The notes under the pieces: generated by a model
The model's input: only the letters and a program-made list of their open reading frames with translations
What the model was told of the DNA's origin: nothing
The model's database searches: none
From: Candidatus Sulfomarinibacteraceae bacterium
GTDB taxonomy: Bacteria; Acidobacteriota; Thermoanaerobaculia; Thermoanaerobaculales; Sulfomarinibacteraceae
Reading direction: 5' to 3'
DNA: 64,000 nt
Assembly (NCBI GenBank): GCA_963796455.1
Contig: CAWCLO010000010.1
Location: 256,001-320,000, forward strand
In this document: piece by piece, positions 1-64,000 of the stretch
Position numbering within the stretch: position 1 is the stretch's first letter
Layout of the letters: every line of letters starts with the position of its first letter
Position numbers and translations under genes: made by a program

Positions 1-810
1 CAAACAATTCATCGAACGAATCGAAAGCTCGAGGGTTTCGATCGAGGCGTCGAGGATGCTGTCTTCCTCTACGGGTTCCTCTTCTGCAGCGGGGATGACC
101 GCCACTTCTTCGACCTCGGCAAGCGATGTGTAGATGTCCATGTGCCCTTGCACGAGCTGGGCTGCCTGGCTGAGTGCTTCTTCGGGTGTGATGGTCCCAT
201 TGGTCCACACCTCGACCACCAGCCGCTCGTAGTTGGTCATCCGACCGAGCCGCGCCATCTCGACGCGGAAATTCGCCTTACGAACCGGCGAATGCGCCGA
301 ATCCACCGGGATGAAACCGACATCGAGATCCTCAGTCTGGTTTTCCTCGGCCGGCACATAGCCGCGACCGGGAGCGACCCTGACGGTCATCTGCAACTTG
401 CCATCGGCCGAAAGGGTCGCGACGTGCACGTCGGGGTCGATGACTTCGACCTGGGTCGAGCCAGCAAACTGGCCGGCTGTGACCTCACCCGGGCCCTTGG
501 CTTCGAGTGTCAGAAATGTCGGTTCCTGGCCATGGATCTTGAGTGGGATCTTCTTGAGGTTGAGGATGATATCAGTCACATCCTCGACCACGCCCGGCAC
601 TGCCGAGAACTCGTGGTCGGCGCCCTCGATCTTGACGGCGGTGATCGCCGCGGATGGAATCGAGGACAAGAGTGCCCTTCTCAGGGCGTTGCCCAGGGTC
701 GTTCCCCATCCTCGCTCGAACGGTTGTGCGAGAAATCGGGAAAACTGGGGTGTGTGTGTATCTTCTTCCGGCTGCGCCTGCGCCGGACGTTGGAAATCCT
801 GCCAGATCAT
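1..810 (-). CDS. rpoA: RNA polymerase alpha subunit (runs off window start)
   Basis: ATG at 810 reads MIWQDFQRP...FSRFLAQPFERGWGTTLGNALRR; directly downstream of rpsD. Confidence 0.95.
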   Translation of the reverse strand, partial: MIWQDFQRPAQAQPEEDTHTPQFSRFLAQPFERGWGTTLGNALRRALLSSIPSAAITAVKIEGADHEFSAVPGVVEDVTDIILNLKKIPLKIHGQEPTFLTLEAKGPGEVTAGQFAGSTQVEVIDPDVHVATLSADGKLQMTVRVAPGRGYVPAEENQTEDLDVGFIPVDSAHSPVRKANFRVEMARLGRMTNYERLVVEVWTNGTITPEEALSQAAQLVQGHMDIYTSLAEVEEVAVIPAAEEEPVEEDSILDASIETLELSIRSMNCL

Positions 811-822
811 GCGCCCTCCACC

Positions 823-1452
823 TTATCGAGAGTAGAGCTCGACAATGAGCTGCTCCTGGATCGGGAAACGAATATCTTCGCGGACCGGGTTTTCTAAGAC
901 CTTGCCCATGAAATTTGCGGAATCAACCTCGAGCCACGACGGAATTCCACGGCCTTGAGCAAACTCCACGGCTTCGCCGATCTGAGTATTCTCTTGGCTC
1001 TTCTTTTTGACGCCTACTTCCATCCCCGGTCGAACGCGGAAGGAAGGGATATCCACCCGCCGCCCGTCGACCTGGATATGACCGTGACGGACCAGCTGCC
1101 GAGCCTGAGTCCGTGAGGTCGCAAACCCGAGCGAGAACACGACGTTGTCGAGCCTCAACTCAAGCAACTGGAGGAGGTTTTCACCCGTCACACCTTTGCG
1201 ACGGTTGGCCTCCGAAAATGTGCGGTGGAACTGGCCCTCGAGCACACCATAGATGCGCCGCAGCTTCTGCTTTTCGCGAAGCTGAAGACCGTAAGCCCGA
1301 ACCTTGCGGCGGCGACCCATCCCATGCTGACCGGGAGGGGCGTTGCGACGCTCGATCGCACACTTTTCCTTGTAACAGCGCTCGCCCTTGAGGAACAACT
1401 TCATTCCCTCACGACGGCACAAACGACAGACAGGACCTCTGTACCTTGCCAT
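823..1452 (-). CDS. rpsD: 30S ribosomal protein S4
   Basis: [23 protein letters not shown]...[10 protein letters not shown]; start trimmed from ORF 823..1491. Confidence 0.97.
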
Positions 1453-1460
1453 CTCGTCTC

Positions 1461-1856
1461 CTATACCCTGCGCCGCTTGCGCGGACGGCACCCGTTGTGC
1501 GGAATCGGGGTCACGTCCCGTATGCTCTTGATGTCGAGGCCCGCGGCTGCCACGGCTCGAATCGCAGACTCGCGACCCGGTCCGGGGCCGGTGACCCGAA
1601 CGTCAACTGACCGGACACCGTGGTCCTGGGCCTGTTCGGCGGCACTCTTGGCGGCCAACTGGGCCGCATAGGGTGTTCCTTTGCGCGAACCCTTGTAGCC
1701 GATACGGCCACCGGAGGACCAGCACAGGGTCCCACCGCTCGGATCCGAAAAGGACACGATCGTATTGTTGAAGGTGGCGTGGATATTGGTCACCGCGTGG
1801 GGAACGTTCTTCTTTTCCCGACGGGCCTTGCGACCACCTTTTTTCTCGTTGGCCAT
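1461..1856 (-). CDS. rpsK: 30S ribosomal protein S11
   Basis: [31 protein letters not shown]. Confidence 0.97.
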
Positions 1857-1900
1857 TCTGCTTCTCCTGCTCGCTGGTTACCGTACCTCGAGGGTACTCA

Positions 1901-2284
1901 TTACTTCTTGGCGACTTGTTTCTTACCGGCCACCGCTTGCCGACGGGGTCCTTTACGGCCCCGGGCATTGGTGTGGGTTCTCTGACCCCGCACCGGTAGT
2001 CCGCGACGGTGGCGCATTCCGCGATAGCTGCCAATTTCGATCAGTCGCTTGATGTTCATCGCGACTTCTCGGCGGAGATCACCCTCGACGCCGCCCTCGT
2101 TCTGGATCACCTGCGAGATCCTGAGAACTTCGTCCTCGGAAAGATCTTTGACTTTGATGCCTTCATCGACCTTGGCGGTCGCGAGGATCGTTTTTGCTCG
2201 GGTACGGCCGATACCGTAGATATAGGTCAACCCAATCTCAACCCGTTTGCCCGAAGGCAGATCAACACCTGCGATACGTGCCAC
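1901..2284 (-). CDS. rpsM: 30S ribosomal protein S13
   Basis: [10 protein letters not shown]...[14 protein letters not shown]. Confidence 0.97.
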
Positions 2285-2299
2285 CCCTTACCTCCTCGT

Positions 2300-2413
2300 T
2301 CAGCCCTGGCGCTGCTTGTGCTTCGGGTTCTCGCAGATCACCCGGACCACGCCCTTACGACGGACGATTTTGCATTTCGCACACATTCTCTTGACCGATG
2401 GACGAACTTTCAT
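2300..2413 (-). CDS. rpmJ: 50S ribosomal protein L36 (Zn-ribbon type); too short for the ORF track
   Basis: Manual translation [43 protein letters not shown] upstream. Confidence 0.96.
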
Positions 2414-2423
2414 CGTCGCCCTC

Positions 2424-2642
2424 CTACTTGTAGCGGTACACGATGCGACCCCTCTTCAAATCGTATGGAGAGAGTTCGACCAGCACCTTGTCGCCCGGAA
2501 GAATGCGAATGAAATGTTTCCGCATTTTTCCGGATATGTGAGCTAATACCCCATGCCCGTTTTCCAACTCGACGCGAAACATTGCGTTGGGCAGGGGTTC
2601 TACGACCGTGGCCACCACTTCGATGGCCTCTTCCTTAGGCAT
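2424..2642 (-). CDS. infA: Translation initiation factor IF-1
   Basis: [38 protein letters not shown]. Confidence 0.97.
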
Positions 2643-3399
2643 TCAATGACTCCTCGGAACCGAGCACACGTGGACCGTCAGCGGTGACCGCCACCGAGCA
2701 CTCAAAATGGGCTGCGAGTCTACCGTCTTCCGTCCTTGCTGTCCAGCCATCATCGTCAATTCGCACCCGCCAACTCCCTCCGGTGATCATCGGTTCGATT
2801 GCAATCACCAGACCGGGTTTGAGGCGTTGACCATGACCGGCCTTGCCATAGTTCGGAACCTGCGGCTCCTCGTGCAGCGCTCGTCCAATACCGTGACCGA
2901 CAAACTCCCGGACCACACCGAATCCGGCGCCTTCGGCCCGCCGCTGGACCGCGGCACCTACGTCTCCGAGCCTGGCGTCAGGGGCCACAACGGCCACCGC
3001 ATCTTCGAGGCACTGGCGAGTGACATCCATCAACCGCCGCGCCTCCGCGCTGACTTCGCCGATTCCGAAGCTGATCGCGGCATCACCATAGAAGCCGTCG
3101 AGCAGGACCCCGCAATCAACACTGACCAGATCTCCAATTTTGAAAACAGCTGCGGCGCTCGGGATTCCGTGGACGATGACATCGTTGATCGAAGTGCATA
3201 GAGTGGCTGGAAAACCGCGGTAGCCCTTGAATGCCGGTACGCCGCCATCCGCCCGAATCATCTCTTCGGCGATCTCGTCGAGATCCTTGGTCGACACACC
3301 CGGCGCCGCCACCTGTTCGACAGCTCTCAGGACCCGGTGCACCAGGCGATTGGCCCGGTCCATGGTCTCGAGCTCACGGTCCGACTTCAGGCAGATCAT
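2635..3399 (-). CDS. map: Type I methionine aminopeptidase
   Basis: [33 protein letters not shown]. Confidence 0.95.
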
Positions 3400-3974
3400 A
3401 CGCTCACCGGTGCCGCGATCGCTTCGAAGATCTCATTGTTGACGTCGTCGATGCTGCGATCACCATGAATCACAACCAGCTGTTCGCGATCGCGATAGGC
3501 CTCGATCAGCGGCCCGCTCTCCGAGCGATAGGTCGTGAGACGCTGCCGAATCGTCTCCGGCGAGTCGTTCTTCCGACCGCCGACGCGGCTCACCACCACC
3601 TCGTCCGGCACATCCAGAAGCACGACCCTCTCGATGCCACGACCAAGCTCCGCGAGCACTCCGTCGAGGAGCGCTGCCTGTTCGAGATTCAGCGGAAATC
3701 CGTCGAGAACAAACCCACGTGCGCAATCTTCGGCATCCAAGCGTTGCAGCACCCGGGCGGCGACCAGCCGGTCGTTGACGGCTTCGCCACGGGAGAATTC
3801 CACTTCAGCCTCTCGACCCATGGTCGTTCCCCGCTCGATCTCGTCCCGCAGCATGTCTCCGGTCGAGATATGCGGCACCTGGTAGCGCTCACTCAGAAGC
3901 GCTGCCTGGGTCCCTTTTCCCGAGCCCGGAGGGCCGATCAGGACGATATTGAGGCTTGAGAACGGAGGACTCAC
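3396..3974 (-). CDS. adk: Adenylate kinase, short-LID type, atypical motifs
   Basis: GPPGSGKGTQA P-loop, HISTGDML; between secY and map. Confidence 0.9.
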   Translation of the reverse strand: MSPPFSSLNIVLIGPPGSGKGTQAALLSERYQVPHISTGDMLRDEIERGTTMGREAEVEFSRGEAVNDRLVAARVLQRLDAEDCARGFVLDGFPLNLEQAALLDGVLAELGRGIERVVLLDVPDEVVVSRVGGRKNDSPETIRQRLTTYRSESGPLIEAYRDREQLVVIHGDRSIDDVNNEIFEAIAAPVSV

Positions 3975-5359
3975 CCGCGCCTCCCGCGCACCCGTCCGCG
4001 GCGCATGAAACCGTCATAGTGCCGCATCACGAGCTGCGATTCGATCTGGTTGACGGTATCCATCGCCACACCGACCACGATCAGCAGCGAGGTGCCGCCG
4101 AAGAAGAACTTGACGCCGAGGCCCTGCGTGAACCACGCCGGCAAGAACGCATCGAGAGTCGGTCCGATCATCGGGATCGTCGCCACCTTGAAACCGGCGA
4201 TCAGAATATTCGGCAGGATCGCCACCACCGCGAGGTAGATCGCGCCGACCAGAGTCATTCGAGTCAGGATTTTGTCGATGAATTCGGCGGTCCGTTTGCC
4301 GGGTCGAATCCCGGGGATGAATCCACCGTACTTGCGCATGTTCTCCGCTGTGTCTTCCGGGTTGAAAATAATCGACGTGTAGAAGTAACAGAAGAAAACG
4401 ATGGCCAGGAAGTAGACCAGGTTGTACATCGGCTCGCCCCAGGCAAGGGCCTCGGTGATCTTCTGCAACCAGCGGTTGTCGATCATCTGGCCGAGGGTCT
4501 GAGGAAAGGACATGATCGACGCGGCGAAGATGACCGGGATCACACCGCCGGTGTTGAGCCGCAACGGGAGATAGGTGCTCTGGCCGCCATAGACCTTTCG
4601 TCCGACAACCCGTTTCGCGTACTGGATCGGTATGCGTCGTTGGGCGCGTTCCATATACACGATTGCAGCCACGACCAGGATCATGAATACGATCAGGATG
4701 ACTACCGTGATGATATTCAGAGTACCGGTCTGAACATCGGTGATGGTGTTGAATATCGCTCCCGGCAAACCAACCACGATGCCGGCAAAGATGATCAGCG
4801 AGATGCCGTTGCCGATGCCGCGCTCAGAGATTTGTTCGCCAAGCCACATCACGAAAGCCGTACCGGTCGTCAGAGTCAACACGGTTACAAAACGGAAGCC
4901 CCAGCCCTGGAGGTTTTCCGGGACCAAAAGGGCCCCTCCCGGCGCCGAAGTGCGCTCGAGGAAGAACGAGATTCCCATGCCCTGAATGACCGACAGCACG
5001 ATGGTGCCGTAGCGGGTGTACTGGGTGATCTTACGCCGACCCAACTCTCCTTCTTTGGAGAGTTTCTCGAGATAGGGCCAGACCACCGTCAGGAGCTGCA
5101 GGATAATCGATGCCGAAATGTAGGGCATGATCCCCAGAGCAAAGACCGTCATCCGACCCAGCGCACCACCCGAGAACAGGTTCAGGAATCCCAGGACCGT
5201 TCCCTCGGCGGCTTTCGTAAACTCGGCGATAGCCACCGGGTCGATGCCCGGAATCGGGATGAAGGAACCCAGCCGATACACCGCCAGCAGCGCAAAGGTG
5301 AATGCCAGGCGATTGCGGAGATCCGGTATCGCGAAGATATTGCGAAAACTGTCGATCAC
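3971..5359 (-). CDS. secY: Preprotein translocase SecY
   Basis: [52 protein letters not shown]. Confidence 0.98.
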
Positions 5360-5805
5360 GACGTCACCATCTGGCAGCTACCACCGGCCTTTTCGATCCC
5401 CGACCGTGCGCCCGCGGAAAACTTGTGCGCCTGGACTTCGAGTTTCTTTTTCAGATCGCCGTCGCCGAGCACTTTGATCGGCAGTTTGCCGTTGCGAACC
5501 AACCCCTTCGCCACCAGGGTCTCGGGAGAAACCGTGTCGCCGTTGGCGAACACCCGCTCGAGATCGCGGAGGTTCACAACCTGGAACTCGACCCGGAAGA
5601 TATTTGTGAAACCGCGTTTGGGGATCCGGCGAACGAGCGGCATCTGGCCACCCTCGAAACCGTAACGCCGCGAATAACCGCTGCGCGATTTCTGGCCCTT
5701 GTGTCCCTTGCCGGCGGTCTTGCCGTTGCCCGATCCCGGGCCGCGACCGACCCGCTTGCGGGCCTTCGTGGCACCTTTTGCCGGGTGCAGATCATGAAGT
5801 TCCAT
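5356..5805 (-). CDS. rplO: 50S ribosomal protein L15
   Basis: [32 protein letters not shown]. Confidence 0.97.
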
Positions 5806-5808
5806 GAC

Positions 5809-6351
5809 TCAGTCCTCCAGTTCCTCGACCGAGACCAGATGCGTGACCTTGGCGATCATGCCGCGAATCGGCGGATCGTCGTGGCGGGTCACGGAGCGGC
5901 CGATTCGGCCGAGCCCGAGCCCCTGAAGCACGAGCGTCTGTTTCCGTGCATACCCGATCTGGCTTCGCACCTGAGTGATTTTGAGTGTTGCTTTCTTTTT
6001 CGCCGCCGCTTTTTTCTTCTTCGGCGCTGCGACTTCCGTTTTTTCGGCAGCCGCCTTCGGTGCGGCCTTCGGTGCGGACTTCTTCTCCAAAACGGCCGTT
6101 TCTGCCGCCGGTTTTGCAGCAGCCTTTTTCTTCGGGGCCGCCTTCTTGGTTGCCGGCTTCTTCGCAGCAGGCTTCTTCGCGGCAGCTTCTTTCTTCGGAG
6201 CCGCCTTTTTCGCCGCTGCCGGCTTTTTCTCGGCCTTTGCCGCCGTGGCCGCCTTCTTCGGGGCCGCTTTCTTGGCCGCCGGTTTCTTTGCCGCCGCCTT
6301 CTTGGTCTCCTTTTTCTCGGTGACCTCGGTTTCTTTCTTTTCTGCGGTCAT
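5809..6351 (-). CDS. rpmD: 50S ribosomal protein L30 with ~120-aa Lys/Ala/Pro-rich N-terminal extension
   Basis: C-terminal [11 protein letters not shown]...LGLGRIG...[12 protein letters not shown] is L30; between rpsE and rplO. Confidence 0.92.
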
Positions 6352-6968
6352 CAGCTCTTACCTTCCTCGACGGCAGCCTCGGCTGCTTCGACCACCGGGG
6401 CTGCTTCGACCACCGGGGCCGCTTCAACCTCGACCTCGACGGCCGGCTCGGGGGCGGCTTCAGCTTCAGCTTCCGCCTCGCCCCCGACTTCCACTCCACG
6501 AAGTCGCTGCACCTGTTTGCTGGTCATCAGACGATCGATCGCGTCAAAGGTGGCGCGCACGACGTTGAATGGATTTCTGCTGCCGACGATTTTCGTCAGG
6601 ACATCCGCAACACCGGCCGACTCCATAACGGCGCGAACGCCGCCGCCGGCGATAACGCCGGTACCGGGCGAAGCGGGTCGAAGGAGTACTCTGGTCGCAC
6701 CCCAACGCCCCCACACCAGATGCGGGACCGTACCACCAACCATTGGGATACTGATCATTTCTTTCCGCGCCTGCTCACTGGCCTTTTGGATCGCGGGCGG
6801 CACTTCACGTGCTTTCCCCGTACCGTAGCCAACCTTGCCGGATCCGTCCCCGGCAACGACCACGGCGGAAAAGGAAAAGTTCTTACCGCCTTTGACGACC
6901 TTGGCAACTCGGTTGATGTGAACGACTGTTTCAGCGAATTCGCTCTCTCGGTTCATCATGATCTGCAA
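6351..6968 (-). CDS. rpsE: 30S ribosomal protein S5 with acidic C-terminal tail (exact start Met uncertain)
   Basis: [32 protein letters not shown]. Confidence 0.96.
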
Positions 6969-6971
6969 CCC

Positions 6972-7331
6972 CTAGAACTTCAGGCCCGCTTCGCGGGCCC
7001 CGTCCGCAATCGCGCGAATTACGCCGTGGTAGCGGAATCCGCCACGGTCGAAGACGACTGCTTCGACACCTTTTTCTTTGGCCCGCTCGGCAACCAACTT
7101 GCCGAGAGCCTTCCCGGCCTCGCAATTGCCGGTGCTGCCGGAAGCAGCCTGCTCAAGGGTCGAGGCCGAAACGACCGTCACACCCTGCTCATCGTCAATC
7201 ACCTGGGCATAGACATGCCGCAGACTTCTGAACACGGACAACCGAGGACGGTCGGCGGTGCCAAGAACACCTGCGCGGAACCGACGCCTGATCTTCGTCC
7301 GACGCTGTTTACGATCTTGAACCCGGCTCAT
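6972..7331 (-). CDS. rplR: 50S ribosomal protein L18
   Basis: [28 protein letters not shown]. Confidence 0.97.
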
Positions 7332-7873
7332 GCTGTCGCTCCCTGCTTCCCGGCCTTGGTCCGGACTCTCTCGTCTGAATAACGGATGCCCTTGCCCTTG
7401 TAGGGCTCGGGGGGCCTGAGGCGGCGAATTTCGGCCGCGATCTGACCGACCTGTTGCCGGTCGATACCCTTCACGGTCACGATGTTCGCCTTGCCGTCGA
7501 CTTCGATTTCGATCCCGTCCGGAACCTTGAAATCAATTGGATGCGAGTATCCGAGATTGAAGATGACGTTCTTGCCCTGGCTCTCGGCACGGTAGCCGAT
7601 GCCAACGATCTCGAGCGACTTCGACCATCCCTCCGACACACCGGCCGTGGCGTTGGCTAGAAGTGCCCTCACCAGCCCGTGGAAGGAGCGGGTCGCAGCC
7701 TCTTCGTCGGCACGATTCACCGTCAGAACACCATCGTCCATTGCAGCCGTGACACCGGGCAGGAGACCAACCTGAAGCTGGCCCTTCGGTCCCTTGACCG
7801 TGACCACCTCGTCGGCGATCGAAACATCGACGCCTTTCGGCATCGGGATCGGCATTTTTCCTATACGTGACAT
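7328..7873 (-). CDS. rplF: 50S ribosomal protein L6
   Basis: [28 protein letters not shown]. Confidence 0.97.
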
Positions 7874-7881
7874 ATCGCCCC

Positions 7882-8280
7882 CTACCAGACCTCACACAGG
7901 ACTTCGCCACCCACGCGCAGGCCTCGAGCCTGCTCGTCTGTGAGAACGCCCCGGTTCGTCGAGATCACTGCCACACCGAGGCCGTTTCGGACCTTGGGCA
8001 GCGCGTCCACTCCGCGGTATATCCTGCAACCAGGACGTGAGACACGCTGCAGCCCGTGAATCACCGGCTCGCCGTCTTCGGAGTACTTGAGATAGATACG
8101 GATCGTTCCCTGGGGACCTTCTTCGATCACCTTGAAGGTGCGAATATAGCCCTCCTGTTTGAGAATCTTGGCGACCTCGAGCTTCATCTTCGAAGCCGGC
8201 ACATCGGTGCGATCGTGCCGCACCGTGGTCGCGTTGCGGATCCGTGTCAAAAGATCGGAAATCGGGTCAGTCATACTCAT
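7882..8280 (-). CDS. rpsH: 30S ribosomal protein S8
   Basis: MSMTDPISDLLTRIRNA...VGGEVLCEVW; start trimmed. Confidence 0.96.
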   Translation of the reverse strand: MSMTDPISDLLTRIRNATTVRHDRTDVPASKMKLEVAKILKQEGYIRTFKVIEEGPQGTIRIYLKYSEDGEPVIHGLQRVSRPGCRIYRGVDALPKVRNGLGVAVISTNRGVLTDEQARGLRVGGEVLCEVW

Positions 8281-8290
8281 GATCGACTCC

Positions 8291-8476
8291 TCACCAGCTC
8301 GCCTTGGTGACTCCGGGGAGAAAGCCCTCGAGAGCCAACTTCCGGAAGCACACCCTGCACAGCTGGAATTTGCGCATGAAACCACGTGGTCGGCCACAGA
8401 CCCGACAACGGTTGCGCTGGCGAACCTTAAACTTCGGCTTTTTCAAGCTTTTTGCGATCATTGCCTTGCGTGCCAC
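8291..8476 (-). CDS. rpsN: 30S ribosomal protein S14, zinc-binding type
   Basis: 61 aa, RCRVCGRP...LCRVCFR...PGVTKASW. Confidence 0.97.
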
Positions 8477-8484
8477 GATGCCTC

Positions 8485-9027
8485 CTAACGGCTCTTGAAC
8501 GGCATGCCCATGCCGGCCAGAAGCGTGCGCGCCTGGTCATCGGTGGGAGCCGTCGTGGTGATGGTGATATTCATGCCCATGGTGCCTTCCACCTTCTGGT
8601 AATCGACCTCGGGGAAGACCAGAATGTCGCGGATACCAAGCGTGTAGTTTCCGCGGCCATCAAAAGCGTTGGGCGAGATACCGCGAAAGTCACGCACACG
8701 CGGCAGGCCGATGGAGATCAAACGGTCGAGGAACTCGTACATTCTCTCCCGCCGCAGGGTCACCCTGGCCCCGACCGGCATCCCCTCACGCAGCTTGAAC
8801 GCAGCGATTGATTTGCGTGCTTTACGCATCTCGGGCAGCTGGCCGGTGATATTGGCAAGTTGCTCCATCGCCGTGTCGAGCAGTTTGGCGTTGCGGCTTG
8901 CTTCACCGACGCCGATGTTGCAGGTGATCTTCGTGATCTTCGGAACCTGCATTGGATTGGTCAGCCCAAAGTCCTTCTGGAGCTGCGGGAAGACCTCCTT
9001 ACGATACGTTTCTATCAAGCGCGCCAT
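8485..9027 (-). CDS. rplE: 50S ribosomal protein L5
   Basis: [34 protein letters not shown]. Confidence 0.97.
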
Positions 9028-9035
9028 CGTCCCTC

Positions 9036-9356
9036 CTAACGGTCGAGAATCGCGCCGTCGACCTTGGCAACGCGGACCTTTCGTCCGTCGTCCAGCACCT
9101 GCATACCGATCCGGGAGCGCTGACCGCTGTCCGGAGAAATAACCATCACATTCGAGACATGAACGGCTGCCTCGCGCTCCACGACCCCACCCTTGACGTT
9201 TTTCTGCGGGTTGGGCCGGGTGTGGCGCTTGATCATGTTCACGCCCTCGATAACCAAGCGCTCCCGATTGCGGTCTATCACGAGCACCCGACCCCTTTTA
9301 CCGGCGTCCTTGCCCGAGATGACCTCGACGTTGTCACCTTTTTTGATCTTCATCAT
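9036..9356 (-). CDS. rplX: 50S ribosomal protein L24
   Basis: [23 protein letters not shown] motif, HVSNV. Confidence 0.97.
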
Positions 9357-9362
9357 CCGCTC

Positions 9363-9734
9363 CTACAGGACCTCTGGGGCCAACGAGACAATCTTCATGA
9401 ATCGTTTTTCGCGCAGCTCACGGGCCACCGGGCCAAAGACCCGGGTACCGATCGGCTCGCGCTCGGTGTTGATCAACACCGCCGCATTTTCGTCAAAACG
9501 AATGTAGGAACCATCGCGCCGACGGGCACGATTGCGGGTCCTCACGATCACCGCTTTGACGACGGTGCCTTTTTTGATTTCCGATTCCGGCGCCGCCTCT
9601 TTGACCGTGCACACGATGAGGTCACCGAGACCGGCGGTTCGGGGGGCGGCGGAGCCGCCGACCTGGCGGATCGCCTCCAGCCTGCGTGCGCCGGAATTGT
9701 CTGCCACCAAGAGCGAAGTTCCCATCTGGATCAT
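9363..9734 (-). CDS. rplN: 50S ribosomal protein L14
   Basis: [38 protein letters not shown]. Confidence 0.97.
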
Positions 9735-9749
9735 TGCTCGACCTCCCGA

Positions 9750-10019
9750 CTACTGAGCCCGCTCGATGACTTTGCAGATCCGCCACCGTTTGCGCTTGGA
9801 AAGGGGACGGCACTCCTCGATGAGTACCCGGTCACCGTTGTTGCACGTGTTTTCTTCGTCGTGCGCCATGAACTTCGAGGTCGTTCGCACGAACTTCGAG
9901 TACAGGGGGTGCATGATGAGGTTCTCGACCTTGACCACAACCGACTTGTCCGCCGAGTTCGAGGTCACGACTCCGACCTTGGTGGTCTTACGGGAAGCTG
10001 TTTCGGGGCTGCTCATCAC
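9750..10019 (-). CDS. rpsQ: 30S ribosomal protein S17
   Basis: [30 protein letters not shown]. Confidence 0.96.
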
Positions 10020-10216
10020 ACACCTCCCTCGGCACGGCGCTCGTTGATCACCGTCAGCACACGGGCGATGTCCTTGCGGACCTCGCGGATCTTGATCGGG
10101 TTTTCAATCTGCCCCGTGGATTTCTGGAAGCGGAGCTTAAAAAGCTGCTCCTCGAGATCTCCCAGCGATTTGCGGAGCTCGTCATCCGAACGTTCACGAA
10201 ATTCTTTGGCGTTCAT
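10016..10216 (-). CDS. rpmC: 50S ribosomal protein L29
   Basis: [27 protein letters not shown]. Confidence 0.96.
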
Positions 10217-10629
10217 AACTGGTCTTTCCTGGATACAAAACGGGTCTTGAGTGGCAACTTGTGGGCTGCAAGCCGCATTGCCTCACGCGCGATGTCCTCG
10301 CTGACCCCTTCCATTTCATAGAGAATGCGGGCCGGCTTGATCACCGCCACCCACTCCTCGGGGTTGCCCTTGCCCTTACCCATACGGGTTTCGAGCGGTT
10401 TCTTGGTCACTGGCTTGTCGGGAAAGATCCGGATCCAGATCTTTCCACCACGTTTGACGTGTCGGGTCATGGCGATACGGGCGGCCTCGATCTGACGGGC
10501 GGTAAGCCAACCACGTTCGATCGCCTGGAGCGCGTAGTCCCCAAAGCTGACCTTCGAACCGCGTCGTGCCAGCCCGCGGTTCTTACCGCGTTGCTGCTTT
10601 CTGTACTTGACCTTTTTCGGCATCAACAT
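10213..10629 (-). CDS. rplP: 50S ribosomal protein L16
   Basis: [29 protein letters not shown]. Confidence 0.97.
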
Positions 10630-10638
10630 GATGACTCC

Positions 10639-11292
10639 TTAGACGCGGGGCCGGTTGGCGCGCGCGCGATGACGTTCGCCCCGGTAGACCCAGACCTTGA
10701 TCCCGATCACCCCGTAGGTGGTGTAGGCGGTCTTGAATCCATAGTCGATATCAGCTTTGAGGGTGTGAAGGGGGAGGCGCCCCTGCTGGTACCACTCGGC
10801 GCGTGCGATTTCCGCTCCATTGAGACGACCGGCGCAACGGATCTTGATTCCTTGCGCACCGAATCGAAGCGCATTCTCGATCGCCCGCCGCATGGCGCGA
10901 CGAAATGCGATCCGCCGCTCCAACTGACGCGCGACGTTGGCCGCAATCAGGTGGGCGTCGATCTCCGGGCGCTGGATCTCCTGAATATTGATGTGGATAT
11001 CCTGGCCGTAGCGACGCATGAGGTCGTCGCGCAGCTTGTCCACCTCGGCGCCCTTGCGGCCGATGATGATTCCCGGCCGCCCGGAGAGCACATTGACGCG
11101 CAACTTCGAGGCCGTTCGTTCGATATCAATCGCACTGACCGCTGCGTTCTCCAGCCGCTCCATCAGCTCCTGCCGAAGCTGCAGATCCTCGTGCAGGAGA
11201 TTCGCATAGTTCTTGCCGTCGGCGTACCAACGCGATCGCCAGGTGTTGTTGTAACCGAGGCGAAAACCGTAGGGGTGCGTTTTCTGTCCCAT
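10639..11292 (-). CDS. rpsC: 30S ribosomal protein S3
   Basis: [34 protein letters not shown]; start trimmed. Confidence 0.97.
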
Positions 11293-11300
11293 TGCGTCTC

Positions 11301-11642
11301 CTATTCCTTGACCGAAAGCTCGACCGTGACGTGGCACATCCGTTTGAGGATGCGATGCATCCGGACCCACTTGGAGGCCGGACGGCCACGCTTCAGGCTG
11401 GGCCCGCCGTCGACGGTGATCTTGCTGATGAAGACCCGATCGACGTCAACGCCGGGTTGGGCCTGTTCGAGGTTAGCCAGCGCCGAGCGAACCAGCTTGG
11501 CGACATCCTTTGCCGCGTACTTGGGGCTCAGCTGCAACGTTGTGAGGGCCGGCTCGATCGCCTGACCGCGCACCATATCCACCACCAGCCGCACCTTTCG
11601 CGGCGAAGAGCGATAGTACCGAAGTTGAGCTCGCGAATCCAT
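11301..11642 (-). CDS. rplV: 50S ribosomal protein L22
   Basis: [20 protein letters not shown]10 operon position. Confidence 0.95.
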
Positions 11643-11651
11643 AGTGCCCTC

Positions 11652-11927
11652 CTATACGCCCTTCTCGCGGCGACCGGAGTGACCGCGGAAGGTCCTCGTC
11701 GGCGCGAACTCGCCGAGCTTGTGGCCCACCATGTTTTCGGTGATGAAGACCGGAACGAACTTGTGGCCGTTGTGAACTGCGATCGTCATTCCCACCATCA
11801 GCGGAGTCACCGTTGATCGACGCGACCAGGTCTTGATGACTCTGCGGTCGTCAGCCGAGGTGACGCCCTCGATTTTCTTGGCGAGGTGCTCGTCCACGAA
11901 CGGACCCTTCTTGATTGACCGTGCCAT
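11652..11927 (-). CDS. rpsS: 30S ribosomal protein S19
   Basis: [29 protein letters not shown]. Confidence 0.97.
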
Positions 11928-11936
11928 CTGCTCCCC

Positions 11937-12764
11937 CTACTTCTTCTTACGACGCGAGACGATGAGCCGATCCGAAGCATTTTTCTTGCTACGGGTCTTG
12001 GCGCCCTTGGTCGGCCAGCCCCACGGCGAAACCGGATGTCGGCCCTTGTTGCGGCCCTCACCGCCACCATGCGGGTGGTCGACGGGGTTCATGGCTGTGC
12101 CGCGAGTCTGCGGTCTGACACCGAGCCACCGCGAACGACCCGCTTTGCCGAGGGAGATGTTGCTGTGATCCGTGTTGCCGACCTGGCCGATCGTTGCCAT
12201 GCAGGTTGACAGCACCATGCGCATCTCACCCGACGGCATGCGGAGCGTGGTGTATTTGCCCTCTTTGGCCATGATCTGAGCCGATGTCCCGGCCGAACGG
12301 ACCATCTGGCCGCCCTTACCGGGTTTGAGCTCCACATTGTGGACCAGGGTGCCGAGAGGGATATTGCCGATGGGCATCGCATTGGCGGGCCTCACATCAA
12401 CCTTGTTACCGGCCACAACCCGATCGCCCACGGTCAACCCGACCGGAGCCAGGATGTATCTCTTCTCGCCGTCCGCATAGTGCAGGAGAGCGATATTGGC
12501 CGAGCGGTTGGGATCGTACTCGACGGTGGCGACACGCGCCGGAACATCGAGCTTGTTGCGCCGGAAATCGATGATCCGATAGCGCCGCTTGTGGCCTCTT
12601 CCGCGGTGGCGGGAGGTGATGTGGCCCTCCGCATTGCGTCCGGATGATCGCTTCTTGCCCTCGGTAAGTTTCTTGTGCGGACGATCGGTCGTCAGCTCCT
12701 GAAACTCCGAAGTCGTGACGAAGCGGCGCCCCGGAGAGGTCGGTTTGTATGACTTGATTGCCAT
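11937..12764 (-). CDS. rplB: 50S ribosomal protein L2
   Basis: [27 protein letters not shown]. Confidence 0.98.
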
Positions 12765-12774
12765 GACAGACTCC

Positions 12775-13068
12775 TCAGATTCCTTCGAAGAACTCGAGCG
12801 TCTTCGAGCCTTGAGCCAGGGTCACATAGGCCTTGCGGCTTGACGAACGGTGATTGACCGTACGTCCGTAGCGCAGAACCGGCTTGCCCTTGCGATTGAC
12901 AATGTGGACCCCCGTCACCTGGACGTCGAAGAGCTCCTCGACCGCCTTGCGAACCTGAATCTTGTTCGCTCTCTTGTCGACCTCGAAGCACACGGTGTTC
13001 TCGCGCTCCTGCATCAGGGTCGTTTTCTCAGTGATGAGAGGCCGCAGAATAATCTCGCGCGCCTTCAT
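12775..13068 (-). CDS. rplW: 50S ribosomal protein L23
   Basis: [23 protein letters not shown]; start trimmed to MKAREII. Confidence 0.94.
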
Positions 13069-13700
13069 GACAGCACCTCCGCGAGTGAACGAAGCGCCGG
13101 TTCCGACGCGAGGATCCAACGGTGGTTCAGCACCTCGTAGGTGTTCAAGGAACCGGCGTCGATCATCTTGATCTCGGGCCGGTTGCGACTCGCCAGATGG
13201 AGGTTGAGATTCTCCAACCCATCCACCAACAAAACCTTCTCACCGGCAACACCAAGCTTCTCCAAGCGTGCGAGAAATTCCTTGGTCTTGGGTGCGTCGA
13301 TTTCGAGCGAGCCCATCACCACCAGACGGCCTTCGGCAAGACGCTGCGACAGCACACCTCTGAGCGCTGCCCGGCGGGCCTTTTTGTTGACCTTTTGGGC
13401 ATACGACCGGGGCCGCGGTCCGTGGACCGTACCACCCGAGCGCCACAGCGGAGACTGGCGAGAACCAGCGCGTGCGCGACCGGTGCTCTTCTGCTTCCAG
13501 GGCTTCGACCGGGTGCCCTTGACATCCGAACGCTCCTTGGTCTTGTGCGTGCCGCGGCGGCGGCTCGCCAGATAGGCTCGAACCACTTCCCACACCAGGT
13601 GCTGGTTGACCTGATGGGCAAAGACCTCATCCGGGAGGTCGACATTGCCGACCACCTCGTTGTCCCAGTTTTTGACGTCAACCTTCATGACTTTACCCAT
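13065..13700 (-). CDS. rplD: 50S ribosomal protein L4 (start 13700 or 13688)
   Basis: RGTHKTK, KPWKQKSTGRARAGS, GGTVHGPRPR. Confidence 0.96.
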   Translation of the reverse strand: MGKVMKVDVKNWDNEVVGNVDLPDEVFAHQVNQHLVWEVVRAYLASRRRGTHKTKERSDVKGTRSKPWKQKSTGRARAGSRQSPLWRSGGTVHGPRPRSYAQKVNKKARRAALRGVLSQRLAEGRLVVMGSLEIDAPKTKEFLARLEKLGVAGEKVLLVDGLENLNLHLASRNRPEIKMIDAGSLNTYEVLNHRWILASEPALRSLAEVLS

Positions 13701-13704
13701 CCCC

Positions 13705-14331
13705 TCATGAGGCCTTGACGATCCGGATGTAGCTGTTACGCGCACCCGGAACCCCGCCTTTGAGGAAAATCAGATTGCGCTCGGCATCGACTTTGACAAC
13801 GCGAGCGTTTTTGATTGTGGCTCTCTTGTTGCCCAGCTGTCCGGGCATCTTCTGCCCCGGGAAAACCCGCGACGGCCACGCCGATCGACCAATCGAGCCC
13901 GGCGCACGGTGAAACATGGAACCGTGGGTCGCCTTGCCGCCGCCGAAACCGTGGCGCTTGATCACGCCCTGGAATCCGCGGCCCTTGGAGCGACCGACCA
14001 CATGGACCGCGTCATCCGCATCGAAGATGTCCGCCAGTACCGAGTCGCCGGGCTTGGATTCATCACCCGAGTCAACCGGAACTTCAGCCACAAAACGTGT
14101 CGGCGGGACGCCGGCCGCTTTGAAATGCCCGGTTGTCGCCTTCGCCGCATTCTTGCGAGGCGTGCGTTCGACGAGGCCGATCTGAACCGCCTCGTAGCCG
14201 TCGACACCAGTCGATTTCTTCTGCACAACGATGCATGGCCCGGCTTCGACAACAGTCACCGGGACCACTCGTCCCTCGTCATCGAAGATCTGGGTCATGC
14301 CGACCTTTTTTCCGAGTATGCCGCGTACCAT
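13705..14331 (-). CDS. rplC: 50S ribosomal protein L3
   Basis: [33 protein letters not shown]. Confidence 0.97.
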
Positions 14332-14335
14332 TGGA

Positions 14336-14656
14336 TCACCTCGCTCCGTAGGCCTTGATCTCGACGTCGACGCCCGCGGGCAGCTCGAGCTTCATCAAGG
14401 CATCAATGGTCTGTTGGGTCGGTTCGAGGATATCCAGCAGCCTCTTGTGGGTGCGGATTTCGAACTGCTCACGCGACTTCTTGTCCACGTGAGGTGAACG
14501 AAGCACGGTGAAGCGTTGGATATGGGTCGGCAGCGGAATCGGGCCCGCGATGCGGGCGCCGGTGCGCTGCGCGGTGTCGACGATCTCGGTCGCCGACTGA
14601 TCCAACAGACGGTAGTCGTACGCTTTCAGACGGATGCGGATCTTGTCGCTCGCCAT
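14336..14656 (-). CDS. rpsJ: 30S ribosomal protein S10
   Basis: [36 protein letters not shown]. Confidence 0.98.
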
Positions 14657-14659
14657 CGT

Positions 14660-15853
<1,194 letters not shown>

Positions 15854-15866
15854 CGCTGCTGCCTCC

Positions 15867-17954
15867 TTAGGCCGTCATGCCCGTAACACGGGCGACGATC
15901 TCGTCCGCCTTGGCTTGCGGAACCTCGTCGTAGTGGTCGAACTGCATGCTGTATGTGGCCCGCCCCTGGGTCTGCGATCGCAGATCGGTGGCGTAACCGA
16001 ACATTTCGGAAAGTGGTACGTGAACTGTCGCGACCTGGAACCCGGCGCGCGATTCCATTCCGAGCACCCGCCCACGGCGGCGATTGAGATCGCCGATGAC
16101 ATCTCCGAGGTATTGCTCGGGGGTCACCGCTTCGACTTCCATCACCGGCTCCATCAACACCGCGTGTGCTTTCTTTGCGGCGTTCTGCAGGGCCATCGAC
16201 CCGGCGACCTTGAAGGCAAGCTCGGACGAGTCGACATCGTGAAAAGAACCATCAAACAGGGCCGCCCCGACACCCATGAGCTGATAGCCGGCGAGGACAC
16301 CACGGTCCATTGCCTCGCGGACGCCAATCTCGACGGGACGGATGAACTCCTTGGGGATCACGCCGCCGGTGATCTCGTTGACAAACTCGAACTCGGAACC
16401 ATCTCTCAAAGGCCAGATACGAAGCTTGACATGACCATACTGGCCGCGGCCCCCGGACTGACGCACGAAGAGCCCCTCAGCCTCGGATTCCCGGGTGATG
16501 GCCTCACGATAAGCGACCTGGGGACGACCAACCTTGGCGCCGATCTTGAACTCACGGGTGAGACGGTCGGAAATGATCTCGAGGTGGAGCTCGCCCATGC
16601 CCGAGATGATGGTCTGCCCCGTCTCCTCGTCGATCTTGACTCGGAAGGTCGGATCTTCTTGAGTGAGCTTGTCGAGAGCCGCGCCGAGCTGATCCTGGTC
16701 GGCTTTGGTGCGCGGTTCGATGGCCACCGAAATAACCGGTTCGGGGAACTGCATCGCTTCGAGGACGATCGGGTTCTTGCGGTCACAGATGGTGTCGCCG
16801 GTACCGGCATTGCGAAGACCGACCACCGCACAGATATCGCCGGCGAAGACCTCGGAGAGTTCCTCGCGTTTGTTGGCGTGCATCTTCAGCAGGCGCCCGA
16901 TGCGCTCTGATTTTCCGGTGGCCGCATTGCTCACCGAGGTCCCGGTCGCCACCTTGCCGGAGTAGATCCGAATAAAGGACAACTGACCGACAAAAGAGTC
17001 GTTCATGATCTTGAAGACAAGGGCCGCAAATGGTTCGTTGTCATCCGCCGGTCGGGTGTCGATCTTCTTGCCGTCCGGGCTCAAGCCCTCGATCGGCGGA
17101 ATATCCTCGGGCGACGGCAGGAAGTCCACCACCGCATCGAGCAGCGGTTGCACGCCGCGGTTTTTGAAGGCCGAACCGCACAGAACAGGAACCAGCGCGC
17201 CGGCAATGGTTCCCAGGCGCAGACCTTTGAGGATCTGCTCCTCGTCAAGGCTTCCGTCTGCCAGATATTTTTCGAGCAAATCTTCGGATGTTTCGGCAAT
17301 CGCCTCAAAGAGGCGCTCGCGATACTCCTCGACCTCACCACGATAGCTCTCCGGGATCTCTTCCTCGTGGTACTCGGCGCCCAGTGTTTCTTCGTGATAG
17401 TGGTAGGCCTTGAGCCTGACAATGTCGATCACGCCCGCAAAGTTCTCCTCGCTGCCGAGGGGAATCTGAACCGGAACCGGATTGGCCTTGAGCTTGCTCT
17501 GAATCTGATCGATCACACCGGCAAAGTTGGCGCCGGTGCGGTCCATTTTGTTGATAAAGGCCACTCGCGGCACCTGGTAACGATCAGCCTGGCGCCAGAC
17601 GGTTTCGGACTGGGGCTCGACTCCGCCGACCGCACAGAAAACCGCCACCGCGCCGTCGAGCACACGAAGGCTGCGCTCGACCTCGGCCGTGAAGTCGACA
17701 TGTCCGGGGGTATCGATGATGTTGATTCGGTGATCGCGCCAGAAACAGGTTGTCGCAGCGGAAGTGATCGTGATGCCCCGCTCCTGTTCCTGAGGCATCC
17801 AGTCCATGGTGGCGGTGCCGTCATGGACCTCACCGATCTTGTAATTGATGCCCGTGTAATACAGCACACGCTCGGTAGTCGTCGTCTTACCGGCATCAAT
17901 GTGGGCCATGATGCCGATATTCCGGACCTGAGCAAGTGGGATAATACGGGGCAT
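15867..17954 (-). CDS. fusA: Elongation factor G
   Basis: [37 protein letters not shown]; start trimmed to MPRIIPL. Confidence 0.98.
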
Positions 17955-18006
17955 TTTTTCAAAGATCTCCTGCGCAACCCTGTCGTTTGTTCTGAACTGT
18001 TCTCCG

Positions 18007-18477
18007 CTACCAGCGATAGTGGGCAAAGGCTTTGTTCGCCTCGGCCATGCGATGGGTGTCATCGCGCTTTTTGATCGTTCCACCCCGATTCGAAGCCGCA
18101 TCGAGGAACTCGCTCGCGAACTTCTGAGTCATCGTCTGTTCATGGCGCGACTTGGCAAAACCGATCAGCCACCGGATGGCCAGAGCCTGCTGCCGATCCG
18201 AGCGCACCTCCATCGGAACCTGGTAAGTGGAGCCACCGACGCGGCGAGATTTGACCTCGACCTGCGGCTTGGCGTTTTCCACTGCGCGCTTGAAGACCTT
18301 GAGCGGGTCGTCGCCGGTCCGCTCTTCAATGAGGCTGAGCGCCCCGTAGAAAATCCGTTCCGCCACGGTCTTCTTGCCCTGAATCGTCACGTTGTTGATG
18401 AACTTCGTGACCAGGCGCGAATTGTAGACCGGGTCCGGAAGGACTCTTCGCTTGTCAATAGTTGCTCGCCGAGGCAT
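18007..18477 (-). CDS. rpsG: 30S ribosomal protein S7
   Basis: [26 protein letters not shown]. Confidence 0.98.
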
Positions 18478-18494
18478 GCGTTGCTCCCCCCGCC

Positions 18495-18869
18495 CTAGTT
18501 CTTCGGCCGCTTGGCGCCGTACTTCGAGCGGCGCTGGCGGCGACCCTCGACACCCTGGCTATCCATGGTGCCGCGGATGATGTGGTAGCGAACGCCCGGC
18601 AGATCCTTGACGCGGCCGCCGCGGATCATCACCTGCGAGTGCTCCTGCAGATTGTGGCCCTCACCCGGAATGTAGGCGGTGACCTCGATACCGTTGGTCA
18701 AGCGAACACGGGCCACCTTGCGGAGGGCCGAGTTCGGTTTTTTGGGCGTCGTCGTAAAGACACGCGTACAAACGCCTCGTCGCTGCGGACATGACTGCAG
18801 CGCCGGACTCTTGGTCTTTTCGGTTGCCACCTTGCGGCCCTGACGGACCAATTGCGAGATCGTCGGCAT
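18495..18869 (-). CDS. rpsL: 30S ribosomal protein S12
   Basis: [33 protein letters not shown]. Confidence 0.98.
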
Positions 18870-18963
18870 GTTCGCTCCCTGTGTAATTCCATAAATCCAA
18901 GCGGATAGGCCACTTGGCTGTTTCCAGTGTGTACGAGCCCTGACCGTGAGTCAGAGCCGCGGA

Positions 18964-18992
18964 AGAATACCCAAGATGCCGCGTTCTGTCAA
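18964..18992 (-). promoter_or_regulatory. sigma-70-type promoter of the str operon
   Basis: Minus strand TTGACA-17 nt-TATTCT about 95 nt upstream of rpsL. Confidence 0.75.
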
Positions 18993-19248
18993 GCGGTTCT
19001 AGGGCGTTTTCGGCACATCAGAACGTTTTTTCGCCACCGGAGGGTCTCGAAACTCGCTCCTCGATGCTCGATCACTGCTGTCCAAAACAAATCGTCAGGT
19101 CGAGTTGCCCGCTTGACAACAAGAGGTTTACGGGTCGGTTTTTGGCATTTCCGGTTCGCGGTTTGCCCGTACCGGTACCCGATCCAGAAATACAGCGGCA
19201 GCGACAGCTTCCAGCGACAGGGAGCAGCGATCAGTCTTTGTTAGTCTT

Positions 19249-19306
19249 CAGTGTTCAGTGTTCAGTGTTCAGTGTTCAGCGGCAGCGGCAGCGGCAGCGG
19301 CAGCGA
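19249..19306 (+). repeat. (CAGTGTT)x4 followed by (CAGCGG)x4
   Basis: Directly visible; reverse-complement units CTGAACACTG and CTGCCGCTG occur after the ORF (19867-19882 and onward). Confidence 0.9.
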
Positions 19307-19326
19307 TCAGGAGTCCAGTCGGCGAA

Positions 19327-19466
19327 ATGGCCACCTCCGGGTCGTTCAACAGAAGGGGTAGCCGGTGGGCGGCCGATGTCAAGGACAGGCAGGGTGCAGG
19401 GCATCCTTGACATCGGCCACCACACCGGCTTGTGGGAAAGGGCATGAACGACCCGGAGGTGACCAT
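19327..19466 (+). ncRNA. Putative structured leader RNA (outer 22-bp stem enclosing a long hairpin)
   Basis: 19327-19348 pairs with 19445-19466 (21/22); GGCCGATGTCAAGGA 19371-19385 pairs with 19404-19418; AGCCGGTG/CACCGGCT; near-identical in copy 2. Confidence 0.6.
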
Positions 19467-19818
19467 GTCCTCAGCCGCCACGAACACCAACCTCGTTGCC
19501 CACTCGAAAGCCCTCGAAGCAGCAGGAATTGCGATCAAGCTCGTCATGAGGGTTCCAGCTCCGCTGAAGTCCATAGCCGATCAGGTGATCCGGTCGGCAA
19601 GTTCGGTCCCTGCGAATCTGGCGGAAGGGCACGGCCGAGTCGGTAGAGACCGGTCGAACCACTGGAGAATCGCCTACGCCTCGGCCAAAGAGGTCGACAG
19701 CCACTTGGAGCTCCTCGCCCATACCGGTGCGATCAGTCGGGATCGCGCCATTGAAGCGATGAACGCCTTCGATCAGGTCCGAGCGATGACCTGGCGGCTC
19801 TTGAACCCGACCAAGTAA
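19465..19818 (+). CDS. Four helix bundle protein (23S rRNA IVP / Avd-like family), copy 1
   Basis: 117 aa; DQVIRSASSVPANLAEGHGR...IAYASAKEV signature; GGAGGTG SD just before ATG 19465. Confidence 0.88.
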   Translation: MSSAATNTNLVAHSKALEAAGIAIKLVMRVPAPLKSIADQVIRSASSVPANLAEGHGRVGRDRSNHWRIAYASAKEVDSHLELLAHTGAISRDRAIEAMNAFDQVRAMTWRLLNPTK

Positions 19819-19992
19819 GGGCTGTTCGCCGACGCTGCCCCAGCCGCTGGTTGCTGACGCTGATGACTGAACACTGCCGCTGGCGACTGTTCGCTGCCGC
19901 TGCCCCGGGGCGCTGCCGCCGTCGCTGTCCCTGAACGCTGCCAGAGACTCTGTCTTGGACACGAAAAATCGGGTTTGGGCATCCAGCATCAG

Positions 19993-20020
19993 AAAAAAAG
20001 GGCCGCCCCGAAGGGCGGCC
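19993..20020 (-). terminator. Intrinsic terminator downstream of rpoC
   Basis: Minus strand GGCCGCCC-TTCG-GGGCGGCC then C and T7. Confidence 0.85.
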
Positions 20021-20041
20021 GGGATTGATTTCGAGCGACGT

Positions 20042-24265
<4,224 letters not shown>

Positions 24266-24278
24266 GTGCAACCCCTTC

Positions 24279-28547
<4,269 letters not shown>

Positions 28548-28647
28548 GGACCTTCCCTTTCAACCAATAACGACACGGGGAGACAGAGCCTCCCCGCATC
28601 ATCAGGTGATGCTCTCAGAAACCAGGGACCGAATAGCGAAAGGCGCG

Positions 28648-29028
28648 TTACTTGATCTCCACCTGGGCGCCGGCCTCTTCGAACTTCTTCTTGACCTCTT
28701 CAGCCTCTTCTTTATTCACGGCTTCTTTGATCTTGGCGGGAGCGCTCTCGACCAACTCCTTGGCCTCTTTGAGACCCAGCGCGGTGACTTCGCGCACCGC
28801 TTTGATGACGTTGATCTTTTTGTCACCGATCGAGTTCAGGACGACGTCGAACTCGGTCTGCTCTTCGGCTGCTTCGGCAGCGGCACCAGGCATCGCACCC
28901 GCCATCATCATGGGGGCTGCAGCCGCTGCGGAGACACCGAATTCTTCCTCGATAGCCTTCACGAGCTCGTTGAGCTCGAGAACGGTCATCCCTTTGATCT
29001 CTTCCAACATTTTCTCAGTCGTAGCCAT
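28648..29028 (-). CDS. rplL: 50S ribosomal protein L7/L12
   Basis: [31 protein letters not shown]; start trimmed to MATTEK. Confidence 0.97.
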
Positions 29029-29041
29029 CGTCACATCCTCC

Positions 29042-29581
29042 TTAGGATTCTTGTGTTTCTTCGGTTTCGTTCTTTTCAGCGATCTGTCCGAGCACGGTGG
29101 CGAACTGTTGCAGCGGTGCATTCAGGGCCACCGCCAGGCGGCGCATCGGCGACTGCAGAAGCTGCAGCAGCTTGGCCACCAGTTCGTCGTGCGAAGGCAG
29201 ATCGGCGATCTTTTCCGCGTCCTTGCCCTCGAGGATCTGTCCCTCGAGGAAAGCCTGCTCAAAAGAGAGTTCCGGGTGGGTCTTGATAAAGCCCTTGAGG
29301 ACCTTGGCAAGAGCCACACCGTCACCTGCGGTCCAGGCCAGCACTTTCGGGCCGCTCAGGAAGGGTGTGATGCCCTCCATATCGGTGCCCTCGACCGCAA
29401 GCCGGACCACTGTGTTCTTTACAACCTTGTACGTCGCGTCTGTCTTCCGAACCTCCGAACGAAGGATGTTGACATCGTTGACGTTGAGTCCCCGGTTTTC
29501 GAGGAGAAAGAGCGTCGAGACATCCGACAACCTGTCGCGAAGCTCGAGCGACTGCTCGTGTTTCTGCTCCTTGGTCAGCAT
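29042..29581 (-). CDS. rplJ: 50S ribosomal protein L10
   Basis: RGLNV, YKVVKNT, IADLPS; position between rplA and rplL. Confidence 0.95.
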
Positions 29582-29591
29582 CTTCCTCCTC

Positions 29592-30290
29592 CTATTTCAT
29601 ATCGAGGGTGCCGACATCCACTTGGATGCCCGGACCCATGGTCGAACACAGAAAAACGGTATGAACGTAACGCCCCTTTGCGGTCGCCGGTTTGGCCTTT
29701 TGGACCGCGGAAATCAGGCTGCGAGCGTTCTCGATCAGATTCTCGGCCGAGAAACTGACTTTGCCAACCGGGGCGTGAATGATCGCCGTACGGTCGACTC
29801 GAAACTCGACCTTACCGGCCTTGATGTCATTGACAGCAGCCGCGATCTCGGGCGTAACGGTTCCCGACTTGGGGTTTGGCATCAAACCCCGTGGACCGAG
29901 GACACGACCGACTTTCGAGAGATTCCTCATCATATCCGGGGTCGCCACGATGGCATCGATCTCGAGCCAACCACCCTGGATTTTTTCGATCGCCTCGTCG
30001 CCGGACATCACATGATCCGCTCCGGCGTCTTCGGCCTCTTTCTGCGCCGGGCCCTCACACACCGCTAGAACCCGGAGGCTCTTACCGGTGCCGTGAGGGA
30101 GAACAACCGTGCCGCGGACCATCTGGTCAGCATGGCGCGGATTGACCCCGAGCCTCATCGCCATCTCGACCGTCTCGTCGAAACCGGCAAAAGCGGTTTC
30201 CCGAACGAGACCGATCGCTTCTTCGAGCGGATACGGTCTGCGTTCGACTTTGGCGGCCGACTCACGAAACTTTTTACCCCTGCGGGCCAT
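29592..30290 (-). CDS. rplA: 50S ribosomal protein L1
   Basis: [40 protein letters not shown]; start trimmed. Confidence 0.97.
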
Positions 30291-30780
30291 TGGCCACCTC
30301 CAGGTCTTCGCTATCACCGTCCGCCGCAGGCTCCTCGATCTCGATCACTCCGGCGGTCAGGCCGACATCGATGCCCATCGACCGGGCGGTCCCGAGGATG
30401 ATCTTGACTGCAGCCTCCAGCGTTTCGGCGTTGAGATCGACCATCTTGGTCTTTGCGATCTCTTCGACGTTGCTCTGGGTCACTGTTCCAACCTTGATCT
30501 TGTTTGGTTCACCCGAGCCCTTTTCGAGCCCGGCGGCCCGACGCAGCAGGAATGATGCCGGCGGAGTTTTGGTAATGAACGAGTACGTGCGGTCTGCGTA
30601 GACCGTGATTACAGCGGGAATAATGATTCCCTGTTCCTTCTGCGTGCGGGCGTTGAACGCCTTGCAGAAGTCCATGATGTTGAGTCCGTGTTGCCCCAGC
30701 GCAGGACCGACCGGCGGCGCTGGCGTCGCCTGCCCACCCGGCAGCTGGAGCTTGATTTCTCCGATGACTTTCTTAGCCAT
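30274..30780 (-). CDS. rplK: 50S ribosomal protein L11 with acidic C-terminal extension
   Basis: [28 protein letters not shown]; tail overlaps the rplA start. Confidence 0.96.
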
Positions 30781-30789
30781 GGTTTCTCC

Positions 30790-31323
30790 TCAATTGAGTT
30801 TCTGCACCTGGCGAAACTCCATCTCGACCGGAGTCTCACGACCAAAGATCGTGACCATCACTTTGAGGGTCGAGCGATCGTAATTAACCTCTTCAACGAC
30901 ACCGTTGAATGAAGCGAAGGGGCCGTCAGTGATGCGAATGCTCTCGCCCTTTTCGTACATCTCCGTGGGTCGCGGTTTTTCCTGGGTCGCCACCGACTGA
31001 TGGAGGATCTGATTGACCTCTTCTTCAGTCAGGGGTGTAGGTTTTTTCCCGGCGCCGACAAATCCCGTGACCTTGGGGGTGTTCCGAACAAGGTGCCACG
31101 CATCGTCGGTCATCTCCATTTCGACCAGCACGTAACCGGGGAAGAACTTGCGGCGCACCTCGCGCTTCTTACCGTTCTTCATCTCGACCACGGTCTCGGT
31201 CGGAACCTGAACTTCGCCGAAGAACTCTTCCATACCCAAGGCCTCGACGCGCTGTTCGAGGGTCTTTTGAACCCGATCCTCGAAACCTGAGTACGTGTGG
31301 ATGATGTACCACTGCTTGGCCAT
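30790..31323 (-). CDS. nusG: Transcription factor NusG
   Basis: WYIIHTYSGFE, FPGYVLVEM, GPFASFNG, IFGRETPVE. Confidence 0.98.
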   Translation of the reverse strand: MAKQWYIIHTYSGFEDRVQKTLEQRVEALGMEEFFGEVQVPTETVVEMKNGKKREVRRKFFPGYVLVEMEMTDDAWHLVRNTPKVTGFVGAGKKPTPLTEEEVNQILHQSVATQEKPRPTEMYEKGESIRITDGPFASFNGVVEEVNYDRSTLKVMVTIFGRETPVEMEFRQVQKLN

Positions 31324-31333
31324 GAATGAGCTC

Positions 31334-31543
31334 CTACGAAAAGACGTCGAAAACTTCGAACAATTGGTTTCTCAGCAATAAAAAGACGAGATCGCACAAA
31401 TACAGATACACGCCGAAGATAAAGGAGGCGATCACGACCACTGTGGTCGTGTTGATGACCTCCTGTTTCGACGGCCAAGTAACCTTTTTGGTCTCGACCA
31501 CGACTTCAGAAAGAAATGTCTTGAGACGTGTCCACCACTGCAT
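31334..31543 (-). CDS. secE: Preprotein translocase SecE
   Basis: ETKKVTWPSKQE followed by one TM helix; upstream of nusG. Confidence 0.93.
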   Translation of the reverse strand: MQWWTRLKTFLSEVVVETKKVTWPSKQEVINTTTVVVIASFIFGVYLYLCDLVFLLLRNQLFEVFDVFS

Positions 31544-31568
31544 GCCGACGACTCCAGTCGAACGAATA

Positions 31569-31644
31569 TGGCAGGCCAGGAGGGACTCGAACCCCCAACA
31601 ACCGGTTTTGGAGACCGGGACTCTGCCAATTGAGCTACTGGCCT
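31569..31644 (-). tRNA. tRNA-Trp(CCA)
   Basis: AGGCCAG/CTGGCCT acceptor, loop CT-CCA-AA, GTTCGAG T-loop, encoded CCA. Confidence 0.96.
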
Positions 31645-31733
31645 GCGCGTGAAAATTTCACGCACCTCACCCGGATCGGCGCCAATGAGGCGCTTGACGG
31701 AACGAGGCGCTGCAAACCGCGCATATTCGTTTC

Positions 31734-32927
<1,194 letters not shown>

Positions 32928-33009
32928 ATCCTTGAGCCTCCCTCTCTGGTTTCGGGTGTTTTGAACTCGCGAGGTGACGAGTTCGCCCTGTTATCAATCG
33001 CTCACTTTA

Positions 33010-33084
33010 TGGAGCCCACGACCAGACTTGAACTGGTGACCCCGTCCTTACCAAGGACGTGCTCTACCACTGAGCTACGTGGGC
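33010..33084 (-). tRNA. tRNA-Thr(GGT)
   Basis: GCCCACG acceptor, CGTCC-TT-GGT-AA-GGACG, CCA end. Confidence 0.96.
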
Positions 33085-33099
33085 ACACTGTCCCTTTTC

Positions 33100-33174
33100 T
33101 GGAGCGGGAGACGGGACTCGAACCCGCGACCAACGGCTTGGAAGGCCGAGACTCTACCACTGAGTTACTCCCGC
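33100..33174 (-). tRNA. tRNA-Gly(TCC)
   Basis: GCGGGAG acceptor, CT-TCC-AA loop, CCA end. Confidence 0.96.
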
Positions 33175-33196
33175 GCTCTCGCTATCGTCATGACTA

Positions 33197-33283
33197 TGGT
33201 GCAGGCGGATGGGTTCGAACCACCGTAGGCATAATGCCGGCAGATTTACAGTCTGCTGCCTTTAACCACTCGGCCACGCCTGC
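33197..33283 (-). tRNA. tRNA-Tyr(GTA)
   Basis: GCAGA-CT-GTA-AA-TCTGC, long variable arm, CCA end. Confidence 0.96.
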
Positions 33284-33297
33284 AAAAACAGCTCTCA

Positions 33298-33372
33298 TGG
33301 AGCTGGCGATGGGAATCGAACCCGCAACCTGCTGATTACAAATCAGCTGCTCTACCATTGAGCTACGCCAGC
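33298..33372 (-). tRNA. tRNA-Thr(TGT)
   Basis: GCTGGCG acceptor, TT-TGT-AA loop, CCA end. Confidence 0.96.
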
Positions 33373-33442
33373 AGCCTTTCGACTCCCCGTTTCCCTGAAA
33401 TTGCAAAGAACACACCTCTGCCGTCGAGGCAGTGGGAACGGG

Positions 33443-33471
33443 ACGATAGCACAGGAAGTCAATGGATGCAA
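33443..33471 (-). promoter_or_regulatory. Probable sigma-70 promoter of the tRNA-tuf operon
   Basis: Minus strand TTGCAT-17 nt-TATCGT with TGn extension. Confidence 0.5.
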
Positions 33472-33510
33472 GCAAATAGCTTGCCGGAATTGGGGTTTTG
33501 GCCATGGTCA

Positions 33511-33617
33511 GATGCTGGATGCTCGATGCTGGATGCTGGATCTACCCACCCACCCCGTTCGAACCGGCAATTTGAGGTCGATGAGAGTTCTACATCCAGC
33601 ATCTGGTATCCAGTATC
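33511..33617. repeat. Inverted heptamer-repeat hairpin (GATGCTG)n...(CAGCATC)n
   Basis: GATGCTGGATGCTCGATGCTGGATGCTGGAT and CATCCAGCATCTGGTATCCAGTATC; abuts cassette copy 2. Confidence 0.8.
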
Positions 33618-33857
33618 ACTGCTGTCTAAAACAGATTGTCACATGAAGTTACCCACCTGACAACACGTGGTTTACGGGTTGGTTTTTGGCATATCCAGTT
33701 CGCGGTTGCCCCGTGCCCGTGTCCGCGTCCGCGTCCGTGCCCGAATTACAGCGGCAGCGACAGTGTCCAGCGTCAGCGACAGGCAACAGCGGTCAGCGAT
33801 CAGTGTTCAGTGTTCAGTGTTCAGTGTTCAGCGGCAGCGGTCAGGTGCCGTGACGGC

Positions 33858-33998
33858 GTGGCCACCTCCGGGTCGTTCAAGAGAAAGGGGTAGCCGGTGG
33901 GCGGCCGATGTCAAGGACAGGCAGGGTGCAGGGCATCCTTGACATCGGCCGCCACACCGGCTTGTGGGAACGGGCATGAACGACCCGGAGGTGACCAT
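33858..33998 (+). ncRNA. Putative structured leader RNA, copy 2
   Basis: Same nested stems as 19327-19466; inner stem GGCGGCCGATGTCAAGGA/TCCTTGACATCGGCCGCC is a perfect 18 bp here. Confidence 0.6.
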
Positions 33999-34350
33999 GT
34001 CCAACGCCGCCACGAACACCAACCTCATTGCCCACTCGAAAGCCCTCGAAGCTGCAGGCATCGCGATCAAACTCGTGATGAGAGTTCCAGCTCCGCTGAA
34101 GTCCATAGCCGATCAGGTGATCCGGTCGGCAAGTTCAGTCCCTGCGAATCTGGCAGAAGGGCACGGCCGAGTCGGTAGAGACCGGTCGTACCATTGGAGA
34201 ATCGCTTACGCCTCGGCAAAAGAGGTCGATAGCCACTTCAAGCTCCTCGCCCACACCGGGGCGATCAACCGGTATGGAGCCAGTGACGCAATGAACGCCT
34301 TCGATCAGGTTCGTGCCATGACCTGGCGGCTGTTGAACCCGACGAATTGA
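33997..34350 (+). CDS. Four helix bundle protein, copy 2
   Basis: 117 aa; 11 substitutions versus copy 1 by manual comparison. Confidence 0.88.
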   Translation: MSNAATNTNLIAHSKALEAAGIAIKLVMRVPAPLKSIADQVIRSASSVPANLAEGHGRVGRDRSYHWRIAYASAKEVDSHFKLLAHTGAINRYGASDAMNAFDQVRAMTWRLLNPTN

Positions 34351-34474
34351 GTGCTGATAGCTGAACGCTGACCCTGGCAACCGTTCGCTGTCGCTGTCCG
34401 CCGCTCCCCGTCCCTGTCCCCGGTCGCTACCTGAGACTTTGTCCTGGACAAGAGTGATCCGGCATCTCTATCCC

Positions 34475-35203
34475 TCAGCCGATCTGGGACTTACACAGCT
34501 CCCAGAGAAGTATGCCCGCTGAGACAGAGAGATTGAGCGACTCGACACCCTCAGCCATCGGAATCGAGATGAATTCGTCGACCTGTGATCGGGTCTTTGC
34601 CCGAAGCCCCGCCGCCTCGGCCCCGACAACGAGAATCCAACGCTCGGTTCCTTTGACCGAGTGCAGGGACGGGCCGTCGGCGTCGGCGCCAAAGGCCCAG
34701 TATCCATGGGGTCGCAGCGTCGCCAGGACGTCCGCGGCAACCCGTTCGCGGATCAGTGGGACCCTGCCGACAAGACCGGCGGCGGCCTTGAAGACAACCC
34801 CGCCGAGCGGTGGCGCCGAGGGGCCGGCAATGACCAGACCATCGATATCGAAGGCAGCGGCGGTGCGGATGACCGCCCCGAGGTTTTGCGGATCGTTGAT
34901 ATCGTCGACCATCAGCAACCGGCCTGTCTCGGTTTTCGGTCGGATCACGTCCTGCAGAGGGGTGAAACCGATCGGCGCCGTGCGGACCGCAAAACCGTTG
35001 TGGGCCGCACCATCAGCGACACCCTCGATCCTCGCGCGGGGGACCATGTCATAACGCAGGCCGCGACGGTGGGTCGCGGTGCTGATCGAACGCATGCGCT
35101 GGTCATGTCGGTCCTTTTGAATCCAGACAGCATCAACAGGTTGCTCGCTCTCGAGCACGGCAAGAACCGCGTGGAATCCTACGACCCAGAGTGTCTCAGC
35201 CAC
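34475..35203 (-). CDS. rlmB: TrmH/SpoU-family rRNA methyltransferase, RlmB-like
   Basis: DPQNLGAVIRTA, VGAEAAGL, IPMAEGVESLNLSVSAG. Confidence 0.85.
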   Translation of the reverse strand: MAETLWVVGFHAVLAVLESEQPVDAVWIQKDRHDQRMRSISTATHRRGLRYDMVPRARIEGVADGAAHNGFAVRTAPIGFTPLQDVIRPKTETGRLLMVDDINDPQNLGAVIRTAAAFDIDGLVIAGPSAPPLGGVVFKAAAGLVGRVPLIRERVAADVLATLRPHGYWAFGADADGPSLHSVKGTERWILVVGAEAAGLRAKTRSQVDEFISIPMAEGVESLNLSVSAGILLWELCKSQIG

Positions 35204-35690
35204 TTTCGGCCCCCTTTTGAATCAGAACCACGGCCATGGCCGCAAGCCCCTCGTTGCGACCGGTGAATCCAAGTCCCTCGGTTGTGGTGGCCTTGACCGA
35301 TACCGCCGTCTTGTCGACGGCGAGCAACCCGGCCAGCGAAGCACGCATTTGCGGGCGGTGCGGGGCAATCCGCGGCCGTTCGCAGATCAGCGTGAGATCG
35401 CAGTTGCCGACAACGAAACCTTCACGATGCACCAGGTCCAGGGCCTTTCGGAGAATGACCGCCGAATCAACGCCGTACCATTTCGGATCGGTGTCCGGAA
35501 AATGATCGCCAAGATCACCAAGAGCCGCCGCGCCGAGCAGCGCATCGGAAACTGCGTGCAATGCGACGTCCGCATCCGAGTGACCCTCGAGGCCACGTTC
35601 GTTTTCGATCACGCACCCACACAGGGTGAGCGGTCCCGCGGCACCAAACCGGTGGACATCAAAGCCCTGGCCGATGCGAACAACCATCAC
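35196..35690 (-). CDS. ispF: 2-C-methyl-D-erythritol 2,4-cyclodiphosphate synthase
   Basis: RIGQGFDVHRF, GHSDADVALHA, VKATTTEGLGFTGR; start trimmed. Confidence 0.95.
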   Translation of the reverse strand: MMVVRIGQGFDVHRFGAAGPLTLCGCVIENERGLEGHSDADVALHAVSDALLGAAALGDLGDHFPDTDPKWYGVDSAVILRKALDLVHREGFVVGNCDLTLICERPRIAPHRPQMRASLAGLLAVDKTAVSVKATTTEGLGFTGRNEGLAAMAVVLIQKGAESG

Positions 35691-36361
35691 GAGAGTGTTC
35701 CCTTGAGGGCGCGCAAAAATTGGAGATCGGTTGTCCCTGTCAATTTCGGATTGGGAAACTGCGCGACGACACTTCGAACCGGGATGCCAACCAATTCCAG
35801 GAGCATCGATTCGTCGGTCCACACCTGGTCTTCTGCAACCTGCCCCCAGGCTCGCTCGAGCGCTTCGACTTTGAAAACCTGCGGTGTGAGAGCGAGGCGG
35901 AGATCGTCGCGAGAAACCGTGTCGACAATCATCCCGTCGTTGTCGATGTGCTTGACGGTATCGATAACCGGGGCTGAGAGAATCGCAGCCGGGGCGTCAC
36001 CGATGGCCCACACAACGCCTTTGACATCCTGCGGATCCACCAGCGGTCGTGCGGCGTCGTGAATTGCAACGACCTCAGCACCCAGGGCGGCCGCCGAGCG
36101 AACTCCATTTTGGACCGAGTCCTGCCGCCGGGGACCACCCGCCACAACCTGGCATTCGGAATAGTTCTCAGCCAATCGCTCGATCCAATTTTCTTTTCTT
36201 TCCGGCGGCACCACCACCACCAACGGCGCTTTTGGAAACGCCCGCCGGAGGGCCTCGAGTGAGGTTTCGAGCACGGTCCTCGACCCCAGCTTCTCTGCCA
36301 ACTTGTCGCCGCCGAATCGCGCCCCACGTCCCGCCGCAACAACTACCATCGCCAGATTCAC
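35687..36361 (-). CDS. ispD: 2-C-methyl-D-erythritol 4-phosphate cytidylyltransferase
   Basis: AAGRGARFG..K, GGPRRQDSV, IHDAARP, TPQVF; GTG start after GAAGGAG. Confidence 0.93.
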   Translation of the reverse strand: MNLAMVVVAAGRGARFGGDKLAEKLGSRTVLETSLEALRRAFPKAPLVVVVPPERKENWIERLAENYSECQVVAGGPRRQDSVQNGVRSAAALGAEVVAIHDAARPLVDPQDVKGVVWAIGDAPAAILSAPVIDTVKHIDNDGMIVDTVSRDDLRLALTPQVFKVEALERAWGQVAEDQVWTDESMLLELVGIPVRSVVAQFPNPKLTGTTDLQFLRALKGTLS

Positions 36362-36417
36362 AGTGACTCCTTCGTGTGGTCGATTCAGTTTACCGAGTGC
36401 GCCAAATAGGTTCTCGA

Positions 36418-37398
36418 TCAGGGGGTCTCTGCCAGACCGCGGATCAGCCCGGCCAGAAGGGACCAGCGTTCTTCGGCGGTGAGATCGCCATGGGCGCCAA
36501 TCACGAAACGACCCGTGGCGACCGCGGTCCCTTGACCAAGCGCTGGGTCCGAGTACTCGAAACCGGCACTGCCGACTGGTGGTTTGCCATCGCCGATCTC
36601 GCCCCACCGGGCCTGGTGGTTCTGTAATTGTTGCAGCGCCCCGGTGGCGGCGGCACCAGATCCGAGGTCACTGAAGAATACCTGCCCCTCGCGTTCCCCC
36701 GCCCGGTAGACTGCAATGACACCTCCCGGCAGAAAAGAGTGCCCCAGCAGATCCCTGGCGAGATAACGCGGACTCTGCACGACCAATCCATCGCGTGGCA
36801 AGACCGCCAGGATCGACGGCTGATCGGTCGTACCGGGAATCTTCCGACTGACCTCCGAAATCAGCCAATCCACAGCCTCGATCAAGGCAGTGTCTTCCTG
36901 ATCGGCCTCGACGTGGACAAAGACCCGCCCCTTCCAGAAGGCCCCTACGATATCTGAGCGATAACTCTCGGCGCCCCGCGCAGCCGTCACAGCCCCGGGC
37001 GGCCGCATCGATGAGAAGAGGCCGAAAGCACCGAGATCCGAGCCCATATCAAAAATGTCGAGCGTGACACCCGAGTCCGGATCATCTCGCATCTGGTAGC
37101 GGGCGTGGACCAATTCCTGAAATCCGTAACTTTCATAAAGGGGGGCACCGCCGTTGAGGTACTCCCACAGTGTCCCGGGTCGGTATCCGACCGGTTTTTC
37201 CGCCAGCTCCCAGCCATCGAGTTGCGCCGGATCCGGCAACAGATCGATGAGTTGGTCCGTCGCTTCTGAGGGCCCGGGGTCTGCTGCACAGGCGCACAAC
37301 ACCAGGATCACGAGAAGATGGAGGACTCGGCACGCCGGGAAAATGGATCGATTCATGTCGCGCATCACGCCTCCTCTCAGGTCGCAATTATCCACCAA
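36418..37398 (-). CDS. Putative lipoprotein (DUF6599-like); true start probably ~37356-37365
   Basis: Hydrophobic signal ending LCAC; LWEYLNGGA..Y..YGF and IFDMGS..GAFG motifs. Confidence 0.6.
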   Translation of the reverse strand: MVDNCDLRGGVMRDMNRSIFPACRVLHLLVILVLCACAADPGPSEATDQLIDLLPDPAQLDGWELAEKPVGYRPGTLWEYLNGGAPLYESYGFQELVHARYQMRDDPDSGVTLDIFDMGSDLGAFGLFSSMRPPGAVTAARGAESYRSDIVGAFWKGRVFVHVEADQEDTALIEAVDWLISEVSRKIPGTTDQPSILAVLPRDGLVVQSPRYLARDLLGHSFLPGGVIAVYRAGEREGQVFFSDLGSGAAATGALQQLQNHQARWGEIGDGKPPVGSAGFEYSDPALGQGTAVATGRFVIGAHGDLTAEERWSLLAGLIRGLAETP

Positions 37399-37416
37399 GC
37401 ACGGACTGAGGATCGG

Positions 37417-37445
37417 AAAAAAACGCCCGCCGGATCGGCGGGCGT
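37417..37445 (-). terminator. Intrinsic terminator downstream of frr
   Basis: ACGCCCGCCG-GAT-CGGCGGGCGT hairpin with an A-run on the plus strand. Confidence 0.85.
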
Positions 37446-37470
37446 CTGAAATATCTCACCACCCGAAAGA

Positions 37471-38025
37471 TCAGATTTCCATGATCTCTTCCTCTTTTTT
37501 CTTGAGGATGGAGTTGACCTTTTCGACATAGGTGTTGGTCAGATTCTGGATCTTCTCCTGACCATCGTGCATCTGGTCCTCTGAAATCTCCTTGGCTTTT
37601 TCCATGGCCTTGATCTGATCGTTGCCGTCACGCCGGATCTGACGCAAGGTGTTGCGCGATCCTTCGGCGACATTCTGCGCGACCTTGGCCAGCTCTTTGC
37701 GACGGTCTTCAGTCAGCGCCGGGATGTTGAGACGCACCACCTTGCCGTCGCTGTTGGGCGTCAGACCGAGATTCGACTTGAGCAGGGCCTTTTCGATGTC
37801 GGCCAAAACCTTTGGTTCCCACGGCGCAATCGTTATGGTGGACGGATCGGGCAGCGAGAGCGATGCAACCTGATTGAGCGGTGTCTGCGATCCATAGTAG
37901 TCGACGGTGATGCCATCAACCACTGCAAGGGAAGCACGCCCGGTTCGAAGCTTGGCGAGCTCACCCTGAAAAGCCTCGACAGCATTGACCATCCGGCGTT
38001 CAATTTCTACAAAGATCTCGTTCAT
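37471..38025 (-). CDS. frr: Ribosome recycling factor
   Basis: LRTGRAS, VDYYG, LGLTP, PALTEDRRKEL. Confidence 0.97.
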   Translation of the reverse strand: MNEIFVEIERRMVNAVEAFQGELAKLRTGRASLAVVDGITVDYYGSQTPLNQVASLSLPDPSTITIAPWEPKVLADIEKALLKSNLGLTPNSDGKVVRLNIPALTEDRRKELAKVAQNVAEGSRNTLRQIRRDGNDQIKAMEKAKEISEDQMHDGQEKIQNLTNTYVEKVNSILKKKEEEIMEI

Positions 38026-38756
38026 GCGACCTCCTCAGGGCCAACCCACGATCCAACGTCCTGGCCCATCACAACCTGCTTCATGATACCCGGGGTTCGA
38101 ATGTTGAATATCTGTATCGGTATCTCGTTCTCCATGCACAGCGAAATGGCCGCCGCGTCCATCACCCTCAAGCCCCGTTTCAGCACCTCTTGATAGCTGA
38201 GGCGGGGAATCAACTCGGCGGTCCGATCGGCCACCGGATCGCTTGTGTAGACACCATCGACCTTCGTGGCCTTCATCAGCACTTCGGCGTCGATTTCGTT
38301 GGCGCGCAGGGCGGCCGCCGAATCGGTGGTGAAAAAGGGGTTGCCGGTGCCTCCGGCAAAGAGGACGACTCTCCCTTTTTCCATATGGCGGATCGCCCTT
38401 CGTCTGATAAAGGGCTCTGCGACTTCGTTCATCTCGATCGCCGTTTGCACACGGGTCGGAATCTCGAGTTGTTCGATCGCCGACGAGAGGGCGAGGGCAT
38501 TGATCACCGTCGCCAACATCCCCATCGAGTCACCGGTGATGCGATCGATGCCCTGTTCGTGAGCAGAGACACCGCGGATGATGTTGCCGCCGCCGACCAC
38601 CACCGCAATCTGGGTGCCGAGGGCATGAACATCGGCGAGCTCGGCAGCGATCGTACGCACCACCGCAGGTTCGATCCCAAAAGACTGAGATCCCATCAAG
38701 GCCTCGCCCGAGAGCTTGACCATGATTCGGTGGTAGCGCGGCTGTGCCGGCTTCAT
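38022..38756 (-). CDS. pyrH: UMP kinase
   Basis: KLSGEAL, VGGGNI, GTGNPFFTTDSAAALRA. Confidence 0.97.
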   Translation of the reverse strand: MKPAQPRYHRIMVKLSGEALMGSQSFGIEPAVVRTIAAELADVHALGTQIAVVVGGGNIIRGVSAHEQGIDRITGDSMGMLATVINALALSSAIEQLEIPTRVQTAIEMNEVAEPFIRRRAIRHMEKGRVVLFAGGTGNPFFTTDSAAALRANEIDAEVLMKATKVDGVYTSDPVADRTAELIPRLSYQEVLKRGLRVMDAAAISLCMENEIPIQIFNIRTPGIMKQVVMGQDVGSWVGPEEVA

Positions 38757-38758
38757 AC

Positions 38759-39610
38759 CTATTCCTGGCTCCCCTCACCGAGTTTGTAACGAACAAACCG
38801 TACCACGGTCGCGTCAGCGCCCGAGCTATCCTTGAGGAACTGCTGCACCGACTTGTCGGGGTCCTTGGCAAAGGGCTGCTCGAGCAACACTTCCTGGACG
38901 AAGAACTTCTCCATCTTGCCCGCGACGATCTTTTTTGCGATCTCTTCCGGCTTGCCCGATTCGATCGCCTGGTTGAGCGCAATCTGACGCTCGTTGGCGA
39001 GCAGGTCCTCGGTCACCTGATCACGGTTGACAAAGCGGCTTTCGGTCGCGGCAATATGCAAGGCGACATCGTGCAGAGCTTCCTCCGTGGCGCCTCCGGA
39101 GCCCTCCACAACCACGCCGATCTTGCCGCCCATGTGGATGTAGGACGCGAGGGAATTGCCTTCGGCGGCCGCAACAACCGTCCCCTGTTTGGGAACGATG
39201 TTTTCGCCGATCACGGCAACCTTGAGCGAAACCGCCTCCTCGACGGTGTGCTCCGGATCGGCGGCAAAAGGCTGAGCCTTCAACTCATCCACGGAATGTG
39301 CATCGGTCGCGAGAATCTGTTCGACCAGTTCCTGACCGAAGCCCCGAAAATCCTCGAGCTTCGAAACCGGCTCGGTCTCACAGTTGAGCTCGAGGATCGC
39401 CATTTTCTTGTCGTCACCAACGACCGTGACCATGCCTTCGTTCGCAGCTCGACCCGCCTTCTTGGCGGCTGCTGCGAGGCCCTTTGTCCGCAGATAGGTG
39501 ATCGCCTCTTCGAGGTTTCCATCGGTCTCGACGAGCGCCTTTTTGCAGTCCATCATGCCTGCGCCGGTACGATCTCTGAGCTCCTTGACTGCCTGTGCTG
39601 TGATTGCCAT
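38759..39610 (-). CDS. tsf: Elongation factor Ts
   Basis: VKELRDRTGAGMMDCKKAL, ELNCETE; start trimmed to MAITAQ. Confidence 0.97.
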   Translation of the reverse strand: MAITAQAVKELRDRTGAGMMDCKKALVETDGNLEEAITYLRTKGLAAAAKKAGRAANEGMVTVVGDDKKMAILELNCETEPVSKLEDFRGFGQELVEQILATDAHSVDELKAQPFAADPEHTVEEAVSLKVAVIGENIVPKQGTVVAAAEGNSLASYIHMGGKIGVVVEGSGGATEEALHDVALHIAATESRFVNRDQVTEDLLANERQIALNQAIESGKPEEIAKKIVAGKMEKFFVQEVLLEQPFAKDPDKSVQQFLKDSSGADATVVRFVRYKLGEGSQE

Positions 39611-39708
39611 TCTTTCCACCTCTTCGGCCCGGTGACTGTCCCAGGCTCTAAAATATGAGGCCAGGTGCACTGTTGCTCCTGGCCCCTAAAAATCATCACT
39701 GGTGCGAC

Positions 39709-40695
39709 TCAGTCCTTGGCCGGGGCAACCTCTTTGGTTTCGTCGGTGACGTCAGCCTTTTCGGCAGGTGCCTCGACAACCTCTTCAGCTGCCTCTTCCG
39801 CCTTGGCGACCGGCGCCTCTTCGACAGCAGCCGGCTCTTCAGCCTCGACCGCAGTCACGGTCTCCACGGGAGCAGCCTCTTCAGCAGGCGCTGCTTCTTC
39901 CGTCGGCGCCTCGTCCACCGCAGGTGCGGCGTCTTCGGCAACTCCAGTCGCAGCCTCGTCGTCGGACGGTGCAGTCGCGATGTCCTTCTCTTCGTCGCCC
40001 ACGAAACGTTCATCCGCCAGGTTGAGGCCCTCGAGGATATTGTCGGCGATTCGTGACGTGAACAGGCGAATGGCCCGAATCGCGTCGTCGTTGCCGGGGA
40101 TCGGGAAGTCGACTTCTTCGGGGTCCGAGTTGGTATCGACCACAGCAACCACCGGGATTCCGAGACGATTGGCCTCCTTGATGGCAATGTGCTCGTGCAC
40201 CGTATCGACCACGAAGAGTGCATCAGGGAGATCTTCCATGTCCCTGATACCGCCAAAGGCGCGATCCATCTTGCGCCGCTGGCGCTCGAGCTGGATCCGC
40301 TCTTTCTTGGTCAGGTGGGACTCCTCGTTGCCGAGGACTCCTTCGATCTCTTTGAATCGCACGATCGATTTCCGGATTGTCCGGAAATTGGTCATGGTGC
40401 CGCCAAGCCAGCGGTGGTTCATATAGAACATCCCGCAGCGCTCGGCCTCCTCGCGGATCGCGTCCTGCGCCTGGCGCTTGGTGCCCACAAAGAGCACGTT
40501 GCGGCCGTTGGCGGCGAGATCGCGAATAAACTCGGCAGCATCTTCGAAGTGATGGAGTGTCTTCTGAAGATCGACAATGTGAATGCCATTGCGCTTGCCA
40601 AAGATGAACGGTTTCATCTTCGGGTTCCAGCGCTGCGTTTGATGCCCGAAGTGAACTCCGGCTTCGAGCAACTCCTTCATCTGGATGTTCGCCAC
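39709..40695 (-). CDS. rpsB: 30S ribosomal protein S2 with long acidic tail
   Basis: [25 protein letters not shown]. Confidence 0.98.
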
Positions 40696-40706
40696 GAATC
40701 TCTCCC

Positions 40707-41099
40707 TTATCTCTTGGAGAACTGGAAGCGTTTGCGGGCCTTCGGTTGGCCGTACTTCTTCCGCTCCACCTTTCGTGCATCACGGGTCAGGAAGCCCGCT
40801 GATTTCAACCTCGGACGGAGCTCGGCGTTGTACTCGAGCAGAGCGCGGGAGATACCGTGTCGGATCGCCCCGGCTTGACCGTTGGGTCCGCCGCCGTCAA
40901 CATTCACCAGGATGTCGAATTTATCGGCGGTCTCGGTCAGCAACAAGGGCTGCCTGATCACCATCTTCAACACCCGGTTCGGGAAGTAGTCGTCAAAATC
41001 GCGTCGATTGACTTTGATACTGCCGCTTCCCGGCCGCAAATACACTCGGGCCACCGCTGTTTTGCGCCGCCCGGTGCCGTAATACTGAATCTCTGACAC
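40707..41099 (-). CDS. rpsI: 30S ribosomal protein S9
   Basis: [29 protein letters not shown]. Confidence 0.98.
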
Positions 41100-41116
41100 G
41101 AACTCCCCCTCTCACA

Positions 41117-41545
41117 TCACACAGCGTGAATCTTGGGTTGCTGCGCTTCGTGCGGATGCTCAGGACCTGCATAGATCTTGAGCTTCCGAAGCAGCTTGCG
41201 ACCAAGACGGTTCTTGGGCAACATGCCCCACACTGCGGCCTGGATCACCCGTTCGGGATACTTGTCGAGACGCACGCGCGCCGTTTCCGACTTCAGCGAT
41301 CCCGGGCGACCGGAGTGCCGATAGTAGACCTTGTCGTCCATCTTGGCTCCAGTCAACCGCACCTTCTCGGCATTGACGACAACGACGAAGTCGCCGGTGT
41401 CGAGGTACGGGGTGAAATCCGGCTTGTGTTTTCCGCGCAAGAGACGCGCCACTTCAGTGGCGAACCGGCCGAGCACCTGGTCGGCGGCGTCCATCACCAC
41501 CCACTCGCGCGTGATCTCACTTTCTTTCGGTACATAGCTTCCCAT
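41117..41545 (-). CDS. rplM: 50S ribosomal protein L13
   Basis: [32 protein letters not shown]; start trimmed. Confidence 0.97.
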
Positions 41546-41595
41546 GATCGATTCCTTACGTAGTTCGCACGACCCTGCGGGCACAGGGGAACAAG

Positions 41596-41624
41596 ACTCT
41601 ACCCAAGCAAATCCCGGCTGTCAA
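41596..41624 (-). promoter_or_regulatory. sigma-70-type promoter of the rplM-rpsI-rpsB-tsf-pyrH-frr run
   Basis: Minus strand TTGACA-17 nt-TAGAGT. Confidence 0.72.
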
Positions 41625-41704
41625 GGCGTTTCCCAGCCAAATTCGCCCCCTCTTCCCGCGCCCGTCTTCGTTTCCGTTTCAGTGCCCGACGAATGGACCT
41701 GAGT

Positions 41705-42268
41705 TCAGACTCCCGATGTCTCTTCTTGGTGGGCCCGTCGTCTTGGCTGGACATCCGAATCAACGCTCGCCGGAAGGGCCCTCGGGCCGCGAGCCGGCAG
41801 CTCCTCGAGGTTGCCCGGACCAAACCACAAGGACAAGCTTCGTGAGGTCCCCTGAACCGTCAGGATCCGCAAATGAAGTTCGTTCGAAAGCCAGCGCCGA
41901 AGATCGACCACCACGATGCCTTGTCCTTTGAAAACTTTGACACGCGGGTTGTCGAGGGCGAGAAACCCGAGTTCCACGGCCTTTCTGGGAACCGGAAAAC
42001 CGCCGACGGCCCGCACTCTGCGCATTCGAAACCCGAGGTGGCGATGGCGCATCCGAATCTCGGCGAGATCGAGGCTGACTCGGGCGGGTATGCCTTTCCA
42101 CCTGACGGTGAGCTCGGCGGCGAGCGCGTCCCCTTTGCCGGTCAAACGGAGATCGCGAAGCCGCTCGCTGGCGGCGAGGGCGTCGTTGAGATGTCGCTCC
42201 ACCCGGGCCAGGTCGAGTACCACGTGGAGTCCGTCCCAACGCGCGAGAGGAGTCGCAAGATCGTTCAC
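41705..42268 (-). CDS. Hypothetical protein
   Basis: 187-aa ORF of protein-like composition filling the gap upstream of rplM. Confidence 0.6.
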   Translation of the reverse strand: MNDLATPLARWDGLHVVLDLARVERHLNDALAASERLRDLRLTGKGDALAAELTVRWKGIPARVSLDLAEIRMRHRHLGFRMRRVRAVGGFPVPRKAVELGFLALDNPRVKVFKGQGIVVVDLRRWLSNELHLRILTVQGTSRSLSLWFGPGNLEELPARGPRALPASVDSDVQPRRRAHQEETSGV

Positions 42269-42297
42269 CGGGACAGTATATGCGAGCCGTGTGTTAC

Positions 42298-42330
42298 GAA
42301 TTCGGAGTTCGGAATTCGGAGTTCGGAATT
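42298..42330. repeat. Heptamer tandem repeat (TTCGGAr)n
   Basis: GAATTCGGAGTTCGGAATTCGGAGTTCGGAATT; same unit at 44068-44176. Confidence 0.85.
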
Positions 42331-42356
42331 GCCACTCACCCGCCCTCGTCTCACCG

Positions 42357-42453
42357 CCGCAGATGACGCAGATATGCGCAGATGATGAACCGGCGATTGA
42401 ACGGTCTTGCCGAAATCAATGTTGGTATCTGCGTTTATCTGCGTGATCTGCGG
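42357..42453. repeat. Inverted 9-10-mer repeat hairpin (CGCAGAT)x3...(ATCTGCG)x3
   Basis: CCGCAGATGACGCAGATATGCGCAGAT and ATCTGCGTTTATCTGCGTGATCTGCGG. Confidence 0.85.
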
Positions 42454-42545
42454 TTTCTCCGTCCGGGAACTCGATCATGCTGCCGGGCGGCGCCGAGGGG
42501 CTCGATCTACGAAGTCATGCGACGATCAGATACACTGCTCCCACC

Positions 42546-43547
42546 ATGACCGACACCGCTCAACTGCTTGCCCTGATCGACCGATTCGCCAACTCAAAAG
42601 TCGCGCTCTACGGCGATCTGGTGCTCGATCGCTTCATCCTCGGCACGCCCAAGCGGATCTCCCGGGAGGCCCCGGTGATCATCCTGCGTCACGAGGAACA
42701 ACAAGACATACCCGGCGGTGGAGCCAATGCGCTCGCCAACCTTGCAGCCCTCGGAGTCCAGGTCTCGGTGGCCGCCGCGATCGGCAACGATGAACCGGGC
42801 CGCGCGCTGACCGAGGCCCTGGTTGCCCGCGGCGTCGATACCAGCCGGGTCGTGAAGGTGGACGGCTATCGCACACCCACCAAGGTGCGAATCCTCGGTG
42901 GCGGCCCCACTTCTCTCAAACACCAGGTCGCCCGATACGACATCGAAGACGTGCTTCCCAAGGACGGGGATTGGCTCGGGCCGCTGCATCAGCACCTCGA
43001 GGAGCTGGTGCAAACGTCGGGCGCCATCGCGATCTCCGACTACGGGTATGGCTGTGTGATTCCAGAGGCGCTGCAGAAGATATCCGACTCGAAACCGTGG
43101 CTCTGTCTCGACTCAAGATACCGGATCGGTCGCTTTGTCGGCGTCGACGGCGCGACCCCCAATCTCGAAGAGCTCGAAGCACATTGCGGGCGGCGGCTTT
43201 TATTCGATGCCGCGGTCGCCACGGCAGCCGACGAACTTCGTTGCGAACTCGGTGCCCGTTTTGTATTGGCCACCCGAGGCAACCACGGCATGACCCTGGT
43301 GGAGGCCGATCACGAGCCCCGCCACATCCCGGTCTTCGGAACCGATCAGGTCGCCGACGTGACCGGTGCCGGCGATACCGTCCTGGCGGTTCTGACCGCC
43401 GCGTTGGCTTCCGGCGCGGATCCATTTCACGCCGCCACGCTCGCAAATATCGCGGCCGGACTGGTGGTCATGAAGCTCGGCACGGCAACAATATCCGCAG
43501 CTGAACTTCGTGCCGCGGTTGTCGAATCGGAGGTTTCACGTGACTGA
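42546..43547 (+). CDS. hldA: PfkB-family heptose-7-phosphate kinase (RfaE domain I)
   Basis: GDLVLD, RISREAPV, GGGAN, ISDYGYG, DVTGAGDTV. Confidence 0.85.
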   Translation: MTDTAQLLALIDRFANSKVALYGDLVLDRFILGTPKRISREAPVIILRHEEQQDIPGGGANALANLAALGVQVSVAAAIGNDEPGRALTEALVARGVDTSRVVKVDGYRTPTKVRILGGGPTSLKHQVARYDIEDVLPKDGDWLGPLHQHLEELVQTSGAIAISDYGYGCVIPEALQKISDSKPWLCLDSRYRIGRFVGVDGATPNLEELEAHCGRRLLFDAAVATAADELRCELGARFVLATRGNHGMTLVEADHEPRHIPVFGTDQVADVTGAGDTVLAVLTAALASGADPFHAATLANIAAGLVVMKLGTATISAAELRAAVVESEVSRD

Positions 43548-44038
43548 TCCGCAGAGCAAGATCCGCGACATCGACGAAATTGCGGCAGAATGTCGCCGCT
43601 GGCGAAGCGAGGGCCTGACGGTTGTCCTGGTCAATGGCGCATTCGACGTGCTCCACGTCGGACACATTCGTTATCTCGCAGCGGCCCGGGCACTGGGTGA
43701 CCGTTTGGTTGCCGCGGTCAATACCGATCTGTCGGTTCGGACCAGCAAGGGGGATCTGCGTCCGATCATCCCCGAAGCCGAACGGGTCGAAATTCTCTCG
43801 CACCTGTGGATGATCGACCGGATCTGTCTTTTTGACAGTCGGACCGTGGCGCCGGTTCTCGAAACGTTGCAACCGGAGATCCACGCCAAAGGCACTGACT
43901 ACACGGTTGAAACCGTTCCGGAACGAGCGGTGGTCGAGGCCTATGGAGGTCGAACTGCGATCTGCGGCGATCCGAAAGGACCACGCCACAACCGATCTCA
44001 TCGGCATCATTCTCGAGCGCTTTGGAGACCAACGGTGA
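43540..44038 (+). pseudogene. hldC: Heptose-1-phosphate adenylyltransferase (RfaE domain II) with a 1-nt frameshift near the 3' end (real or sequence error)
   Basis: NGAFDVLHVGHIRYL, KGTDY; GDPK then DHATTDLIG... continues in another frame to TGA 44038. Confidence 0.75.
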
Positions 44039-44067
44039 CCTCCCACCACGACGCGAAGAGCCGTTTC

Positions 44068-44176
44068 AGTTCGGAGTTCGGAGTTCGGAGTTCTGAATGT
44101 CGTTCAATCTCCAAGCTCTACAAAAAATCGAGAAGTTGGATTGAAATTCGGAATTCCGAATTCCGAATTCCGAATT
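44068..44176. repeat. Inverted heptamer-repeat hairpin (TTCGGAG)n...(TTCCGAA)n
   Basis: Arms 44068-44098 and 44146-44176; inner TTCAAT/ATTGAA and TCCAA/TTGGA also pair. Confidence 0.85.
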
Positions 44177-44192
44177 TGGGAAGTGGCCGGCG

Positions 44193-45209
44193 GTGAGAAT
44201 CGTCCTGGTTCGCCTCTCCGCCCTCGGCGATATCGTGCACACCTGGCCGTTGGCCGAAGCTCTCCGAGCCGCCGATCCATCCATTCATCTCACATGGGTC
44301 ATTGAAAGGGTTCTTCGGCCTCTCGTCGAAGGGCACCCGGCGATCGACTCGGTGATCCCGACCGAAACGGCTCGCTGGAGGAAACACCCCTTCGATGCCA
44401 CAACTCGCGCTGAGATCGCAGGCCTCAAAACCCGGTTTCACGAATTGCAACCGGATCTGACCATCGACCCCCAGGGCACCTTCAAATCGGCAATCGTGAC
44501 CCGTTGGACGGGCGCCGGGCAGAGGGTCGGTCTGTCCCGGCCCTGGCGGCGAGAGTTGATTGCGGGACTCGCCTATTCAAAAACCATCGCCGGCGCACCG
44601 GCGGGGGCCCATGTGGTCGACACCAACCTGGCCATGACTCGGGCAATCGGCGCGTTGCCTCCCGTCGGCCGGCTTCCTGATGGGTCGTGGCTCGCCGCAC
44701 GTCTGGCTGACCGCGAAATTACCGGCGGCTGGAAAAAGCCCTATGCGGTGGTCCTACCGGGAGTCGGCGGAGGCCACAAGAAAATCCCCACTCAAACTCT
44801 CGCGGAAGTCAGCGACGGCGTGGCGGATCACGGGCTCGAGGTCGTGGCGCTCTGGGGGCCCGGCGAACGGAATCGCGCCGCCGAGGTCATCGCCGCCGCC
44901 GGATCGCGGGTCCGCCTCGCGCCCGCCACCGATATCGAAGAAATGGCGGCCATCTTGAGTACAGCATCTCTTGTCATCGGCGGCGACACCGGTCCGGTTC
45001 ACCTCGCGGCCAGTTTCGGGATCCCCACCGTTGGGGTGTTCCTCGCCAGCGATTGGCACCGAAACGGTCCGCTTGGAGCCAGAGCAATTGCCGTATCAGG
45101 TGCGGAGGAGGCCCAGAGACGGCCCTCGGGCACCGCGCGTGTTCGGCCGAAGAGGGCCGTCGCGGCGCGGGAGATTCTGGATGCGGCCCGGTCAATCCTC
45201 GTTGTTTGA
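44193..45209 (+). CDS. waaC: GT9 lipopolysaccharide heptosyltransferase, WaaC-like
   Basis: VRLSALGDIVH, IDPQG.FKSA, GGDTGPVHLAA. Confidence 0.8.
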   Translation: MRIVLVRLSALGDIVHTWPLAEALRAADPSIHLTWVIERVLRPLVEGHPAIDSVIPTETARWRKHPFDATTRAEIAGLKTRFHELQPDLTIDPQGTFKSAIVTRWTGAGQRVGLSRPWRRELIAGLAYSKTIAGAPAGAHVVDTNLAMTRAIGALPPVGRLPDGSWLAARLADREITGGWKKPYAVVLPGVGGGHKKIPTQTLAEVSDGVADHGLEVVALWGPGERNRAAEVIAAAGSRVRLAPATDIEEMAAILSTASLVIGGDTGPVHLAASFGIPTVGVFLASDWHRNGPLGARAIAVSGAEEAQRRPSGTARVRPKRAVAAREILDAARSILVV

Positions 45210-45368
45210 TTTTTTTTCGCGAAATTTGTGACCAATGGTCCATCAAAAACGTCCCTCTTTGTTAACATAGATAGGGTCTGTATTTGCATCGAAACCACCG
45301 ACGTAAATCTCCACGCGAGTCGGATGCTACAATTTTATTGAATATGTCTGTCGAAATGGACTGAATGC

Positions 45369-47084
45369 ATGGCTCTGAAAATCGGCGAACTCCTCATCAA
45401 AGCGAAACTGATCAACGAACACCAATTGGCAAAGGCACTTGAAGAGCAACGAGCCAATGGCGGACGTATCGGTGAGCACCTGGTGTCCCTGGAGTACGTC
45501 ACCGAAGAAGACATCCTCGATTGTCTTTCGCAGCAATATGGCGTGCCCTCTATCAATCTCAGACATTTCGATATCGATGAAGGCATCATTCGACTGATCC
45601 CGGCAGACGTTGCACGCAAGTACCAGTTCATACCGGTGTCCAAGACTGGCGCCACCTTGACCGTCGCCATGACCGATCCATCCAACGTCTTTGCGATGGA
45701 TGACATCACCTTTATCACCGGGTACCGTGTCGAACCGGTCGTCGCTTCCGAAGAGGCGCTACGCGAAGCGATCGACAACTATTACGGGACCACCCACTCC
45801 ATCGAGCTCAAAAAGGTGATGGAGGATCTGTCCACCGTCGAAGAGGCGGCCCTGGAAGTCCTGGACGACGAAGAAGAACTCGACATCCAGGACCTGGCGG
45901 AAAGCGCCGACGAAGCGCCGGTCGTTCGCCTGGTAAATCTGATCCTGACCGATGCGCTCAAGCGCTCCGCATCCGACATTCACATCGAGCCCTATGAAAA
46001 GTCCTACCGCGTCCGCTTCCGGATCGACGGGGTGCTCTACGAGATCATGAACCCGCCGATCAAATTCAAAGACGCGATCTGTTCCCGCATCAAAATCCTC
46101 GCCAAGCTCGACATCGCTGAGAAACGGCTGCCGCAGGATGGACGCATCAAACTCAAAATGAAATACCAGGGCAAGGTCAAGGAACTCGATTTCCGAGTTT
46201 CGACCCTGCCCACCCTGCATGGCGAAAAGATCGTCATGCGGCTGCTCGACAAAGATTCTCTGATGCTCGACATGACCAAGCTCGGCTTCGAAAAATCGAG
46301 TTTGAAGCATTTCGAGGAAGCGATCTTCCAGCCCTACGGCATGGTGCTGGTGACCGGACCTACCGGTTCGGGCAAGACCAATACTCTGTATTCGGCGATC
46401 TCGCGGATCAACACGCCAGAAGTCAACATCATGACGGCGGAGGACCCGGTCGAGTTCCAGATGGTGGGCGTCAACCAGGTGCAGATGAAGGAGTCCATCG
46501 GACTCAACTTCGCGGCTGCGCTGCGCTCCTTTTTGCGCCAGGACCCGAATATCGTGCTGGTCGGAGAGATCCGAGACTTCGAGACTGCCGAGATCGCAAT
46601 CAAGGCGGCACTTACCGGCCACCTGGTCCTTTCAACGCTCCACACCAACGACGCGCCCTCATCGATCAACCGCCTCATGAACATGGGCATCGAGCCTTTC
46701 CTCGTCGCGACCTCGGTCAATCTCGTTGTCGCCCAGCGGCTGGTCCGGAAGATCTGTGAGAAGTGCCGGCAGCCGGAAGAGGTGCCGATCCAGGCGCTCC
46801 TCAACGTCGGATTCTCCGAGGCCGAGGCGCCAAATATCGAGCTCTTTCGCGGTCGCGGCTGCGACGAATGCAACCAGCGCGGTTATCGGGGCCGGATCGG
46901 TATCTACGAGGTTATGGTCGTCTCGGAAGACATTCGTGAACTCATTCTCTCCGGAGCGTCGGCGGTTGAACTGCGCCGCAAGTCGATGGAGGAGGGTATG
47001 ATCGGATTGAGGCAATCGGGACTGCAGAAGATCCGCGACGGCATAACCACCATCGATGAAGTGGTTCGCGAATCGATCCTGTAA
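45369..47084 (+). CDS. pilB: Type IV pilus assembly ATPase PilB
   Basis: LDIAEKRLPQDG, GPTGSGKT, AEDPVE, LRQDPN, STLHTNDAP, CEKC..CDEC. Confidence 0.95.
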   Translation: MALKIGELLIKAKLINEHQLAKALEEQRANGGRIGEHLVSLEYVTEEDILDCLSQQYGVPSINLRHFDIDEGIIRLIPADVARKYQFIPVSKTGATLTVAMTDPSNVFAMDDITFITGYRVEPVVASEEALREAIDNYYGTTHSIELKKVMEDLSTVEEAALEVLDDEEELDIQDLAESADEAPVVRLVNLILTDALKRSASDIHIEPYEKSYRVRFRIDGVLYEIMNPPIKFKDAICSRIKILAKLDIAEKRLPQDGRIKLKMKYQGKVKELDFRVSTLPTLHGEKIVMRLLDKDSLMLDMTKLGFEKSSLKHFEEAIFQPYGMVLVTGPTGSGKTNTLYSAISRINTPEVNIMTAEDPVEFQMVGVNQVQMKESIGLNFAAALRSFLRQDPNIVLVGEIRDFETAEIAIKAALTGHLVLSTLHTNDAPSSINRLMNMGIEPFLVATSVNLVVAQRLVRKICEKCRQPEEVPIQALLNVGFSEAEAPNIELFRGRGCDECNQRGYRGRIGIYEVMVVSEDIRELILSGASAVELRRKSMEEGMIGLRQSGLQKIRDGITTIDEVVRESIL

Positions 47085-47101
47085 GGCGGAGAGGAAGGCC
47101 A

Positions 47102-48220
47102 ATGACAGTCAGCCTGCACCAGCTTCTCAAGACCATGGTGGAGAAGGGCGGCACCGACCTCCACGTCACCACCAACTCGCCGCCCCTGATCCGGGTTGAC
47201 GGCACTCTGGTCACCCTGTCGCATCCACCGATGACGGCGGTGGACACCAAGAAGCTCGCTTATTCGGTCCTGACCGACGCGCAGAAACACCGCTTCGAGG
47301 AGACCCTCGAGCTCGATATCTCTTTCGGCGTCAAGGGGCTGGCCCGTTTCAGGGCCAATATCTATATGCAACGAGGCGCGGTCGCCGGCGCTTTCCGGCG
47401 AATTCCCTACGAGATCCTCGGTTTCCGGGAGCTCGGTCTGCCTCAGTCCGTGGAGGCTCTGTGCAACAAACCCCGCGGATTGGTGTTGGTCACCGGTCCC
47501 ACGGGTTCCGGAAAATCCACCACCCTGGCAGCGATGATCGACAAGATCAACCGTGAAAACGCGCTCCATATCCTGACAATCGAGGATCCCGTCGAGTACC
47601 TCCACTCGCACAAGAAATGTATGGTCAACCAGCGCGAGCTGCACGCGGACACGCACAGCTTCCCCGCCGCACTGCGATCGGTCCTCCGTGAAGATCCCGA
47701 CGTGGTGCTGATCGGAGAGATGCGTGACCTCGAGACAATCGAGTCGGCGCTGCGGATCGCCGAAACCGGCCACCTTACTTTCGCCACCCTGCACACAAAC
47801 TCCGCACCCCAGACGATCAACCGCATCGTCGACGTCTTTCCCGAACATCAGCAGTCACAGATCCGTGCCCAGCTCAGCTTCGTGCTCGAGGGCATCATCT
47901 GTCAGTCACTACTGCGACGCGCCTCCGGCAAGGGGCGCGCTTTGTGTTGCGAAGTTCTGATTCCGAGTTCGGCGATCCGTAACCTGATTCGCGAGGACAA
48001 GATCCACCAGGTCTACTCGATGATGCAGGCGGGTCAGACAAAACACGGTATGCAGACCTTCAACCAGGGTCTGGCAACGCTATACCACCGACGCTTGATC
48101 TCGCTGCAGACGGCGCTTGCCTACAGTTCGTACCCGGATGAGCTGCAGGACATGATCAACAGGGGCGTGGGCGTAGCAAACACCCAGAACCCTGACGCGC
48201 AGCGAGCAAGGAGGAGCTGA
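47102..48220 (+). CDS. pilT: Type IV pilus retraction ATPase PilT
   Basis: GPTGSGKSTT, LREDPDVVLIGEMRD, AIRNLIRE. Confidence 0.96.
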   Translation: MTVSLHQLLKTMVEKGGTDLHVTTNSPPLIRVDGTLVTLSHPPMTAVDTKKLAYSVLTDAQKHRFEETLELDISFGVKGLARFRANIYMQRGAVAGAFRRIPYEILGFRELGLPQSVEALCNKPRGLVLVTGPTGSGKSTTLAAMIDKINRENALHILTIEDPVEYLHSHKKCMVNQRELHADTHSFPAALRSVLREDPDVVLIGEMRDLETIESALRIAETGHLTFATLHTNSAPQTINRIVDVFPEHQQSQIRAQLSFVLEGIICQSLLRRASGKGRALCCEVLIPSSAIRNLIREDKIHQVYSMMQAGQTKHGMQTFNQGLATLYHRRLISLQTALAYSSYPDELQDMINRGVGVANTQNPDAQRARRS

Positions 48221-48221
48221 G

Positions 48222-49424
48222 ATGCCCAGTTACGAATGGAAGGGCCGCGACCGAAACGGCATGGCGCAGACCGGCGTGCTCATCGGCGACAGCAAAGACG
48301 CTGTCATCGCCGCTCTTCGTCGTCAGCAAATCGTTGTCACGACAGTCAAAGAAAAGGGCAAAGAGATCGCTTTGCCCAAATTCGGCAGTGGAATCAAGTC
48401 CAAGGACATCGCGGTCTTCACGCGCCAGTTCTCGGTGATGATCGACGCCGGCCTGCCATTGGTGCAGTGTCTCGACATCCTTGGGCAACAGCAGGACAAC
48501 AAGGCTTTTCAGAAGATCATCCTCCAGGTTCGACAGGATGTCGAAGGCGGCTCGGCGCTCGCCGAAGCGATGCGCAAACACCCCCAGGCCTTCGACGATC
48601 TCTACGTCAACATGGTGGCGGCCGGTGAGGCCGGCGGTATCCTCGACACCATTCTGCAGCGCCTTGCCACCTACATCGAAAAGTCGGTCAAGCTCAAGAG
48701 CCAGGTCCGGTCGGCAATGGTGTATCCGGTTTCGGTCGTCACGATCGCAGTGGTCGTCGTCTACATCATTTTGTGGAAGGTCATTCCGGTATTCGCCTCC
48801 CTCTTCGAAGGTCTTGGCGGCAGGCTGCCCTTCCTGACCCAGGTGATCGTCAATATTTCCAGTTTCATCGGCAACTTCTGGTGGCTGATATTCATGGTCG
48901 TCTTCGGCGCCATTTTTGCTTTGCGACAGTACTACGCCACCGATGCGGGGCGATACCAGATCGACAAGATCATGCTCAAGATGCCGGCCATCGGCATTTT
49001 GTTGCGGAAGATCGCGGTGGCGCGATTCTGCCGTACCCTCGGAACCCTGCTTTCTTCGGGTGTGGCGATTCTCGAGTCCTTGGAAATCACGGCACGCACT
49101 GCCGGTAACGCGGTCATCGAAGAAGCTCTTCTGAAAGTCCGCAAAGAGGTGGAAGAGGGCAAAACGATCGCCGAACCATTGACTCGCTCCGAACAATTTC
49201 CGCCAATGGTCTGCCAGATGATCGGAGTCGGCGAACAGACCGGAGCCATGGACACCATGCTCTCCAAGATCGCGGATTTCTATGAGGACGAAGTGGATGC
49301 CGCGGTCGATGGCATGATGGCCTTGATCGAACCGGTCATCATTGCCTTCCTCGGTGTTGTGATCGGCACCATCGTGGTCGCCATGTACCTGCCGATGTTC
49401 GCATTGATCAGCCAGATCGGATGA
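48222..49424 (+). CDS. pilC: Type IV pilus platform protein PilC (GspF family)
   Basis: FTRQFSVMIDAGLPL, AGEAGGILD, VGEQTG, MYLPMF. Confidence 0.94.
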   Translation: MPSYEWKGRDRNGMAQTGVLIGDSKDAVIAALRRQQIVVTTVKEKGKEIALPKFGSGIKSKDIAVFTRQFSVMIDAGLPLVQCLDILGQQQDNKAFQKIILQVRQDVEGGSALAEAMRKHPQAFDDLYVNMVAAGEAGGILDTILQRLATYIEKSVKLKSQVRSAMVYPVSVVTIAVVVVYIILWKVIPVFASLFEGLGGRLPFLTQVIVNISSFIGNFWWLIFMVVFGAIFALRQYYATDAGRYQIDKIMLKMPAIGILLRKIAVARFCRTLGTLLSSGVAILESLEITARTAGNAVIEEALLKVRKEVEEGKTIAEPLTRSEQFPPMVCQMIGVGEQTGAMDTMLSKIADFYEDEVDAAVDGMMALIEPVIIAFLGVVIGTIVVAMYLPMFALISQIG

Positions 49425-51109
49425 TGGAAAAGCGGTCGACAACGACCGCATTGACGGCGGCCGAGATGGCGGTTCCAGCGGCGCCCCATCCATCGCAGAA
49501 GAGTCTGCGCTGGCTCATCGGTTTGCGCCTGGTGGTCATCTCGACCCTGTTTCTGGGCATCGTGCTGATTCAGATCAACAGCCAGAGAATCCTCCCTCTG
49601 CGGAACTTCTACGGTCTAATCCTCTTCACTTTCGGTCTGTCGCTCTTTTATCTCGTTCTCTACGTGCGCCAGACCTCACCGCGAATTCAGTCCTGGGTGC
49701 AACTGTTGGGCGATATCGCGGTGGTGACCGGTTTCGTCTATTTCACCGGCGGTCTGTACTCGCCATTTTCCTTTCTGTATCTGACCGTCATCGCTGTCGC
49801 CGCCATGCTGATGCGGGGCGGTGGTTTGATATTTGCCGGGCTCTCCGCCGTCGTCTACGGCCTGCTCGTCGATCTGATGGTCTTCGAGGTGCTGCCGGTT
49901 CCTGAAAACCTCACCGGGATACAGGTCGCCATGCCGACCTCGCGCATCCTGATCCAACTGTTGACCAATGTGGTCGGTTTTCTGCTCGTTGCGGTGTTGG
50001 TCTCCTATCTCGGCGAATCACTTCGCAGTGCTCACAGCCAGCTCAGGGAAGAGACCCAACGGACCCGCCAATTCGTGGCGCTCACCGATCACGTGGTCCG
50101 TTCAGTGGGTGCCGGCATCGTCGCTCTCGATCTCAACGGAAGGGTCCTGCACCTCAACCCGGCCGGCGCTCGAATGCTGGGTATGCCCGATAACGAAGCC
50201 GCCACCGGGGCCAACCTCGACGAGGTCATCCCCCTTGAAGACCAGAACTGGGGGCTTTTGAAAACCCGTGCCCGTGACCGCAAGGTGGTCCGACTCGAGG
50301 GGACGATCGCCACATCGGGGGCCCGACTCGGACTGACCATCGGCCCTTTGACCGATGAGAGCGAAAAGGTCGTCGGCTTCATCGTCACATTTCAAGATCT
50401 TTCGGAAATCAGGGTGGAGGCTGAACGGCAGAGACTTCAGGAGCGGATGGCGGCGGTTGGTGAAATGGCAGCGCGGATGGCGCACGAGATCAAGAATCCG
50501 CTGGCTTCGATTTCGGGTTCGGCTCAGGTCCTCGAGTCTGCCGGAACGCTCGACGACAAAGGCCAACGCCTGCTCCGAATTCTGGTGGACGAATCGCGAC
50601 GCCTGTCCGGAATTCTCGATGGTTTTCTCGAATACGCTCGACCCCACCAGGCCGCATTCGGTCCGTGTGACGTCGGCGGCATGCTCCGCGACTGCGTCGA
50701 TCTGCTGCGGAGATCGGAAGAACATCGTGAGACCCATCAGGTGGTTCTCGCGGCACCCGACAAACTCGTGCTTCGCGGCGAAGAACATCTCTTGCGCCAG
50801 ATCTTCTGGAACCTCTCCCGCAATGCCCTCCAGGCGATGCCCGACGGAGGCGAACTCACGGTCTCCGCGGAGCGCCGCGACGGACACATCGTGATGCGAT
50901 GGCGCGACGCAGGGATCGGAATGACCGAGGACGTTCGTCGCCAGGCCTTCGAGCCCTTCGTGACGACCCGCCCGGGCGGCACGGGTCTCGGTCTCGCGGT
51001 GGTGTACGCTGCGGTTGCAGAACACGGCGGCACCATTGCAATCGACAGTGCGCCGGGTCGCGGAACCGTCGTCACCGTCGAGTTGCCAGTGCATCGGGAG
51101 GCCGCATGA
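49421..51109 (+). CDS. pilS: PilS-like PAS sensor histidine kinase
   Basis: N-terminal TM helices, AHEIKNPLAS, NL..NA, GTGLGLA. Confidence 0.85.
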   Translation: MMEKRSTTTALTAAEMAVPAAPHPSQKSLRWLIGLRLVVISTLFLGIVLIQINSQRILPLRNFYGLILFTFGLSLFYLVLYVRQTSPRIQSWVQLLGDIAVVTGFVYFTGGLYSPFSFLYLTVIAVAAMLMRGGGLIFAGLSAVVYGLLVDLMVFEVLPVPENLTGIQVAMPTSRILIQLLTNVVGFLLVAVLVSYLGESLRSAHSQLREETQRTRQFVALTDHVVRSVGAGIVALDLNGRVLHLNPAGARMLGMPDNEAATGANLDEVIPLEDQNWGLLKTRARDRKVVRLEGTIATSGARLGLTIGPLTDESEKVVGFIVTFQDLSEIRVEAERQRLQERMAAVGEMAARMAHEIKNPLASISGSAQVLESAGTLDDKGQRLLRILVDESRRLSGILDGFLEYARPHQAAFGPCDVGGMLRDCVDLLRRSEEHRETHQVVLAAPDKLVLRGEEHLLRQIFWNLSRNALQAMPDGGELTVSAERRDGHIVMRWRDAGIGMTEDVRRQAFEPFVTTRPGGTGLGLAVVYAAVAEHGGTIAIDSAPGRGTVVTVELPVHREAA

Positions 51110-52458
51110 GCCGAGGCCATATTCTGGTCATCGACGACGAGAAATCGTTGCGCGAGTTCCTCACCATCCTGCTCGAGCAGGAGGATTACGAGGTGACCAC
51201 GGCCGACAGCGTCGCCACCGGCATCGAAAAGGTCGTCCGCGGCTCCTTCGATCTGGTCATGTGTGACCTCAAACTTCCCGACGGCTCCGGTCTCGAGGTG
51301 CTTGGCGAGGCGCGAAAATGCCAGGTCAAGAGCCCGTTCATCATCATCACAGCTCACACGACGCCCCAGGTCGCCATCGAATCTCTTCGGGCCGGGGCCG
51401 CCGAATATCTCTCGAAACCGTTCAACGTCGACGACCTCAAACTGATCCTGAACAAACTCCTCGACGCCGCGGAGGAGGCTGGAGAACCCCGCGAAGTACC
51501 GAACTTCATCGGTTCGAGCCCCGCGATCCGCCGTATCTTGGACATGGTGCCGCGCCTTGCCGCAACCCCTTCGACGGTCTTTATTACCGGTGAGAGCGGA
51601 ACCGGCAAGGAGCTTCTCGCACAGGCCATTCACGCCTTTTCCGCCAACGCAAACGGTCCTTTTCTTTCGGTGAACTGCGGTGCCCTTCCCGAAGGCCTTC
51701 TCGAGTCCGAGCTCTTTGGCCACGTCAGAGGATCGTTCACCGGAGCTGTCAAGGACCACAAGGGGATGTTTGTCGACGCAGAAAACGGCACCCTCCTCCT
51801 CGACGAGGTCGGTGAGCTGACACCATTGATGCAGGTCAAACTGCTGCGCGTGTTGCAGGAACGTCGTGTTCGTCCAGTTGGCGCAAGTCGTGAAATCGAC
51901 GTCAATGTTCGGGTACTCGCGGCAACCAATCGAGACCTCGAAAAAGGCGTCAAGGACGGCGATTTCCGGGAAGATCTCTACTACCGCCTCAACGTGCTCC
52001 ACGTTCACCTGCCTCCGCTGCGGCAGCGCGGTGAAGACCTGCCTGAGTTGGCCAGGCACTTTGTCGAGAGGACCTGCATCAATTTCGGGCTGCCGCCAAA
52101 AAGACTGACACCCGATGCTCTGCGGGTATTGCAGGCATACAACTGGCCGGGAAACGTCCGCGAACTCGAAAATGTCGTGGAACGCACGGTCGCTTTGGAA
52201 TCCAGCGAGCTCATCTCCTCAGGCAGCCTGCCCGAGCACCTGCGGGGTGGCCCGACAGATACCCGGAACGAGCAGATGGGTTTGCCCGAGGAGGGCCTTG
52301 ATCTCGACGCACACCTTGATAACATGCGTCGCTCGATGATGCGACAGGCGCTGAATCAAACCGGAGGCCACCAGAAAAAGGCCTCCGAACTGCTGCGAAT
52401 GTCCTATCGCGCATTTCGCTACCACGCCGAAAAGCTCGGTCTCGTTCATGATGACTGA
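51106..52458 (+). CDS. pilR: PilR-like sigma-54 response regulator
   Basis: Receiver (IDDE, DLKLPD), [27 protein letters not shown] overlaps the pilS stop. Confidence 0.87.
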   Translation: MSRGHILVIDDEKSLREFLTILLEQEDYEVTTADSVATGIEKVVRGSFDLVMCDLKLPDGSGLEVLGEARKCQVKSPFIIITAHTTPQVAIESLRAGAAEYLSKPFNVDDLKLILNKLLDAAEEAGEPREVPNFIGSSPAIRRILDMVPRLAATPSTVFITGESGTGKELLAQAIHAFSANANGPFLSVNCGALPEGLLESELFGHVRGSFTGAVKDHKGMFVDAENGTLLLDEVGELTPLMQVKLLRVLQERRVRPVGASREIDVNVRVLAATNRDLEKGVKDGDFREDLYYRLNVLHVHLPPLRQRGEDLPELARHFVERTCINFGLPPKRLTPDALRVLQAYNWPGNVRELENVVERTVALESSELISSGSLPEHLRGGPTDTRNEQMGLPEEGLDLDAHLDNMRRSMMRQALNQTGGHQKKASELLRMSYRAFRYHAEKLGLVHDD

Positions 52459-52488
52459 TCGAGCGGCCACAGGGAGCACGGAAAAGCA

Positions 52489-53073
52489 ATGACCTTTCAG
52501 GACCTCAACCCACGAACAATCATCCAAGGTGCGCTCCGCCATCCATTTCTTTTCGTCTCATTGTTGGCGGTGGCGGCTTGCACGCAACCAGCGCAGGAAA
52601 CCGATTTGCTGGCATCAACGTCACCTCCCCAGCACACTGTCGAATCTCCCACCGGAACACTCCCGGACGGCTCGGAGATCACGCTCGAGCTCGCCATCAC
52701 ACCCGAAGAGCTTGCCACCGGTTTGATGTACCGGCCCTCATTGGCGGCTGATCGCGGTATGCTTCTGCTCTTCGAGATCGAACGTTCTCCTTCGATCTGG
52801 ATGAAAAACACCCTCATCAACCTCGATCTGATCTACCTCGACGATTCCGGAACCATCGTCCACCTGGTGGCCGATGTTCCACCGTGCGCCACCGATCCGT
52901 GTCCGACCTATTCATCCGAGAAAGATGCACGGGCGGTTCTCGAAATGATCACCGGCAGCATCGAGACCCACGGTCTCTCGATCGGCGACACGCTCGCATT
53001 CGCGCGCGTGCCGGGGTATCCGGTGATCGAAGCGGCAGCAGAAACCGAAGCGGATACCGTCGAGGAGAATTAG
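52489..53073 (+). CDS. DUF192-family lipoprotein
   Basis: Lipobox VAAC, GLMYR..L..DRGMLL.F, WMKNT, VLE. Confidence 0.8.
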   Translation: MTFQDLNPRTIIQGALRHPFLFVSLLAVAACTQPAQETDLLASTSPPQHTVESPTGTLPDGSEITLELAITPEELATGLMYRPSLAADRGMLLLFEIERSPSIWMKNTLINLDLIYLDDSGTIVHLVADVPPCATDPCPTYSSEKDARAVLEMITGSIETHGLSIGDTLAFARVPGYPVIEAAAETEADTVEEN

Positions 53074-53086
53074 AGGCCACCGGGTT

Positions 53087-53380
53087 TCAGTTTTTTGGGT
53101 CAGCCTTTTTGCTGGGTGTTTCTTTCTTGGTTTCTTTCGGCTTCGGTGGAGGACTGGGGGTGTCCTCGGGTTTGGCGAGTGCGGTGGAACGGCCGCCGTT
53201 GCCCTTGCCGTAGTCGGTGATGTAAAACCCGCTTCCCTTGAACTGGAGGGCCGGAACACCGAGCAGTCTTCTCACCCGTCCACCACATTTCGTGCAGTCA
53301 ACCTCTGACGCATTGGCAACGGTGCGGATCTTTTCGAAACGGTGGCCGCACAAAAAACACTCGTATTCGTAGAGAGGCAT
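53087..53380 (-). CDS. FmdB-family zinc-ribbon protein
   Basis: MPLYEYECFLCG...CTKCGG...FKGSGFYITDY. Confidence 0.88.
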   Translation of the reverse strand: MPLYEYECFLCGHRFEKIRTVANASEVDCTKCGGRVRRLLGVPALQFKGSGFYITDYGKGNGGRSTALAKPEDTPSPPPKPKETKKETPSKKADPKN

Positions 53381-53384
53381 GATC

Positions 53385-54140
53385 TCAGCCCCGCACCTGA
53401 ATCAGGATCTTTCCGCTCGAGGAAGGATCGATGGTCACCATTCGCAGCTCTGAAAGAGCATAGAGAACTCGGGCGTTGGCCCCGGCACTCAAGGGCCCCG
53501 CCTCGCACAATTCAAAGAGGGTGCGCTTCCCGTCGACCATCTCCAGCAGTTCACGCTCGGCCGATTCGAGACGGAAACGCTCGAGATGCGGAGGGCGCGG
53601 CAGTCGCTTGAGGATGGCACCCCGGCCACCCATCCGGGCGGTAATCGTCTTGGGATCTTCGATTCGCCGGCAGCCGGCAAGAATGGCGCGGGCGGTGGGG
53701 ATCTGGATCTTGAAGGTTTCTTCGGCCTTGGATTGGCCGACCTCGAAGCTCACCTGACCCTCGGACCAATTAAACAGGCTCCACACAATCGCCTGCACCT
53801 GTTTGCGTACCTGAATCCCCAGCTGGTCGCGCTCCAAAAGATCCATCTTGACCAGAATCTCGCCGTGGCGCACACCCGGAGACCGCTCGAGCTCTGCCAC
53901 CGAATCTGCGAGTTCCTCTTTGGATATGACCTCGTTGGCTACCAGGAATTCTCCCAGAGACTCGCTGCGATCACTGGAGGTGGCAAAGATGATGTCGCCA
54001 TCGAGCAGAAAGATCCTTTTGGTCACATCATCATGACTGACTTCGAGCACACCCGGTACGCCGTACCGATTGACGGTGGCGAGAATTTCGGGCAGCGGCT
54101 TCTTGTGAAGCTCGCTTCGGTAGACGAATTCGTCGCTCAA
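53385..54140 (-). CDS. DUF4388 / PatA-N-like domain protein
   Basis: G.LEV...RIFLLDGDIIFATS, LGEFLV, SLFNWSEGQVSF. Confidence 0.7.
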   Translation of the reverse strand: MSDEFVYRSELHKKPLPEILATVNRYGVPGVLEVSHDDVTKRIFLLDGDIIFATSSDRSESLGEFLVANEVISKEELADSVAELERSPGVRHGEILVKMDLLERDQLGIQVRKQVQAIVWSLFNWSEGQVSFEVGQSKAEETFKIQIPTARAILAGCRRIEDPKTITARMGGRGAILKRLPRPPHLERFRLESAERELLEMVDGKRTLFELCEAGPLSAGANARVLYALSELRMVTIDPSSSGKILIQVRG

Positions 54141-54199
54141 ATCGATGATCCTCTTGCGCTACAAATCGCTGGGTGCACATCCGCACATCGAGGGTACGA

Positions 54200-54298
54200 T
54201 GGCGGAAGCGCAAGGGAATCGAACCCTCCGACCGACCCTATTGAGACCGGCCCAACGGATTTGAAGTCCGCGGAAGCCACCAGGCCCCATGCGCTTCC
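54200..54298 (-). tRNA. selC: tRNA-Sec(TCA)
   Basis: 99 nt; GGAAGCGC/GCGCTTCC extended acceptor, CGGA-CT-TCA-AA-TCCG, long variable arm, GCCA end. Confidence 0.93.
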
Positions 54299-54457
54299 CT
54301 GCAAAGGCCATTCTATACCAGCCCACCTGACGAGTCAGGACCTAATTGCGTCAACGGGTCCATCAGCATTCACATTCCCAAGCCGCAACCGCAGTCATTT
54401 GCTGGCAAAAGTCGCCCATCAAAGCTCACCATGCGGCGCCGGCTTTTGCGCCGGTCA

Positions 54458-54487
54458 TTGACACATGCCCCTACCCTTTGCTAAAAC
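54458..54487 (+). promoter_or_regulatory. Probable promoter of tRNA-Ala
   Basis: TTGACA then TG-C-TAAAAC just upstream of the tRNA. Confidence 0.5.
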
Positions 54488-54499
54488 AGCTCTCCCTGT

Positions 54500-54575
<76 letters not shown>

Positions 54576-54586
54576 GCTACAACAAC

Positions 54587-54610
54587 CGCCGCCTTCCAGG
54601 CGGCGTTTTT
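54587..54610 (+). terminator. Intrinsic terminator after tRNA-Ala
   Basis: CGCCGCCT-TCC-AGGCGGCG-TTTTT. Confidence 0.8.
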
Positions 54611-54671
54611 GCTGGTGACGCCTCCTTTGGACCTCACCTTCGGTTGCTCGCGCGCAGGGCGCGCGGGATCC

Positions 54672-55793
54672 CTAGGCTCTCACCTTCGCTTGCTCACAGC
54701 ATTCGGCCGCGGCGTCTCGGCGGACCTGGCCGCCCACATAAGATCTCGCCACGTAAGGCGACGTCATGGACGAAAGCAACGCCCCGTAGTTGAGGTCGAA
54801 CTCCACCTCGTCACCGACTTTCAGATCCGACTCCCTGGCATCAATCAGGATGTGATCACTACTCGCGCCGAGGATCTCGACATCCTGACAGGGTGTGAGG
54901 CCTGCGACGAGCACGTCCTGTATACCGACACCCAGTATGACTCTTCTCATCGGTCCCCGATTCGAGAACTCGGGCACGTTCCCAAAGGCGTCCTGACAGG
55001 TTTCACCATAGGGCTTGGATGGTTTCGCCTTCGATTCAATGACCTCAGCAAAGAGTCTGAATGCATCGGTGAACAGACCATTAATTGGCTTGCGTTGGAG
55101 GGTCTCACACCCCAAAAAGATCGATTCCCCCAATCTCAGGTTGTTGATCTTCCCCACGTCCGTTGCGGACATCAACCAGTCATGGTTGGCTGAGTTCCCG
55201 CCAGAGACATACTGCAATGTGATGCCGAACTTTGCTTCGATATCTCCGGCGAGCGAAGAAAGATGATCGAGGTTCTCCTCGTCCGGCTTGATCCCTCCAA
55301 AACACGCCAAGTTGGTGCCTATACCGGCCAAAACGATTCCTCGCTGGCCGAGAACCCGCTCAACGGTCTCTTCCAGATCCACAGGAAGAATGCCTTCCCT
55401 CAGATCACCCATTTCGACCATGAGGATGATCTTGTGCGTGATGTCTGCTTCGATCGCAAACCTGGACAGCCTCTCGATCACTGACAATTCCGTGTTCAGG
55501 CTGATATCGGCGTTATTCACCGCAGATTCGGCCTGACTCGGCGCCGGTGTCCTCAAGAGTACAAACTGCGCCTGAATTCCAGCCTCACGCATCCGGGTGA
55601 TGTTCTGCAGTCTCGAGTCGGCGAGGGTGTCGATCCCTGTTTTTACGAGAGCTTCGGCAACCATTGGATCTCCACAGACGACCTTTGTCACACCGATGAT
55701 GCCGATGCCTTTCGATGCGTAGGTCTCCCGGAGGCTCGTTGCGTTGTGCGAGATCTTCCCGAGATCGATCTCGATCCTCGGTGTTGTCATCAC
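54672..55793 (-). CDS. Alanine/ornithine racemase-family PLP enzyme
   Basis: GVTK, ADSR, MVEMGDLREG, GTNLACFGG, SGGNS, LRLGE, GASSDH. Confidence 0.85.
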   Translation of the reverse strand: MMTTPRIEIDLGKISHNATSLRETYASKGIGIIGVTKVVCGDPMVAEALVKTGIDTLADSRLQNITRMREAGIQAQFVLLRTPAPSQAESAVNNADISLNTELSVIERLSRFAIEADITHKIILMVEMGDLREGILPVDLEETVERVLGQRGIVLAGIGTNLACFGGIKPDEENLDHLSSLAGDIEAKFGITLQYVSGGNSANHDWLMSATDVGKINNLRLGESIFLGCETLQRKPINGLFTDAFRLFAEVIESKAKPSKPYGETCQDAFGNVPEFSNRGPMRRVILGVGIQDVLVAGLTPCQDVEILGASSDHILIDARESDLKVGDEVEFDLNYGALLSSMTSPYVARSYVGGQVRRDAAAECCEQAKVRA

Positions 55794-56902
55794 GCCGCTG
55801 CGCTTTTGCCCAATTGGAGTTCCGGGAAGACCTCGAAAAGCCTTCTCACGATCTTTTCGCAGCCGTGCTTCAAAACGTCCATTGTCGGCAGCCCGTAGGT
55901 TCTTTCATATTCCACAACGGTGTCTTCGATCTCTTTGTCCGTCATGTCTTCATGGTTCAAGGTCAGCGCAATGACCTTGGCTCCAGATACGATCTCGATC
56001 AATTGAATTTCACTCTCGAGAGTGGGCATGGGAATGCCGGGGAAGTCACATCGATCTTTTCTCTTTGGTGGGTGTTGCAGGATGATCGCTTGCGGCCTCG
56101 CTCCCCTGATGATCGCGGTCGAGGATGTGAACGCCGGGTGGCTCAGTGCACCCTGGCCTTCGACGACGATGATGTCCGGGTGTTCCGCCTCATCAGCCTT
56201 CACGATCTCGTGCTCAACCTCACCGGTCTGAAAACCCGAGCTCAAGACATCAACTGCAACACCGTACCTGGCGCCCTGAAGCAGACCGGTCTGACCCGTT
56301 GCAATGAACGCGGTCGTCAGTTCTTGCCTCCGAAGTGTTTCAGCGAGAAGAACCGCGGAGGTCCGTTTGCCAACCGCGCAATCTGTCCCCAACACGGTGA
56401 TGATCGGAGTCGTGACCCGGAAGATCGATCCCGTAAAGATGTGCTGATCCTTTCTCGGTGGTGGTTTCCGGATATCGTGGATCTGCACACCATGCGCCCG
56501 TGCCTTCTCCACGAACTCTTCATCTTCGGTGAAGAACTCAGGGAGACCGTTGATGATGTCCATGCCCTTTTCCATGGCCGCCAACACCACCTCTCTCTGC
56601 TGCCTCGTGATGTACGACGCGAGTGGTGCAATGCCATAGATGAAGTACTTCGGAACAAAACCGAGCTTCTCGATGGCATCTTCGATGTCCCGGAACACGG
56701 GGATCCCGCTTCTCACTCCGTCAAGGTATTCACCGGCATCCATCCCGGTCTTGGTGCTGTCGGTCACGCCGCTGATCTGGTATTTTTCAGAATGGCGCAC
56801 CAGTCCGTTGGTCACCTTGCCATCGAGCTTTCCCAACTGACCCTCGCCGTATACAAGTGCCCGCTCTCTTATCGGGAGCACTTCAATTGCTTCTCTATAC
56901 AT
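55790..56902 (-). CDS. DUF1611 (DgcN-like) P-loop protein
   Basis: GTDCAVGKRT, ATGQTG, VEGQGALSHP. Confidence 0.85.
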   Translation of the reverse strand: MYREAIEVLPIRERALVYGEGQLGKLDGKVTNGLVRHSEKYQISGVTDSTKTGMDAGEYLDGVRSGIPVFRDIEDAIEKLGFVPKYFIYGIAPLASYITRQQREVVLAAMEKGMDIINGLPEFFTEDEEFVEKARAHGVQIHDIRKPPPRKDQHIFTGSIFRVTTPIITVLGTDCAVGKRTSAVLLAETLRRQELTTAFIATGQTGLLQGARYGVAVDVLSSGFQTGEVEHEIVKADEAEHPDIIVVEGQGALSHPAFTSSTAIIRGARPQAIILQHPPKRKDRCDFPGIPMPTLESEIQLIEIVSGAKVIALTLNHEDMTDKEIEDTVVEYERTYGLPTMDVLKHGCEKIVRRLFEVFPELQLGKSAAA

Positions 56903-57256
56903 CGTTGCCTCTCCTTGGTTTTCTCTCCTGTTTTCGCTTCCTCAAGTCACCCACAATTGACCTGCGCCCTTTTGAATAGAGCAAGATCCGAGCCACGACC
57001 GAGACGCGCCGTCTTTTTTTGATCGATTCTGTATGTTGCTGAATTTAGGCAACATACGCGACCACTACTGGAGCAGCGTCAATAGAGAAAGATCAGAATG
57101 AAGTGTTATCAATCAATTTGATGGAGTCACGGCCGAAGTTGGCAGGCAACATTGCTGCGGAAAGGTTATGGTGACAGGTTGATCGTGGAGCCGGACGAAC
57201 GCTGCGTTGCGATCAGTCAGGAGAAGTATGATTTCGGAAAGGACCAGAGTGTCGCC

Positions 57257-57940
57257 ATGAGGGTTGAAGAGTACTGCGAAATGGTCGAACACCAACATCG
57301 TCTGCAGAATCAGCGCTTGCCGACCGTGGCGATCCGGGACGATGGTTCTCCATTGATCAGTCTCGTGGACTCCGGGTTTGATTTGGTATTCGAACCATCA
57401 ATCATGAAGGACTACAAATATCTCGTCAGAGCAGCCGTCCACGCCAAGATAGGCAGAATCAGCAAGCTGCTAAATGATATGGATAAGACGCTTATCATCC
57501 GTTCTGTATGGAGGTCTTTTGACCATCAACAGCTCCTGTGGGACAGGAATCTCGAAGTCGCTCGAAAACAGAATCCAGGGAAGAGCTCTGATGAGCTCGA
57601 GCGAATCACCATGGAATTCACTGCTCCAAGAGAAAAATCCATGCACGCCACTGGCGGGGCAGTGGATGCCTTGATCTATGATCCAGAAAACGACCGCGTT
57701 TTGGACTTTGGAACCAACAGCGGATTCAAGATGGATCTCAACACGAAGTGTTATCCGCTGCATCCGGGTGTTTCGTCTGAAGCGAAGAAGAACCGAAAGC
57801 TCCTGATGGATCTCTTCGAAAACGAAGGTTTTGTGTGTGATTTGACGGAATACTGGCACTTCAATTATGGCAATGCGGTGTGGGCCCTGCAAAAGGGCAG
57901 AGCATCCGCGAAATATGGCGTCGTCACAGGCCAGCGCTGA
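57257..57940 (+). CDS. D-Ala-D-Ala dipeptidase-like metallopeptidase (M15); start uncertain
   Basis: SMHATGGAVD (SxHxxGxAxD) and EYWH. Confidence 0.8.
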   Translation: MRVEEYCEMVEHQHRLQNQRLPTVAIRDDGSPLISLVDSGFDLVFEPSIMKDYKYLVRAAVHAKIGRISKLLNDMDKTLIIRSVWRSFDHQQLLWDRNLEVARKQNPGKSSDELERITMEFTAPREKSMHATGGAVDALIYDPENDRVLDFGTNSGFKMDLNTKCYPLHPGVSSEAKKNRKLLMDLFENEGFVCDLTEYWHFNYGNAVWALQKGRASAKYGVVTGQR

Positions 57941-57974
57941 TCTCCCCGGTTCCTCTGGATTTCACCGTGAAGGT

Positions 57975-58706
57975 TCAGCCGGCCGGGCCAGGTGCGCCAT
58001 GGTCCTGTTCGCCGACGTCGACGAGCAGGATCTCGCATTTTTCATGTGCGGTGAGCGACAGCGAGCGTTCGTTCGTCACACCCACAGCGTCGCCTTGGGT
58101 CAGGATGATGTCGTGGGATGCCGCCTCGCCGCAGATGACGTGAAGCCAGGCGTTTCGTCCCGGCAGCAACTCGTGGATGAGGTGATGCCCCGGATCGATC
58201 AGGCTCGAGTAAATCAGGGCATCCTGATGTGTGTGCAGCGATCCCTGACGCCCGTCCGGGGACGTGACGATGCGCAACACATTGTGGCGCTGCGCTGAAG
58301 CGACGCGCATCTGCTCGCGGGCACCATTGGACCCGACCTCCAAAGGGCGTAGGGAGATCCGGAAGATTTGCGCCCACTGGGTCCGTGACGCGTTCGTCTC
58401 CTTGGGGCGGATGCCATGGCCGATGGCCATGCGCTGGAACTCCCCAGCGCGGACCACACCCGAGGACCCAGTCGAGTTCTCCTGAGCAATGGCTCCTTGA
58501 CATAGGTAGGTGACGGTTTCCGCGTCCCGACTTGGACGAGCCGCAGAGACCCCGGCCGGCGGCAGACGGTTCTCGGTAAGGCTCTCCAGGGCCCCGAAAC
58601 CACCGGAGTGCGGCTTCCCCGGCTCGGATGGGTTGAAGCTGTGCCAGAGTTCCTGCCTGAGGCGTCGGTCGAGGTGGCGTTCGTCGGCCCTGCGCAGCGT
58701 GATCAT
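57975..58706 (-). CDS. Pirin-family bicupin lacking the metal-binding histidines
   Basis: MITLRRA.ER, HSF, FGAL, GEFQRM..G.GI; start trimmed. Confidence 0.75.
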   Translation of the reverse strand: MITLRRADERHLDRRLRQELWHSFNPSEPGKPHSGGFGALESLTENRLPPAGVSAARPSRDAETVTYLCQGAIAQENSTGSSGVVRAGEFQRMAIGHGIRPKETNASRTQWAQIFRISLRPLEVGSNGAREQMRVASAQRHNVLRIVTSPDGRQGSLHTHQDALIYSSLIDPGHHLIHELLPGRNAWLHVICGEAASHDIILTQGDAVGVTNERSLSLTAHEKCEILLVDVGEQDHGAPGPAG

Positions 58707-58735
58707 GGGCCAGTTTCCTGTTCCTGCCAAACTGT

Positions 58736-58924
58736 TTATCTGGGGCTGAACCCGTATGTTGAACCAAATCCACCGGGTTCACAGTCTCCGCAGTTCTTCA
58801 TGAACGTGATTGTTTTCTTCGCTGTTGTTGTGTTGTGCTTGTCCTCGAGAGGACGTGTTGGTCCAATGAATTCGGGCTCGGTGCCCGGCACCTTCTCGGT
58901 TTTAATTTCTTTTCGATCACCCAT
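58736..58924 (-). CDS. Small hypothetical protein (62 aa)
   Basis: AGGAGG SD before the ATG; first ORF after a sigma-54 promoter. Confidence 0.45.
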   Translation of the reverse strand: MGDRKEIKTEKVPGTEPEFIGPTRPLEDKHNTTTAKKTITFMKNCGDCEPGGFGSTYGFSPR

Positions 58925-59043
58925 TGTCTGAAGCCTCCTGAGCTCGTCGGCGCGTGTTCGCGCCTGTGTTCGCGCCTGTGGTTCGCTCCGCTGCTGGCAT
59001 CAATCGGAATTCATTGACGGCGGATTGTCTACTGATGTCGTTC

Positions 59044-59058
59044 GCATCTATCGTGCCA
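59044..59058 (-). promoter_or_regulatory. sigma-54 (-24/-12) promoter
   Basis: Minus strand TGGCACG-ATAG-ATGC, one mismatch to TGGCACG-N4-TTGC; divergent from a sigma-54 activator. Confidence 0.75.
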
Positions 59059-59168
59059 TCGGCGAGGGCTCTTTGTTTTCAGTTGGTTGCGGAACATGTT
59101 GGCCGACGACCGCCAGCTGATTCGATCAAAATGAAGGTATGGTACCTTCAATATGAAGGAGGCGACCG

Positions 59169-60824
59169 ATGCGGGTCGAGGATCTCCATCACGACGAACT
59201 CCTGGAGCTGGACCCCGAGGGAGGCGTGATCCGTTTTGCGGGGCAGCGCGCGCTCCTGCTCGACGCCGTGGCTATGGGGCTCCTGCGGCAGTATCTGGTC
59301 GAGAATTTCGGCCTGACCGCTGCCCGTGCAGTGCTCACCCAGTTCGGCTTCGCCCACGGATGGCGCATGGCGGCGGCCATGCAGATGGAGTTCGAGTGGG
59401 CGAGCGATGAAGAATGGCGGCGCGCCGGTCCCAAAATCTACACGCTTGAGGGGCTTTTCCGCACCCAGGCGGGCAGTGAAGATCCTCTTTCCAAGCAGGG
59501 GGCAATGCTGCTGGCTTCCTACGAGGCGGAGCAGCATCTGCTGCACTTCGGCCGCTCAGACGCGGCGGTGTGCTGGACCATCTGCGGCCTCATGAGCGGC
59601 TACGTCAGCCACACCACCGGCAGGGAAATCTACGTCCTGGAAGATCGCTGCCTCGGCGAAGGCCACGTGGCGTGCCATCTCCTTGGTCGGACCCGCGAGG
59701 AGTGGGGTGACGAGCGCGCCGAAGAGCTCGCGTTCTTCAACCAGGGGCGCCTCAAGGAGTGCCTGGATGTCTCGCTCAGCAGGGTCACGGAGACATTGAA
59801 GACTGCGGAGGAGAAGCTTCACGCGCACCGTCAAGCGGTGGTCCGCGTGGCGCGTGACGTGGAAGAGCCACTGGGGATTGTCGCCAAAAGCACAAAGATG
59901 CAGCAGGTGGTGGACCTGGCACGACGCGTGGCCAGAGTCGATGCAACAGTGCTTATCACCGGTGAGAGCGGTGTGGGAAAGGAGAGAATCGCGCGCCTTG
60001 TCCACGACGAATCAACGCGGGCCGCTGGTCCGTTCGTCGCGGTCAACTGCGGTGCCATCACCGAGACTCTCCTCGAGAGTGAGCTTTTCGGGCACGCGCG
60101 CGGCGCGTTCACGGGTGCGTCTTCAGACCGGCCCGGCCTGTTCGAAGCGGCCAACCACGGGACACTGCTGTTGGACGAGATCGGTGAGATCTCTTCAGGT
60201 ATGCAGGTCAAGCTCCTGCGGGTGCTGCAGGAACGGGAGGTCCGTCGGGTTGGAGAGAATAAGAGCCGGCCGGTGGATGTTCGCGTTCTGGCCACCACCA
60301 ACCGCGATCTTGCCCACGGGGTCGAAGACGGTGGCTTTCGGCAGGACCTCTACTACCGGCTCAAGGTCGTCGAACTGGACGTTCCGCCGCTCCGAGATCG
60401 CAGGGAAGACGTCTTACCGCTTGCACGGGTGTTGCTCGCAGACGCAGGCGGTCGAATGGGACGCAAGATCTCCGGCATAGTCCCCCAGGCCGCCGATCAG
60501 CTCCTGCGCTACGACTGGCCCGGCAACGTGCGCGAGTTGGAAAACGCCATGGAGCGGGCCGTTGCGCTCGCCCGTGGAGGGCGTGTCAACCTCGACGACC
60601 TGCCCGAGGAGGTCCGGCGAGCGTTTCCCAGGCCGGTGGTGAACGGGGACACGGTGCAGTCGCTCAGCGAAATCGAAAAAGATTACATTCTCGCGGTTCT
60701 GAAACTCAACGGTGGCAACCAGACGCACACTGCCGCGCAGCTCCGGATCGGCTCGGCGACGCTCTACCGAAAGCTCAAGAGCTATGGTTTGATCCGTGGC
60801 AGGCGCACGAAGCCGCGTCAGTAG
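59169..60824 (+). CDS. sigma-54 activator with XylR-N/V4R sensory domains and Fis HTH
   Basis: [51 protein letters not shown]. Confidence 0.9.
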
Positions 60825-61114
60825 GGGTGCTCCGCAATCGGGTCACCCCTCGTTACACATCCTTCTTCCTGCCGCCGATCAGCATCCGAGTCTTCGACAT
60901 GGTGGAACACAGTCCCATTCAATCGAAGCTCGTTCACCGCAATCGATCAACTTTTCCGGCTTCAGGAAATTTCTGCGCCAATCACGACCACCACTCCACG
61001 GGTCTTAGGCAAGACCTGCCTGCAACCGAGTTAAGATAACGCGCCGACATCAAGCGACCTGAGCACCCGAGACCGAGGCCGTTGTGGTCGTCAGCAAATC
61101 GGCGAAGGAGCGTC

Positions 61115-61792
61115 ATGGGTTTGTTTCGAAAAAAGACTCCGCCAAAAAGCACCCATCCCGATCAGATCGGTCGCCGCCTCCACGTCGGCTGCGGCACCGA
61201 GGCGATTTCGGGTTGGTGCAATATCGATATCCAGGATCTGCCCGGAGTCGACATCGTCATGGATGTCACCCAGGATTTTTCGTTTTCGGATATCGAGTTC
61301 ATCTATTGCGAGCACTTCATCGAGCACCTCCGATTCGATCACGGCTACCGCTTTCTCAGCGGTTGCTTCGATGCGCTGACCGATGGTGGGGTGATGCGGC
61401 TTTCTACGCCGAATCTGGATTGGGTCTATCTCACACACTACGCCGTCGAGTCCGCGGACCCGAAACAAAAGATCAGCAACACCTTCATGCTGAATCGCGC
61501 CTTCTATGCCTGGGGCCACCAGTTTCTCTACAGTCGTGAAGTCCTGATCGAGGTCCTGGCTTCGATCGGTTTCGATACGATCACCGAGCATGAATATGGC
61601 CAGAGTGAGATCCCCGAACTTCGTGGTCTGGAGCGACACGAACGTTACGGCGCCACCCCAGAACTTCCCGATGTGCTCGTCGTTGAAGCCACGAAGCACG
61701 GGGCTGATCGACGCGCGAGTTCCTCGCGAGACGAGATTCTCCAACAGGCTCGCGAGGAGTTTCTCAACATGATCGACTGGAATATCGAATGA
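61115..61792 (+). CDS. Class I SAM-dependent methyltransferase-like protein
   Basis: LHVGCG...GW.NID, EHFIEH, GGVMRLSTP; GAAGGAG SD. Confidence 0.75.
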   Translation: MGLFRKKTPPKSTHPDQIGRRLHVGCGTEAISGWCNIDIQDLPGVDIVMDVTQDFSFSDIEFIYCEHFIEHLRFDHGYRFLSGCFDALTDGGVMRLSTPNLDWVYLTHYAVESADPKQKISNTFMLNRAFYAWGHQFLYSREVLIEVLASIGFDTITEHEYGQSEIPELRGLERHERYGATPELPDVLVVEATKHGADRRASSSRDEILQQAREEFLNMIDWNIE

Positions 61793-61867
61793 GAACCCAG
61801 CCACCGGTCGGGAGAAATTTCTGGAATGCTCGCGCCGATTTCGACGGCCTTGTCCGCCGCACGGTAG

Positions 61868-62320
61868 ATGAAGAACTTCACTAGGAGTCAAAGCTTCCGA
61901 CCCGGCGTCGCCCTGGCGGTCGCTGTGATGTTGCTCGTCATCCCGGTTGTGCGCGGGCTCAAATCGCCCGGCGGCACCACGTTGGAAATTCCTCAGACGC
62001 CGTCGGACCGGTCACCGGGCAACGCCGGCACCTGGTGGCGGTTCCTCGACCAGGCCCGGGACCATCTCCCCGAAGGCGCCCCCTACACCATTCGGGCCGA
62101 CGACCGAATTGCGGAGATGAGACTGCTCACGATAGCCCTCGGTCTTCTCCCCCACCATGACATTCGCCCCGCATCGTACTTCGGTCAACCGACACAGGAT
62201 GGTGGGAGGAGTGCGGACTTCGTCCTCGTTTTCGGCCCCCACTCAATGGAGGGCGATCTCGCGCTGGTGGCGAAGGTCGATGGCGGCGCCGTCTATCGAA
62301 GAACGTCGGACTCGCAATGA
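61868..62320 (+). CDS. Hypothetical membrane-anchored protein
   Basis: N-terminal hydrophobic helix; ATGA overlap with the next gene. Confidence 0.55.
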   Translation: MKNFTRSQSFRPGVALAVAVMLLVIPVVRGLKSPGGTTLEIPQTPSDRSPGNAGTWWRFLDQARDHLPEGAPYTIRADDRIAEMRLLTIALGLLPHHDIRPASYFGQPTQDGGRSADFVLVFGPHSMEGDLALVAKVDGGAVYRRTSDSQ

Positions 62321-63663
62321 ACGGGTTGGTTTTCACGCTCGCCTACCTCGGAATCTGCCTCTTCGGTCTTCCCGCAGCCTTTCACCCCCTGTTCAGGCAG
62401 CACCGGTTGCTGGCACGTTTGGCGGCCTCCTTTCTCCTTGGAGCGGTTCTTCTCACTCTCACCGCTTTGATCTGGTCCCTTCTGGGGGTGCCCTGGACGG
62501 TATGGACCCTGGGTGTCCCACTCTTCGGCCTCTCGGTCGCCGGTGCCGCTGTCCTGGCACGAAGGGAATCAACCGGCGATTATGAAGGTGAGTCGGTTCG
62601 TTCGCCAACGCCGTTGCACCAAGCAGCCTTGGCTCTCACCTTCGCGGCTCTTGCATTTCTTGCCTGGCAGCTCATCACGACCCGTGCGACCTCGCCGGAC
62701 TTTTTGTTCTTCTGGGGGGTCAAGGGCCTGCGCTTTGCCGAGGCGGGGGGGATCGATCCGCTTCTTTTGAAGTGGCCTTTTTTCACCCACGCCCACATCA
62801 ACTACCCTCCGCTCCTGCCGACAACATTTGCCTGGGGAGCGCTCGTTGCCGGTGGCATTCCGTGGATCTGGACGCCGACCCTCAGCTGGATTTGGATCGC
62901 CTCCACGGCGGCGGTGCTTGGACCGATTCTGCAGCCGCTGCTGGGATCGACGCGAAGCGCCGTTCTGACCGCCGTCTGGTCGGTCACCCTGTCGGCATCA
63001 ATGATCGTCTCGATCTCCGGTGGCAACGCCGAAGCTCCATTGGTGGCTTTTCTGACGGTAGCCTGCGCGATCCTCCTGGCCCGGACGGACGGGGGACCAT
63101 CGTCTCAATGGACCATTGTCGCGCTGGCGTTTGTCGGGGCGGTTCTGACCAAGAACGAGGGCCCGGTGTCGGTCGCACTTCTGGGCGGTGGCGCCCTCCT
63201 TCGAGCTGGAATCGAACGCGACCGCCGGAGCGCTCTCCGCATCGTGGGCGCCGGTGCGGCCGCAATTGGCGCCATCGGTCTGTGGGCCCTGTTTTTGGCC
63301 ACCAACGCACTCCCTCTCACCGATCCGATCCGTCAGCGCGCCGGCAACATCAATTTCGACCACATCGGTGAGATCCTGGCCGCCGCTCCGGCCGGTCTCG
63401 ATGTGGGTACCGCCACACTGTCATGGTGGGTGCTCGCGATCGCCGTCTTGGCCTCGAAGGGTCGCCGGTTGACGGTCTACCTCCCAGCCGCTGCTTTGTG
63501 TTTTGGTTTGCTCGGTTTCGCGTTCGTTTATTACCTCCACTCCGAAAACGATCCGACCATCCTCATCGGGTGGACCCTCGCCCGACTCTGCCAACCTGCG
63601 CTCTCGGCCCTTGTCCTGTGGGCGGGGTTGACGTGGATGGTCGACGACCAGCAATCCAACTGA
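62317..63663 (+). CDS. Multi-pass membrane protein, possibly GT-C-like glycosyltransferase
   Basis: Many TM segments; D..FFWG.K, H..YPPLLP and TKNEG motifs. Confidence 0.6.
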   Translation: MNGLVFTLAYLGICLFGLPAAFHPLFRQHRLLARLAASFLLGAVLLTLTALIWSLLGVPWTVWTLGVPLFGLSVAGAAVLARRESTGDYEGESVRSPTPLHQAALALTFAALAFLAWQLITTRATSPDFLFFWGVKGLRFAEAGGIDPLLLKWPFFTHAHINYPPLLPTTFAWGALVAGGIPWIWTPTLSWIWIASTAAVLGPILQPLLGSTRSAVLTAVWSVTLSASMIVSISGGNAEAPLVAFLTVACAILLARTDGGPSSQWTIVALAFVGAVLTKNEGPVSVALLGGGALLRAGIERDRRSALRIVGAGAAAIGAIGLWALFLATNALPLTDPIRQRAGNINFDHIGEILAAAPAGLDVGTATLSWWVLAIAVLASKGRRLTVYLPAAALCFGLLGFAFVYYLHSENDPTILIGWTLARLCQPALSALVLWAGLTWMVDDQQSN

Positions 63664-63777
63664 AGCACGAATCTCCCGTTTTTTTGACCCGCAGTCGAAA
63701 CCGGTCATTCCGAATGGCGGAATGAGTCGCGATTTCACGTAGGTTAGAATGATTGTCAAACCAAATTGGAGAATCAA

Positions 63778-64000
63778 ATGGCAAAGTACGACAGCATTCT
63801 CGGTGCGGTCGGCCACACCCCTGTGGTCCGAATCAACAAAATGGCGCCTGAGGGAATCAATCTCTATGTCAAGATCGAGGCCTTCAACCCCATGGGCTCG
63901 GTCAAAGACCGGCTCGCGCTCGGCGTCATCGAAGACGCCGAAAAACGCGGCGCTCTCAAACCCGGCCAGACCGTGATCGAAGCCACGAGCGGCAACACCG
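63778..64000 (+). CDS. cysK: Cysteine synthase family PLP enzyme (runs off window end)
   Basis: Manual translation [17 protein letters not shown]...[14 protein letters not shown]...IEATSGNT. Confidence 0.88.

Follow-up and report, generated by a model that had tools for sequence, protein, structure and literature searches.

A transposase-free cassette with IS4-type ends and a PF05635 gene in a hairpin, repeated across the genome of a Candidatus Sulfomarinibacteraceae bacterium

The window studied here, i.e., the whole stretch of 64,000 nucleotides that was analysed from one contig of a Candidatus Sulfomarinibacteraceae bacterium, contains two copies of a compact unit in which a small gene for a four-helix-bundle protein stands behind a structured leader and between inverted arms. 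This raises the question of what kind of element the unit is, what brought it to its positions and why its gene is retained. An earlier note on the same DNA considered it a dispersed element that is either non-autonomously mobile or a regulatory RNA-protein module. Our analysis points to mobility: taken as a whole, the explanation that we consider probable is that of a non-autonomous, IS4-ended cassette that is copied in trans and that carries a cargo which is selfish in its own right. The parts of this explanation differ in strength and are, therefore, graded separately below.

The cassette and its protein

All listed parts of the unit were found in both window copies, in the order that the earlier note had given. 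The cassette is 840-895 bp in size, with its true ends at 19073-19967 for copy 1 and 33617-34456 for copy 2, and is bounded by CACTGCTGTCCAA and TTGGACAAGAGTG. Relative to the boundaries drawn previously, the leading AT has to be assigned to the target and the element extends some 8 nt further right than TGGACA. A 2-bp AT core or duplication was considered as well and was superseded by a duplication of 9 bp. The (CAGTGTT)x4 run is located at 19249-19276 in copy 1 and at 33801-33828 in copy 2, and the CAGCGG word is repeated four times in copy 1 and twice in copy 2. The features are (window coordinates, strand, description):

19064..19072, plus strand: left target word of copy 1, 9 bp; last part of a run of GATGCTG-type heptamers, agreeing with the right side at 3/9, with the arrays inverted on the two sides
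19073..19090, plus strand: left terminal inverted repeat of copy 1; identical to the 3'-end repeat of IS4-family elements
19091..19163, plus strand: subterminal segment of copy 1 (the conserved segment of ~80 nt), a putative IS4 3'-end remnant from its alignment to the IS4 element L126 of the genus
19193..19310, plus strand: 5' word arm of copy 1, consisting of CAGCGRCAG, (CAGTGTT)x4 and (CAGCGG)x4; complementary to the 3' arm
19329..19467, plus strand: rod-shaped leader of copy 1, 139 nt (predicted fold)
19465..19818, plus strand: 117-aa four-helix-bundle ORF of copy 1 (PF05635 / TIGR02436; profile matches and predicted model)
19819..19945, plus strand: GCTG-rich 3' word arm of copy 1 (sequence and predicted fold)
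19950..19967, plus strand: right terminal inverted repeat of copy 1 (IS4 5' end), its tip decayed in this copy
20001..20020, minus strand: terminator-like hairpin behind the 1462-aa gene (consensus match only)
33608..33616, plus strand: left target duplication of copy 2, 9 bp (ATCCAGTAT), within a CATCCAG-type array
33617..34456, plus strand: copy 2, full cassette of 840 bp, with the leader at 33860-33999, the ORF at 33997-34350 and the right repeat at 34439-34456
34457..34465, plus strand: right target duplication of copy 2 (ATCCGGCAT), 7/9 match

Copy 1 lies between the terminator-like hairpin and a promoter-like site (18992-18964) ahead of rpsL, both consensus matches only, and the 1462-aa gene beside it is rpoC judging from size and gene order; copy 2 has a tRNA-Thr and a SpoU/RlmB gene as its neighbours. 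The window holds only these two copies of the family and no rRNA, and its Rfam matches are tRNAs only. ARAGORN called a tRNA-Asp inside the ORF (19636-19730, minus strand), which is missing from the Rfam matches and is likely a false call on structured sequence. Elsewhere in the window a selenocysteine tRNA (54200-54298, minus strand; ARAGORN and Rfam RF01852) is positioned back to back with a tRNA-Ala at 54500, and a DUF6599 gene (36418-37398, minus strand) is found between frr and ispD.

The ORFs of the two window copies encode 117 aa each and share 90% DNA identity. Both exceed the PF05635 cut-off of 33.8 bits (57.9 for copy 1, 50.8 for copy 2) and the TIGR02436 cut-off of 24 bits (59.9 and 52.6), and four helices are present in the predicted model, whose mean pLDDT is 93.6, which confirms the four-helix-bundle assignment of the earlier note. 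The protein of copy 1 is basic (pI 10.25). The best structural matches of the model are 2GSC and 2RLD (TM 0.79-0.84, 24-28% identity), with five chains each, and the match to Avd (4DWL) is weaker (TM 0.76, E 0.04). More than 4000 clusters of related proteins exist in the protein database. Relatives are described as pentamers in PMC4990558, and PMC10053308 links PF05635 to Avd.

The unit as a whole folds more strongly than expected by chance (z -11.3, 20 shuffles) and does so as nested stems, in agreement with the nested inverted arms reported before; the predicted fold places the ORF within the loop that a long complementary stem closes. The leader by itself has a z of -9.7 (200 shuffles) and the shape of a rod, of which the predicted outer helix of 17 bp (19332-19348/19445-19461) would pair with the Shine-Dalgarno sequence GGAGGTGA (19455-19462), while an inner helix is predicted at 19371-19385/19404-19418. 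Compensatory changes were observed at 13 of 44 leader pairs among 20 sequences, which are kin sequences and hence not independent; this covariation supports the structured leader that had been predicted from the window. The core of the inner helix (19371-19418) is invariant and carries TTGACA on both strands, for which a consensus scan gave no matching -10 box. Arms that belong to one copy show no better pairing than arms combined from different copies (as good in 521 of 2000 permutations), and no sense/antisense asymmetry was seen; the within-genome counts of G-U (26) and A-C (14) changes are too small to use.

Copies, ends and target sites

The unit is not limited to the two occurrences on which the earlier note was based. 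The genome (G000; 5.02 Mb, 90.5% complete) contains 59 gapless near-full ORF copies, one of which has a late stop, and six further copies that are frameshifted, so that 58 of the 65 full-span ORFs are intact; in addition, there are 227 clusters of element parts. Across 19 genomes of the genus the number of protein matches per genome varies from 0 to 98 (fragments and distant paralogues included), with no match in 3 of the 18 relatives, which are 66-95% complete. The copies are mosaics, since linkage falls with distance, a decay that none of 500 permutations equalled, and head-to-tail (circle) junctions were absent from G000. One relative (G006) apparently experienced a recent burst, as 11 of 12 sampled ORFs differ from one another by no more than about 2% (L127-L138); its leaders come in at least two forms, several of them with a further REP-like insert.

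Within the stretch of sequence that was covered at each locus, an ORF match was absent from all 15 rpsL loci and all 15 rlmB-type loci of relatives; of the latter, one is a second paralogue and one is cut by a contig end. The gap between rpoC and rpsL measures 245-1237 nt in the 13 loci of relatives that have both genes, versus 1172 nt here. In most relatives this gap and the rlmB-tRNA gap are occupied by a different hairpin/short-repeat element (L017-L045) and, therefore, both sites are insertion hot spots with a fast turnover. The exception is G013, where a cargo copy without IS ends is located directly behind rpoC (L009, G013:C530, about 1500-1850), outside the rpsL locus, on the rpoC strand and thus in the orientation opposite to that of window copy 1. 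We read this as a separate insertion at a shared hot spot, and it counts against a clean absence. Further copies and cassette-free sites in relatives, which the earlier note had proposed to look for, were thus both found, contrary to the outcome that the note had named as its refutation.

Both window copies are situated in a region of rpo and ribosomal-protein genes and oppose their neighbours, which would suit a host module of RNA and protein that regulates the translation genes nearby. The opposite orientation indeed holds for these two copies, but it is no rule: by rough home-made gene calls, 17 full copies between co-directional genes are opposite versus 9 parallel (p 0.17) and, for all oriented elements, the numbers are 41 and 45. 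Furthermore, the genome-wide neighbours are unrelated and no IS4-framed copy occurs at either site in the relatives examined. Because the sites of the relatives lack the cassette and its orientation is free, the regulatory module is without support and seems scarcely tenable.

The ends of the cassette are the inverted repeats of IS4-family elements of 1.3-1.5 kb that occur in several phyla. A 20-nt pattern of the left terminus was found at 79 loci among GTDB genomes, again in several phyla, and at 40 of these the right end was matched as well; 14 of the latter are 1.3-1.5 kb long with a long ORF that starts at the cassette's right-end sequence, and they show exact 9-bp duplications in nine cases and an 8/9 match in one more. 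All five ORFs scanned from these long elements comprise DUF4372 and DDE_Tnp_1, NF033592 (IS4) was passed by three out of three scanned (249-268 bits; cut-off 115), and the YREK motif is present in 10 of the 14 as well as in the genus element L126. The alignment of the conserved 80-nt segment to the L126 3' end extends beyond the repeat (z 3.2 and 4.3; 0 of 300 shuffles as high), and that to IS4s of other phyla is mostly weak; on this basis, the segment is to be regarded as what is left of the 3' end of an IS4.

Among the 84 paired elements of G000 the 9-bp target duplication is exact in 22 (shuffled mean 1.9, maximum 6) and has at most one mismatch in 43 (shuffled mean 8.4, maximum 16), the remaining 41 pairs having two or more mismatches. 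Exact duplications of 4-8 or 10-15 bp were not found among the 84; four occur at 16 bp, i.e., 9 bp plus one array period. In the window, copy 1 has a damaged right tip and has lost its duplication (3/9), and copy 2 keeps 7/9. A filled/empty pair exists at the rlmB-tRNA site, where an ORF-less element of G005 with the same ends is flanked by two copies of one 9-mer that is present once in G008. In G006 both IS4 ends are present on all 12 sampled copies, eight of which have a duplication of at least 8/9. Target duplications of the IS4 family are about 8-13 bp according to Table 1 of PMC2266710, and the CA ends and 9-bp duplications agree with that family table.

The cassette itself encodes no transposase but a passenger gene instead. 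A cognate IS4 transposase was not found in G000 (90.5% complete) and was found in 1 of 24 other genomes of the genus, and the sole DDE_Tnp_1 gene of G000 has ends unrelated to those of the cassette. This gene belongs to a cluster (G000:C7:280123-292150) that also contains repeated IS91-like ORFs, as judged from the sequence. The outer layer therefore belongs to the non-autonomous IS4 cassettes, which are already known, and is an ordinary vehicle; with the partner not found here and found in a single other genome, we infer, rather than observe, action in trans. The non-autonomous mobility suggested previously is well founded in the many copies, the lineage-specific copy number, the cassette-free sites of relatives, the IS4 ends and the 9-bp duplications. 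It is very likely that the cassette was moved in trans by an IS4 transposase to 9-bp sites, in either orientation. A transposase from elsewhere would bind both ends and excise the cassette, insertion would take place at 9-bp sites, mostly AT-N5-AT in CATCCAG arrays, and the partner would have been lost from G000 or be unassembled there. Candidatus Sulfomarinibacteraceae records also contain MITEs of 250-410 bp that share these ends and for the most part lie in the same arrays.

Of the 84 elements, 52 are inside 7-periodic arrays, versus 2.6% of intergenic positions. These arrays hold 36% of the intergenic AT-N5-AT sites, against which the element excess has a p of 1e-6, a comparison that is partly circular, since the AT-N5-AT consensus was derived from the same insertions; survival at harmless sites may add to the excess. 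Flanking arrays have the same direction on both sides in 42 of the 84 (28 and 14 by direction) and are inverted one way in 10 and the other way in none (p 0.002). IS1272 is described in PMC5678879 as replacing an inverted-repeat target; an adjacent deletion, or recombination of two insertions in one hairpin, would yield the same inverted pattern. The autonomous IS4 (L126:1385-2795) and ISL3 (L147:124-1513) elements are each located between inverted word arrays without a direct duplication, the pattern also seen for the ten inverted cases of G000, and at L147 16 flanking bases are perfectly inverted.

These target data bear on a spread of the unit solely by recombination between heptamer arrays, without any transposase. 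The mosaic nature of the copies, their location mostly in arrays and the failure to find a partner in the genome would all fit such a process. However, exact or 8/9 duplications also occur at targets of other words (e.g., C1:1002094, C4:225208, and C4:405316), both orientations are found (28 and 14 of 84) and the filled/empty pair shows a 9-bp duplication, so very little credence can be given to it. A retroelement, in which a reverse transcriptase copies the unit with the Avd-like protein as an accessory factor, would account for the fold match with Avd (4DWL, TM 0.76) and the structured leader, but it is highly improbable and for G000 largely refuted: the junctions are accounted for by IS4 ends and 9-bp duplications, a PF00078 match is absent from G000 (an incomplete genome) and from the copy-rich G004, 9 of 20 relatives having none, and the minor-allele fractions (A 0.078, C 0.083, G 0.071, T 0.031) reveal no adenine bias. 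DGR-like adenine mutagenesis, suspected from protein variants, was rejected as there is no adenine-specific variation among the copies. Of the co-occurring enzymes suggested by the earlier note, reverse transcriptase is thus lacking in G000 by the PF00078 search. Six Y1 genes occur in G000, but RAYT was rejected as the mover, since the cassette junctions are DDE-type and point to an IS4-family DDE enzyme.

Maintenance and origin of the cargo

In the main ORF-less family, with 58 motif matches inside element clusters, the inner leader and the ORF are replaced by a palindrome pair, which resembles the repeats beside a Y1 transposase gene at L006. That locus (G000:C1:951248-954415) consists of a Y1 (RAYT-like) gene with flanking palindromes and has repeats nested in repeats. 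Nine other copies share one deletion at a 6-nt microhomology, and internal deletions that take out the start are common. ORF-less elements have exact duplications as frequently as the others (9 of 27), are equally common in arrays (32/50 versus 20/34 for ORF-bearing elements, p 0.65) and possess left ends that are near-identical at different sites. Their nearest neighbours are of their own class in 78% versus 50% (0/500), as defined by strict patterns with 27 elements classed as full. The protein is dispensable in cis for the IS4 jump.

The gene is nevertheless constrained. Pairwise dN/dS is 0.16 for the copies of G000, 0.14-0.16 in four relatives (no stops in 33 ORFs) and 0.15 for the frameless copies of G004 (no stops in 15). 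The private-allele estimator, which divides singleton by unseen alleles, yields 0.113 for missense versus 0.463 for synonymous changes (Fisher p 1e-8), and its neutral simulations gave about 1.0, with a minimum of 0.61. For stop alleles, 2 were seen and 29 unseen, versus 37 and 80 for synonymous alleles (p 0.005). Per-allele rates in the same 31 copies amount to 0.021 for the IS end and 0.016 for synonymous, 0.0025 for missense and 0.0028 for leader changes. Purifying selection acts on both the ORF and the leader, also when private changes alone are considered, although private alleles need not have arisen in place because the copies are mosaics and recombination may import them. Neutral decay after insertion had been considered on the basis of a naive singleton ratio of 0.63 (p 0.13 versus neutral); this ratio is biased because synonymous alleles are saturated across the 59 copies, and it was dropped in favour of the private-allele estimator.

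The cargo also occurs beyond the IS4 frame. The IS4-framed cargo genes form one clade (support 100/99; 38 rows, including 10 of the 59 copies of G000). In G014, G005, G008, and G016, cargo copies have GG-type ends and 8-bp duplications; eight loci have both ends, four of them with exact duplications, and the GG-type ends are common to autonomous ISL3 elements (L150, L147). In G017, an intact ISL3 (L150:948-2250) and a cargo copy with ISL3 ends (2513-3186) are separated by about 260 bp in the same array cluster. G004 contains 25 cargo copies without common termini, 22 with neither end type and three with one ISL3-like right end; the 25 may also be old copies with decayed frames. Four distant PF05635 genes of G000 (C4:1278094, C1:983149, C9:2726, C10:733004) are each situated between inverted arms of their own 6-8 nt word. 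In a survey of the arms of nine paralogue loci of the genus, the GATGCTG/CAGCATC arms of L207 are the target words of the IS4 cassette, the AACGTT arms of L212 are those of the ISL3 cassette, and the arms of L208/L209 are the words around the autonomous L126 and L147; a paralogue with GATGCTG arms was not found in G000. The cargo, consisting of the word arms, the hairpin over the ribosome-binding site and the PF05635 gene, is older than the IS4 frame.

As the best of several explanations for the retention of the gene we tentatively favour a cargo that is a selfish unit in its own right, with a protein that acts mainly on its own copy. The leader hairpin would hold translation low, and the basic Avd-like protein would, by analogy, likely bind its own folded transcript or single-stranded DNA and promote the copying or persistence of the very cassette from which it was expressed. 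In that case, cassettes whose gene works would outlive defective ones or overwrite them, and the IS ends would provide the cargo with a second route of spread. Against this, a broken copy would be expected to be rescued by diffusible protein made from the 58 others, unless that protein is cis-acting. The lack of better pairing between a copy's own arms and the lack of a sense/antisense asymmetry count against it as well.

The same IS4 vehicle could also bear a cargo that is kept by selection at the host level, where pooled protein coats or protects the many palindromic word arrays and where, in a large population, even the small share of each copy is visible to selection. This would be in line with selection that acts on many copies at once, with the 213 arrays in G000 that consist of the target word alone and with a protein that needs no cis role for jumping. 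However, the genus-wide range of 0-98 matches, including zero in 3 of 18 relatives (66-95% complete), and a ribosome-binding site that is locked within a 17-bp helix make host-level selection somewhat unlikely. A further alternative is that selection merely avoids harm, missense subunits poisoning a shared oligomer and leader mutations unlocking toxic expression. The relatives are indeed pentameric (PMC4990558; five chains in 2GSC and 2RLD), the leader is constrained as much as the missense sites and internal deletions that remove the start are common. Null changes, however, are depleted too, as is evident from the stop alleles given above, and only six frameshifts occur in 65 full-span ORFs, so that avoidance of harm is decidedly doubtful.

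The selfish cargo that we favour may be taken one step further, in that PF05635 cassettes would be an unrecognised class of self-propagating elements. The protein of each paralogue would recognise its own arm words on folded RNA or single-stranded DNA and would copy or convert its cassette in cis, with protein-bound arrays as landing pads of unrelated transposases. This is an unlikely extension, but if it were true it would explain the repeated capture by IS4 and ISL3, the targeting of arrays and the origin of rRNA intervening sequences.

Relation to known systems

A description of the combination of IS4 ends and a PF05635 cassette was not found in open-access full texts, and nothing on this element was found in PMC8700078 and PMC6542083. 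About 60 copies in G000 maintain a PF05635 gene together with its hairpin leader by purifying selection, which offers a handle on a protein family of unknown function. For specialists, the surprise lies in purifying selection on dozens of paralogues that are dispensable to the transposon. Since the IS4 and ISL3 ends around the gene-in-hairpin design can be identified and their transposases named, both its mobility and the role of the protein can be tested.

MIC231, which is related to IS231 of Bacillus cereus, has IS4-family ends around a passenger gene, lacks a transposase and makes a duplication of about one helix turn. The cassette resembles MIC231-type cassettes in its IS4 ends, its passenger gene, the lack of a transposase and a duplication of similar size. 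Its ends, however, derive from a DUF4372-type IS4, with CA ends and 9-bp duplications, for which IS4Sa is the nearest row by ends and duplication length in Table 1 of PMC2266710. Unlike MIC231, it exists in about 60 gene-bearing copies, targets heptamer arrays, and has a PF05635 hairpin passenger that is also found within ISL3 ends or without ends. REP and REPIN sequences are the repeats of RAYT (Y1) transposases. The main ORF-less derivative is similar to these in its palindrome pair, as found beside the Y1 gene at L006, but this pair replaces the cargo and the cassette junctions are DDE-type.

The closest parallels to the cargo are the 23S rRNA intervening sequences (S23p), in which, according to PMC4990558, a PF05635 gene is likewise located in the loop of a long stem with its translation apparently held down. 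The same source names two untested ideas on the origin of intervening sequences, namely that they are what transposition left behind and that their mobility needs the ORF. The cassette differs from these in being intergenic instead of within rRNA, in its dozens of copies and in its IS ends and duplications. Its ORF is under purifying selection, whereas that of the Coxiella intervening sequence is described as decaying in PMC4990558. With Avd (4DWL), pentamers of which bind an RNA stem-loop according to 10.1101/2023.10.23.563531, the cassette protein shares its basic character and a four-helix fold (TM 0.76-0.80). However, it has only 7-10% identity with Avd, is not accompanied by a reverse transcriptase, a template repeat or adenine mutagenesis, and is closer in structure to 2GSC and 2RLD.
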